A DNA stretch of 64,000 nt from Lama glama. Lineage: Eukaryota. Below the pieces are notes generated by a model. It worked only from the letters and a program-made list of their open reading frames with translations, made no database searches and was not told the origin of the DNA. Below, piece after piece: positions 1 to 64,000 of the stretch (the first letter of the stretch is position 1; each line of letters starts with the position of its first letter). The stretch covers positions 33,296,001 to 33,360,000 of the forward strand of contig CM052816.1 in assembly GCA_028534125.1 (NCBI GenBank). The letters are read 5' to 3'. A program made the position numbers and the translations under genes.

Positions 1-1550
1 GAGTATTTATATAGAAAGTGCAGTTTGGATAAAGCAACACACCAATAGGATTAGAGAAGGGGTAGGAGAGAATTCTGTTAGCTTTCTATATGCTCTCTTG
101 CTCATGTGCAATTAAATTCTTTTTGCATCTAACATAAAGAACGTAGATAGTTTCACCTTTGCAAATAAGATAATGGCTTTTCAAGCAGGAAAATAACAAC
201 AAAAAATCTAAATTATTCGATGAACCCAGAACCAAAACAGGGAAAGATTTCCAGATAAAAATCTAAGTGATGTCAACTAGAGTTACATATTTTTTTTTCA
301 TTTCAGAACATAATTACTCCAGAACATAGAATTTTCTGATATCTTTCTAATGTTTCCCAGTGAAACTTCAGAAAAGTAGTAAAATGCAGGTAAGAATCAT
401 CGTAACTGAGTAGTCCCAAATAAATGAGTATTTTTTAATTGCCAAATTCTTTTACATGTCAAATCACCTGTTTCAGAGATCTTTTTTTAATGGAGGAGGG
501 GGGATTCCCCCACTCTTTTTTTCTAGGTAGGCAAGGACAATCAGCAGGACGTATCCTGGGATTTTCAGACCCATCAAGACAAAGGCTAAAGAAACATGCA
601 ATACATAATTTAGGCTGCCTATTCCCTTGAAGGCAATTCAAATTTTGGTGCGTACGGTCTTCAGCGCCCAGTGTGGATCTTTCACACCGTAAAACATTAC
701 AATTGCCTTCTTGACCATCAGTGTCTGATAAGTGATTAAGAATTTGGGCAGAAGTAATTATTTTGCCAAGCCCTGCCGCCCAACGATGCAACACCGCCCC
801 TGTAGGGGAGCTGCAAGCTAGCACAGCAAGGGTTATGAGTGCTCGCGCAGAGGTGCCTCGAGACCCCTCCAGAGGCTCACCTGGTGAGAGCGCGGAGCAG
901 GGTAGAGAGTTGGGTCTATATTCCAGACTCACCTCTAAAGCCCGAGTTTGCGCCTCAGTGCTTCGTTCTCCTCCGCCTAATAGGTTTAAATCAGCACTGA
1001 GCGGCAAACCGTGCCTGTTCTTTGGGCTCTTAAGTTTGGAGCAGGGGCTCGGTGCCACACCAAAGTTCGGCACAGCTTGTATTCATATTCAAATCTGTCA
1101 CTGAGAGCGCATCCTTATCCTGGTCCGGCCCCGGGTCCGTCCACTGAGCAACCCGTGGCCACAGCATCTTGACACCCTGAAGCCCGAGGCTGCGGGGCAG
1201 CCTCTTCCACCTGGGACAAGTGGCCTGAACTCGTTTTCCCAGAGGCAGGAGTCCTTAGAGTCCCGGGGGACCGGAGGGTGGGTATTCGCGTACTAAAGAG
1301 GTGCCTCCCAATGCCCAGACAAAGACGGCGCTAGGAAAAGTTGGGCCAACTGGCATCTCCAGAAGACGAGCAGAGCAGCCCCTCGGCCTCAGTGGCCGAG
1401 CTGGCGACACACTCTCAGAGTCACAGCCAGTTTTCCCGTAAGCTTCTGAGCAACTTGCGGGAAGTTGGGGCGAGGGGGCGGAGGAGGGGTCAAGGAGAGC
1501 GCCTAGAGGCTCGTCGCGCCCCAGCCCGTTTCGTGGACCTCCCCGAGTAC

Positions 1551-1705
1551 CTGCTAATGTATCCGTCGCCGTCGCCGTCGCACGTCTGGAAGAGGCGCCG
1601 CATCCTCTCCTCCTCGCCGGTGCTGGACGTGTCGCTGCTGCTGCTGCCGCCGCCGCCGCCGCCGCTGCTGCCGCCGCTGGCGCTCCCCGCCGCCGCCGCC
1701 ATCAT
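1551..1705 (-). CDS. MCC: MCC (mutated in colorectal cancer) long isoform, first coding exon; gene continues beyond the left edge
   Basis: ATG ATG at 1705 translates to MMAAAAGSASGGSSGGGGGGSSSSDTSSTGEEERMRRLFQTCDGDGDGYIS(R), the recognisable MCC isoform-1 N-terminus with an EF-hand loop. It ends at a phase-2 donor AG|GTACTC (GT at 1550-1549). Confidence 0.93.
1634..1700. repeat. Interrupted (CCG)/(CTG) trinucleotide tract encoding the Ala/Gly/Ser runs of MCC
   Basis: gctgctgctgctgccgccgccgccgccgccgctgctgccgccgc...cgccgccgcc seen directly. Confidence 0.85.
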
Positions 1706-2549
1706 GCGCCCGCTCGCTGCTCGGGGGGCGGAGGACGTGCGGCCGCAGGAGGGATCCGTGAGTCGCACCAGCTGCTCGCGGCCCCGAACCTGCCTGACGA
1801 CGGAGCATGCCCAGTGGCCGCCGGGGCGCTCCGGGCGAGGGATTCCACCTCTCCGGGTTTTGTCCGGGCTGGGAAGATGGGCGCTCTGCGTTCGCGGGAG
1901 TAGGCACCTTAGGGGAGAAGGAGGAGGCGAAGGTGGCTCGTAGAGTCGAGGAGCTGAGGGTGGCGACGGGGACGCGAGGGGAGGCAGAGTACCCAGCAGG
2001 CCCCCGGGAACGGTGTCGGCTGTGTGCCTCCGGCTAGACGCGGGCCCCTGACACCTAGGGAAACTTAGGGTAGAAGGCGGGTGTTCTCCCGGCACAACTC
2101 TTTTGACTTGTGGGAGTCGTGGATTTCTTCCTCAGGAAAAAGATAAATACTCCTTTTTGTAAAACTCACAGCGGTGCTCGCGGTCCCAATCTGCTGGACT
2201 GAGCTGGATTTTGGACCCGTAGCCCCAAATGAGACCCGGAGTGGCAGGCCTTTTTATGCATTTTTAACACCTGTCAGGAAATTTGATCCTCCTTAGAGCT
2301 TCCGCACTAGAGTAGGAATAATCTCTGTTTCTTCCTATGTGCCACTGTGCACGTTTGGTCCATTTCTGGAAATGGCTTACTCTCCTGACCTGGCATCACT
2401 AGAATTTGCCCCATCAAGTTTCATAATAACATCAAGAAAGAACGTAATTGTCTCATTTGATCCACACCACAGACCAGAAAGATATCTCCATTTTTGTCAA
2501 CTCTATAATTTAGGAGGTAATGTAACTAACTCATAGTGTTATTTTGGTT

Positions 2550-2750
2550 ATGGAATAAAAGATAGTATATAATGCACTTATGACAATGCCTGGTACCCAC
2601 TAAGTGCTCAATAAATGTTAGCTCTCATTATCTGCAACTTACAAATAGGAAAAACTGAGGCACTGGAACTTGCTTAAGTTTCCAGGTTAGTAATTGTCAG
2701 GGCAGAGGCAAGCCCAGGCAGGCAGTCTAACTCCAGAGCCCTTAAGCATG
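2550..2750. mobile_element. MIR SINE fragments (tail-to-tail)
   Basis: MIR 3' motif aagtgctcaataaatgttagct, followed by the antisense core ttacaaataggaaaaactgaggcac...ctaactccagagcc. Confidence 0.6.
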
Positions 2751-2859
2751 GCAGTGACCTTCTACCACAGCAGAAAAGGAACCACAATGAACCAATTTGT
2801 GATTTAGTGAATGACTCATTATTCTGTCCCAGACTTTCTGCCAGAGGTCTGTGAAGTCC

Positions 2860-3346
2860 TGTGGTAGTTTTAAAACACATCTGCAGATTCTTTGGCTCAT
2901 CTCTCATCAAGAGGTGGAGACTGTCGCCTCCCCTCCAACCTGAGTGGGCCTTTGTGACTCCTGAGGCTAGATTAGAAAAGATGATACAGATTCCATTTGG
3001 CTCTCTCACTTGGGACAGGGGTATCTGAAATTGAAGCCTTGAATGACCATGAAAAATGTTTGGCCATGTTGCAGCTCCCATGCTAGAGAAACCATGTGGA
3101 GAGACCAGGTACACAGAAAGAGATGCTCAAGGAGCCTCAGGTGTCTGAGGTTTCCCAGCCCAAGTACTATACATGAGTGAGTGAGCCTTTGAAGGATGCC
3201 AGCCCTACACACAGCAACTGCATGAGAGCCCCTGAGCAGAAGTTGTCTAAGTGAGCCCAGCCAACCCCCAGAGATATTAAAAGGATTGTTGGTTTAAGTC
3301 AGTAAGCCTTGAAGTGATTTGTCCCATAGCAATAGATAACTGGAAT
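2860..3346 (+). mobile_element. MaLR solo LTR (MLT1-type)
   Basis: Starts tgtggtag, contains catcaagaggtggag, and ends catagcaatagataactggaata, typical MLT1 termini. Confidence 0.65.
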
Positions 3347-5169
3347 ATATCTATATGCCTTGAGACTATCTGCCAGATCAGAAGGGTGTCTTCTGCCCTC
3401 TTCTCTCCTGTCTCTACCCTATCCAACCATTCCTACTTTAGTTCTTTTTAATTTTGTAAGTTCTCAGTCTTTCAGGGCACTTATAATCTTATGATGAATA
3501 GTATGCCATCTTAGAAAAGTCTTGTCAATATAACCAATAATATTTGCTTAAGAGACGCTGTTAGTAGTACAGATGTTCCTACCCACAATAGAACAAGGAT
3601 CAATGCCCAAGTTTCAAGAAATAAATGAATAAGCAAATAAATAAATAAATGTTTAAAATATTTTTCTGGTTTTTCATAGAATAAAACTTTTATTATTGTC
3701 TGACAATAAACAGTCAGACAGGAGTTGTTACTCTCAAGTTCTTCTAGAGAATTGATAAGGGCGGGGGGCGGGAAGCATTCTTACAAATATGCATGGAGGG
3801 TCTGGAAACCCAAAGGGTTTTCCAGGATTTGAGTAGATCTCTTCATAACCACACTCCAGTTACACAGAAAGTGGAGTGTAAACCTCAACAAATTGTATCT
3901 CAAAGCAAAGAATATTTTTCTCCTCAGAGAATATGTGTATGACAGCTCTAGAGGTTTAAATTTAAACCCCATTCTTGAATTAAATCTAAACACATAAAAA
4001 GTGGATCTTGACATAATTTTAAAACATTTCTTCAAGCTTGGGTAACTCAGAAATGGTTGAACAGATAGGTTCAACCTTCCAGAAGAGAATTTGCTTCTGA
4101 GCTGATATGAAGCATATGAAATTTCAGCTGAAAAGGTTACTAGGAGAGGGAAAAATTGGTAAGACATTGAAAATAGAGATGCCATATGAATATAAAGATG
4201 ATAAATGCAAAGTGGAATGAGAGCAATACCCATTGCCATAAATCTAACAGCACTGGTTATGTCATAATTTCAAAGGTTTTATGTATTTATCTGTAATGAG
4301 TACATAGCTCAGCACTGTTGTCCTTATCCAGTTTACTTTTCTTCTCAGATTCCTCTTAGCTATAATAACACTTCATATTTATGTAGCACATATCAAAAAA
4401 CACCGTATACGTTACAAGATGTACTGTCTTATATGTCTAATGTTGCCAGTTAAAACAACTAAAACAACTGCAGCACTGTGCAAACTTGATTTTCTGGTAC
4501 TTGCCTTTCCAAATTCTGTTTACCTGAACCGGGGCTAGACACTAAAGTTGGACTGAGGACACCTATGGTGCCCTCTCCCTACCTTTCTCTCTCTCTCAGG
4601 TGTTTTTATCAGCCCAGCCAAGTTCCCATATCCTTCCAGAAGCCTTCCTTCACCTCCCCGGGTTACACTGATCTCCCAGAGCTCTCCTGGCTTGAAGCAC
4701 AAATTTTGATAGCAGGATCATATAGTTCAATGGTCATCTGCCTCCCCCGCTCACGGAATCAATTATAGCAGTGAGGGAGAGTTGCAGGACCTCGACTACC
4801 CTTCACTGAGCCCTTAGCACAGATCAGTAATTGTGCTGAAATACTCTACCTTACGTATCTGTATCTAGTGCGGGAAAGTATTTACCATTCCTATTTTTGG
4901 GGTGGGGGTGCAGGGGGGCAAGTGAGGGAAACTACATCCAAAAAGTTTAAGGAATGTGGCCCAATAAAGGGGCTGGAATAGGATGTGTATTTTCCTGTCA
5001 AGCACACGTTCTTCACATTCATTCCACGTCCCCTTAGTATCAGGCCAGTGCAATTCACGTTAGGCATTATACTTTTTGTGTGAAACTGATAACAACGTTA
5101 ACATTTTACACTTACATATTTGTTATTCATATATTTGTAATCACAGGAAGTCATCGTGAGCTTTGGCAA

Positions 5170-5570
5170 TCTGTCCCAGGTTGGGTTTTGTGGGAAGCAG
5201 ACTCCGAGACAGAGTTGCCCAAGCAGATGCTGACTTGGGAGCACCTTAGTGCCCTGCCACGTGTGGAAAGGAGGTGGGGGAGGCAGGACGGAACAGAGGG
5301 AGAAGTCATGCTATGATACAGGCCCCAGAGCAGCCTTATCTGGCCTCATGGAAAGCTCTGGAGCTGAAATGGCCCATATTGGCTCCCTATCACTGTTGCA
5401 ACAAATTATCACAAACTCTGACTTAAGACAGCACTACTTTATTATCTTACAGTACTGAAGGTGAGAAATTTGAAATAGGACTCACTGAGCTAAAATCAAA
5501 GTGTCTGCAGGGCCGTATTCCTTCTGGAGGCCCCAGCACAGAGTCCATTTGTTCCCCTTTTCTAGCTGAT
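5170..5570 (-). mobile_element. ERVL/MaLR LTR fragments (ERVL-like piece, then MLT1C/D-like piece)
   Basis: gggaagcagactccgagac motif, then acaaattatcacaaact...gctaaaatcaaagtgtctgcagggccgtattccttctggagg (antisense MLT1). Confidence 0.55.
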
Positions 5571-5589
5571 TCTCTTTCTCCACAACTGC

Positions 5590-6060
5590 CTCCTCTTATG
5601 TCCATCCTTTCCCCAGTCTCCCAAGCCAGAAACCCTATAGTCCTTGGCTCCTTCTGCCCCTCATTTCCTACCTCCTATGAGCCACCATGTCTTGGTGAAT
5701 CTGCCTCCTTAATATCTCCTCATATTGATCGCTTTTCTCCATCCCTATGACCACAGCTTTTATAGAGGCGCCTATCATTTCTTTTAAATGATCTGGCCTT
5801 CCAACCCATTCTCATTGCTATAGCACAACACAGCCTTACCATAAAATGAAAACAGGATCAGGTCCTGGCTTGACTTGTGCCTCATTGGCTCACCCTCTCC
5901 CTCAGGATTAAAGCCAGCCTCTCAGCAGAACCTTACAGGCCTTCCATGATCTGACCACTCCTCTCTCTTCTTGCTTCTTCTCTTGCACCTGTGCTCCAGT
6001 GTGAGCATATTAACCTACTTTTATTTTTCCGACATATGCTATCCTCCCTAATGCTTAGAT
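5590..6060. mobile_element. L2 LINE fragment
   Basis: Pyrimidine-rich L2-like text: cccaagccagaaacc...tctgcctccttaatatctc...ggccttccatgatctgacc. Confidence 0.5.
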
Positions 6061-8886
6061 ACCACTGTGGGAGTCTCATACTCTCAGACCAGAAGTGAAT
6101 GAAAGAGGCAGGGAATTCACATCCCTGACTCCAGCCGACTGGAAGAGACAGTCTTTTGGGTAGTGGTGGTTACCAAGAGGGGAGGAAAGTAGGCTGGAGC
6201 CTAGAGATCTGTGATTAATAAGAAAGTAAGAGTGGGGCTTAGAAGTTGGAACACCTTTGTGGGTTTCTCCAAGAAGAGGAAAAGCAAGGGAAATGTCTGG
6301 GGAAGAAAGAAGAAATGTCACTACTGACAGAGCTATGAGTCCCTGGGACTTCCTGGCCCCACAGTTGTCCAGTAGGCATTGGACAATGACACCTGACCTA
6401 ACTTCTTAGGCTCTTTCCTCTCTAATTAGTAACAAAATTAATAATGGCTGGTGTTTACCAAGAATATGCACCAATCATTTTTCTTAAGTGCTTTAAATAA
6501 TGCCTTACTTAATTCTTACATCAACCTTAAGAGGCAGGTTGTTTTATTCCCATTTTATAGGTTAAGGCACTGATGAACGTAGGTCAAATGGTATGAAAAA
6601 ACTTTCTACAGTAGCACAGATAGAAAGAGGAATAATTTTCTTATATATCTGCCTAGAATCAGATTTAGAGAAAATTGACATCTCTTAGTCAGCCTATCTC
6701 TTTTATTTGTGAGCTTTATTTTTATGGTAGATTTTTAAATTCTGAGATAATTATTTTATGATTGATGCTAAATGTATTAAATTTCATCTCCTTTATTTAA
6801 TGATTGCCATGTGCACACAATGAACTTTCTCCTTGAAAAAAACTGGAATGTGATGGCTATCTTTGTTAGATTATTCTGTTCCCCTTTACAGCAGATACAG
6901 AGCAAAAAATGGTTAACTGTGGCAGTCTGAGCTTTCTTAACGGAATTGAATTTAATGCAGTTAATTCAATCAGTTGATTCAGTGCCCTTGTAGAGGCATG
7001 ACCTTTTTCATGAGAGAACTAGAGATACAATTTATTAATGATATCATTCAAACCTCTATGCATATAAACAAAAATCTTAAATGTGAAGGACACCCAAAGA
7101 TATGAAACATCAGGAACCAGACTTAGTAGAATGTATTAGTGTGAATGCTTTACTGGCATTGGAGCCCAAAGTCATATCAAATTAATAAGATGTCAGCTGC
7201 ATAAAAACAGAGGGTATTTTAGCATCTAAATGTGTACCCTTCCTTCTTCCCACTATACCAAAGATATTTAGGAGGAAATATTTTAAAAACCGATATAACT
7301 AACAAGCCTCTAATGAACATGACACCAGAGTCTCAGACTTAAAAGTGTTGAAAAAACACTGTACATATTCTTCCCCTGAGAGTCCATCTTCTCTTATGTA
7401 TTTCTTATGCAACTGTTTTTACTTTCTTCTATGCACCTGTTTTTAAATCTAGCATGTATATTGTATCAATCTTCATGTGAGTAAATCAGATAATTATATT
7501 AAAAATACACTGCAATGGAGAGACATGAGGCAGCGGAGGAATGGAAGGATGTCAGTGTGAGATATTTGAAAACAGCAGTCTCTATTATATGAACTTGGGT
7601 TTATTTCAAAAGACCTCATTCCCTCTGTACTTAGGAAACAATCCTTATCTTTCAGCCAGAGCAAAATTAATTTGGATCATTAGACTTGTATGTGATGTTA
7701 TTTCCCTGTCATCTGGAGGTCTAGACATAACTGACTTTCTGAGGATTAGCAACTAATAATTTTTAGAAACACATGAACTCTTTGTGTGAACAGAATCCAC
7801 GTAATAACCCACTGGCACTGTGTCAAAGGCTACCCTAGCGGCCAGCAGGAGCTGCTGGCCCACAGTGGTCTAAATCAATTCTCAGGAGTAGTATGATGCC
7901 TTTGCCTGATGTAAGAACAACACAACCATATAGTACTTCACAGTTTTGTGTGTGTGGGCTGAGTCTGGTAGGCAGCGCAGTGGGAGAAGGGTGGTAGAGC
8001 GGCATTTCTAGCCATCTGCAGGGCTTAGTAGTACTACTCCTCACAGCTGACCACAAGTTGTCTGGTGGATTTAATCCAAATAGACCCTATTAATGGAACA
8101 TTCAGACCAAAGAACGATGTTTCCTCTTCCTGGAGAGTCTTGAAGAGGGAGTTTGAGATCAATGCGAACCACAACGCGTCCCTCATTGTGTGAAGGTGAA
8201 GTCTTGGCCTACATAGACTCACTGATGGGACTATGTGAGGGGCTGTGTTTTAGCTGATGGGCAATTAGGAGCCATTTTGATACTCAAATTCGTTTTCCAA
8301 AAGTAACCATCATAGCACCCATGAAGGTTCTTTTTTGGTGTTACCATCCATGGATGTTGCTAATAGAGAAAGTGGAAAACTTAATAGCAAAACTGAGAGT
8401 TTGGCAAAAAGTTATGTTGTCTTTCAACTGAGCTCAAACTGGGTGGTAGTATATCTGTTAGAATTCTGGTCACTTGACCTAAAGACACATACAAACTACT
8501 CAAATTAACAAAAAACAAAACAAAACTAAACAAAAATACAAGTCTTTATGTGGTGAATGGGTGAGGGAGAGGGAAGTGCATTGGTTGATGCAATCAGACA
8601 GTTGATGAAAAGATCAGTCAATGAAAACAGTCAGAATAGCCTGTGCGAGGTAAGACTCAGTTCATTTTAGCGAATATTTATTCTGTGTTTCGAACCATGT
8701 GATCATCATTGTACTAACTGATGGAATAAGACATTGTCCCTGCTTCAAACACATAAATTAATACTTGCAGTTCAGTCCCATATACTGGTGATGGATACAT
8801 GAACAAGAATCAGAATTTCTATAGATTTTGGAGCAGATGGGGGATGAGGGTAAGAAAGAAAATCAGGAGATGTGTCACATTTTTAG

Positions 8887-9860
<974 letters not shown>

Positions 9861-11144
9861 ATAGACAGTCAACAAGTAGACAAGAAAGGAGGACCTCTCC
9901 AGGCAGGGAGCCCAGCATTGGTTAAGGCCTGGAAGCAACATAATTCTGCTATGCATTGGGGGAGATCTACCCATAGTTGCTACATATGTAAGGCTATTGT
10001 CCTCTCTGCCTACATCTCACCTGGTGTGCACTTGTGTCTGAGAATTTCTGCCCCATCGGCAGCACCAGGACACTGTCAGTGCACTTCCTAGGATCCCACG
10101 CATTATCTTCTCTCTCCCTCTCAGCCTGGAGGAAGTTTATCCAAGACCTACATTTCATTCCTCTCCTATTACTATTTCCCTCTGCTCCCTCCATACAATC
10201 TCCTAGGTGAGTAGGTTTTAATACAAATCACCCTGCCTTAGTCCTGTCCTGGGGCAAGGAGGTAGTTTGGCTAACTGTCTGAATAGGGCATAAAGAAAAT
10301 GAAACATTCAGGCAGAAAACACAAATTAACATCTCAACAAAATTTAGCAGACCAAATCCAACCTCCTTTGTAAAGCAGTTCCTGAGTCCCAAACTGACTT
10401 GGAAGCCTCACCTCTGTGGTCCCAAAGCCCCACTCATCCAGCTAATGGGGTCTTAGCTCTGGGGAACTCTCACATTGAGTCCAAAAGGCACAGAATTCTC
10501 TTCATGTCTGTTTCATCTTCAGATCTGCAACTAGAACTCTCCAGGCTCCACTCATCTTTTTCATCTTCTTGGTGAAAAGGTCCTAAGAGGTTTTCTAGCA
10601 TAGGCCTGCCATTTCATACAAGGAAACTAAGGCCCAGAGAACTGTGAGCACAGACCTCCGTGCATAAAGCTGATCAATTACACAGTCTGCATGAGCACCC
10701 AGAACTCCTAGCTGTCTGCTTAGGGTTTTCCCCGGCTACTGTGCCCTGAGTACCTGTAGGCAACTCGCTAGACTCTTCTAGTTTTCAGACTCCTTACCTG
10801 CAAAATGGGGTAACAGTAACTACTTTATAGGGATATTATGAAGAGAAATGAAATGCATAGGCACTTGGTGCAGTCTGATAGTTTGTGTTCCACGAACACT
10901 AGCTAGTTGCCGCTCTCCTCTGTCTGGCACAGCATTTATCACACTGTGCCAGTATCATTTGTTTACGTCTCCATCTCAGTTCACTGCAAGCCCCTTGCTG
11001 CAAATTCCTTCAGATATTTACTTGATTTCACCCAGTACGGTTGCCTAGTAAATATTTGTTCAATAAATGAAAAAAGTTCTTAAAAAAAGTTGTAAACACA
11101 GCCACAGGTTTTGCGGGCACCAAAACTTTTTTAAAGTAACCCCT

Positions 11145-11340
11145 GGAGGAGGTAATGGGAAGTTTTTGTCCACTGTGTACAGATTTTCTGTTTGGGATGA
11201 TGAAAAACTTCTGGAAATGGGCAGTGGTGATGGTCACACAATTTGCTAATGTACTTAATGCCACTGAGTTGTGCGCTTAAAAAATGGTTAAAATGGTAAC
11301 TTTATGTCTTGTATGTTTTACTACAATAATAATAATAAAG
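11145..11340 (+). mobile_element. Old L1 (L1MB-like) 3' end
   Basis: gggatgatgaaaaacttctggaaatgg...aatgtacttaatgccactga...aaaatggttaaaatggtaa, ending in an A-rich tail. Confidence 0.7.
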
Positions 11341-12235
11341 TAATTCTCTGCCAAGTGGCATCCACAGAGAAGATTCGTAGTATTGTAGAAGAATGGAGTC
11401 CATGTTTAGACCAGTTGTAGACCCGACCTCCCTCTGGGAGCTACTCCTCCCTGCCCTCCACCCTCAACAAAAGGAGACTGGAATGTGGTTCTCTCTGAGC
11501 TCCACTCCTGTGGCAGGAGGGGCAGCAGCCAGAGCCACACAGACATTCCTCCTGTGAGTGCAGAGAGGCGCTATTCATTGGCAAGAAACGACTGGTGGCA
11601 GCCATCTCGGGGAGAATATATTCAAGAGCTTTAAATACAGTGGACAACACTGTATTTTAAATCTGCGTGTTTAGGACCTGCAGAGGCAAAGAGAATTGTG
11701 TATTTGCATATTATTAGAGCACGGACCCCCAGGAACTGAGGCCTTCCCTTGAACTTGCACGGGCTGCTCAGAGGAGTGGCTGATAACCTCCCAGCATTAA
11801 ACCTCATTTCCGTTTCCATCTTCATGCTGGATGCCTATACCCTATCTTGTCAGACCATGGCACTGTTGTCACCTGTGGAATCGTTAGCCAGAGGGGAGCT
11901 AGAGGTAAAGAACCCTTCCCTATTGTTAGGCAGCAATGGAGTGGAAAAATCCAGATTCCCCATGTCCAGAGTGCACAGGTCAGGCACAATCTTGGCCAGG
12001 CGTCTGGTCACGGTGTGCAGCCAAGCTGGGGAGGTCCCCCAAATGCGGACTGACTGCTCTGACCAAGCCCCCCGGTCTCATAGAAGAGTTCTGTCTCCTG
12101 GTTCCGCTTCTCTCCTTCCTCACTATTTGAGGAGGGAGAAATTAGAAATTATGCAAGTCAGCGTGAAATATGGAACATTTTTTAAACTATGAACATTTCT
12201 TCTAGTTGAGCTAGGAGAAATCATAGCTAGTGTTT

Positions 12236-12270
12236 TATTGCCACCTCGTGGCCAAAACTGGGCTTTGCAA
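12236..12270 (-). promoter_or_regulatory. Candidate CTCF binding site with upstream motif
   Basis: Minus strand reads TTGCAAAGCCC-agtttt-GGCCACGAGGTGGCAATA: a near-consensus core CCACNAGGTGGCA preceded by a TGCA..CCC upstream-type module. Confidence 0.55.
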
Positions 12271-15032
12271 TTGGACATTTAAGTTTCAATCAGCTCTAAA
12301 CTCTATCTTTGTTTGCTGCCTAAATATTGCTTAAAGACAGAGCATAGGAGAAATATTAGATTAATTAAGAAGACTAAATATTAGAGAATCAAATATAGGG
12401 GTGATTTCAGAATTCTCTCTAAGCCCTTAAATTCTGAGTTTACCAAAAGGATGCATATGACTGAGACTTGGTTCTGAGGCTGTGATGATAATAATAAAAA
12501 TCATTGTAATAATATAGCTGACAGCTTTTGAGTGCTTACTATGTTCCAGACAATATTGTAACAGTTTTTGGTATTGCTCATTTATACCACAATAACTCTA
12601 TGAGGTAAGTTCACATGTAAACATTTTTTAAAAGAGAAAATTGAGATAAAGAGAAGTTAATAATTTCCCCCAAGATCTATTAACAGGTAAAGCCGAGATT
12701 TAAAACCCAACAGTCTAGCCCCAGAATTTTAAGTCTCCTTAGGAGAGGATAAGCATGTACATTAGGACTGTGGAATCAAAGAATCTCTCCCCTAATCTAA
12801 TGCTTGCTCACCCTTTAACCAGAACGTGGTTAGGTTTCAAACGTATGGGAAAGGCCGAAGTGCCACAGGAATTCAGACATGGAACTTGATAAAAGTATTT
12901 CTCAGAGGAATTTCAGAGACAGCAGGAACCTGAATCTAAACTTTGGTGTGAAGTAGAAAGGTAAGAGAAGGAAGCCAGGCCTCAGTAAGAAGGAAGAGCA
13001 GGGTCAAGGGCGGCAAGGCAGCGGAGGAATTTACAGAATTTGTACATACTGCTAGGTGGCTTGTTTCATGCTTTTCTTTATATTTATATAATGTGCAAAT
13101 TTTATTTCAGATCAATAATGTTTTCTATAATATATCCTTAATGACTGCATAATATTTTATTGATACACTAAACTGTATTTAATAATCCTCTATTGTTGGA
13201 CATCTTGGCTCTTTCTAATTTGGGACAAATTTCCACAATGCTTTAATAAATCATATTGTGGATCATTCACTTGTGGAAAAATACTGACCTCATAAATCCA
13301 GTGATTTAGGAGAATTAGTCAGAAACTAGAGTGGATGATAGATTTGGGCTGAGAAGGACTGAAAGTAGGGAACTGTGTCCCATACCATTAAGATTCTAAT
13401 ATAATACTATAAACATGAGGCTGTGGTGGTGACAGAGGAATGGAGATGTCAGAACAGGTAGAAGAAATAATTAAAACAAAAGACTCTATCACACATAGTG
13501 ACTGATGTGGGAATTAAAGTTAATCTCTATCTTGAAAGCAGTATCATTTTTAGATAAAATTGTGTCTTCACAATTATCTTTAAGATATCTATTTTCTTAG
13601 CATTTGTGCTCACTTGTCAAGCAGTAATGTTTTCTAATTACTCAATAAGAGTTTCTTCATAGATGATAGAAGGAAGTCAGGGGAAATATTCCAAAAGTAA
13701 TTATATCTGAGGAAGAACAGGATTCATATAACTATTCATATAACTATTATTTTATAAGGAATTACTTTATAAGGAATTCTTAGTCTCAAAATGGTTTGCC
13801 CTTTTGAATTATATCCTTCCCATATAAAGAAATAGCAAATTTGCGAGCTATCTCTGATCTTATTATACTTTTATTTGTTATCTTGCAACGTGTAAAAGCA
13901 AAACCTCTTTGGTCACTTGTCTAGAAAAGAACTCACCGTATCTTCCTGTCATCAGTGAAGTCCCCGGGAGGACACAGCCCACCCAGGTCACTGCAGTGCC
14001 CTGGGAATGCCCGGAGCAGGGCAGCAGCTTCCTGGGCTTGTTCAGCATGCAGAGAAGGCCCGTGTCAGCCTTCCAGTCACATCTTTCTTTACTCACTTCC
14101 TTTCCTTTGTACTTCTCTTTCCTACCACTCTCACATTATGATTTTTGAATCCTGAGATCTATGAAATGTTCATTATTATGTGCATTTGCACAACTGATCT
14201 CTTATCTTTGTAGATTATTTAGCCCTTTGCTCAAATTCTAAAAATAAAGTCTGTCATTTCATTTCAAGGTTTCTTCTGAGCACTTACCTAAAAGCCTTTC
14301 CTTGTCCAGGTCGTCACAGTCACAGAGAGGTGAAGAATTGATGCCTGGCTTCCTTGTTCTCAGGAGGCTTGATCAAAAGACTGGGTCCAGCTCATCAGAT
14401 GAAGCACCGTATTTCCTCATAAACCTCCTAGAAAAAAAAGAAGTACACAATCAGTTTCTTTATTGCTCATGTAATGTCAAAAAGCAATACTCTGATAATC
14501 TAAACGTGCCCCAGGAAAGCCCAGTTTCCATTCACTTTGTGGTCTTCAGGAACACCTTCTAGTGGGTTAGATGTATAACTACCTCAACCACAAACTCAGT
14601 TCACAGGAGTCAAAAACCATCAACTTTAAATTGATCAATTTACGAATTATTTCCCTCATTCCATAAGTGTGTAATTTTGCACTTGGATCTGCAACTTGGA
14701 TGGTCTTGAGCTGTTTAAATCCCTTTTATGTCATGTGCATGTAATAATATCGGTAATGACCACTCACTCAAATCCTACCTATAGCTTTAGAACACTATGA
14801 GCTTCCCCACTACTGTCTCAACATTCATTAATTAAATCTCTGAAGCGAACACCTTGAAAGCATTTATATCATGCAATGTAAATTTCTGGTTAGTGAAACG
14901 CTGGCAGCCCAAAACTCGTCTGATAAAGTGTAACAGTTTTTCTGGGGAAGAATAGGTATCATTCTATTTTCACTCCTTTTATTAAACACTTACTGACTTG
15001 GTACCTTGGGAAAGTTACTTAAATTCTGTAAG

Positions 15033-15208
15033 CAGTGGTGTGTCAGATCTGGAACCAGCTTCTGAGAGCCAACTGTTAAACCTTCAGGAGTTTTGCTTAC
15101 AAGTTCTTAAAACTTTAGCATCTTGAAATTTGCCATGGTAGGAGTATTTACCACTACAAACGAGGGCACTTTCTCCCCACAGAGAGCTGATTTACTGGCT
15201 CAACACTG
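15033..15208. mobile_element. hAT MITE (MER63-like) inserted in a MIR
   Basis: cagtggtgtg...caacactg termini, internal gagagccaactgttaaa and gccatggtaggagtatttaccac; MIR text resumes on both sides. Confidence 0.55.
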
Positions 15209-15269
15209 TCTCCAAGCTTTAATTTCTTCATTCATAAAATGAGAAAAATAATTCCAACCTGGACTGGAC

Positions 15270-17850
15270 ACATTCAGTTGCACTAAATAGAATCTCTCTA
15301 CTAGTTTAAATAGAAAAGTAATTCGCTAGAGAGTCTTATGCCCTATAAAAATGTACGGAATATTGATTTTTAAAAAAAGGTTACAGTTTGAGCTCTCAAA
15401 ACAAATCTGAGAGTCATGCCATAAAACGGGGCCACCAAGGGACCTATTGCCTCTTCTGTGTTCAGGAAGCCATCTGTCCATTTGGGAAATTGTTGCTATG
15501 GTTACCAATTCTAAAATTGCTTTTCCTCTCCATGACCAGGAAAGCCTCCCTGATCACAAAGCCATTGCAGACAAACCAGAGACCTCAACATTGCTTCTCC
15601 TGGCTCATGCCTTCTGAATATTTCAAGAGAGAATCTGATTGGCAGAAACTAACTCATAACCACAGTCATAGCTGCATGGGAGGCTTGAAAATATGGTCTT
15701 TATTTGGAGTGGACTCATGTCCAGATGAAAAACTGGAGGTTCTATTGCCACAGATTAGAAGAAAGGGGAAGAACAGCTATTGGGCGACATCTAGTAGTCT
15801 GCCATAGCCCACCACTTCCATCCTGGAGAGCGGTGAGTACCTTTTTCCTTACATAGAGAACAATTCATACCTTACTCCAAAGTCCCATCCAGAGACTAAA
15901 TCCAGATCAAAGGCACTAAGTTCTCTCCATCAGGTCCAGATGTGGCTGCCTGTGGACAAGCGATCCAGGAAGAGACAGGTAAGTTATTCCCCTATGCCTA
16001 CCCCTTCCCGCCCCTCTGCCAATTCAATGGCAGAGTAGGAACAGGATAACTATAATTAAAAGTTCCCTTCAGGAAAAAACGTATTGTAATAGGCAGGAAT
16101 TTCAGAGACCTCTGCTGTGGCAATAGACTACTATAATTTTCTAGGTTAGCCCATCCAAAAGCCTCTGGTTCCTCTGCCAGCTCCATGGCTTTGTTTGCTT
16201 GGAGGTCCTTCTTTGTTCATTAGCCTCCTTGACCACATCTTCACTGAGCATTGGAGAGTCTGCCTTTCTTACGGCTGCAAAACTTGCACATCCTGCTTTT
16301 TGCTGGTGTAGGTTTGGGCATTTAGGTTTGTAATGTACTCAGTCAGGCTTTGCCAAGTTCATGGTTTTTCTGGTAAAGAACTTTTTCGTAACTTAATAGG
16401 CATCCAGTCTTTCTTCTGGTCTGTTCCAGTGTAAGAATTGTACCCTAAGAAATCACCTAGACATTTTATGTATATATATAATCAATCAAATATATAATAT
16501 GTCTGCAGATCTGGCTTTAATTATTACCTGCTATGATCTGCACAGCCTCTTTTCAACCTAATTGTGGTATTTATGGGTTGACTTGTGTCCCCTCCTAAAA
16601 AAGAAGTTTGATTCTTAACCCCCAGTACCTCAGAATGTGATCTTGTTTGGAAACAAGATCTCCCCAGAGGTAATCAAGTTGAAATGAGGTCATTAGGGTG
16701 AGCCCTAATCCAATGACTGGTGTCCTTATAAAAAGGGGTAACTTTGTACACAGACAGGCACACCAGGAGATTGCCATGTGAAGATAAAGGCAGAGCTCAA
16801 GGTGGTGCAGCCACAAGCCAAGGAATCCCAGAGGTGGCCAGTAAACCACCAGAGGCCAGGGGAGAGCCATGGGACAGATTTTCCCTCGCAGCTCTCAGAA
16901 GAAACCACCCTGTCAAAACCTTGATATCAAACTACTAGCCTGTAGAACTGTAAGGCAATACATTTCTGTTTGTGGAACTTAAGCTACCCAGTTTGTGGTA
17001 CTTTTTTACAGCAGTCCTAGCAAGCTAATACAGGTGGCTTCCAAAATGCCCTAAAACAAAGGTCTTGACTGGGAGGGCAACGCTCTTAATCTGATCCTTG
17101 CTGCTGGGCTGATTTTTCTTGTCTAGCCCAGAATGCTTCAGAGAGGTGCTTCTAAATACTTGGGGTCACCCTACTCCTTCAGAGCAAATTCTTATTATCA
17201 CTTCAGTGCGGCGGTACAGACACAGTGGGCTTTTTCAACACGGTGAGACATCAAATTATTAGGCTCACAAGTAGTTTAGATTCTGTGGCACAGGTTGAGA
17301 TTCTTTGCTATAGCTTCAGGTTCTCTGTCCTTTCCTCAGTGGGGATACAGTCAGCCCTCAGGTTCTGCTGTTGGTTGAATTAGTGGATGCAGAATACGTG
17401 GATAAGGAAGGCCAACTGCTACCTGTCCCCACCATCTGCTTCTTGGACTGCTAAGCCAAAAAATGTACATTAATATCCTTTGGGCCATCATCCCCTTTCT
17501 AAATCCCAATTTTGTTTAGGTCAGAGTTTGCTTGCAAAGAACAGAATCCATTGTAACTAGTTTAATCAGAAGAGGTTTTGTATGGATTTTGTTATGGCTT
17601 AGAGAACCAATGAAGGAATCCTCTGAGAACAGCACAAGAGTGGGGCCACCAGTGCAGATGTTCCTATCTCTACTGGGAAATCACCAGGATCAGAAAGCAA
17701 CCTTGAACTGGGGCAGGGCAACAGGAGACAGAAACCTGTGGTAGAGCTGCAGAAACAGCAGAAGCGTGACTTGACATTGCAGACCTCTCACCACTACATC
17801 TGATTAGCAGGAGCCAAGTCAAGTCAGAGCTCACGCTACCAGAATGCCTA
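15270..17850 (-). mobile_element. Decayed MaLR element (LTR - MLT-int - LTR), interrupted by a younger MLT1C and a small MITE
   Basis: MLT-internal motifs caaagtcccatccag, ctctccatcaggtccagatgtggct and aggataactataattaaaagttccc, flanked by two similar old LTR-like segments starting near 15270 and 17515. Boundaries approximate. Confidence 0.45.
16563..17032 (+). mobile_element. MaLR solo LTR (MLT1C-like)
   Basis: cccccagtacctcagaatgtga, gaggtcattagggtgagccctaatccaatgactggtgtccttataa, and 3' end cagcagtcctagcaagctaataca. Confidence 0.8.
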
Positions 17851-18389
17851 GGAACTGTCTGTTGTTCTAGGCTATGATGTGCTCAGCTAAAAATTAAGGG
17901 CTTTAATTTTTAGAAATTAGAAAAGGAGGAAGGAGGTATGAAGAAGTAGATTGTGAATGTAAATATTTTTAGTATTCTTTCTTACACAGAGCAAGCCCTT
18001 AATAGTTGACAAATTTATGAAAACATAGGTTCCCTCTTTAAGAGAGAAAGTGTGAAATCAGAAATAGGAGATCAGGTTTGTAAAAGGCAAACTCTGTCAC
18101 AATCACTTTGCCCTTTTGCTTATTCAAGTGCAATACAATGTTCTCTGAGCTGGAATATTTACAAATGTACCCTCTCAGTGAACAAAGTTCATGTTCTGGA
18201 GGAGTAATTGACCTTACAACTCAAAGGTCCTGGTCTGACTGAATTCTCTTACACTTTATTCCTTCTCAAGTGGTTTCACCTTCCCCATGTACTTGGATCC
18301 ATGATCCAAGGAAATAAGGACTCTCAGATGTGTATTAAGCAGGAATTTACCTGTTTAAAATCTTAAATCCTTTTTAAGCCTTCTTAAAA

Positions 18390-20008
18390 ATATTGAAGTA
18401 TAGTTGATTTACAATGTGTTAATTTCTGGTGTACAGCATAGTGATTTATTTATATATATATTTATAAAATATGTATACATTCTTTTTCACATTTTCATTA
18501 TAGGCCATTATGAGGTATTGAATATAGTTCCCTGTGCTACACAGTAGGACCTTATTGTTTATTTTATATATAGTAGTTAGTATCTGCAAATCTCAAACTC
18601 CCAATTTAATCCTTTACCACCCCTCCTTCCCCCACTGGAAACTGTAAGTTTGTTTTCTGTATCTGTGAGTCTGTTTCTGTTTGTAAACAAGTTCATTTGT
18701 GTCATTTTTTTAAGATTCCACATATAAGTGACATCATGTGGTATTTTCTTTCTGTTTCTGGCTTACTTCACTTGGTATGATTATCTCCAGATCCATTCAT
18801 GTTGCTGCAAATGGCATTATTTTTAATGGCTGAGTAGTATTCCATTGTATATATATACACCACATTTTCTTTATCCAGTTGTCTGTTCATGGATATTTAG
18901 GTTGTTTCCATGTCTTGGCTATTGTAAATAGTGCTGCTATGAACATTGGGGTGCATGTGTCTATTTCAATTAGAGTTCCCTCTGGATATATGCCCAGGAG
19001 TAGGACTGCTGGATCAGAGGGTAAATCTATTTTCAGGTTGTTTTTTGTTTTTGTTTTTGCGTGTAGCAAAAGATTTTAAAAGATTTATTTAAAAGGAAAG
19101 GAAAAGTACAGTACCAAGAATGGGAGGCAAGCTGATCCAAGGAAGGAAAAGCGGCGTTTTCCTCTCCCCTTTCTCTTATGCTCTCGCTTAGAGGTGGTCT
19201 CTTGACTGATTGACGGCTCTTGTCCCTGGAATGCTTAGTCATCTTTGGGCCCTTCTGCGCATGTCCTTAACCATGGTGTACACAGAAACACCCATGGTGG
19301 GTGGGGGTGGGGTGGGTGGGGCTAAACTGCAATGTTAATTATAATACAATGAACACTGGGTCCTGTCCCATTAAGTCCTTTCTGCTACCCTGTAGTTGTG
19401 GCTGTCAGGTTTAACCAGTTTTTTGTTTTGCTTTGCTTTTTTTTTCCTTTTACTTGTTTGTTTGTTTTTGCTAGCACTCATTTAGAAGAAGTAAAGTCCC
19501 TTTATGCTGGAGGCGGGCATAACACCATCTTCTGGACAATCCTCCCTTTCCTCCACCTATTAAGGACTCTCCATACTGTTTTCCATAATGGCTGCACCAA
19601 ACTACATTCCCACCAGCAGGGTAGGAGAGTTCTCTTTTCTCCACACCCTCTTCAGCATTTATCGTTTGTGGAATTTTGAATGATGGCCATTCTGACCTGT
19701 TTGAGGATACCTCATTGTAGTTTTGATTTCCATTTCTCTGATAATTAGCAATATTGAGCATTTTTTCACATGCCTATTGCCATTTGAATGTGTTCACTGG
19801 AGAAATGTTTATTTAGGTCTTCTGCCCTTTTTTTAAAAAAATTTATTGAGTTTTAGTCAGTTCACAATGTTGTGTCTTCTGCCCATTTTTTGATTGGGCT
19901 GTTTGTGTTTTTTGTTATTCAGTTGTATGAGTTGCTTGTATATTCTGAAACTTAAGCTCTTGTCAGTCTCATCATTTGCAAATATTTTCTTCCATTCCAT
20001 AGGTTGTT
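18390..20008 (-). mobile_element. Lineage-specific L1 3' fragment (ORF2 end + 3' UTR) carrying two nested insertions
   Basis: Minus frame gives [44 protein letters not shown] (L1 ORF2 C-terminus); the L1 text is interrupted at 19037-19560 and 19828-19873. Confidence 0.85.
19037..19560 (-). mobile_element. ERV-derived insert: PPT + U3/R part of an LTR + decayed polyA tail
   Basis: Minus strand shows purine tract AGGTGGAGGAAAGGGAGGA (19558-19540), then TG at 19538, an LTR-like body, AATAAA (19089-19084) and an A-rich tail (19059-19037). Confidence 0.6.
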
Positions 20009-20055
20009 TAAAAATTTAAATCTTAAACATAGATTTGTGAAATATGTTTTAGTAT

Positions 20056-20266
20056 AGAGATCAGTAAAGTTTTACTACAAAGGGCCAGACAGTAATATTT
20101 ACAGCTTTGCTGGCCACACAGTGTCTTTCACAATTTCTCAATCATGATATTGCAGTGTGAGAACAGTACACAGATTAATGAGTGTGCCTATGTTCCAATA
20201 AAATTTTATTTATGAAAAAGGTGGGGGACCTAACTTGGCACATGGGTTGTCATTTGCTGATCCTTG
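20056..20266. mobile_element. hAT-Charlie MITE (MER58A-like)
   Basis: aaagggccagacagtaatattt...tgttccaataaaattttattta...tttgctgatccttg. Confidence 0.65.
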
Positions 20267-21858
20267 TTTCAAATAATTGCCTGAAATAAATTTAAAAAAG
20301 CAATTCCACCAGAGTTACCTAGCTGATTATGTAAGGCATGGACCTATAGTTGGTCATTTCTCTTCTCTGTGTCTGTGTTGAGTCCTTTCTTTCACAGAAA
20401 CACTCATCCTAACTTCTGGTGTTTGAGACTGGCAGTTCCCTCTGGTTGGTTTCACTTTACAGTCACTTATCAGTGTTGTTCTGACCATTTGTGAACCTAA
20501 ACACAACAGGAGATTTCTTTAACTTCAGTAACCATGTTCATAATGGAGACAGCAAGTTGCTACCAACTCTGCTCAGCCACACCTGAAGCAACCAGTGTGT
20601 TTTTCTGTTGGCATCAACTGTTGCTTGGATTCACCTACAGGTTCCCGATCCTCACATACCATAGTACCTGTGAGCTAGCATGGCCTCCCCAACCCAGATG
20701 GAAATTCTTTTGCTGTCCCTGACATGGCATCAGCTTTTACTCATTAGCTATGTGATTTTAGGATAATTACCGAAACTTCTGTTCTTCAGTTTCTTAATAA
20801 GCAAGATGGAAATCATAATAATACCTACCTAGAGCCGGGCATGGACTATATTAAACATTCCATAGATGCTATCTATAATGGAGAATTTGGTATCAGTTAT
20901 TTACGTAATTTATAATATTGTTAGTTGTCCTTCATTTTCATCGGAGTATTTTGATACATGAACAACAAGTAAAATTTGAATTTTGTTTGCTTGTTTATTC
21001 TGTTTGTTTTAATTGTGGTCTAAAATGAATATTTTCTATACACTGGTAGAGCATGTTTTACTATTCAGTTGTTCATTTTCTTAGAAGTGTAATTTAAAAA
21101 AAAAAAACAAATGAACATAATCTTTAAACAACAGAGCAGATAGCACAAAAGAGTAAAGCATAAAAAGCGAGTAACAGAAATAGTTACCATGGACAACTCA
21201 GTATTTTACCCCACTGAATCTTAACAGTTGCCTGTGCCTCTGGTCCACTCTCTTCTCACACAGACCTTTTTTCCTCTTCTTTTCTGGTAGTTCTTAAACA
21301 TGAGCCAGACTGGTCTTACATTAGCTAATGGACATCATCCAGAAGTCACATTCCTAGACCCTCATTCCCAAAGATTCTGATATAGTAGTCCCAGGATAGG
21401 GCTTGAAGTCTGCATTTTTAAATGCTTTCCATCCACGATGTGGATGTATGGGAAATTTGGGGACCTATGCTCCACACTCTCACTTGTGTTCTCACCCAAG
21501 GGCTCTTCCCCAATATCTGCTACCATTTATTTCTGTGTGCCCATCAGTGCCAAAATCTGTGCCAGCCTCTGCAGCCACAGTCTCAAACACTCATAGCAAT
21601 CCTGCAAAGAAGATATTCTTATCTCACATTACACGTGGGAAAACTAAGGCTCAGTTATGTTTAATAATTTGTGCAAAGTCTTCTGCCTCCTTCTTTGACA
21701 AGAATGTGTAGTTAATACTAGCTTATTTGTTTAAGCATGTAAAAAAATTTCCTCAAGGGGATAGGAATGTACTTCTGTGAAAGTCAGGGACTGATTACAA
21801 GGAGCAGAAACCCACTCAAAAGATGTGAAGAAGGTTTGTCAAAAGGATGTAGAAGAAT

Positions 21859-22804
21859 ATATAAGCAGCTCATATAACTTAACAAACAACCCAATCCAAA
21901 AATGGAAGAAGACCTAAACAAGTAATTCTACAGTGAAGACATACAAATAGGCACATGAAAAATTGTTCAATAGCACTAATTATCAGAGAAATGCAAATCA
22001 AAACTACAATGAGGTATCACCTCACACCAGTCAGAATGGCCATCATTCAAAAGTCCATGAACGATAAATGCTGGAGAGGGTGTGGAGAAAAGGAAACCAT
22101 CCTGCACTGTTGGTGGGAATGTAGTTTGGTGCAGCCATTATGGAAAACAGTGTGGAAATTCCTGAAAAAACTAAAAATAAAGTTACCATATGATCCAGCA
22201 ATCCCGATCTTGGGTATATATCTGGAAGGAACTTCAATTAAAAAAAATACATGCACCCTAGTGTTTCTAGGAGCACTATTTACAACAGCCAAGACATGGA
22301 AACAACCTAAATGTCCATCAACAGATGACTGGATAAAGAAGTTGTATATTTATGCAACAGAATACTACTCAGCCATAAAAAATAATAAAATACTGCCATT
22401 TGTAGCAACATGGATGGACCTGAAGATTGTCATTCTAAGTGAAGTAAACCAGAAAGAGAAAGAAAAATACCATATGATATCACTCATATGTGGAATCTAA
22501 AAAAAAAAAAAAGGACACTATGAACTCATCTATAAAACAGAAACAGACCTGCAGACATAGTAAACAATCTTATGGTTATCAGGGAAAGGGGGTGGGAAGG
22601 GATAAATTTGGGAGTTTGAGATTTGCTAATGTTAGCCACTACAAATTTCTTCTGTAAAGCACAGGGAACTATATTTAATATCTTGTAATAACCATTAATG
22701 AAAAAGAATATGAAAATGAATATATGTATGTATACACACGACTGGGACATTGTGCTGTATACCAGAAATTGACACGTTTTAACTGACTATACTTTGTTTA
22801 AAAA
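21859..22804 (+). mobile_element. 5'-truncated L1 (ORF2 C-terminus + 3' UTR)
   Basis: ORF 21955-22500 = [23 protein letters not shown]...[17 protein letters not shown]...; TSD AAAAGGATGTAGAAGAAT (21841-21858) / AAAAGGATATAGGAGAAT (22805-22822). Confidence 0.9.
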
Positions 22805-25299
22805 AAAAGGATATAGGAGAATTTCATGGAATCTGAATATAGAAAACAGAGCCTGGCCTTAAAGAGATTCATTTAAACACAGCCTTGGGTTTTTGAGATA
22901 CGGCAACAAAAGAAATAGATGGTTCTCATATATGTCTTCTCCCCACGTATGTATAAATGGCCTACACCAAAAGCTGCTCCAGCCAGGCACAGAACTATCC
23001 CTGTCTCCCCATTACCTGGATGAAAACATTCATGTCCTCCTTCCTTCATAGCCTCACCTGGGATGTCCCCTCCCAACACCTACCTCTTCCTTGTTTTCAC
23101 CTGACTCCAGGCCATTGCTGGGCAAAACAAAGGAAGAAAGTGTTACAAGAGAAAAGGGGTCCTCTATTCCCTAAAAGCTCTTTCATCCTAAATGAGAGAA
23201 AGTCAATGCAAACCGACTTTTACAAAAATTATTGGATTATGTAAGTAAAATGTTCAGGATTAAATCCAGCTCTGGAATTTGCTGGGGGTCACTTTATAAA
23301 CTGCCCCAGCATCAACAGGCTTCCTACAGCAGGGATTTAATAAGTGTTTGTTGACTTGAATAAAGGCTATGAACTTCCCTGAGTCAAATTTTCTCAGTAT
23401 AGAATTGCTCATATTCTCTAATTTCAATATGTAAGGGTTTTATTTTTATTAATGTTGATATTTATTAATATTAACATTTAAAACATTTAATTAATATTCT
23501 TCAGTATGTAACATTTGATTTTCTTCTTGATTAAACAGAGTTTGGGGGACAGAATTTTTTTTTTAATCTTCAAGTAATTGGGGGTATTTGTACCTGCTTT
23601 TATTTTGTTTTTTATTTCTGGATGTATTACTTCCTGGCTGTAATAGTGGATATATTATTTCCGTGTTTTGGAATTTTTTTCAGTTTTTCTTCTTGAAAAT
23701 TCCTTTTTAATGTATTCAGTCTGATTGCAGTCAGGGCTTGGCAGAGAAGCTGTTTTTCCTCTTTAGGGTGACTTTCTATAGCTGGTCAAATACATTATAT
23801 GTCTCTTTTATGCTTGAAGTCTAGATGGAAAGCTAATTTCCATATATTCCAAACTATTTGGAGAGGGGACCTGTCTGCTGCCCTATATACTATGGTTTCC
23901 TTGTGAGTACAATCATAATAGAGCATACATTATCAGATTGTTATCAGGATTAAATGAGCTAATACATGAAAAATGATTAGCCTTGTGGCTTGTCCATAGT
24001 AATAATCCCTCAGTAATAACTTCAGATGATATTTTCTTTTTTCTGAACCTGCAGTTCAGAAAAAACCTGCAGTTTTGCTCTTTGTAGTATTCCACTTTGA
24101 CAGACATAGAGTGGTTTTGAATTAGCCCAACTTCTTTCTAACCAAGAAAAACATGGCAACAGATGAAGAGCAAAGGGCAAAGAAATAAAAACCTCTCTAC
24201 AGATATATGGCCTTTTACAGCAACCCCTCTCAAAAAAAAAAAGTCAAGTTGATTTTGTTTTAAATATATTGTACCAGATTCTGTGAGACAATATGCAGAG
24301 CTACTGAGCAATGTACCCACAGCTCAATTCTAATAATGAGAGATACTAATTTTCGACTTTTTTGTAATGGTTAATGGGGACTTGTCCCTCTCTACCATTC
24401 AACTATGTAAACTTTTCAGGCAGGGATTAGGCCTTTAATTTCTGGCCCTCACGTCTGTGCACAGGTAGGTGCCTGACAGAGAGCTGTGAAACACATTATG
24501 AGTTTCAGGGGGGTTAAGAGTTCCAGTTTTAGAGTCCAGCAGACCTGGACCACATTCCAGCTCAGCTGCTCAGAAATTAAGTAATCTGCCTTAAGATCTA
24601 TGCAAATTATTGTGTTTTTTGTTTGCATATCTCTATCTATATCTATGTCTATATCTATATATATCTTGAGATAGTTTGGAGTAGTGCTTTGGTTAAAGTT
24701 TTACATAAATCTCACTGAATCCACTTAGCCTTCCAAGGTAGGTGTGTTTTACAGATGAGCACATTTAAAGTAAACACCAAACAAATTATTATTTCTTTTA
24801 TAATTAAACAATGAGGTAAGATTTCAAAAATCTGCCAGTAATGACTAGCAAGTGGTGTTTGGTGATTCTTTTAGCGATGCTAATTTAAAACTTTATGAAG
24901 TATTATTTATTCTCAGCGCAAGCCTATCAAAAATGACTAATGGTGTAGTCTTGCAGTCCTTCCTACTCTTGGTTCTCAAACATACCCTAGTAAATGTAAT
25001 TTACATATACCTGATTTTTAGTTTTCAAGTTCGTCAAACATCCTATCATCCTATGGGTGACTTCACAGTCATTGGAAGAAATGTTACTCACCTTCAAATA
25101 GAAGAAAACCAGAACGCTTAGTAAGGCTGCTAAAGCCACCTGCACACCTCTCCTCTTCTCTATTTTCAAGGTTGTCGTCTGAACTCCCTTATCTGAGGAC
25201 AAACATTTGGTCAAAGACCAATTCACACTGTGGCACTGACTTTGTTTATATGCCTTTTCATACAAGGCTCTCAATCTGTGTCAAGGGAGGCCTCAGGAG

Positions 25300-26300
25300 A
25301 ACAAAGAGCCCGTCATCCGCGCACGGGCGCATTTTCTCTTTCATTTGACTTTTGGCCCTGGGAGGTGTAGTGCAGCTGCGGGATGCTAGACCTTCACAGC
25401 AGAGAATTTAAGCCAGCCTTATCCCTGACCGTCGTCATTAGCTCCTTATTTGTGTTCGTATTTTCCCAGCTGTATTTACTGCCACGAAGAATTCTTCCAC
25501 AATTAATTGGCCACGGGCCACCCTGTCTGAGGCAAACCCACACACGCAGGTGGCCAGGTTTCAGCCCGCCCACACTCCACGCGGAATCAGTCCATCTTCC
25601 GGCGACCAATCAGCACTCCGCACGCTGCCGCGCCAGCCAATCCAAGAGAACACACGTTGCTCCTGCCAACTTCTGCCCCTAGCCCCGCGGAGCACCGAGT
25701 TCGAGCCGGGGACGTGGCTGGGGGTTCGGCCCGCTTTTCCCGGAAGAGCTTGAGGCCTTCCAATTGGCTGAGACTGGTAACGGCTTGGCACCCATTGGCT
25801 GCTGCCGCCCGCGGCCGCGGAGGCGGGGAAGCCGACAGCGCTCTAAGTGATGAGCTGGAAAGCAGTGAGTATTGTGTGTCTGTCTCGCGTGCGCCTGAGT
25901 CCGTACCTCTGCTCGCTTCACCTCAGGTAACAGTGAGTAGTGGCATGGAAGTGAGACGGCCTGGCGGGAGGACATCAGGGGCGTCTTCCCCGAGCCGTTC
26001 CGGGCTGTGGGTGAGGGAGACAGGGTGGAGGTCCGGGATGGCTGAGCCGGCTGCGGGCGGGTGTGGACCTCACAGGTGAGAGAGAAGTCGCCGGGGAAGG
26101 GTCGCGCTGGAGGATCCCAGGGCTTGCACCTCGCCTCTCTAGCCAGCTCACCAATGTTAGGACGCCGATTAGGCCTCTGTTACTCCATCTGTTAAATGGG
26201 GGAAGGCGGGTAATAACCTCGCCTCGGTGGCCTCGGTGAAGATTCATAGAGATCACGTTCTGTGACGGGCACGGTGCTTCTGGTTCTTAGTGGATGCACA
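25300..26300 (+). promoter_or_regulatory. STARD4: STARD4 CpG-island promoter with GC box, SRE-like and multiple CCAAT elements
   Basis: CpG-rich; CCCGCCC at ~25565, ATCAGTCCAT at 25586-25595, CCAAT at 25606, 25637 and 25760, ATTGG at 25506, 25763 and 25794. Confidence 0.8.
25830..26075 (+). other. STARD4: STARD4 first exon region (5' leader) with alternative donors; TSS not determinable
   Basis: Donor-like sites CA|GTGAGT (25865), AG|GTAACA (25927), CA|GTGAGT (25933) and AG|GTGAGA (26076) downstream of the CCAAT cluster. Confidence 0.55.
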
Positions 26301-28018
26301 GACAACAGAAGGTCCATCCCCTCATACCAGGCCCTGACGGAGTTGTTGATGACAAGGGCAGTGTTTTCCAGGTGCTTACTGTCTTCCAAGTTCAGTACTA
26401 AATGTATTAACTCTTGTGATTCCTCAGTAAGTTAGTGTTGCTCTAATTTACAGTTAAGAAAGATTACCTGAGATTCTGTAGGTTCAGGAGCCAGGACAAA
26501 ACGCGACAAACTCAATATGATGTCAGGTTTTTAATGTAAAGTCTCTTCCAGTCTGCGATCGGCTTCCAGTGTTTTGCCCAGTAGACCTTTGGTCTCTGAA
26601 GGCAGAGGTCCTGGATTGGAATTCTCTCTTCATCACTTATTAGCTGTGATCTTGGACAAGTGACAATCTCCTCATTCATACTTTCAATTTCTGTAAAATA
26701 TAGATAGTAGAATTGGCTCTTTAGGTTGTTTATGAGGGTTAAGAGAAATAATACAATTTAAAGTGGCCAGAAAGACTGATCACTTAGTAAACGATCAATA
26801 AATGTTAGCTATTATTTTTAATAAAAGATTAGAGCATTAGAAGCTTGAACATTAGCTTAGACTTAAACTTAAAGCTGTGACATTATTAAAATTTAACATT
26901 GTCTTAACAGTTGTAAAATGTCTCAGTGGTGTTGTAAAGCCTGTCCTAAAATAAGTGGAAGTGAGCCCTGAATCAGGAGTATTAGTCCCACTGCAGAAGT
27001 AGGCTTCCCTGTTACATTTCTGCTACAACCGTTGTTAAACCTTGACTGAATTGGAAAGGCTAAATTACCAATTCAAGACTGACTGAAAATTAAGTATATG
27101 CTGCAAAATTTTTATGTTAGGTAGAAAATATAATTTAATTTACAAAGCCTTGGTTTGCACATCTTGGGGAACATCTGAGGCATGTTACATTGAAGCTATT
27201 CACATAAATGAAACCCATATCAATCAGATAATGGAAGGTTAAACAGTTCTGATGTGAGCTTCTTTAGTAAGTGAATTCTGACTTAATCATGCTACATAAC
27301 TACAGGTATTTATGGCATTCACTTTTTATTAGAGGTTAAAACATTTATTATGTTAAATACTTAAATAGAACCTATGGTCATTTCACTGACATTTAACAAA
27401 AAATGGAACAAAGACTGGTCAAAGACTCTGGTGCTGACAGAGGATCTCAAGAAAAAATTTTAACTTGTGAAAGCTGTCCACTCTCTGATGGCAGCCACTG
27501 TCTACATGAGTGATCACTTTAAAAACAAGCATAGAAAAGATGAACAAAAAGGTTAGTTTAAAGTAAGGAAAAAATAAAGGTAACATTACTCAGCACGTGG
27601 CTATAGAGTTGTCAAGAGTGTATAACCTTTTATAAAGAGCTATTAGATTCTGATATAGTTAAATGGTACCTGTTTTCTCTGATGTGTAAGTTGGAGTTGA
27701 AGAGTTTCCTAATAGAAGGGCAAGAAGGAGAATAAAAGAAATAGAGAGATAAAGGTATTTAAAACATTTCCTGATGTTCTCCACAGATGGAGATCGCAGT
27801 AGGGCATATTTTGTGCTTTCTTTTCAACTAATGTGACTGCCCTGTTACATTAGGAGAGCACCAAGACCTGCCCCTAACCCCTGCCTTGGTTCTGGAATAT
27901 ATTTTGAGAGATGCTCTGTCTTGCCTGCCCACACACGGATTTCAGTTTAGACAGTAACTGTTATTCCTTTTTGGATTTAATCCTGATGAAAAAAATCCAT
28001 GCAAGAATTAACTGCCTG

Positions 28019-28673
28019 CCATTATGGAAAACAGTATGGAGATTCCTTAAAAAACTAAAAATAGATCTAACCCTATGATCCAGCAATCCCACTCCTGGGC
28101 ATATATCCAGAGGGAACTTTAATTTGAAAAGATACATGCACCCCAGTGTTCATAGCAGCACTATTTACAATAGCCAAGACATGTAAACAACCTAAATGTC
28201 CATTGACAGATGACTAAAGAAATTGTGGTATATTTCTACAATGGAATACTACTCAGCCATAAAAAATAAAATAATGCCATTGCAGCAACATGGATGGACT
28301 CAGAAATTGTCATTCTAAGTAAAGTAAGCCAGAAAGAGAAAGAAAAATACCGTATGATATATCACTTATATGTGGAATCTAAAAAAAAGACAAATGAACT
28401 TATTTACAAAACAGAAACAGACTCACAGACGTAGGAAACAAACTTACGGTTACCAGGGCGGGAAGGCGAGAGGAAGGGATAAATTAGGAGGTGGAGATTT
28501 GCAGATACTAACTATATAAAACAGACAATTTCTTCTGTATAGCACAGGGAACTATATTCAGTATCTTGTAGTAACCTATAATGAAAAATATGAAAATGAG
28601 TATCTGTATGTATATGTAAGACTGAACTATTATGCTGTACACCAGAAATTGACATTGTATTTAAAAAAAAAAG
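28019..28673 (+). mobile_element. 5'-truncated L1 3' end
   Basis: L1 ORF2-end/3' UTR text, A tail, and a perfect 15-bp TSD AGAATTAACTGCCTG (28004-28018 / 28674-28688). Confidence 0.9.
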
Positions 28674-29862
28674 AGAATTAACTGCCTGGTTAAATACTTT
28701 ATTGAGCTAAAAGAGAGCTTTCCAAGATTATACTTACTTTGCTCCTTTTCCTACCTCCAACTCTACCACCTCTAAAGAGGCTCATTAATAGGAATTTTTA
28801 ATGTTTTTCTTATTGTTATTGAATTCAAAGTTTATTTAAAGGGTAGAATAAGTCAACTTTGAGACCAGAGGCTGGATTACATCCATTTCTATAGTTCTCG
28901 GACCTGGTATATAGTAGATGCTTGGTAAATAAAATAGTAGACCGCCTTGAGAAATTGTTGTGTTTCATTATGGTAAGGGAAGTTTTGGTCATTCAGAAGC
29001 TCAAGGATGATTGGTGTAAACAGGCCCACCTTAGATATCTTGAGATCTTCCATTAAGTGAGACCAGTAGCTTACTGTCTACCAATTTTCTGCTTTTTTAT
29101 TCACTGGGTTCCTACTTCATCGTAGACATAAGGAGTGTAAAATTGAACAAGTCACATTTCCTGCCCTCAAAGTTTTTACAGTTAAATGGGAGAAGTTGAC
29201 AGGTGAAAATTATAGTATAGAGTTGCCAAGAGAAAACACTGGAGTGGGAGCTAACATAACCTTTACGGGAGTCCAGGAGAAGACGAGTAGAAATTGGACA
29301 GTAAGCTCTGCCAAAATGTAAAAGGTCCATAAGCCATATTAAGGAATTTGGACTTTATACTAACCTGTAGGAGTGAATGATAACTAAGCTAAACACCTTA
29401 AAGATTTAGATTCTCATCTTTACAGGTAGTTTTTTTTATTACTTACTTTTTGTGTGCTAGATTTGCATAAAGATAATGTTATCTATGCTAACAGTACCTT
29501 TCCGTCTTATCTGTGATTTCTATCAAAGAGTTTTGAAAAAATACTCTTCCTGCCAGCCACAGGAACCTGGCGGGCGACCTTTGCATTTAAAGACTGTTGT
29601 TTAATCATAATGATCCCAGTAATTTCTTTTGCAATTCCTAAGAACTCATGCTTGTTTATAACATACCCTTAAATAAGGTCATTGTATGGCTGTCTTTTCA
29701 GTGGAATGGGGAGATGTTCCTGACAGGCAGACTTTTTGAATGAGCTCATCCACTTTTAGTCTATGGGTAGGATCTATACTTTCTGAACATTTTGCATCAC
29801 TTATATAGATCCTAAATTCTATATTATTGAATTTTCTTTCCATATATACTGTCCCAAGTTTC

Positions 29863-30430
29863 TGAAGGGATTTGCCACCCCAAAACATGCTATTTTGGGA
29901 TAAAGATTACTTTGAGCTGAAGGCAATTAAGCAGCAGCAAACGCAGAAAGCACTGTTTTCACTTCCACTATCTGCCTGAAAGTAGGATATCAATTTCCTT
30001 TTGTGAAGGTCTTCCTTTTACCCTCTCTTATACCAGGAGAATAACAGCTATCACTAGAGACAGAAGGGTGGCATTGAGATGGTCTGCACAAACTTTACTA
30101 AAATAGCCCTTCTCTTCTATTAGTTTCTTCCCATATATTTGTCTTCCCATAATTTACCAACCCTAGAAGCTTAAACTCCTTTCCCCTTGTCTTGTCATTT
30201 CTCCACCATTTATCACCCTTTTTTAAAATGGTGTATAAGCTCGTGGAAATAATTGCTTCTTTGGGTCTCCAGTTGTTTTCTCTGAAGGCCTCCTTGCATA
30301 TAAAAATTAAAATATAGCATCAAATAAACTTTGTCTTCTTCTGTTAATCTATCTTTTGTCAATTTAATTTGCAGGTCCCAGAGAGAGAACTAAGAGAATA
30401 GAGGAAGGGTTTTTTTTTTCCTTCCCTGCA
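29863..30430 (+). mobile_element. ERV1 solo LTR (MER34-like)
   Basis: gccaccccaaaacatgc...tttgagctgaaggcaatt 5' motif; tctgttaatctatcttttgtc...ttccttccctgca 3' end. Confidence 0.7.
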
Positions 30431-30682
30431 CTTCTGTATCATTTTAATGTTTATCATGTTTAATGCCTTATATGCTCTGCTTTGTGCTATTTAAATATTG
30501 TTTATAGCACTGATTTATTTTTGTCACCTTAGTTTTTAGATCAGTGGTTCTCACTCCTGGCTGGATAACAGAATGATCAGTGAGGCATTTTAAAGGACCT
30601 AGATTTCTGGGACCTACTCCAGAACAGACCCACTGAATCAGACTATCTGGCTGCGGGCCCTGAAATCTAATATCCAAAACAG

Positions 30683-31095
30683 AGTCAAAGAAAACCAGAG
30701 GCAGGTGGATGTTAAAGTGGTAAAGGTAAATCTTATTCAAGAACTATTGTGAGAGTGGAAAGAAACATTGGTATTGCGTTGGGCTCCATTCTGAATACAA
30801 CAAGGGCAACCAGGGGTTTATAGCAAAGGAGCAAAGTGGTGTCAGTGAATGGAAAATTACAGTGAGGAGACATTAGGATAAGAGAGATTTCACCCTAGAC
30901 CTACCTGACAGGATTGTTGCTGAAGGTAGGCCAGGGTGGTAAGACTGGGGATGAGGTAAGGAAATTTGAGGATAGGGGATTTTCACCAAACTGACTCAGC
31001 AGGAGTGGACTAAGGGGTCCAAGGACAGGCCCAAGAGCTAGGCCTAGTCCAAAGGGAGACTTAGAGGAGCCTGACCAAGGAGGGAGTCTTTGTCA
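30683..31095 (-). mobile_element. ERV1 solo LTR (MER31/MER67 group) nested in a MER5-type MITE (~30541-31170)
   Basis: aagaaaaccagag...ttattcaagaactattg...gaggagcctgaccaaggagggagtctttgtca; MER5-like cagtggttctca...cactgaatcagac lies to the left. Confidence 0.55.
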
Positions 31096-31957
31096 TCATT
31101 AGCAACTGCTACAAGTGCTAACAAAGGTGGTTCTGCTATATGCACCTGTAGCTGAGAATTGCGTTCTCATTCTCATAGAGGCTTGAGCCTTGATATATCA
31201 TTTGGATCTTTTCTTGATCTTCTCTTCAGTAGTAACTTGATGATTCTGTAAATGGACAACCTCCTTTAGCCTTTTACTGGAGAGTACCATGGCACCAAAA
31301 GGAGACAAAATTAAGACCACATAATTCATGTTTTGAAGCAAACACACTTCAACAAATATTAAGGGCCAACGGTGTTCCAGGAAGTGTTATAGTTGGTGGG
31401 GATATAGTAGTGAAAAAGGCAGACAAGGGGCAATGTCTCTATTAGTTGGGGACGTGGTGGTCAAAGAATAAAGTATAGTACAGCAATATATAAACAAGTT
31501 AATTTCACATAGTGATACACTAAGAAGAAAATAAAAGAAGGGTATAATAGTGATTTGGGGAAGAATGTAGTAAGGACAGGAAGTTTAAACTGAAGTTGTC
31601 ATTACAAGTTGTTACTATTCATGCTAAGATTTGGGATCTAGTAATTCAGGCAGAGAAATAATAGCAAGATAAAAGGCCCAAAGTCAGTGACAGCCTTGGC
31701 CTATTTAAGGTGCGGAAAGAAAACCAACTGAACATTGTAGACAATGGTATGTGATGACAGTGAGAAGTGGAATCTCCTAATTCCTATTAAGGTTGACTCC
31801 AAGGCTTTTGATTTTGAGCAGCTGGCTCAGTTACCATTTTAATAGTAAAATTATTAAGATGAGGAAGACTGAGGCAAATTGAAGGAAGCCTGGGGAAGCA
31901 AGAGATGCCCATTAGGCATGAAGTTCTAAATAGGCTTCTTGATCTGGGACTTGGATC

Positions 31958-31980
31958 TGTGTGTGTGTGTGTGTGTGTGT
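31958..31980. repeat. (TG)11 microsatellite
   Basis: Seen directly. Confidence 0.9.
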
Positions 31981-33040
31981 CTGTCTCTGTCCCTTTCCCT
32001 CCCCCTTTTTTCCTCCCTTCCTCTTCTTTCCACCTGGGTTTTTCCACACATCAGCCTCAGGAAAACCATATTTCTTGTACGCCTACACTTTGATCAAAGG
32101 CTCCCAGAGCGATTATTCTAAGAGAAACCTACAGAGAATGCACAGATTTTTCTAATTTAACTGTGGAAGTCATGCAGCATCACAGACTCCACCTCTTGAT
32201 GGGAAGTGTGTCAAAGAATTTGCAGCAATGTTTTAAAACCATCATATTATAGACTCTCTCATTATGTTAATCTTTCCAGGTTAGTAACCATTTCCCTTTA
32301 AAAGTACTGTTGAACAGTAGCTTGTATTTGGAATTATTAATGATATAGTACTTTCCTCTTTATAGTTAAAATTATAAACTACTTATTTATGCTGTGCTGG
32401 TGGTTCTGGAATCTTCATCTGAATTCCTTCCTTACACAGATACCTCACTGAATCATGTAACACTTCATCAAATGATATAAAATACTGAAGACAGTGGAGT
32501 TCTCTAAACTTTTGAAATTGTTCAGAGTTCTGTAGCCCTATCCTTAAAGGATATGAGAAGAGGTTTCCAATTGTGCTTGTCATTTGTTTGCTAGAATGAG
32601 TCCTATATCTACTAGATGGTAAAATGAAAATTTTCAACTACTGACTCTCTGAGGACTTTAAAAAGAGTTTATGCCTTGTGTATTATTTTTGTATTTTGGA
32701 AAGAGATATATTTTTTAAGTTATCTGGAATTTTATAATTTATTCCTTTTGCTTAGATTTTTATTAGAAAGAGAAATAAGATGGTATTTTATTTCTTATAT
32801 GAGTTAATTTAAAACTCAAGATATGTGATTCTTGTCCCTGTATGTCCCACACCTTAGAAACTTTTATTAAAATAAACCTATGCCCAGGTTCTACCCTCAG
32901 AGATTCTGACTGGTTGATTTGGGGTGGGGTCCAGGTATAGGTGATTCTATTATGAAGACAGATTTGAGACCCACTGATGTACTGAATCAAACTGTGGTAT
33001 TTGCAGTTGCTAATCTTAGTTTCTGTAACAGGAAAATCAA

Positions 33041-33145
33041 ATGGAGAGCCTGCCTGATGCAGCTGTTTTGGCAACTAGACTGAAAAACACTCTCATACAG
33101 TACCATAGCATTGAAGATGATAAGTGGCGAGTTGCTAAGAAAATG
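33041..33145 (+). CDS. STARD4: STARD4 (StAR-related lipid transfer protein 4) coding exon 1
   Basis: Acceptor aacag|G at 33032 and ATG at 33041; [35 protein letters not shown]; donor GTAAGT at 33146. Confidence 0.95.
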
Positions 33146-34080
33146 GTAAGTTAGTTAAAGTACTTATATTTGGGGTATGTCTTCTGTCTAATGCGTTGGT
33201 GGATGACCTTCAAAACAGTATGGGAAAATATGGACCATGTTTTAGATGGATATGCAGGATAGATAACTGTGCTAATAAAATTGGTGGTTTAACAACTCAC
33301 AAAGGCAGAAACATAGTAATCCTGTGTTCACTGGTTCTTCAGATACTGGACATGAGAATAGACTCATGGCAACAAGATCCTGAAGAGCTGCCTCTTAAAT
33401 CAATAAATATATGTGTCAGTATTGATTTAAGGAAGTATAGCAATTGATAGTTTGAAATAGTTTCAGATATTTTAACAAGCCTGGGAGGATGGCCAGTTAG
33501 TATTCTTTTTTACCAATATGATTTTCCCAAACTATCACATAGCTGAGTGTTGATAGAGCCAACCCTAGGACCCAGGACTATACTAGTTAAGTGCTCTAGC
33601 TATTCTGATATTCAGAATTTCTTGGGAAATGATCTGGAAAAAAATGCAGGGACTAATTCAGGGTAGCACTGTCATAATAGATGTGAATTGGTTAATTTAA
33701 AAAAGACATATGAGTAAGTTCAGAATGAAATAGTTCTATTATCTTAGTCTAAATGTGTCAGTAATGGTAAATAGACGAGATTGGAATGAGGCAAATAATA
33801 ATGGCTAATGAGATAGTGTCATCACTGAATCTTATCAGTGTTTGGGTATCGTTAAGCTACTGAAGAATCTTTTATGGAGGTCTGTAATTTAAGTACTTTT
33901 GAATACAGAAGAAATTCAAATATGGATTATTTTGTGGTATAAATGACTTTTATGTATCTCTTTGAATATTTACTTAAATTTTATTTTCATGCAAAAACTC
34001 TAGACTTTATGAAATTGTCAGTTTTATATCCAGATTTCCACCTATATAATAATCACCATACATTGGTTTTGTTTTTCTAG

Positions 34081-34130
34081 AAAGATGTAACGATTTGGAG
34101 GAAACCTTCAGAAGAATTTAATGGATATCT
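34081..34130 (+). CDS. STARD4: STARD4 coding exon 2
   Basis: ttctag| KDVTIWRKPSEEFNGY(L) |gtaagc; 50 nt. Confidence 0.95.
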
Positions 34131-36129
34131 GTAAGCAAAGTTTTATGTAGCTCTTAAGACATTGTTAAACTTCAAATATATAAACAAATACACACATGAT
34201 CACTAAATGATCATTGCTAGTAAAATTTGGCTTCTGCTTTTAAGATTTTAAATTTTCTGAGAAGCAAATCATGTTATGAATCCAAAGCCTTTAAAATGTC
34301 CATATCTCTTGTGGACTGAATTGGTGGTGAGGGGATCATAAATAATGATATCAAATGGCTGATAAAATCTTAATTTCTTAGCATGGTGTATAAGACCCTT
34401 CTAATATTCCTTCTATATTTACTCAGTGCTCTAGCATACTTTATTCTAAGAATTTATCTTGAAGAAATTATCAGAAAGATAATAGTTATTTAAGTACTTG
34501 TCTCTTCCATCACAGCATTACTTCCAACATTAAAAATTATAAACAACTTGAATAATCAAAGTTGGAGAATGATTGAATTATAAAACGTGATATTAGACGT
34601 CTTTAAAAAACGTATTTTCAGATATTATTTAAAAACATAAGAAAATGCTCAAGAAATAATGTAAAGGGAGTAAAGCAGAATACTAAACTGTATGTAGCAC
34701 AATCATAGGTTGAGTTTAAGTATATATTTTTATGTATTAAATGTTTTTATTTAACAAAATATATACCTCTAGATGGCAGTTTTATGGGTGATTTTTATTT
34801 GTTTTTTGTTTTTTGTTTTTTGCATATGAATTGAGTTGCATATGAGTTGAATGTGAATTATGCCTTTAACCAGTAAAAAAAATATTGTTTTGTAAAGCCA
34901 GTGGAGATGGTTGCCTGGTGAAATTGGAGTGGAATATTCACATCCTTGGGACTCGGCACTTTTAAAAATGACACTGTTGGCCCCACTTACTATATACAGA
35001 ATGTTTTGAAGTATAATACCAAAGATACCATTTCCAGAAAGATAAATTATACAATATTTATGACAAGGACAGGGAAATGAGTCGGATTAAGCATTGTAAG
35101 CAAGGATGAAAGTTAATTGTTTTAGATCAGTAATTCCCGTGAGGGTTGAAGAAGTGTGAGAAGTGCCAAGGGAGCACTATGCTTGGTGACAGGGAAAAAC
35201 TTCATAGAGGAGCTAATATTAGAGCTGAGTCCTGGAGGAAGAATAGATATTTCTTAGAGAATGGAGGAAAGGAAATATTAATAGTCTAGGCAGAGGGAAT
35301 TGCACATACTACATGAACACAGATGGGAAACACTTTTAGGAGTTTGTTTAGGGAAGATGAAGTTGTGTTTGTATAGCTGGAGCATACAGTATGGGGTGGG
35401 GAGAGCATGTCTGAAGGATTTTTGAATTCTAAACTAAGGAATTCAGTTTTGCACTTATCATCTGCTCACCTGTCACCCCCTACCTCCCAAATCCTCAAAG
35501 GATTTTGCATTTACTCTAATAACATTGTGAAGGACAGAAATGAGCATGGAAATTATAGAGAAGTAATTTTATCCTGGAGTTCCACAGCTAGCTTCTTGAA
35601 GTGTTCCTAAGATTGTATGCAAAGTTTTGTGACAATGTGTATATTCCTTGGAAGTGAGCTGTGATCTTTTTTAAAGATTCTTAAAGAGATATGTGATCAA
35701 AAGAGCCAGAAACTGATGCAATCTTGAGTTGGACACAAGAGTTCCCAAATTAAGGACCTAGCATGGGAGTTGAAAAGGACAACTTAATGTGAATGAGATT
35801 TATGATAGTGATGGTGGTGATAACGATGTTGGTGATGATAACGAACACTTATTGAGAACCAGATATTGTTCTAAGCACTTTACATCTGGGAAATCATCTT
35901 GATAAAACATGGTGTCTTATTAGTTCTGACTGTTGGAATGGGTTAAAGGAAAAAGAAGAGTCAAAGCTGAATTCCACGTTTCTAACTTGGGTGCCTGAAT
36001 TAGTTTGTATTCCACCCCCACAACATACCCCAAGTTAGAGAACACAGGCAGGAAGACCAGATTTAGGATGGGGAAATAATAGAAGCTTGAGCTTTAGATA
36101 TTCACAAAATGATTTTAAAAAGTTTCAGA

Positions 36130-37250
36130 TGCTTTACGAAAAAGAAAAAAGACCCCACAAAACATTACTGGTAGAGTCAAAGCCAATCTATCTCTTCTCT
36201 TCTTTCCTCCCCAGAGGTAACTACTGTCTTGAAGTTGTATATATTATTCCTGTTTCATGCTTTGACCATGTTTGTCTGTGTGTTTTCTTTAGTAATTTGC
36301 ATTAATTTTTCAGTGTTATGTTTTCAAGATTTACCCATGTTGTTACATGTTGATCTGTTCTTTCACTTCTATTTGAGTATACCACAATGTGTTTATCTGT
36401 GTTTGCAGATTTGCCTACTGAAAAATGTTTAGACTGTTGCCAGTTCTTTCCTATAAGGTACAGTGGTATAGTAAACTTTTTGGTACATGTGTCCTGCATG
36501 CTTAGGGACATACATCATTCAACTTAACTAGACATTGCCAAATTGCTCTCTAAAATGGTGACAGCAGTTTGACAGCTCTCATTCCCCTCCAGTACTTGTT
36601 ATTAAGTTTTTAATTTCTGCCAGTCTCAGGGATGTGAGGTGGTACCTTGCTGGTAATTACTTGATTATGAGTGAAGTTGAGCATCTCTTCTAAATTTATT
36701 GACATTTCAAGCTATCTTAACATATCCTTTGCCCATCTTTTCTTTGGATTTCCTTTTTCCCATTGATTTATATAAATTAATTTTATACCCTCTATAATAA
36801 GTATTTGTCTTTTTATACATGTTATACTTCTTCCAGTCTGGCTAGTTTTTAAAGAAAAGAAATTACTTATTTTGTCATTTGTGGTATGCAGGTTTTTAAT
36901 TTTAGCCATCTTGTATTATTTTTGTTTTTGTGTGTTTTATATATTCAAGAAATCCCCCTGTACCCTGAGGTCACAAAGATGGTTACTTACATATTTTTCT
37001 CAAAGTTTAAAAATTTTACATTTTACATAGCAGTCTTTTTTCTATCTGGAATTAATTGTTCTGAATGGTGTGAAGTAAGAATTCAGGTTTATTAGGATGA
37101 CTATTGAGTCCAAGCACCATTTTTGAAATAGCACATCTTTTTCCCACTGATATGTAATGCCACCTTTGAAATATGTAAGGTTCTGATATTATTCATAAGT
37201 CAACCCTCGGTGTTATATTCCTGGGTGACCTATTTTTCTATTTCTAATAA
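36130..37250 (-). mobile_element. Ancient L1 (L1M-type) fragments
   Basis: Degenerate antisense L1 text: cccagaggtaactact, ttgccaaattgctctc, gaagttgagcatctcttc, ccaagcaccatttttgaa. Confidence 0.6.
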
Positions 37251-37261
37251 AAAGGTGTTTT

Positions 37262-38388
37262 TTGGTGGGGGAGGGATAAATAAGGAGTTTAGAATTATCA
37301 GATACACACTACTATATATAAAATAAACAAAGACCTACTGTATAGCACAGGGAACTATATTCAATACATTTTAATAACTGATACTGGAAAAGAATCTGAA
37401 AAAGAATATATATATAAATGTAACTATGTAACTGAATCACTTTGCTGTACACCAGAAATCAACTATACTTCACTTTAAAAAAGTATTTAAGTCTGTGTAA
37501 AAATATGCATATACCTAATTATTAGAGAAATGCAAATCAAAATCACAATGAAGTATCACCTTACACCAGTCAGAATGGCAATCATCAAAAAGTTTACAAA
37601 TAATAAATGCTGGAGAGGGTGTAGAGAACAGGCAACTCTCTTCTACTGTTGGTGGGAATGTAAATTGGTGCAGCCACTATGGAGAACAGTCTGGAGGTTC
37701 CTTAAAAAACTAAAACTAGACTTACCATATGATCCAGCAATCCCTCTCCTGGGCGTATATCCAGAGAAAACTCTTAATTCAAGAAGACACATGCACTCCA
37801 GTGTTCACAGCAGCACTATTTACAATAGCCAAGACATGGAAGCAACCTAAATGTCCATCAGCAGATGAATGGATAAAGAAGATATGGTATGATATGTGTA
37901 TGTGTGTGTATATGTATATATAATGTTGCAATATATATAACTCAGCCATAAAAAAGAATGAAATAATTCCATTTGCAGCAGCATGGAGGGACCTAGAGAT
38001 TATCATACTAAGTAAGTTAGACAAAGAAAAGACAGATATTGTATGATATTTCTTATATGTGGAATCTAAAAATCTAAAAAAAAAATTATACAATGAATTT
38101 ATTTCCAAAAAAGAAACAGACTTGCAGACATAGAAAACAAACTATGGTTACCAAAGGGGAAAGCAGGGGGAGGGGTAGATTAGGAGTTTGGGATTAGCAG
38201 ATACTACTATATATAAAACAGATAAACAACAAGGACCTACTATATAGCACAGGGGACTATATTTAATATCCTGTAATAAACTATAATAGAAAAGAATCTG
38301 AAAAATTATATATATATATAAACTGAATCACTGCTGTACAACAGAAACTAACACAACTTTGTAAATCAGCTATAGTTCAATTAAAAAA
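37262..38388 (+). mobile_element. Two tandem L1 3' ends (37262-37482 and ~37515-38388)
   Basis: Both contain tatagcacaggg(a/g)actatatt...aaagaatctgaaaaa...actgaatcac; the second encodes [21 protein letters not shown]...YDPAIPLLG. Confidence 0.85.
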
Positions 38389-38738
38389 TGTGTATACTAA
38401 TAACATGTTAGAGCATAACTGAGAAAAGAACAGCAAACAAAATAAATGGAAGCATTACAGTGTTCTGTAGACTGTTCTTGGCTACACCATAACCTAAAGG
38501 TACTTTCTTCATGGTAATGCATAAGAGAGTCTTCAGATCTCTTATTAGACTTGAAGATAAAGAGTACATTCTGATGAAATAATTGATAGAAACTAATTTA
38601 TCAGAAAAGTTGTTGGGATTTACTATTTTTGAAAAATCTTCACTAACTTTTAGTTTTTTTAAAGTTAGCTCTAAACTTTAAGAGTATGTTGAAAATTTTC
38701 ATTCTAATAGCATTTGACTTTTAATATTTTTTCTCCAG

Positions 38739-38865
38739 CTTCAAAGCCCAAGGTGTTATAGATGATGGTGTCAACAATATAATAGACCATATACGCCCAG
38801 GTCCCTGTCGCTTGGATTGGGACAGTTTAATGACTTCATTGGATATTTTGGAGCATTTTGAAGAG
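38739..38865 (+). CDS. STARD4: STARD4 coding exon 3
   Basis: ctccag| (L)[42 protein letters not shown] |gtattt; 127 nt, phases consistent. Confidence 0.95.
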
Positions 38866-39694
38866 GTATTTGTTTAGAAATATTACTTCAGATTGTGTGT
38901 GTGCACACGTGTGCGTCCATGTGTACACACTTGTATTCACTGCTTTGAGAATAAGTAGTCATGGCAAAGATTTCACAGGAGAATCCTTGCTGCCTTTTAA
39001 AAAGCCTGAGTTTCCTCATATTAACTAATGAATGTTAGTCAGAACTGAGTTTGTTTTCCCCAGTAGCTCTACCCTTGCTGCTTAAGAGGATCATCAGAGT
39101 CTTTAGTTGTAAAACCTTAAGTGGTGTTCTGAAATCTAAAATTCTGAAAATACCAGCATCATATTTGGGTTTCTAGGTAGTTGTATTTAGGCTTTCCATA
39201 AATAATATTAAGTAAATATCAAAGTCTAAAGATAAAAATGCTACCTTAGGCATTAGAGAATTATGTAACCAAAGTGGCTTTCTCTCTTTTTCTATTTTTA
39301 TTAATTCATTTCTTGCCATGTTTGAATTCCTTTATTGAAACATTAGCTGTTTTAGTCAAAATATTTGTGGATTTTATCTTCTATACCTATAGTCTACACC
39401 ACCTACTTCCACTTTTATCATATAGGATAAAAGGTGACCATATTGAAATAGAGGTTTGGATACTGGATAACTTAGCTCTGTATTTTGATTATATATCTTC
39501 TTCATGTCTATACATTAGCAATGAGATTTGGAATAGATAGCTAAACCTGTCAGAATCACTGTAAGAATTGTTATTCATAATAATTATAATATATTTTAAG
39601 GGAGTATTAAGTTTTTTGCTAAAGATTAACTTGTGATATATGTCTATGTATGTGTTTCCTGTAGAACTAAAACCTGTTACCTGTTCTCTTCCAG

Positions 39695-39809
39695 AATTGC
39701 TGTGTGATGCGTTACACTACTGCTGGTCAGCTTTGGAATATAATTTCCCCAAGAGAGTTTGTTGACTTCTCCTACACTGTGGGATATAAAGAAGGGCTTT
39801 TATCCTGTG
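39695..39809 (+). CDS. STARD4: STARD4 coding exon 4
   Basis: ttccag| [38 protein letters not shown](G) |gtaatt; 115 nt. Confidence 0.95.
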
Positions 39810-40740
39810 GTAATTATCTCAAAACCTTACACTTTCATTTTGTTTTAAACATTTGAGATTTTAGGCTGGAAGTTCCTTTTCACCCATGTATTATCAACCT
39901 TCATAGTTATTTCATAATCACTAAGATTTGTTTGCAAATGCTAAACCCTAGGAATTAAAATAACAGTATCATGAAAGGTTTTGCAATCTTTCTGATAGGT
40001 TTTTGTTCCTAGTGACACAGCTAACAAATATGGATCGTATGACTGCCTCTAAGAAAGGATCCAGTCAATGGATTTCCTTCTAAGTCACTCTCAGGACACA
40101 GCTTCTTAGTCATATAGTTAGAAAAAAATAGGCTTGGTATGTGTTGGTATATTTTTCTTTCCTTGATCTGTGTAATATTTTTCTTTTCAAAATGAAAAAT
40201 ACTGCTATTAGAAGGCTCCTGCTTTCTAAAATATATCTATAGGCAAATTATTATTTTCTCATGTATAGTATGTATTTGAGTTGGCAGTTATGGGTAAATA
40301 ACTACCTGTTTATTCTTAACCACTTAGTACCAAAGTTGGATATGGCAGTGCCTGTGGAGAGCAGTGGTGGTACCATAGGTTTGAGGCACCTTGAGGCCTG
40401 CCTGCCTCAGTGAAGAGTCATAGTTTCCAAGGAGCTACCAAGATGACATGATGCCATCTATCCTGAGGGGACTGGAATTTTCCCCATTACATTATACCAC
40501 TATTAAAAGTCCACTTGTTAATTATCTTTTTTTTTAAAAAAAAATTGAAGCATAGTCACTTTACAGTGTTGTTTCAGGTATCTTTTTCATTCTTCCATGG
40601 TCACTCTTGGGGCTTAATTTTCATCTACATGGATAAGAAGAAAAATATTTAAACAAGAAATCTGATAATATTTTTTAATGAGCATTTTAGACTAATGTCA
40701 TTAATTACTATTAATAGTATTATTTTAAAATTCCTTGTAG

Positions 40741-40970
40741 GGATAAGTCTTGACTGGAATGAAAAGAGGCCAGAATTTGTTCGTGGATATAACCATCCCT
40801 GTGGTTGGTTTTGTGTTCCTCTTAGAGACAATCCAAATCGGAGTCTTTTGACAGGCTATATTCAGACAGATCTGCGTGGGATGATTCCTCAGTCTGCAGT
40901 AGATACAGCCATGGCAAGCACTTTAATCAACTTCTATGGTGATTTACAAAAAGCCTTACAAAAGGCATAA
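40741..40970 (+). CDS. STARD4: STARD4 last coding exon (spliced CDS 627 nt, 208 aa)
   Basis: ttgtag| (G)[80 protein letters not shown] domain C-terminus. Confidence 0.96.
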
Positions 40971-43574
40971 AATGTTTGAACTGGTATTATGTCCCCTGAA
41001 TCACCTCTCTCTTTCAGGTGCATGGCCTGTAAAAATCATCCTTTTCTCTCTTGTGCATAGTATGTAGAAAAATTTGAGATGTTTTTGGTTTATTTCATTC
41101 CTAAAGTAAATAACAGTGGGCATTGCAGTTTTCCTTAACAGTCATTTGCACATTGTTTGGTATGGCCGTGTGTCTAGCAATGAAGAGTATGACAAATCCA
41201 CCAAGAAGTAGATATAATTCTTTGACTCAAACTCTTAAGAAATTGAATATTAGTACGAATATTTTGGCTGCTTAGAAGTTAGAGGAAGCCATGCTTCATA
41301 CTGGTAGGTTAAAATCACCTATTTTAGAGCTTTATGAACATTCTGCAAAAGTTTTAAACTTTACTGGAAGCTAAATATTAATGCTTTACTTTTGGTTTGC
41401 GCTGAGTTTGACAATATCATAGACTAAAGAAAAAAAGCTCTTATCTGTATTTTATAAAGATGAACTTCATTGTCAATTGACTTGTACTACTTTCAGTATT
41501 GAAAAGATCAGAAATAGAAAAGAATAGATATCATAGTAAAATGCAGTTCAGTTTTGATACACAGATGGCATTATTTTGTAGATATCTTTAAAAATATATT
41601 TGTATCTTTATGTGCATTTGTTTTGGAAGTCTTAAAAGCATTTATGCATGAATAAGACAATTTAAAAAGCTGCCAGATATGTGCTGGGGCACCACATTGA
41701 TTGGGCAGTAGTCTGGGTTGTGGGAAGTGGTTGGTGGTATCCCATACTGACCAACAGAGAAGCATCGCTCTAGAAAGTTAAATTCAATGAATGTTCTGTA
41801 CGTGTTGCAGTTTTAAATGTTTCAGTTTCAAGTATGTCACTCAACTCATAATGTATTACTAACTATGTCACAGACATTCACAATTGTGATGTAACTTCAG
41901 TCTGGAACTATAACAAATGTATTCATAGATTTATCCAAATGCCTAGATGAGTCATTACCAGAATGAACTATATGACCCTTGGTTTTGTGGGTACCTTGAA
42001 TGAATATTGCTAAATGATTTTAACATTCCACATGATCTCTGGCTTTGAACTAACCACCTGGTTTACTTCTAAAATGAGAACTTGAGGGAAACTCAGTTGT
42101 CTGTGCAAATTTTTGTCAGTATTTATATTTGTGTATATGCATTCATCTTGAAATCTATTTCAGTGTTCTATGAGTTATTTATGTGTTACTATTACTGTTT
42201 CTTTTTCTTTCTTTCTTTCTTTCTTCTGGTTAATGTGGAGTAAAGTGAGTTCTGGAAATCTCTATTTGTTAGAAGGGCAGGAAAAGCACAAGAGCATATG
42301 GTAGTTCAGTTGCATGAAGGATTGATCTGTGTTTCACTTTACTGTGTTTCCCCGAGTGTAAAGAAAGCACAAGTTGCAGTTTTTCAGACCCATTTTGATA
42401 AAGTGGAAAAAGTAGAGCTGATTTTTGTTTTTATTTTTTGCTATTGGAGATGTTCAAAAAAACAAAAGGTGGCAGCACCACAATATCCATAGTGAATAAC
42501 CTGTTTTTAGATTGAAAATACTTTGTTTCAAGACGTGACAGAAGCAATGCATAAATGATACTATATTCTTAATTTGAAATTTATTATTTACTAATGTTTT
42601 TCCAAATTGACTATAATTCTTGAGTTGCTGGATTTCTCTACTTTTTTTCCCCTCACAATGGGGAAAGAAAACTGAGCTGTTTAGCTTTCAGTTTCCCATG
42701 GCAATTGTTAAATGTTAATTTTGACTTAATCTGTTATCTTTTATTTGGTTTTATTAGTGTAGAGTAGGAGGTTTCTTATATCCTAGTATTCTTTCTAGGA
42801 TTGCAAAATACCAGCAGACGTCCAATTATAAGCTGCCCCAGATTGGGTAAGATTGCAACAAGATGTACATTACTATAAGGGCTATTATTACCTGGGTTAG
42901 GTGCCCCCAAAGGCAAATAAAACTGTTCACTCTCAGCAACTCTATGTTCTCTTTGTTTTTTTTTTTTTTAACTTATTCCTCCAACTAGTGATTACATCAA
43001 TCCACTGTTGAATGAGGACCCACTGCAGGTAACAGGACCCTCATGGAAAAGTTTTCATTGCAATATTGAACCATATGATGGATTAAAGAACTATATTTGA
43101 ATTACCTGAAATTTATATGCAGCTTCTAGATGGCACTTTAGATCTGCTGGATTCTAGCTGTGCACTTAAAAAAAAAAGGGGAAAAAACAGGTTTATTGAG
43201 ATATAATTCCCATGCTATATAATTTACCAGTTGTAAGTTTACAATTCAGTGATTTTTGAATATAGTTGTGTAGCCATCATGAGAGTCCAGTTTTAGAACA
43301 TTTCTGTCACCCAAAAAGATCCCTTTTGCCTGTTTGCTGGCTCATATTTAACCAAAGTTTAGCACAGTTGTCAGTATAAAGAAGATTATTAAAATGATTA
43401 GATCAGACTTTGTTTAGTTTTGTTTTCAATTGTAGAGGTGTTTTTGATTCTAAGCTCAGGAACCTGATGATAATGTATTAAATATGTTTTCTCAAATGCC
43501 ATAATGATACAAAATTTAAAGATGTGGGTTAGGATTAATATTAACATATAATAGAGTTTGCTGTTTCTACAGCA

Positions 43575-43846
43575 GTGAATATATAATTTAAAATTTCCTA
43601 GCAGCTGCATTTAAAAAATAAAAAGAAACAGCTGAAGGTAATTTTAATAATATAGTTCACTTAACTCAACATATTCAAAATATTATCATTTTAACATGTA
43701 ACCAGTATAAAAATCTTTAAGATATCTTACATTCTTATTTTGTACTAATTTTTTGAAATCTGGTGTGTATTTTACGAATTTGGGCTGGCCACATTTCAAG
43801 TGCTCATTATCCACATAAGGCCCGTGGCCTCTATTGAATAGCACAG
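43575..43846. mobile_element. hAT-Charlie MITE (MER3/MER33-like)
   Basis: aatattatcattttaacatgtaa...gccacatttcaagtgctca...attgaatagcacag. Confidence 0.65.
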
Positions 43847-45189
43847 TTCTGTATGTATCAGTTTGTCTTTCTACAATAAGAAGTAGAGGTATTTCATGAA
43901 ATTACTCTCTTAAATACAAAATATTTTCTAGTCTCTGAAGCCTTCAGTGCTTGCTAAATGGAATTTCTTAACATTAGAAATAAATCATTTAGTAATTTTC
44001 AATAGAATAAAAAGTATAGCCAAAATTTTTTCTTTTAAAAATAATTAACTTTTCATAGGGCAATTGATGAAATGAAAGAATGTAATTTGCCTTATAGTTA
44101 ATGTGGTTGATTATTTTCTCTAGCTTATAGCTAGTTTGTATTAGAAACATGTATGCAGGAAATACTTGGCATAGTACTATTTTCAGTACATGGTACCTAT
44201 TTTTAAGGAAATTAGTTTCATACAAGAAAATATAACTTATCATAAGTGATCCTTTTGCATGAAATATTAGTTTGTATTGATAATTCTTGATTAATCTTGA
44301 AGTTTAACAAAATACTCAGAAAAAATAATTGTAAGAATTTAGTGTTCTGCAGCTAAGTATAATATAAACTGCTAGAGTATTAAAGATAGACTGTAAATAT
44401 TAAAAATCTCTTCATTTCACTGTTCATTGAAGTTGGATGTATTTCAAATTGTAGATTTCTGTCTGTATATTGTCTCCTAGTAAAAAAACAAAGTCCTTTC
44501 TTTACTCCCTCTTTCCTTCCTAACTGAAGGACATTTAATCAACACTCAGGTTGAATTAAATTAGTATCTCAAGCTAAAAACACTGTAACTGAGGTTGCCT
44601 CTGGAGAAGATAGGAAATCGATGCACAATTTAAGCCCCTAATGTCTATTGAGCTCTTAGTATGAGTAATTCCCTTTGATGTAGATAAAAGCTTTACCTGT
44701 TTACTTTAGAGCATACTAGCATCCTTAGAACCTGTTGTTAAAATCCAGTTTCTTTGAAATAAGTGGATACTGTAGCTATCCCAACCTTATTCATAGATTA
44801 ACAGAACACAGAGAAGCTACGTTTTCATTTTACCCTGTGTTGTATAATTACTTGTCCAGTTTCTCTCGCATGCCTTTTTTATTCAGCTTCCAGAAGTAGG
44901 GGATGGTGGGATCTGAGCATAGAAGAAATACTGGATTAAACCCAGAGCATAGGAAATTGAAATTATTATTTGTTTATTATTTTCTTGTTTTCAAATATTT
45001 TACATATATTGTTAAATAAAATTTCATCTCTTGCAATTCAAAAAAAGCTGTATTATATATAGGCTTTATTTTAAGAAGTTTATAATTCTTTTATGAATCA
45101 ATATGTAAACCTGGAACCTTTATTAAACTAGTAAGAGCATGTATTAATATACATAAAATGTATATTTTTAAATTGTTAAAATATGTCAG

Positions 45190-45195
45190 AATAAA
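45190..45195 (+). terminator. STARD4: Candidate distal STARD4 polyadenylation signal (others at 42916 and 45015)
   Basis: AATAAA with upstream TGTA elements and downstream T/GT-rich sequence. Confidence 0.45.
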
Positions 45196-46762
45196 ATTTC
45201 TACACACTTTTATATTGACTGTTGATACTATCTGTGTAAGTTGCTTTAACCTTATCTGAATATAAAGTATGTAATTTAGTTTCCTGAACTCTTAAAAAAG
45301 AAAAATGTAAACTGGAAAACTAAGATTATTAATGTACATACTAAACCCCTGCCAATATCTCATATAATATTAGCCACAATCCTGCTGAATTTTGATGATG
45401 ACATACTCTGTGTCCCAGGAGACACAAGGTGGATCCGTGTTACTTGTGTTATCAGCTGTACAGGTGATTCGTGGGGTGTAGTATTCTGCTGATAAAAATC
45501 ATGGAGGAAGTACAATGTACAAGTACCAAAATGGGCTTTTTACTCATTATTTGGATAGTATCTTTTTTTTTTCAGGAGCTTTACCTTCCTACTTAGGTTT
45601 TGCTTTAGTGACATCCCTTTAGTACAAGGCAGCTGATTCTTTATTAAAGGAAATAGTCCAGAGATTGTGCAAAACCAAGTTGAAATAAAAAGATGTTTCA
45701 AGTAGTCAGAAATGGACTTGCAGATGGGAGAGGTTTTTGTTCTTCTCTAGCCTTTCCCTCAGTTAAGAAGTTATTGTTTAGGATAAGTGTGTCTTAACAC
45801 AGCGAGGATTTTTGTATGTAATGGTACTTAGTAGCAAGTTGCAATTCTGAGAGTAAGCCTCACTGACCTATTATCCCATCTCTTGAATATTTCACACAAA
45901 TGTTTGCTCATTGATCAAGTGGCCAGACTCAAGACTTTCAGATCTTTTTACAACTTGTGCTAAGAAAGAGCTTCTTAAAAGTGAACAGGCAATTTTTTTC
46001 CCCTCTCATTCTCAGGTCCTGTAGGTTTGAAAGCATCATCATGAAGGAACCACTGAATATCATTTGGTTCAACAATTCCACATTAGGATTATTTTTTTGG
46101 TTTGGATTTCACAAAACTCAGAAAAGACTTTATGTAGTGTTACTGGAAAAAGAAAAAGAATTGAGGCTGGATTATTATACAGCTATCATAAATGTTGGTG
46201 AACATTATTCTAATAATGTGCTTTAGTGATAGACTGATAGAAAAAAGTTACAATATGATTAAAGTCTGTAAGAAAACTAATGCTAGATAAAGACAATGCT
46301 TGTCTTTGGAAGGCATTCTTACGGTAATTTTCTACTTTTCTGTACTTTGAAATTTTTATGAAAATCAGTTTTTATGTGAATTAAGTGAATCCAGTGAATT
46401 AAGTTTCTAGTAGTGAGAGCACTGGGGTAGGAGATGGTCAACCAGATCTCTTCTCTTCTTAGCACTGTGAACCTAGATAAGTCATTACTTCTCTGGGTGT
46501 CATTTCTCTTTAATAAAATAAGCCTGTTGGATTGGCTGGTTACTAAGATCACCTTTTACCTTTGTGGTTTTAAGACATCACTGTAGAATACTAAAAATGC
46601 TATGAAACTCAAAGTATAATTTCATCTGAGAGAATGAAAAAACACACAAGGAATGATTCAACTCCATATTTCAGATATAAGGAAAATGTCCATTGTGTCG
46701 CTCTTGAACTGTGGTAACATTTCAAATTACAGAATGCAAAGTTTTGGTGGGCTCTTAGATGA

Positions 46763-46768
46763 TTTATT
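46763..46768 (-). terminator. CAMK4: Candidate distal CAMK4 polyadenylation signal (proximal candidates near 55674-55699)
   Basis: Minus strand tgtaaagcaatttgcatgtacagtatgatAATAAA; two upstream TGTA motifs and a TG/T-rich stretch further downstream. Confidence 0.45.
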
Positions 46769-49700
46769 ATCATACTGTACATGCAAATTGCTTTACAAAT
46801 TTCCCAGCAGTAAGGTATATGCTTCTCTTGGCATGCTCTGACAAATCTGGGTGAACTTGGCACAAAATAACGTTGGCCCTCGCTACTATCAATTTCAACA
46901 CTCTACCGTCAACATCCATTTTGCCTCGTCATATTCTTGCATTATGTTCCTGGGAAACACCAAAAAATTAGCATGCCTGTCACTTAACTAGGTTATTCCA
47001 ATCTGAGTCCAAGAAGAAGCCACAGTTGTCTGTGGCTCTCATGTTGTCTGCCCCAGGCTTTGGGCAGCTGAGAGAGCCAATGACTGTTGTGTCCCATCTG
47101 CAGGAAGTTGGGACTCACTGTCAGTCACTGCCGTTGAAGAATATAGTAGCTCAAAGGCAAAGGGGCATGATTTTGATGAATTCTCTACAAACATTCTCTC
47201 TATTTACATTTATGGCCAGGTCGGACTTACATGTTTACCTAAAAAATACTGTAATATATCTTTGTATTAAGGAGCCAATAGCACCATTTTGACAGGTTTT
47301 TAAAATGAAACGTTGACAGCTCCTTTTTCTAGTACTTTTCAATCAGGAATTGGGAAAGTAGCCTACAATCTTGGCTGTGTCAACTGAAATATTTACACTT
47401 TTTCTTTGTCCTCCAAATCCTACATGCACTTGTTTTTGGCTAATGACTTGCTGTCTAAACTATTGGAGATGTAAGTTTCCTGTATATAATAGTCCATTAA
47501 TCTAATCTCCATGCTGCTACTGAGCTGCTTATGTCCTTTTAGTCCAGAAAACTTCTGACAACCCAGCAATACAAAATTTTCCTCTAGGAAAAACTAGAAA
47601 AGACATACCAGATAATGTCACCAAAATCTGAAAACCCTAGTAGGAAGTATTACTTACTCAATGCCTGCTAACTTGTATTTTCTGTATCTCCCTCCCACAG
47701 TATCTCTATGTCTTAGCTTCTCTTCTGTCAGATGATAGTCAACCTTTGTCCCTTTCTTCATTTGTCCTAGGGAATAATGCAGCCATTTACTAATCACAAA
47801 CATTATCTAAAACAAGCAAAGTGGCAAGACAACTAAAAGTATATATACTGTAATCTGATTTTTAAAAAATTAGTTTCTTGAAGATGGATGTAAAATAATA
47901 CCTGCAATGAGTGATATAAAAAGGAATGTATAGAAGGGGGTGTAAAGCAAAAGGGACGGATGTAGAAGACAGGACTTCACAGGATCAGCTTGATGTTTGG
48001 GAAAAGCAGCTCTGAGAATTTTAAATTTTGTTGTCTGAGGCTTAGCTTTCATGCACAGGTTATCTTTTGGAGTCTAAACTTTCAGATATAATTGTATCTC
48101 AAATCCTGTGGGAATTGTTCCTTCCAATCAGATAATGTGAAAGGTCAAAATAACTATGAAAGAAGAGACCCTGACGTGGGCTTCCACTGGAAAAGCTTTA
48201 GCAAGTAGTTAGGTAATTTTCTAGAGCCACAGGGAATTATTTAGGTACTGGAGTTTTGCCAAACTTACTCAGATAATCACTATCATCTTTTACTCCCCTT
48301 TGTTAGTGGAGACCTAGCCAATGCAGTTTTTGCTTTTATTGACTGAGGCTTTGTTTCAACCGGTGACTTGCAAAATGTCTTTGATGATTTTCATTTTGCT
48401 TGAGGATGCACCAAATAAGCCATGGATGTAGGAGACCACAGAGGGCTAGATGCTCTGAGGAAATGCTGCACATGTGTCTACCAGTAAGAAAGGGGCGAGG
48501 AAGTCTAATTCAACTTCACACAAGATCTGAGACTTGAGCAGACTCAGCAACACTTCCCTGCAGACTTCAGCCTCTTACACCCAGCATTGTTCCTTCACCG
48601 CTGTGCCCTTCTCCGTGCTCTGTGTATTTCCCAGCCAGATGCACTGCCTTCCTCTTCCCTCCCTGCGAAGGTCTTCCCCATTCCTCATATCGAGCTGGTG
48701 TTCCCACAGAGCTTCCTTTGATTGTGCCAAGCAGAGGCAGCTTTTCCTGCTTTCCCTCCCCGAAGGCTTACCGCCTGCCTAGATTTAGCACAGGCTATAT
48801 ATATACACACTTGTATTTTCTAACTACAAAGCTCACTCCTAGCGGGTAGCATGAGTTTAATTCATCTCTGACTCTCATTGTACGTAACTGTCTCTCAGTG
48901 AAAGTTTACTGAGAAAATGAGTTCTTGGCATGGGCTGCTCATGGAAATCTTCAAAATCAGCAAATCATTTCCTTAAAATTGTGCTTGTGATGTAGGCCGA
49001 ATATCCCCTAAACTACACTGCTTATTGTTTTGGGAGGAAAATGAGCTACTGACTTTGGTTTATTCGTTTCTAAGGGAAGCAGGTGACCTAGATACTGAAA
49101 GAAATTTAGAAATTACAACTTAAGTCCATTAACAACTGCCTTCAAACTCAGCAATCAAGGAAAATGGGTAGGTGGGAATGTGGAACACTAATCTACATTT
49201 TACCTTTTCCCTCTTGCATTCCAGTAGTGTCTCCCTGCTACTCACATCAACGAGGAACTGGCAGACAATTCATCTTTTTTCTTTTCCTGAGTTCTACAGT
49301 GTATCCAAGTGGCTACATCATATTGATTGCTGCAGTAGTTTAAAGAAAACAATTTATTATTTAATTAGAGTCATGATAACATTTTAGGTATTCCTAAAAA
49401 TAAGCTGATTTTCTACTCAATACCTCATTTGTAACCTTTTGGCTACAGACGTTCAAAGTCAAACACAAAAGTCATGCATGCCGCATTCTCAATATCTGGG
49501 TCACTTGCTTCCCTTAAGGCAGATATCGTGGAATGAATAATTTCTCTGTGACAGAAATAGACCAAGAGAAGGGCCCTTCCTGGGTTTCTAAATACATAAG
49601 AAAAGGAAGTAAAGGGAAGCATTTACTCAAGGCCTTCTTTTTTTGAAGAAACAAAATATATAACACTCAGAAAAATGGGGTTTGGAAAGTAGTTTTCTTA

Positions 49701-50263
49701 TATAAAGGAGTTGGCTCTTTGCCTGTTCCCTGAGCTATTGATGAGCAAGTCACTGTCTCAGAATGTCACATAATAAAGCACATTTCCTAAAAATTATTAA
49801 ATGAAAATCCAATTGGTATAAATTACTTGAAAATATTCTGAAGGATTCAGAACCAAAGTGCTCTCTCATTTATTAGCTTACTAGTAACAGCTGCAGATTA
49901 ACTTAAATGTGAGCAATGTAAACTGTCATTTACATGATTTTAAATAAAAGGATCAAATTTCTAAAACATGCTCAAAGTGCTAGAAATGTTTTAAATTCCT
50001 CTCTCTTAATCAAGTCAATTCATACTCTAAACTTTTTTCAGGCATCATGCACTTCTGAATTTTTAGTTCTGTAGGGAAATTTTACTGTTTACTTGTATTT
50101 CCAGAAAAAATATTGTTGTGAGACCACCTGCACTGAAACAAACCTCTCCAAACTTCCTACGAAGCAAATGGGAATAAGAACCTTAAGCTAAGGGGAAGAA
50201 ATTTGGAGTATTGTAATCTGTATACCTAGATATCACCAAAAAGGCAGGGTGCCATAAAAAAAT

Positions 50264-50479
50264 CAAGGTCATCAATTTTTTTCTGTAAAGGGCCAGATAA
50301 ACATTTTAGGGTTTTCTGGGCCATACAGTCTCTGTTGAAACTACTAAACTCTGTCCTAGTAGCATGAAAGCAGCCATAGCCAATGTATAAATAAGTCAGC
50401 ATGGTTGTGTTCTAATAAAACTTTATAAAACAGGCCTCTGGTAGATTTGCTCCGTGAACCATAGTTTGCCTGACTCCTG
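50264..50479. mobile_element. hAT-Charlie MITE (MER58A-like)
   Basis: ttttctgtaaagggccagata...gggccatacagtctctgt...aaagcagccatag...catagtttgcc. Confidence 0.75.
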
Positions 50480-53400
50480 AAAACTGTTCTTTGGAGATTT
50501 AAATTTGTTTCCTTGGACAATTATGTGGCTATTACTTAAAAAACAAAACAAAACAAACAAAAAAAACATATGTAAGCTTTATATGTATATCACAAAGACC
50601 ACAGATAAAAGAATGATTGGCATTCAAATAAGAAAGAGTATAAACATTATCCTCTAACTTGTTTACTAATAATCCTTTTTGCTTGATAGCTGTAGTTCAT
50701 TGAGCATAAAGAATGACTTAAACATCTGTCACCTGTCTGCTGTTCCCACTCAGTGAACTCATAGGACATCTTAGAATGTCAAGGGAAACACAGCAACATG
50801 TCAGAAATATAGTACTACTATTACATTGTTTGGACCTAACAATGAATGGGCATGTGAGTTAATTCTTTTGGCTTGGGGGCCATGAAAATATTACTGACAT
50901 TAAGCGTGCAAGGATAGAAACACTTTGAAAAAAGTAATAATCTTGGCAACAAAAAATGTAAACAAAATTGTAGCTCATTAATGTTATTTGTATGCTACTG
51001 TATATTAGCTGCATGATAGGCTATAAAAATAGGTGAAGTTAAAAAGAGGCAGTTATGACAGTTGTCAATTTATAGTCATTCTTACTTATATCCTTTACAA
51101 ACCAGATTAATCACCATATACATATCAAGGAAAGGACAAACCTAGTAAATTTTTATCATCCACAACTGATGGTCAGAGTTAGAGAGTGCTTAGGTAAAAC
51201 AGCAGCTTTCAAAAATTCTAATATGAAGCCTATTGTATTTGAGTAGCCCAAAATAACCTCTTAAATGAAAAATAAAGATTATCATATAATCTGACTGAAG
51301 ATTAAGTATCTGTCGTTTTTAACACAGTGAACCACAGCAAAGATTACACAGATATAAATATTCCCTAGCTATGGGTATTCCAGGTCAATTTTCAAAATGT
51401 GCTGAAAACAACTATTTAAGACGAACAGTGTGATTTTGCAGTCTAAGCATTGCTGTTTATAGTTTCAAACTAAATTCTGGGCCACTGAAGGCTCCACATT
51501 CCTCCAACCAGGCTGGGATAATCTTTCCAGGATTTAAGAGTATTTCAAAGTCCCAGAGGGTGGCCTGACAGCCAGAGAGATGGAACAAAACATTGGTCTG
51601 GGATAAGTGGTAGCAAACCAAGTCATGGGAAGAGCAAATGATTGGTGGAATCCCATTTTCCATTACTGACTATACCAATATTCAAACAGTATCACTTTCA
51701 GTCAAAGCATGGAAGAGGTCTTCTCCCATTTGGCTCATTTGAGCCCGACCAATTCAGATGCCTGGGGTCTTCTCTACCGCAATGTCTGATTCCTGCCAAA
51801 GACTCAGATGGTCCACTCTCATGGCAAGGCTTCCATCTCGTCCTAGGTGACCTCTAAGCCAGGTGACAGGAAAAAGGCTGTATCTTGAGGGGTGTTAAAA
51901 TCATACAATCAAATCCTCTAGAGTATATCATAGACAGTGTATGAACATTAGAATTTTAAACGAGCAAACATAAATTAGTCGTTTGTTATTGCTCTCCAAG
52001 GTAGTATGTAAATGGTTGAGCTTTGTGAGCTAAGACATATTATCTGATCTCAAGTGACATTTGAAAGTAACAATGACAAAAACTGGCCCTTAATAGATCA
52101 GGATATAGAAAAAGGAAATGCTGAACTTGGTTACCATGGATGGATAGCTGTTATCTCTCCAGTGATTTGTCAAGGAGCCAGAAACTCACCCTGAGTTGTG
52201 CCAGGGGGAGAAAAGGACTTTGAACAAAAAGTTTTATAGAAAATTATTTGTTAAATTTCTGCTTATCATATGGTTATGAATAGTACAATACCAATATTAA
52301 GACTATATATGCATAAATGTTTAAAAAAACACTGAAGATACACACATAGTCTAACCAGTAAGCAGTATTTGACCAGTAAATGCTCAAAGTTAGCAACAAC
52401 CCTGATCAGGAACATACCAGTGATGAACAATAAGGAAATTGGAATATGACCTAATAGGCAGTAATTACAAGGATATTACAAATCCTATTACGTAGTTTAA
52501 TGTCTGGAAATTTTGCACCAGCTAAAGTAGACCTTGATAACCAGACTGAACACTCTGCAATGACAAGTAAATTACATAATGGCATTGTAATTATGTAATT
52601 GACTCTGCTCTGTGTATTTATGTCAATTTATGTGGAGTCGATCTCATCAAGAAAAACCTAGCTCTGATTCACTTTGTTGACTTTTTTTTTTTTTGCATTG
52701 CTTTGCAAGGACAATCCTAAAACAGAATAAATGGTTTACTAATTTTATCCTTTGCCTTTTCTGGCATTTACTTCTTTTCTTTTTCTGATTTGAAATTCAG
52801 CCAAATGCTTCTGTGAAACAACTGAATTATGAAACAAAATGGCTGTCTCTAAATCTTTCTGCAGGAAACTCACTGGGAGTTACCTTGCATGTGAAACTGG
52901 AAATAGGGATTGCTAAACATTCTAAATTACAAATATGTTTAAAATACTGTGTAATTGAAGTCACAGTAAAAGGCAAACTGTTTCTTTTCAAGTTTGCCAC
53001 TAAAAATGGCTATAGAATTTTGAGCATTATTGTGAAATAGCAATATGTAAGAAAATGTTAAAGTCTTTTGAATCCATGTGTAATGGCAGTATTGATTAAA
53101 CCTTTCTAAGGAAATCTAAAAAATGCCAGCCATGGCCATATTCACATTTAAGGGATAACTAGGATGACATCATCATCCTTATCATACAGTCTTTCTCATG
53201 CAAATTCGGTATGCTTCAAAAGATTTTTAGAAAGAAATATTACCTGCAGCACAAGGATGGTGTCCAGCTTATTTCAGGCCTACAAAATTCCATTCAAGTT
53301 CAGTGCACACTCTTTCCTGAATGAACACACATGGTTTGCCTACAGTAGATTTTGGTACATGAGAACCAAAATCATGGCAGTACTCAGGAGACGTTAGCCT

Positions 53401-53688
53401 GCAGTCAAGATTCCAGGGCCCAGAGAGGGATGAGAGGAACTGTGGCCAAAAGACAACTTATCAATGCCCAGGCAAGTATTATTTTCTAAAAGTCAAGTTG
53501 GGAAATACTCTTCATTTGAAGCATATGAATAAGTAGAAGTGGCCAATAGAGTTTTTACTCATTTCAGTCTATGACATTTTTGAAACAGCTTTTTGGCCTT
53601 CTACTAACTTATTTGTGTGGAAAACTGAGGCAGCTCAAATCTAAGCATAGAAATTCATGTGTCATTTTGCTTAAAAAGTGCTCTAGAT

Positions 53689-53960
53689 CAGTGCTCTTCC
53701 AGTATAGTAGCCACTAGTCACATGTGGCTATTGAGCATTTGTACTAAAGGTGTAACATACAACTCTTGCTTTTGAAAACTTAGTATAAAAATAAAAAATT
53801 TAAAAGATCTCTTTTTCATATTGATTATATATTGGAATAATAGTTTGGACATATTAGATTAAAATATAGAGTTAACTTGCTTTTTTTACTTTTAAAATAT
53901 GGCTAAGAGATAATTTAAAATTACATACATGGTTTATATCATATTTATATTAGCACTTGT
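53689..53960. mobile_element. hAT-Charlie MITE (MER3/MER33-like)
   Basis: cagtgct...gtagccactagtcacatgtggctattgagcattt...tttaaaattacatacatgg. Confidence 0.65.
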
Positions 53961-56939
53961 TCTAGACAGTAACTTCTACAGCCATACTGTTCTAATTTCT
54001 ACCTTATTTACATATTCATGGGACAAATGAGCTCTTATGGTCTGAGAAAAACCACTGGGATTCCAACTAGACTTTTTAAATGGGGGAAATAATTCAAGAT
54101 TGTCCTTCTTTATGGCAAAATAGTTTGTGTTATGTATCTGAACTTATCTGTAAACAAAAATTAATAATGTAACATAATAACTGTCAGCTCTAAAAAGCAA
54201 GATGTAATTGTTGTTTTTTGCTAAAATTCCCTTAATTATTTTGCTTTGTGACTATATTGTCCATTAAGGTAACATTATGAAATAGCCCATCAAGTTAAGT
54301 TTCTATCTGCATTAGTCTAACATTATTTAGCTAAATTATCTTTGAGATAGATAATATACCCCATTTTAACAAGCAATATAAATGTTTACTGCTCTCTCAA
54401 AAATGTTAAAAATGTTAAATCGTATCCCTATAAAATCTTAGATTGAATCATCTGGCTAAAATGACCAATTCCTATGAAAGTTTGCCTTGTTTTCCACTGA
54501 AATGACTAAATCAGTCACTATTTACGCATTATCAGGACAATCTTTAACATACAAGTCAAAATTTAAAACTCCCACTGATTTTTAGAGAGTGCAATTTACA
54601 GGTTAAAAAAGAGAAAATTACCCTCACACCCTCAAGTACTCACCAAGGAACAGGCATGTGTACTCATTTAAATGGGTAAATTCTTACACACACATTGGTC
54701 TTGGCGTTTGCAGTGCTCTTCACACTGCACAGTCCACAGGTCCAGCCAGTGCCGTCGGCCCTGAGTGCTGGAATGATCCAATGACTGCCTTGGAACAATA
54801 CGGAGGTGGGCTGCGAGGGACAAGATGTTCTTATCTTCCAACTAGTAACTGCCACTTTCCATTAAGATTCCTTTCCCTCTCTTCTTCCCCTTTCCAATAT
54901 GTGGGACATTTACCATATATACTGCTAAGTCTCTGTGGGAAAAGTATACCAGGAATTGGTCTTTTAAAATGGAAGTCTTAATGCTTGGGGAAGAAGTCAT
55001 TTTTAAAGGTTAAAATTAGTAAGCCCCTTATAATAGGTAAAATCGGAATTCTGAGAGAGAATAAAGAAGAAACAATAAAGAAGATAAAGTACTATTAGTT
55101 CATAAAAATAAAATGAATCATAAAACAATCTCTCTCTGAGACCAGATGTGCCCTTAAGGGCTTTTTCCTGCATGTCAGTGGTCTGTCAGGCCCCTATAGA
55201 ACGGAAGACGAGAAGTTCTATCTCATTTCCTTCTCTTGAGAACAGTAGTAAAGGAAGATTTATACTTGGAAAGCAGAATGTCTGCAAGGTCCAAAAGCCC
55301 TCAGAAACCAGAGATTTAATTTCATTTTCCCACTTAATAGTTTTGAGGAAGAGCCAAAAGAATTTAAGATCATTTTTTTGATGAAAATTTTTATGTGATA
55401 GTCATTTTTATTGTCCATCATTTTTGCCTGAAAATAATCCTTTTTTAAAATTAAGGAAACCTACTAAAAATGTGATGCATAATTAACCTGATGAAAATGT
55501 TCATTTCAGCTCAATCTTGAAATAAATCTGAGGTACTTGGAATTTAACTGTGATTTTTATAAGGGAGATGTGTTCACATGAAAACCGAAGAAAAATCTTT
55601 TGGGGAACAAAAGGTAAAATATTAGGTCTAATGTTATAGCTTCTCAAGATTCTGATTTAAAATCTGTTTTTTCTTTATTTCTTTTTGTTTTTGTTTATTA
55701 AAGAAAGTAACAAGTTGCATTATCCTAAATTTCTTGACCTGGAAACTTTCAAAACTACATTGTAAATTATGGGTGCTTCCATTCCAAATATGAGAAAAAG
55801 ATATACTAGCTTTTCAGAAATGTCTTTAGTTCATAAGCATTATATCTAAATAACCATCAACTGAAGGAAAAAAGGACTTTTATAAGCAAAAATATTTCCT
55901 TATGATAGTAAAGTCAATAAAGAATGATCTTATAGTGGGATATTCCCACTCTATTCAGATATTTTGGCACCAGCCCTTAGGGTAGATTTTTCAAAATATT
56001 TGAAATTTGGTGATTAGAGAGTTTATCCATAAAAATGTTCCTATTCTTAAAGTTGTACAAGCTCATGAATAAATTCAATTTTACCTGAAAAATGACAGGG
56101 AGTCAGTCTTTGTTACTGTAAGTTCTAGTCTTATCTCCTTTTCTTCCCTAAATTTCTTTATTCCACCCTAAGTGTTGTTCATCAGAAGGACTTCTTACTA
56201 GAGGACAAGTGAAGGAAAGAATACATTCCTCAGCATGAGTTTATAAAATACTTCTTCCAGGACTGTAAAATGGCAGGATTTTGTGATAGGACATTTTTGG
56301 TTATTAGTAATATGGTATATATAAATAAAGACAAGATAAAAAAAGCATTCTCTTTACAAGCTTTAGGGGCATACAGTTTCATAGCCCTTAAAGTATGCTT
56401 CAATTTCTTACCATTATATGTGGATTTTTTTTTCACATACCATACAACTATAACCTAACCACTTTCTTGAAAACAGTTTGAACACATTATTGAAAATATT
56501 GTGACTGTCATGGGAACACATGCTCTAACTAGTATTAGCTGAGCAACAGTCCAAAGGAATTACTGCCTTGTGAAGAAATCAAAGCATATAGGATGGCTAG
56601 GCTTTCAAAGCAAAAACAATTTGTTGCTATTTACTTCAAATGTGTGCTACTGGTCCCTGAAAATGTATGTTTTTAAATGTTATGTTGTGTTTACTTACTT
56701 GCATTTTCAAATTTAATTCATCGGTATTAGGTATCCATTACGTACCATAGAAGACATTATTTTTTCATAAAGCAGTCACATGCATTGAAGTTAGGATTAC
56801 CAACTGATATATATGTATTTTGTTTTGCACCCCCAAAACAGAATCACTATAGTGCACATCATGCTTCCACCCCTTCCCTGCTGAAGGACAAAATGCATAA
56901 AGTGCCAGGATTTGGCTCCCAGATTGGAAGGAAGCCAAT

Positions 56940-57380
56940 TTAGTTCTCTGGCAGGATCACATCATTCTGCTGAACTCCAAATTCCAGAGCAGGGTTTTCT
57001 TGCTCTTCCTTAGAGGCTGCTGCTTCCTCAGTAGTCTTCAGCTTTTCCTCCACTAGGCCCTCTTCTATTTCCGGATCAGCCTCCTTTATTCCATCCTCCA
57101 TTGCCTCGGACACCATCTTGGTGGCCTCAGCAGCATTTATATCAGCATCTTTAACCTCGTCTACGGCCTGCACCTTCAACAGCTCAGCCTCTGCCCCCTC
57201 AATTGCCACGCAGGCCCCATCTCCTTGAATTTTCTCTCCTTCTGTAATAACTTTAACATCCTCATTGCCATCTTGAGTTGGAGATGGCTCTCGGCTGGCC
57301 TTCTGGCTCTCCTGGATGCTGCCATGGCTGCTGCTGGCACTTCCCAGCCGGGAAGAGGCTACTACGGCCTTCACTGCTGC
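56940..57380 (-). CDS. CAMK4: CAMK4 (Ca2+/calmodulin-dependent kinase IV) last coding exon
   Basis: ccaattag| AAVKAVVASSRLGSASSSHGSIQES...QQNDVILPEN* ; end of the CaM-binding segment and acidic tail; TAA at 56942-56940. Confidence 0.95.
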   Translation of the reverse strand, partial: AAVKAVVASSRLGSASSSHGSIQESQKASREPSPTQDGNEDVKVITEGEKIQGDGACVAIEGAEAELLKVQAVDEVKDADINAAEATKMVSEAMEDGIKEADPEIEEGLVEEKLKTTEEAAASKEEQENPALEFGVQQNDVILPEN

Positions 57381-58434
57381 CTAATTGGAAACAGAAAAAT
57401 GTCAGGTGTTACTTCCACTTAAAATCACAAATCAGAGCTCAATCTCAATTTTGCACTCAGGGAGTTTGTTATTATATGGTAGTGTTTAATCTCTGAAAGT
57501 ATATTATTTCAAGATTGTCTAATGAAAACTTGTTGAGAGAATAAACAGCAAAAGCTTTTTAATCTCAAATTAATGTATTTAATCATCTGGACAACTGAAA
57601 GCCTGAGTAAATGCATTTTCCAATGGACTACTAGGTTTCAAAAATTTTAGATTGTGTTTCCCAAAGTATGTGTTTCATGGAACACTAGTTCCATGGATAT
57701 TAATAGGTAGTACGGAGAAAAGAGTTCCACCATCAAATTTGTTTGAGAAATCCTGGGTTAGGTCAGAGTTATTTAATCTAGAGTATTTAAAATTAATTTG
57801 ACCATGGAACCCTTCAGGTTTATTTAGTATCAGCCTGTAAGCAATTGCTGAAGAGAAAACTATTTTTGACCACCAAATGTTCTCTGAGATCCCCTGTACA
57901 TATCGCTAGTCCTAAACACCATTATGTAAGAGAAAAGCAGCTAATCTCTATTCCATATATATTCAACAAAAGAGATATATTTCGGTTGATAACATTCCCT
58001 ATCACTTGAATTATTTTAAATTTTTACCAAATATGATAATTATTTACCTATATTACAAAATAAAGGTATTAAAATTGTTTCCCAATTTTTGCATATTCAG
58101 AAAGAAGAGAACTTTCTGAATAAATATCAGCTTCCTGAACAATTCAGTTCAAGCAGTTCAGCCTTAAGTGAGAAGCAGTGATAATGTATTTGTTTGGTGA
58201 GTTAATCTCAACTTACAACATATTTCCCTTTATTAACAACGAATTCTTATGAGAGGATAACAGAACTGTGTGTGCTTTACACCAGCACTGTTGGGATTTC
58301 AAAGCAGGATTTTTCCTGGTACCACAGGAGACGAATAATAGTATTAGATAAATAATAGTGGACTTAATTATCTTTGATCGTCAAGATATGAGTGAAATCT
58401 TTTTTTAAATAAAATGAAATAAATGCCATCTTAC

Positions 58435-58587
58435 CTTCAGCTTGCGCCGGGCATTGAATTCTTGGAGCTTCTTCTGAGCCGTATCCATGTGTACAAAATT
58501 GGCTGCTTTACCTGTGACCCAGGGGTGCTGGAGAGCTTGGAAGGTAGTCAGCCTTTTCTTAGGATCCAACACAATTAATTTTCTGAC
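58435..58587 (-). CDS. CAMK4: CAMK4 penultimate coding exon
   Basis: tttcag| VRKLIVLDPKKRLTTFQALQHPWVTGKAANFVHMDTAQKKLQEFNARRKLK |gtaaga; 153 nt; kinase subdomain XI and autoinhibitory segment. Confidence 0.96.
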
Positions 58588-60369
58588 CTGAAAAATAATA
58601 AAGAACCACAGACTTCTTAGGGAGATTTTTATGTTGACCGGGGCTTGTCCCTCATCGTGTGAACTTCTAGGTCTTATTCTATTTCCTTGGCAGTACACTA
58701 AATATACATTAAAAAAAAATTAAGCCCCAAGAGGTCACTTCAGGTAGCATCAGCTGAGGAAGTCTGAGAAGATGGTGGTGTGCACTACCTGAGAACCCCA
58801 ACTGGCAGACAGCTTGACCACAGAGGTCAAAGAAACAAGTCCTGCCTTGCCTATGGACTGGAAGTTCTTTGAAGGAGAACCAGCATCTGAATAATTCCAG
58901 GCTGCACTCCACATCACTCAGAATTCAGAACTTAAAATACATCTCAATGGAGATGGAATCGTTCATGCATCCATCATTCTATGGGGACTGAATGGCAAAT
59001 GAAAGGGGTAGTATCATAGCCATTCTGATTATACTATGATTCCATCATGAACTTCATAGCTCTCTCTAATCTCTTGGGGGTACCTGAAGACATAAGCCAA
59101 GAGCTGGAGTAAAAGCCTATTTAAAATCAAAGCAAAGGTGTCAGTGGCTTTGGGGTATGATTTGTTTAAAGGACTGAATTCAAACCAGTGTAGTCCATTC
59201 TGGGAGGTTTACCTTCTTGTAAGGATGAGCAGACAGTAAATTGCCAGGAAGATCAACAAACAAAATAATCCCCAGCCCTGGTCTCAGGAGGGGTGACCCG
59301 GAGTGGGGGTAGAGAATATCTGGATCAGGAGGCATGTTCAAATACAACTTGGTCAAGGTCTCTAACTAATTCTGTGACCTTAGATTAAAAACCCACATAT
59401 GAAGTGGGTAAATGGACGCCCTCCTGGGTCCTTTTTTCACATGACCTCATTTCTACCCAAATTCCTTTCTATATGCATTCTTAAGTGCACATAACATTTT
59501 AAAAATTCATGTAATCCTTTCCATAACCTTATTAATTAGTAACTGTTAGCTCCAATTCATATATGAGCAATAGAAGGAAGCTCAGGAAGATTTAATGACT
59601 TGTCTAAGGTCAGACAACTTGTAACTGGTGGAGGCTATACTCAAAACTCAGGTTGGTCTTACCTTAGAGCCTGTCTCATGCACTACACCATACTGCCTCC
59701 AAGGCAGTCAACCTCTCTGGGTTTCAGTCTGCCAATGTGTAAAATGAGGGGCTTTGGATGATTTAAGGCATAAGGTCTTTTCTAACTCTCATAACCTAAG
59801 AACTGAACACAGGTTAACAAAATCAGGTAAGTCGAATGAGGAATAAATACTTGGTTTTCCTTTCACTTTCTTTCTGTAGCATTTGCAAAGAAATGTGGGG
59901 GAGGAGGGTAGAGACACTGAATTTGAAAAGGGTAAAGACATAAGACTGCTTAGGCTTAAACTCAGACAGGAGGTGGAGGGAGATAAGAAAGACTAAGAGA
60001 AAGAATGCATGGTAGTAAATACAAATCTGATAGGAGTCATAGCTATCATCTGTTGAACACATATACTAATAATTTTATATAAATGACACCTAATCCTTAC
60101 AACATCCTTGACAAGTAGGTATTTCCCTCTCATTTTCCAATTATCCGTTTCCTCTTTCTCATCAATACCATCTTCCTCTGCATGAAAATACAAAGAATTT
60201 ACTGAAAGCTAGTATGTACCAAAAATTTCTAGATGTCATTTATTAATTTTTTATCCGAAGATACTGATGCACTGAATTATTGAGAAATTTGCTGAAGATC
60301 AGAGAGATCCAGTGATCTTGTCAAGTTTCAAACCCAAAGCCTTGCCATTATCCTATAGCTACGCTAATG

Positions 60370-60750
60370 AGGGACTGTAAGTCTGGTGTGCTGGAAGGGA
60401 GAGTAAGGGAGAGCGATGTGAAACGTCACAAGAAAGGGTGACAGGCTCCAGATGAGCTAATGTTGTGTAGAGCTTGTTAAAGAGTTTGGAGTTTATCCCC
60501 AGAGCCTGAAAGCAGGACAGTGACATGATGTGATTTACTTATAAGACCATTCCTTTGGACCCTGTGTGGAAAGGGTACTTGAGAAGGGCACAAGAAGAGG
60601 CCAGGAGACCAGACAGGAAGTTGTGGCTGTGGACCAGGAGAGGATGGGGCGAAGACTGGGACAGCTGTGGTGGAGGTGGAGAGAAGTGGATGGACCCAAG
60701 AGATGTTTAGAAGTGTAGGGCTTGACGTGAGGGAGGAGCTGGGATGACAC
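60370..60750. mobile_element. L2 LINE fragment
   Basis: gagtttggagtttatcc...gtgacatgatgtgattt...gaggtggagagaagtggatggac. Confidence 0.55.
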
Positions 60751-61664
60751 ATCCCCATATCACACCACTGCATCTCTTCCCAGATACACTGGAAAAGCCT
60801 TGGCCTGTATGGAATCCGTTTTCATGAAAGAACATGGATGGTAAGGAGGGAAAATGGTTAAGTGGTCTGGAAACCTGGATTCTTAGTTCTTAATAATGCC
60901 TTTTGCTGGGAAGCTGTGTGCACTTGGACAGTCATTTCTCTTCTCTGGGCTTTAGCACACTCCTCTTTAAAATGTGGGGAAGATTAGATGACTCCTAGAC
61001 CCCTTGGAGATCTAACCTTCTATGATTCAAAAGTCGTCTTTTAGTTATTTCTGCATGGTTTTTCTCTAGAGGATTGATGGTAAATAGTTCACTCACATAC
61101 TAGTATTCTTATTTTAGAATAGGTGAATCAACTCCCCAGAGTGGGAGTGTTTCTTGAATGCAAACAAACTTCAAGTTTCCTGAAGTGAGAAGCCAAATAA
61201 AACAAACAAAAAAACCCAGACAAAATGTACAATGTAACTGGTTTATAATGCCAATCATGCATGATGGGGCCAGTTTTACTACCAGGATATTTTAGTAAGT
61301 TTGTAGTATTTCAAGAAGCAATGTTGTTTTATTCAAAGTATAACTAATCTAGGTGATAACAAGCCATTTTAAAACAGAATTCTTCTGCATAAGTTATGTT
61401 TGGATTCACCCAGCACAGCTGTCTTCATAAGCAAGGCTCTACACTGACTAGGTGGTTAAAACTCATTAATTAATATGGCAGTAATTTATAATTTGTGATG
61501 ATTCAGCTAGAGATAAATATATCTGTTTTTCATTATCTATAAGGAAAATGCACTAATGTGCATTGTTTTCATTAAAAGTATTTTGCAATTAAAAGGAAAT
61601 AAGATAGTAAGAAGGGCAAATTTAAAAAATGGCATTGCCCATTAATTCTTTAAAAATGCATGTA

Positions 61665-61741
61665 TGACTGAAGCATTGTGCTGTACACTAGAAACTGGCA
61701 TAACATTGTAAACTGACTATACCTCAATACAAAAAAAAGAA
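61665..61741 (+). mobile_element. Ultra-short L1 3' tip with TSD
   Basis: tgtgctgtacactagaaactg...cattgtaaactgactatacctcaa plus an A tail; TSD aaaaatgcatgta (61652-61664) / aaaaatgaatgta (61742-61754). Confidence 0.7.
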
Positions 61742-61799
61742 AAAAATGAATGTAAGGATTTTATTTCATTTTGTTACATTTTATTTCCATCACACTTAC

Positions 61800-61926
61800 C
61801 AAATCCTTGGCATTTAGAGATACTTCATCCCACCAGGGGGAGATAAAGTAATATTCACAATTAAGAATTCTCCTGAACATAAACTGATCACCTCTTTCAT
61901 CATAGAATGGTTCAAATCCACAAAGT
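61800..61926 (-). CDS. CAMK4: CAMK4 third-to-last coding exon; gene continues beyond the right edge
   Basis: ctctag|A LCGFEPFYDERGDQFMFRRILNCEYYFISPWWDEVSLNAKDL |gtaagt; 127 nt, kinase subdomains IX-X. Confidence 0.96.
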
Positions 61927-63460
61927 CTAGAGGGACAAAATACAGAGAATAAAATATTTTTAGAAGCCTAAGTACATTTCATCAATTTTCTGCAGAAATT
62001 CAAGACTGTCCTTTTTCACAGCTTCCTGTTATCAAGGTAAGTCTGCTCAGCACAAGTATGTAATGGTCCCGTTAACAGTTCACTTTTGATTGCATATACA
62101 CACAATCATGTCTTCAGGAAGTAAGAATAGACACAAAGCCAATTTAAGATTTCTATAAAAAATTATAACACAAAACAACAATAATAATAGCTAACACTAC
62201 TAGAGGTGCCATGCTATAGTGCTATTTCCATGGATTTTTTTTTTCACCAGGAATTAAGAAGACAGACAGATTGATTAGAGTTCCAACTTACTACAGAATG
62301 GAAAAGTTAGGATTTGAGAATAAAAAAGTGAAAAGGTGGAAGGAAACGTTTTTAGTCATTTTTACTCAGCCTTATTCACTGACTTCTTCCACAGAGGTAA
62401 ATAAAATATTAGATTTCCATTCTATTCCAGTTTGAATTTGAGAATGAACAAAGATAGGCGCTGACACTATTGTCAGGGAATGGCCTCTTAGAACTTACCG
62501 TGGTGAGCACATGCAGCCAGCAGAGCTGAGCAGCCTAGCGTTACCTTGACCTTGTGTATGACCCTCACTTTTGCACATCTCAAAGACATCTCACTATGTT
62601 CACCTTCATCTTTCACCACAGGTCTGCGTAAAAATGTATGAGAAAAGTGGGAGAAAAGAAACAGAGAGAACCACCTCTGGCATCCTAAAGAGAGAGGGGA
62701 AAAGCGAGTCGCCAGTCTCTGACCTCCAAACCTCCAAAGTTTATAGGTGGACGGAGGTTCTGAAATCACTAGAGACCAAAAGGGAACTATAAAAATATCC
62801 CTGCCAGGGCATGTGCTGCATTTGAAAAAGAATGAAGGAAAAAGAATGAACAAATTACAGAACATTTTCCTAAATTCTTCCTTCAAATTGGCCAGGCTGG
62901 TGCAGAGCATGAAATGTTCCAGTGCAGCCTAACGTAGTGGGTTTCTAGGAAGAAGCAATTTCTCATGTCCCTTTCTTTGCTCAGGAAACGTCCCATTGGG
63001 AGAGTCTCTGTATCTCTCAAATGTTCTGGAGTCAGGCAGGAAAAGGTAAGGCTCAGGGAGGGCTGAGTGTCCCCCCTCTCCCCGCACAGCCACACCACAG
63101 AGAATCCTGTTCCAGCCTAAGGTGAGAAGGGAGTGTATGTCCACACCTTACCAAGGAGGCAGCTCAGTCTCACCTGGCCCTCCTCTGCCCTCACATCACT
63201 AGAAAATTACAGCCTATTGTTGGCTAGTCGTAGAGAAATTAGCCAACTCTCCAGGCTTAGTTTAGGGAACTCTTATGTTTCCCCTTTCAGAAATGTAGAG
63301 GGAAAAATGACAGTTCAGAAGGCACAGTACTCAAATGCCTTTCTTTCATCTAAATCATGTCAGCAAATCTGTGCACTGGTGACAGAGGTAAAAGGTTTAT
63401 GTCATCAGCCTGAAATGCCAAAAATGGAAGAAAGGTAACACAGAGCAGCACACTTGTGTA

Positions 63461-63476
63461 CACACACACACACACA
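63461..63476. repeat. (CA)8 microsatellite
   Basis: Seen directly. Confidence 0.85.
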
Positions 63477-64000
63477 GAGTAAGAAAACCTTTCAGAAATG
63501 GAAATATTTGAATGCTGACAATGGCAGTTTAGGAGAATATTAGGATTATAAAGGCCTGAAGTGTGATTGTACTACACAGGGTAGCTCCAAGCCATTGGCA
63601 GAATTGTAGTGTTGAAAACTGAAGGAGAGAATTTGAATATCTGACTTGACCTGATTATCATTCTGACCTGAGAACTGTAGTAGTTGCTTTTGTCTGTGGG
63701 GACAAAGGGTTTAGGGGTAAAAGAGAGAGGGACCAGAATTCCTGTGAGAAACAACAAAATGGCCTCCATTTCCAACAGAGATAGACTACTGTTATCCTTA
63801 GAAATAGCAAGGTCATAGCACAAAATAGCCTGGTAGAACTCTTCATAATAATGAAAGAGATACATAAGCCCAACAGCACAATCCACTGGGGAAAATGTTC
63901 CAGTGAACCTCGACTAGTGGACTTCATCCATTATTAATAAACTACAGATTAAATAAAAAGTCCCCAGATTTAGGGGCTGACAAAAGTTAGATCAGAACTA

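Follow-up and report, generated by a model that had tools for sequence, protein, structure and literature searches.

Introduction

Overlapping upstream open reading frames (oORFs) and N-terminal extensions (NTEs) are both depleted by purifying selection, according to the part of Zhang et al. (2021, PMC7889888) considered here, where the two classes are counted rather than treated as states between which a single codon can pass. The upstream AUG of STARD4 resembles these elements, its ORF ending inside the CDS in a camelid or running in frame in whales and murines. In contrast to that description, a single orthologous AUG appears in both classes, depending on the lineage, and would be switched between them by one-base indels flanking an intron. 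A second related system is found in the portion of Ly et al. (2025, PMC12718117) consulted: a frameshift between two start codons abolishes the longer isoform only, as for STARD4. However, these are disease alleles affecting isoforms with targeting signals, whereas the STARD4 case seems to be a lineage-specific change affecting a rapidly evolving tail without known function.

Mouse StarD4 has 224 aa (NP_598535, PDB 1JSS) and human STARD4 has 205 aa; the extra N-terminal residues of the mouse protein are already in the databases. Our literature search, whose scope did not extend to the original gene and promoter papers, found no paper on the origin of the mouse extension, its whale and jerboa counterparts or the double loss of Met17. 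These original papers (Soccio et al. 2002 and 2005) might discuss how the mouse and human proteins differ. The extension is not mentioned in the part of PMC3204063 consulted, and the supplements of PMC10032668 and PMC4940163 contain no STARD4 row.

The locus defines no new element class; what is new is the predicted in-frame reading of the upstream start in six whale species and in one jerboa gene copy. One upstream AUG presents three states: an extension together with the old start (rat, whales), the only AUG start (Mus and Apodemus, probably independently) and an out-of-frame uORF (camelid). It offers a compact and testable case of start-codon movement in one gene, accounts for the 16 N-terminal residues of the mouse protein of StarD4 biochemistry that are missing in human, and leads us to expect that one STARD4 transcript isoform is translated differently between species.

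The STARD4 gene and its overlapping ORF

We analysed a window of 64,000 nt from Lama glama (assembly GCA_028534125.1, contig CM052816.1, positions 33,296,001 to 33,360,000). This window carries the STARD4 orthologue, an intact START-only gene with a CDS of 627 nt (208 aa) without internal stop, 197 of 208 residues identical to orca and 186 of 205 to human, PDB hits corresponding to STARD4, and 99% identity with Camelus dromedarius in exon 6. The features are listed in Table 1.

Table 1. Features of the STARD4 5' region, in window coordinates
Feature	Position	Strand	Remarks
CpG-island promoter and first-exon region of STARD4	25400..26300	.	GC 0.52-0.66, CpG observed/expected 0.57-0.93 (200-nt windows starting 25400-26200)
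Upstream ATG in exon 1a	25850..25852	+	G at -3, A at +4
Tandem exon-1a donors, GT 25927 and 25933	25927..25934	+	both bypass ATG 26038
Second strong-context ATG	25945..25947	+	in frame with 26038, no stop between
Exon-1b coding segment, 38 nt	26038..26075	+	orthologous to first 13 codons of whale/murine 16-aa extensions
One base fewer than whales and elephant	26052..26058	+	gap fits to orca and elephant models
Exon-1b donor GT	26076..26077	+	whale and elephant gene models end at the orthologous donor; use putative in camelid
A-rich exon-2 leader, 9 nt	33032..33040	+	exon 2 begins 33032 after AG; length varies among mammals
Main STARD4 ATG and coding part of exon 2	33041..33145	+	C at -3, G at +4
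TGA stop of overlapping ORF	33081..33083	+	62 nt before exon 2-3 junction
STARD4 exons 3-6	34081-34130, 38739-38865, 39695-39809, 40741-40970	+	within 627-nt CDS

The ATG at 26038-26040 is flanked by G at -3 and G at +4. When the exons are joined by coordinates through donor 26076, it opens an ORF of 29 codons; the distance to the main ATG is 47 nt (38+9), hence one base out of frame, as the preliminary description had stated. The camelid ATG is thus an upstream AUG whose stop lies within the CDS, and not the start of an AUG-initiated NTE, the state found in whale, murine and jerboa models. The TGA is not conserved, a mole model (P0235) having Leu there.

A strong-context ATG arises in 1973 out of 5000 shuffles of this GC-rich stretch and is unsurprising on its own. 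What does exceed chance is how well the segment matches protein models of whales, murines, jerboa and elephant. This chance rate, the two upstream donors available and the use of exon 1a by the human canonical transcript would all be compatible with an exon 1b neither transcribed nor spliced in camelids, the ORF existing on paper only. Such a situation is very improbable in our view, as donor 26076 agrees with the consensus at six of seven scored positions, more closely than the other two donors listed for 25700-26300, and whale, elephant and mouse gene models end at the orthologous donor.

Orthology with the mouse start exon

The mouse N-terminus given in the preliminary description is indeed that of P0027/NP_598535; the Leu placed at the position of the start Met is also real, Leu17 of PDB 1JSS standing opposite Met1 of the window. 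We investigated the proposed orthology of this ATG and its donor with the start exon of mouse. Taken singly, murine peptides are weak matches to the window, ranking between 2 and 1213 among 127,882 alignment ends, and tblastn did not find them within 24800-26500. Summed over nine murine peptides, the ranks are 65 of 127,882 alignment ends and first of 1358 ATG..GT sites, the latter at 26075, which upholds the orthology. The orca peptide ranks first of the 127,882 alignment ends, and the peptide of the jerboa copy seventh, as well as first of the 1358 ATG..GT sites. In addition, a mouse ribosome-profiling table gives the annotated mouse ATG as an initiation site and codon 13 as AGG, which the genomic sequence joins to the ATG without interruption. 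The “coding” peak at CDS position 37 of this table served exon geometry only and was not taken as a start site.

Core-like constraint on the extension peptide was considered and rejected: mouse and rat are identical at 11 of 16 extension residues versus 202 of 208 core residues (Fisher P = 0.0003). Orca and three baleen whales share 16 of 16 extension residues, a comparison uninformative on constraint as their cores also share 207 of 208. The mouse crystal model covers only residues 24-222, as given in the part of PMC10232897 consulted. The STARD4 case suggests that the 16 mouse N-terminal residues are a passenger.

A probable one-base loss in the camelid segment

The preliminary description also proposed that the ancestral state was preserved in this DNA. 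For whales, elephant, jerboa and Lemmus, the evidence consists of predicted protein models. Gene models of six whale species read the upstream start in frame, with 16 residues each. The orca extension fits all 38 of the 38 window bases with one extra base, the best one-gap position being 26053 with no mismatch. The elephant model P0261 ends its first exon in the same register as whales, with 8 of 13 residues identical and the other five one base apart; the best gap (26052 or 26056-26058) leaves 16 of 72 mismatches versus 26 when ungapped, and none of 300 shuffles is as good. Elephant has Val instead of Met at the position of the ATG. The 38-nt segment is therefore not of ancestral length according to these models, and the base common to whales and elephant reverses the proposed polarity: most likely, the camelid state is the derived one, a single lost base having made an overlapping uORF out of a start previously in frame. 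We infer the direction of the indel from the outgroup protein model.

Alternatively, the missing base might reflect misassembly of the G-rich stretch, or a private variant there, camelids being truly in frame as whales are. The site is a short G/C run inside the CpG island, and the cluster members listed include no full-length RefSeq camelid isoform. Moreover, a word search of 25700-26150 returned six runs of unspecified kind at a share of 0.86-1.00, 14 RNA or guessed-RNA rows at a share of 0.18 and four unindexed raw-read rows, none of which bears on expression; five of the six high-share runs are without 3-6 of the 44 sampled words, at unlocated places. We nevertheless regard either case as improbable: one run has all 44 words, even if it is possibly the assembly's own source, the CDS is free of frame errors, and a search of cluster representatives with the orca N-terminus returned no camelid protein of 224 aa.

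Long ab initio N-termini were aligned locally with the DNA. From 14 tested, orca alone exceeds its shuffles by a wide margin; the excess is modest for pangolin, reindeer and sea lion, and the rest are at the null level. This protein-to-DNA alignment is too permissive, and a weak wolverine reading (same donor, no ATG) was set aside for this reason. Among the 15 members listed per cluster, most other mammals are without the extension. Two metagenome contig scans contained no mammalian STARD4 DNA (0 matches in one; 184 pattern hits, 0 confirmed, in the other).

Leader lengths and the ancestral frame

Lengths of the exon-2 leader were deduced from protein models, except for human (transcript row). 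This leader has 9 nt in whales, human and ruminants; 10 nt are implied in muroids, ferret and pangolin, and 13 in the jerboa copy. The sum of both segments is 48 nt in whales (39+9), murines (38+10) and the jerboa gene copy (35+13), against the camelid 47. For the ancestral leader, 9 and 10 nt are tied, which leaves room for an out-of-frame placental ancestor, at 49 nt.

In an alternative scenario of repeated capture, the ancestor would have been out of frame, with a true overlapping uORF at a spacing of 47 or 49 nt, rodents and whales would have been brought in frame separately by one-base indels, and mice would later have lost Met17. The 10-nt leader implied in pangolin, ferret and muroids makes 39+10 = 49 a possible ancestral spacing, both murines and the camelid have 38 nt, and the extension is carried by 21 of the 182 stored proteins in which a core start can be recognised, a set that includes non-mammals. 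However, the extra base common to elephant and whales argues that 38 nt is not the placental state, and the 9-nt leader of the camelid, whales and (as deduced) ruminants points to an artiodactyl ancestor that was probably 39+9, in frame; even with 49 nt, the camelid state would still be derived. We judge this scenario unlikely. It retains the capture idea of the preliminary description, without its single-insertion mechanism.

Two steps in rodents

In that mechanism, a single inserted base, specific to rodents, would have joined the ORF in frame to STARD4 and removed the exon-2 start at once. Neither part agrees with the models. Whale models share the in-frame extension, and the frame gain in rodents does not coincide with the loss of the exon-2 Met. 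Nine murine species carry the extension: three (two Rattus species and Grammomys) have Met at residue 17, four (Mus) have Leu and two (Apodemus) have Ile. Furthermore, cricetid models read R-K-I-K-Met, i.e. a 10-nt leader with Met. The frame change and the loss of Met are therefore separate events. Mastomys also retains Met, and its tribe is sister to Mus in the part of PMC2490707 considered; judging from these sequences, Met17 was probably lost twice, as Leu in Mus and as Ile in Apodemus.

Read one base off, the Lemmus model agrees with the start in rat at 23 of 24 bases (equalled by 0 and 2 of 150 shuffles for two rats), and 5 of 6 fixed letters of its codons 6-8 fit the whale register versus 2 of 6 ungapped; the Lemmus test gave no significant match for four of the six peptides. 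In model P0287, from one jerboa gene copy, the upstream start is read in frame, with 16 residues. The last seven murine and jerboa codons align ungapped to the camelid frame too (6-10 of 20 mismatches), so that rodents would need a second one-base loss.

Proposed history of the upstream start

The explanation that we consider probable is an old upstream ATG, in frame ancestrally and flipped by a one-base loss in camelids, with Met17 lost later in murines. This ATG, which belongs to exon 1b, a longer form of the first exon, would date back at least to the ungulate-rodent ancestor, and its frame would be set by two indel-prone stretches, the G-rich segment from ATG to donor and the A-rich exon-2 leader. 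A sum of 48 nt, as in whales, murines and the jerboa copy, would add 16 weakly constrained residues; the ungulate ancestor was presumably in this in-frame state. In murines, the in-frame start would have made Met17 redundant before it was substituted away, probably twice. In the camelid lineage, one base would have been lost near 26053. If exon 1b is spliced and translated in camelids, initiation at 26038 (or 25945) would pass the main ATG out of frame and end at 33083, resulting in less STARD4 from this isoform and in exposure to nonsense-mediated decay. Transcripts with exon 1a would skip ATG 26038.

A further possibility, which we hold as doubtful, is that compensating indels on either side of the intron have kept the upstream AUG in frame in separate lineages, always at 48 nt, selection acting on the frame alone; Mus and Apodemus would each have handed initiation to it, and the camelid deletion would be an isoform-specific brake. 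If true, selection on the frame would keep this AUG from being repressive while the peptide drifts, and camelids would have gained a brake, acting through translation and decay, on one isoform of a cholesterol transporter.

Other upstream starts

ATG 25850 opens a 42-codon overlapping ORF with donor 25927, in the same frame as the 26038 ORF, and a 26-codon uORF with donor 25933 or 26076. Of the tandem exon-1a donors, the first is where the pangolin model P0002 ends, and the second agrees with the row of the human canonical transcript, at a boundary that we infer. A translated uORF of 18 nt is listed in the first exon of human STARD4 (table in the supplement of PMC4739776) and, by position, may be orthologous to ATG 25850. 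Finally, ATG 25945, overlooked in the preliminary description, opens a 60-codon overlapping ORF, provided that transcription starts upstream of it.

Structure of the STARD4 5' region

STARD4 is intact in the window, without internal stops, and does come from a camelid, as its exon 6 shares 99% identity with the dromedary protein. The longer of its two putative first exons, exon 1b, contains an ATG with G at both -3 and +4, and ends at the best of the three consensus donors listed in 25700-26300. Joining this exon to exon 2 reproduces the 29-codon ORF of the preliminary description; 47 nt separate its ATG from the main ATG, 38 in the first exon and 9 in the exon-2 leader (the bases preceding the main ATG). 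Two features are added here: a second ATG in strong context, in the same frame with no intervening stop, which opens a 60-codon ORF, and the two donors of the shorter exon 1a, which allow transcripts without the exon-1b ATG at 26038. By its sequence, the camelid element fits the definition of an overlapping uORF. A strong ATG is unremarkable by chance in this stretch (1973 of 5000 shuffles), and the case therefore depends on orthology.

Positions of STARD4-related features and repeats in the window
Feature	Position	Strand	Remark
STARD4 coding exons	33032-33145, 34081-34130, 38739-38865, 39695-39809, 40741-40970	+	208-residue translation
Exon 1a donors	25927, 25933		six bases apart
Additional upstream ATG	25945		strong context
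Exon 1b ATG	26038
Exon 1b donor	26076
Main ATG	33041		C at -3
End of overlapping ORF	33081-33083
Intron-1 interspersed repeat	28018-28660		about 640 nt
Copies of the repeat	18410-19042, 22134-22774, 37673-38353		75-81% identical

Orthology with the mouse start

The mouse N-terminus given in the preliminary description is correct (stored protein model P0027, equal to NP_598535), and Leu17 of the mouse StarD4 structure (1JSS) aligns opposite camelid Met1. We aligned proteins to both strands of the window, giving 127,882 alignment ends, among which 1358 sites have an upstream ATG and a following GT. Taken singly, nine murine peptides ranked 26075 between 2 and 1213 of all ends; summed, they placed it 65th of all ends and first of the ATG/GT sites, by a small margin. 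In supplementary rows of a mouse myoblast harringtonin table (PMC4482065), an initiation peak lies at the annotated Stard4 ATG, and CDS position 37, which reads AGG, is 36 bases away from it in the genome, so that the mouse start exon has the same geometry as 26038-26075. A Lemmus gene model that runs one base off register here agrees with 23 of the 24 bases in the first eight codons of rat (0/150 and 2/150 shuffles for the two rats), with no significant match for the remaining four peptides in this test. The window ATG and donor are thus very probably orthologous to the mouse start; the murine ranking and the exon geometry bear out the proposed link between the camelid ORF and the mouse N-terminus.

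Ancestral frame and direction of the change

Gene models of six named cetacean species, both toothed and baleen, start with the 16-residue extension encoded when the upstream ATG is in frame. It ranks first of the 127,882 ends by a wide margin, and fits the window at 38/38 bases plus one extra base, best placed at 26053; whales therefore have 39 nt in exon 1b and 9 nt in the leader. An assembly error at this position, which would make the missing base an artefact, seems improbable. An elephant model, P0261, splices the orthologous first exon onto exon 3. Its final 13 residues follow the register of whales (8 are identical and each of the remaining five is one base away), with Val at the whale start-Met position, and over 24 residues it differs from the window at 16 of 72 bases with one base missing at 26052-26058 versus 26 ungapped (0/300 shuffles as good). 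Since this outgroup has the whales' extra base, the camelid state is most likely a deletion. The opposite direction, with the ancestral state kept in the camelid, is thus not borne out, and the camelid uORF is most likely what a frameshift has left of an in-frame start that whales and murines retain.

The Lemmus letters also favour the whale register (5/6 vs. 2/6 fits). A point against this direction is that rodents match the camelid frame ungapped over their last seven codons, which requires a separate one-base loss further 3' in rodents. The leader of exon 2 is rich in A and differs in length between lineages: 9 nt in the window and whales, 10 nt in muroids, ferret and pangolin, with 9 nt deduced for ruminants and, from a supplement row (PMC6528255) and a deduced exon boundary, for human. 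A third form of the extension, again of 16 residues (35+13 nt), occurs in jerboa model P0287 and ranks 7 of 127,882 ends and first of 1358 sites; this model belongs to a diverged gene copy, possibly a retrocopy, identical to the main jerboa protein at 189 of 203 residues in an ungapped comparison. The simplest artiodactyl ancestor would have had 39+9 = 48 nt, in frame. For the placental ancestor, leaders of 9 and 10 nt tie, so rodents either held the frame by compensating indels or acquired it. In 182 stored proteins, some of them non-mammalian, the core start can be recognised; 21 of these have the extension, 131 have none and 30 have other leaders. Its absence is weak evidence, as up to 15 members per cluster appear among the matches listed, for clusters of up to 153; the recurrence of 48 nt is inflated, as the protein database preferentially displays in-frame cases. 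Scans of metagenome contigs found no orthologous STARD4 DNA.

Both overlapping uORFs and AUG extensions are well-established classes, accounting for 14% and 2% of upstream AUGs (PMC7889888). The literature searched, chiefly outside subscription journals, yielded no published account of the history of the STARD4 upstream start; this shift is apparently an undescribed, clear example of known processes.

Loss of the core start in murines

A single rodent insertion had been proposed both to fuse the uORF in frame and to destroy the exon-2 start. This fails: among the nine named murine species with the extension, Rattus norvegicus, R. rattus and Grammomys keep Met17, the former start, and cricetid models read R-K-I-K-Met, one of them (P0142) reading in from the intron with a 10-nt leader and an intact ATG. 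The extra base therefore predates the Met loss and is independent of it. Four Mus species have Leu at residue 17 and two Apodemus species have Ile; in Mastomys, an isoform starts at the core Met. As Mus and the Mastomys tribe are sister lineages and Apodemus falls outside this pair (PMC2490707), two losses are the simplest reading of these residues. The old mouse start was lost later, by substitution, as we would expect once an upstream in-frame start renders it redundant.

Listed cricetid RefSeq proteins mostly begin at the core Met. In Lemmus (P0013), codon 8 of the upstream frame, orthologous to 26059-26061, is xGA vs. TGG in murines, possibly a stop, in which case cricetids would have a short uORF in place of the extension. 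In aardvark and Eptesicus models (P0028, P0274), too, the core Met is replaced (by Ile and Val), which may reflect pseudogenes, errors in the models or additional shifts of the start.

Possible consequences

The extension looks like a passenger, given its low mouse-rat identity (11/16 vs. 202/208 in the core; p 0.0003) and the start of the mouse crystal model at residue 24 (PMC10232897). In camelid exon-1b transcripts, one or two strong out-of-frame AUGs would precede the main ATG. The overlapping ORF stops 42 nt beyond the main start, making reinitiation there impossible, and 62 nt ahead of the next junction. Nonsense-mediated decay requires roughly 50-55 nt between stop and junction, a distance that this stop would exceed. 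The exon-1b isoform should thus be poorly productive, and protein would come from exon-1a transcripts. The stop itself is incidental, the mole model P0235 having Leu at the corresponding place. Position -3 of the main ATG (33038-33044) is also C in whales and ruminants (from the encoded Gln), A in muroids and G in the human row; a main start weakened in this way would tip initiation in whales towards the upstream one.

Upstream of exon 1a, 25586-25800 contains several CCAAT boxes, presumably, and a decamer around 25586 that we take to be sterol-element-like. Within 25850-25932, the ORF opened by the exon-1a ATG is an overlapping one of 42 codons if donor 25927 is used and a closed 26-codon uORF with donor 25933, so these tandem donors would switch the uORF type. 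For human, a supplement row (PMC4739776) gives another translated uORF in exon 1a, 18 nt long.

Exon 3 is omitted from models of camel, mole and tree shrew (P0224, P0226, P0235, P0272), in which a shorter START protein begins with the alternative, uORF frame of exon 2 (33081-33145). Extra STARD4-like copies occur in several lineages, including jerboa, deer, musk deer and opossum (P0030, P0136, P0206, P0214, P0280, P0287); if retrocopies, they preserve a record of old spliced 5' ends.
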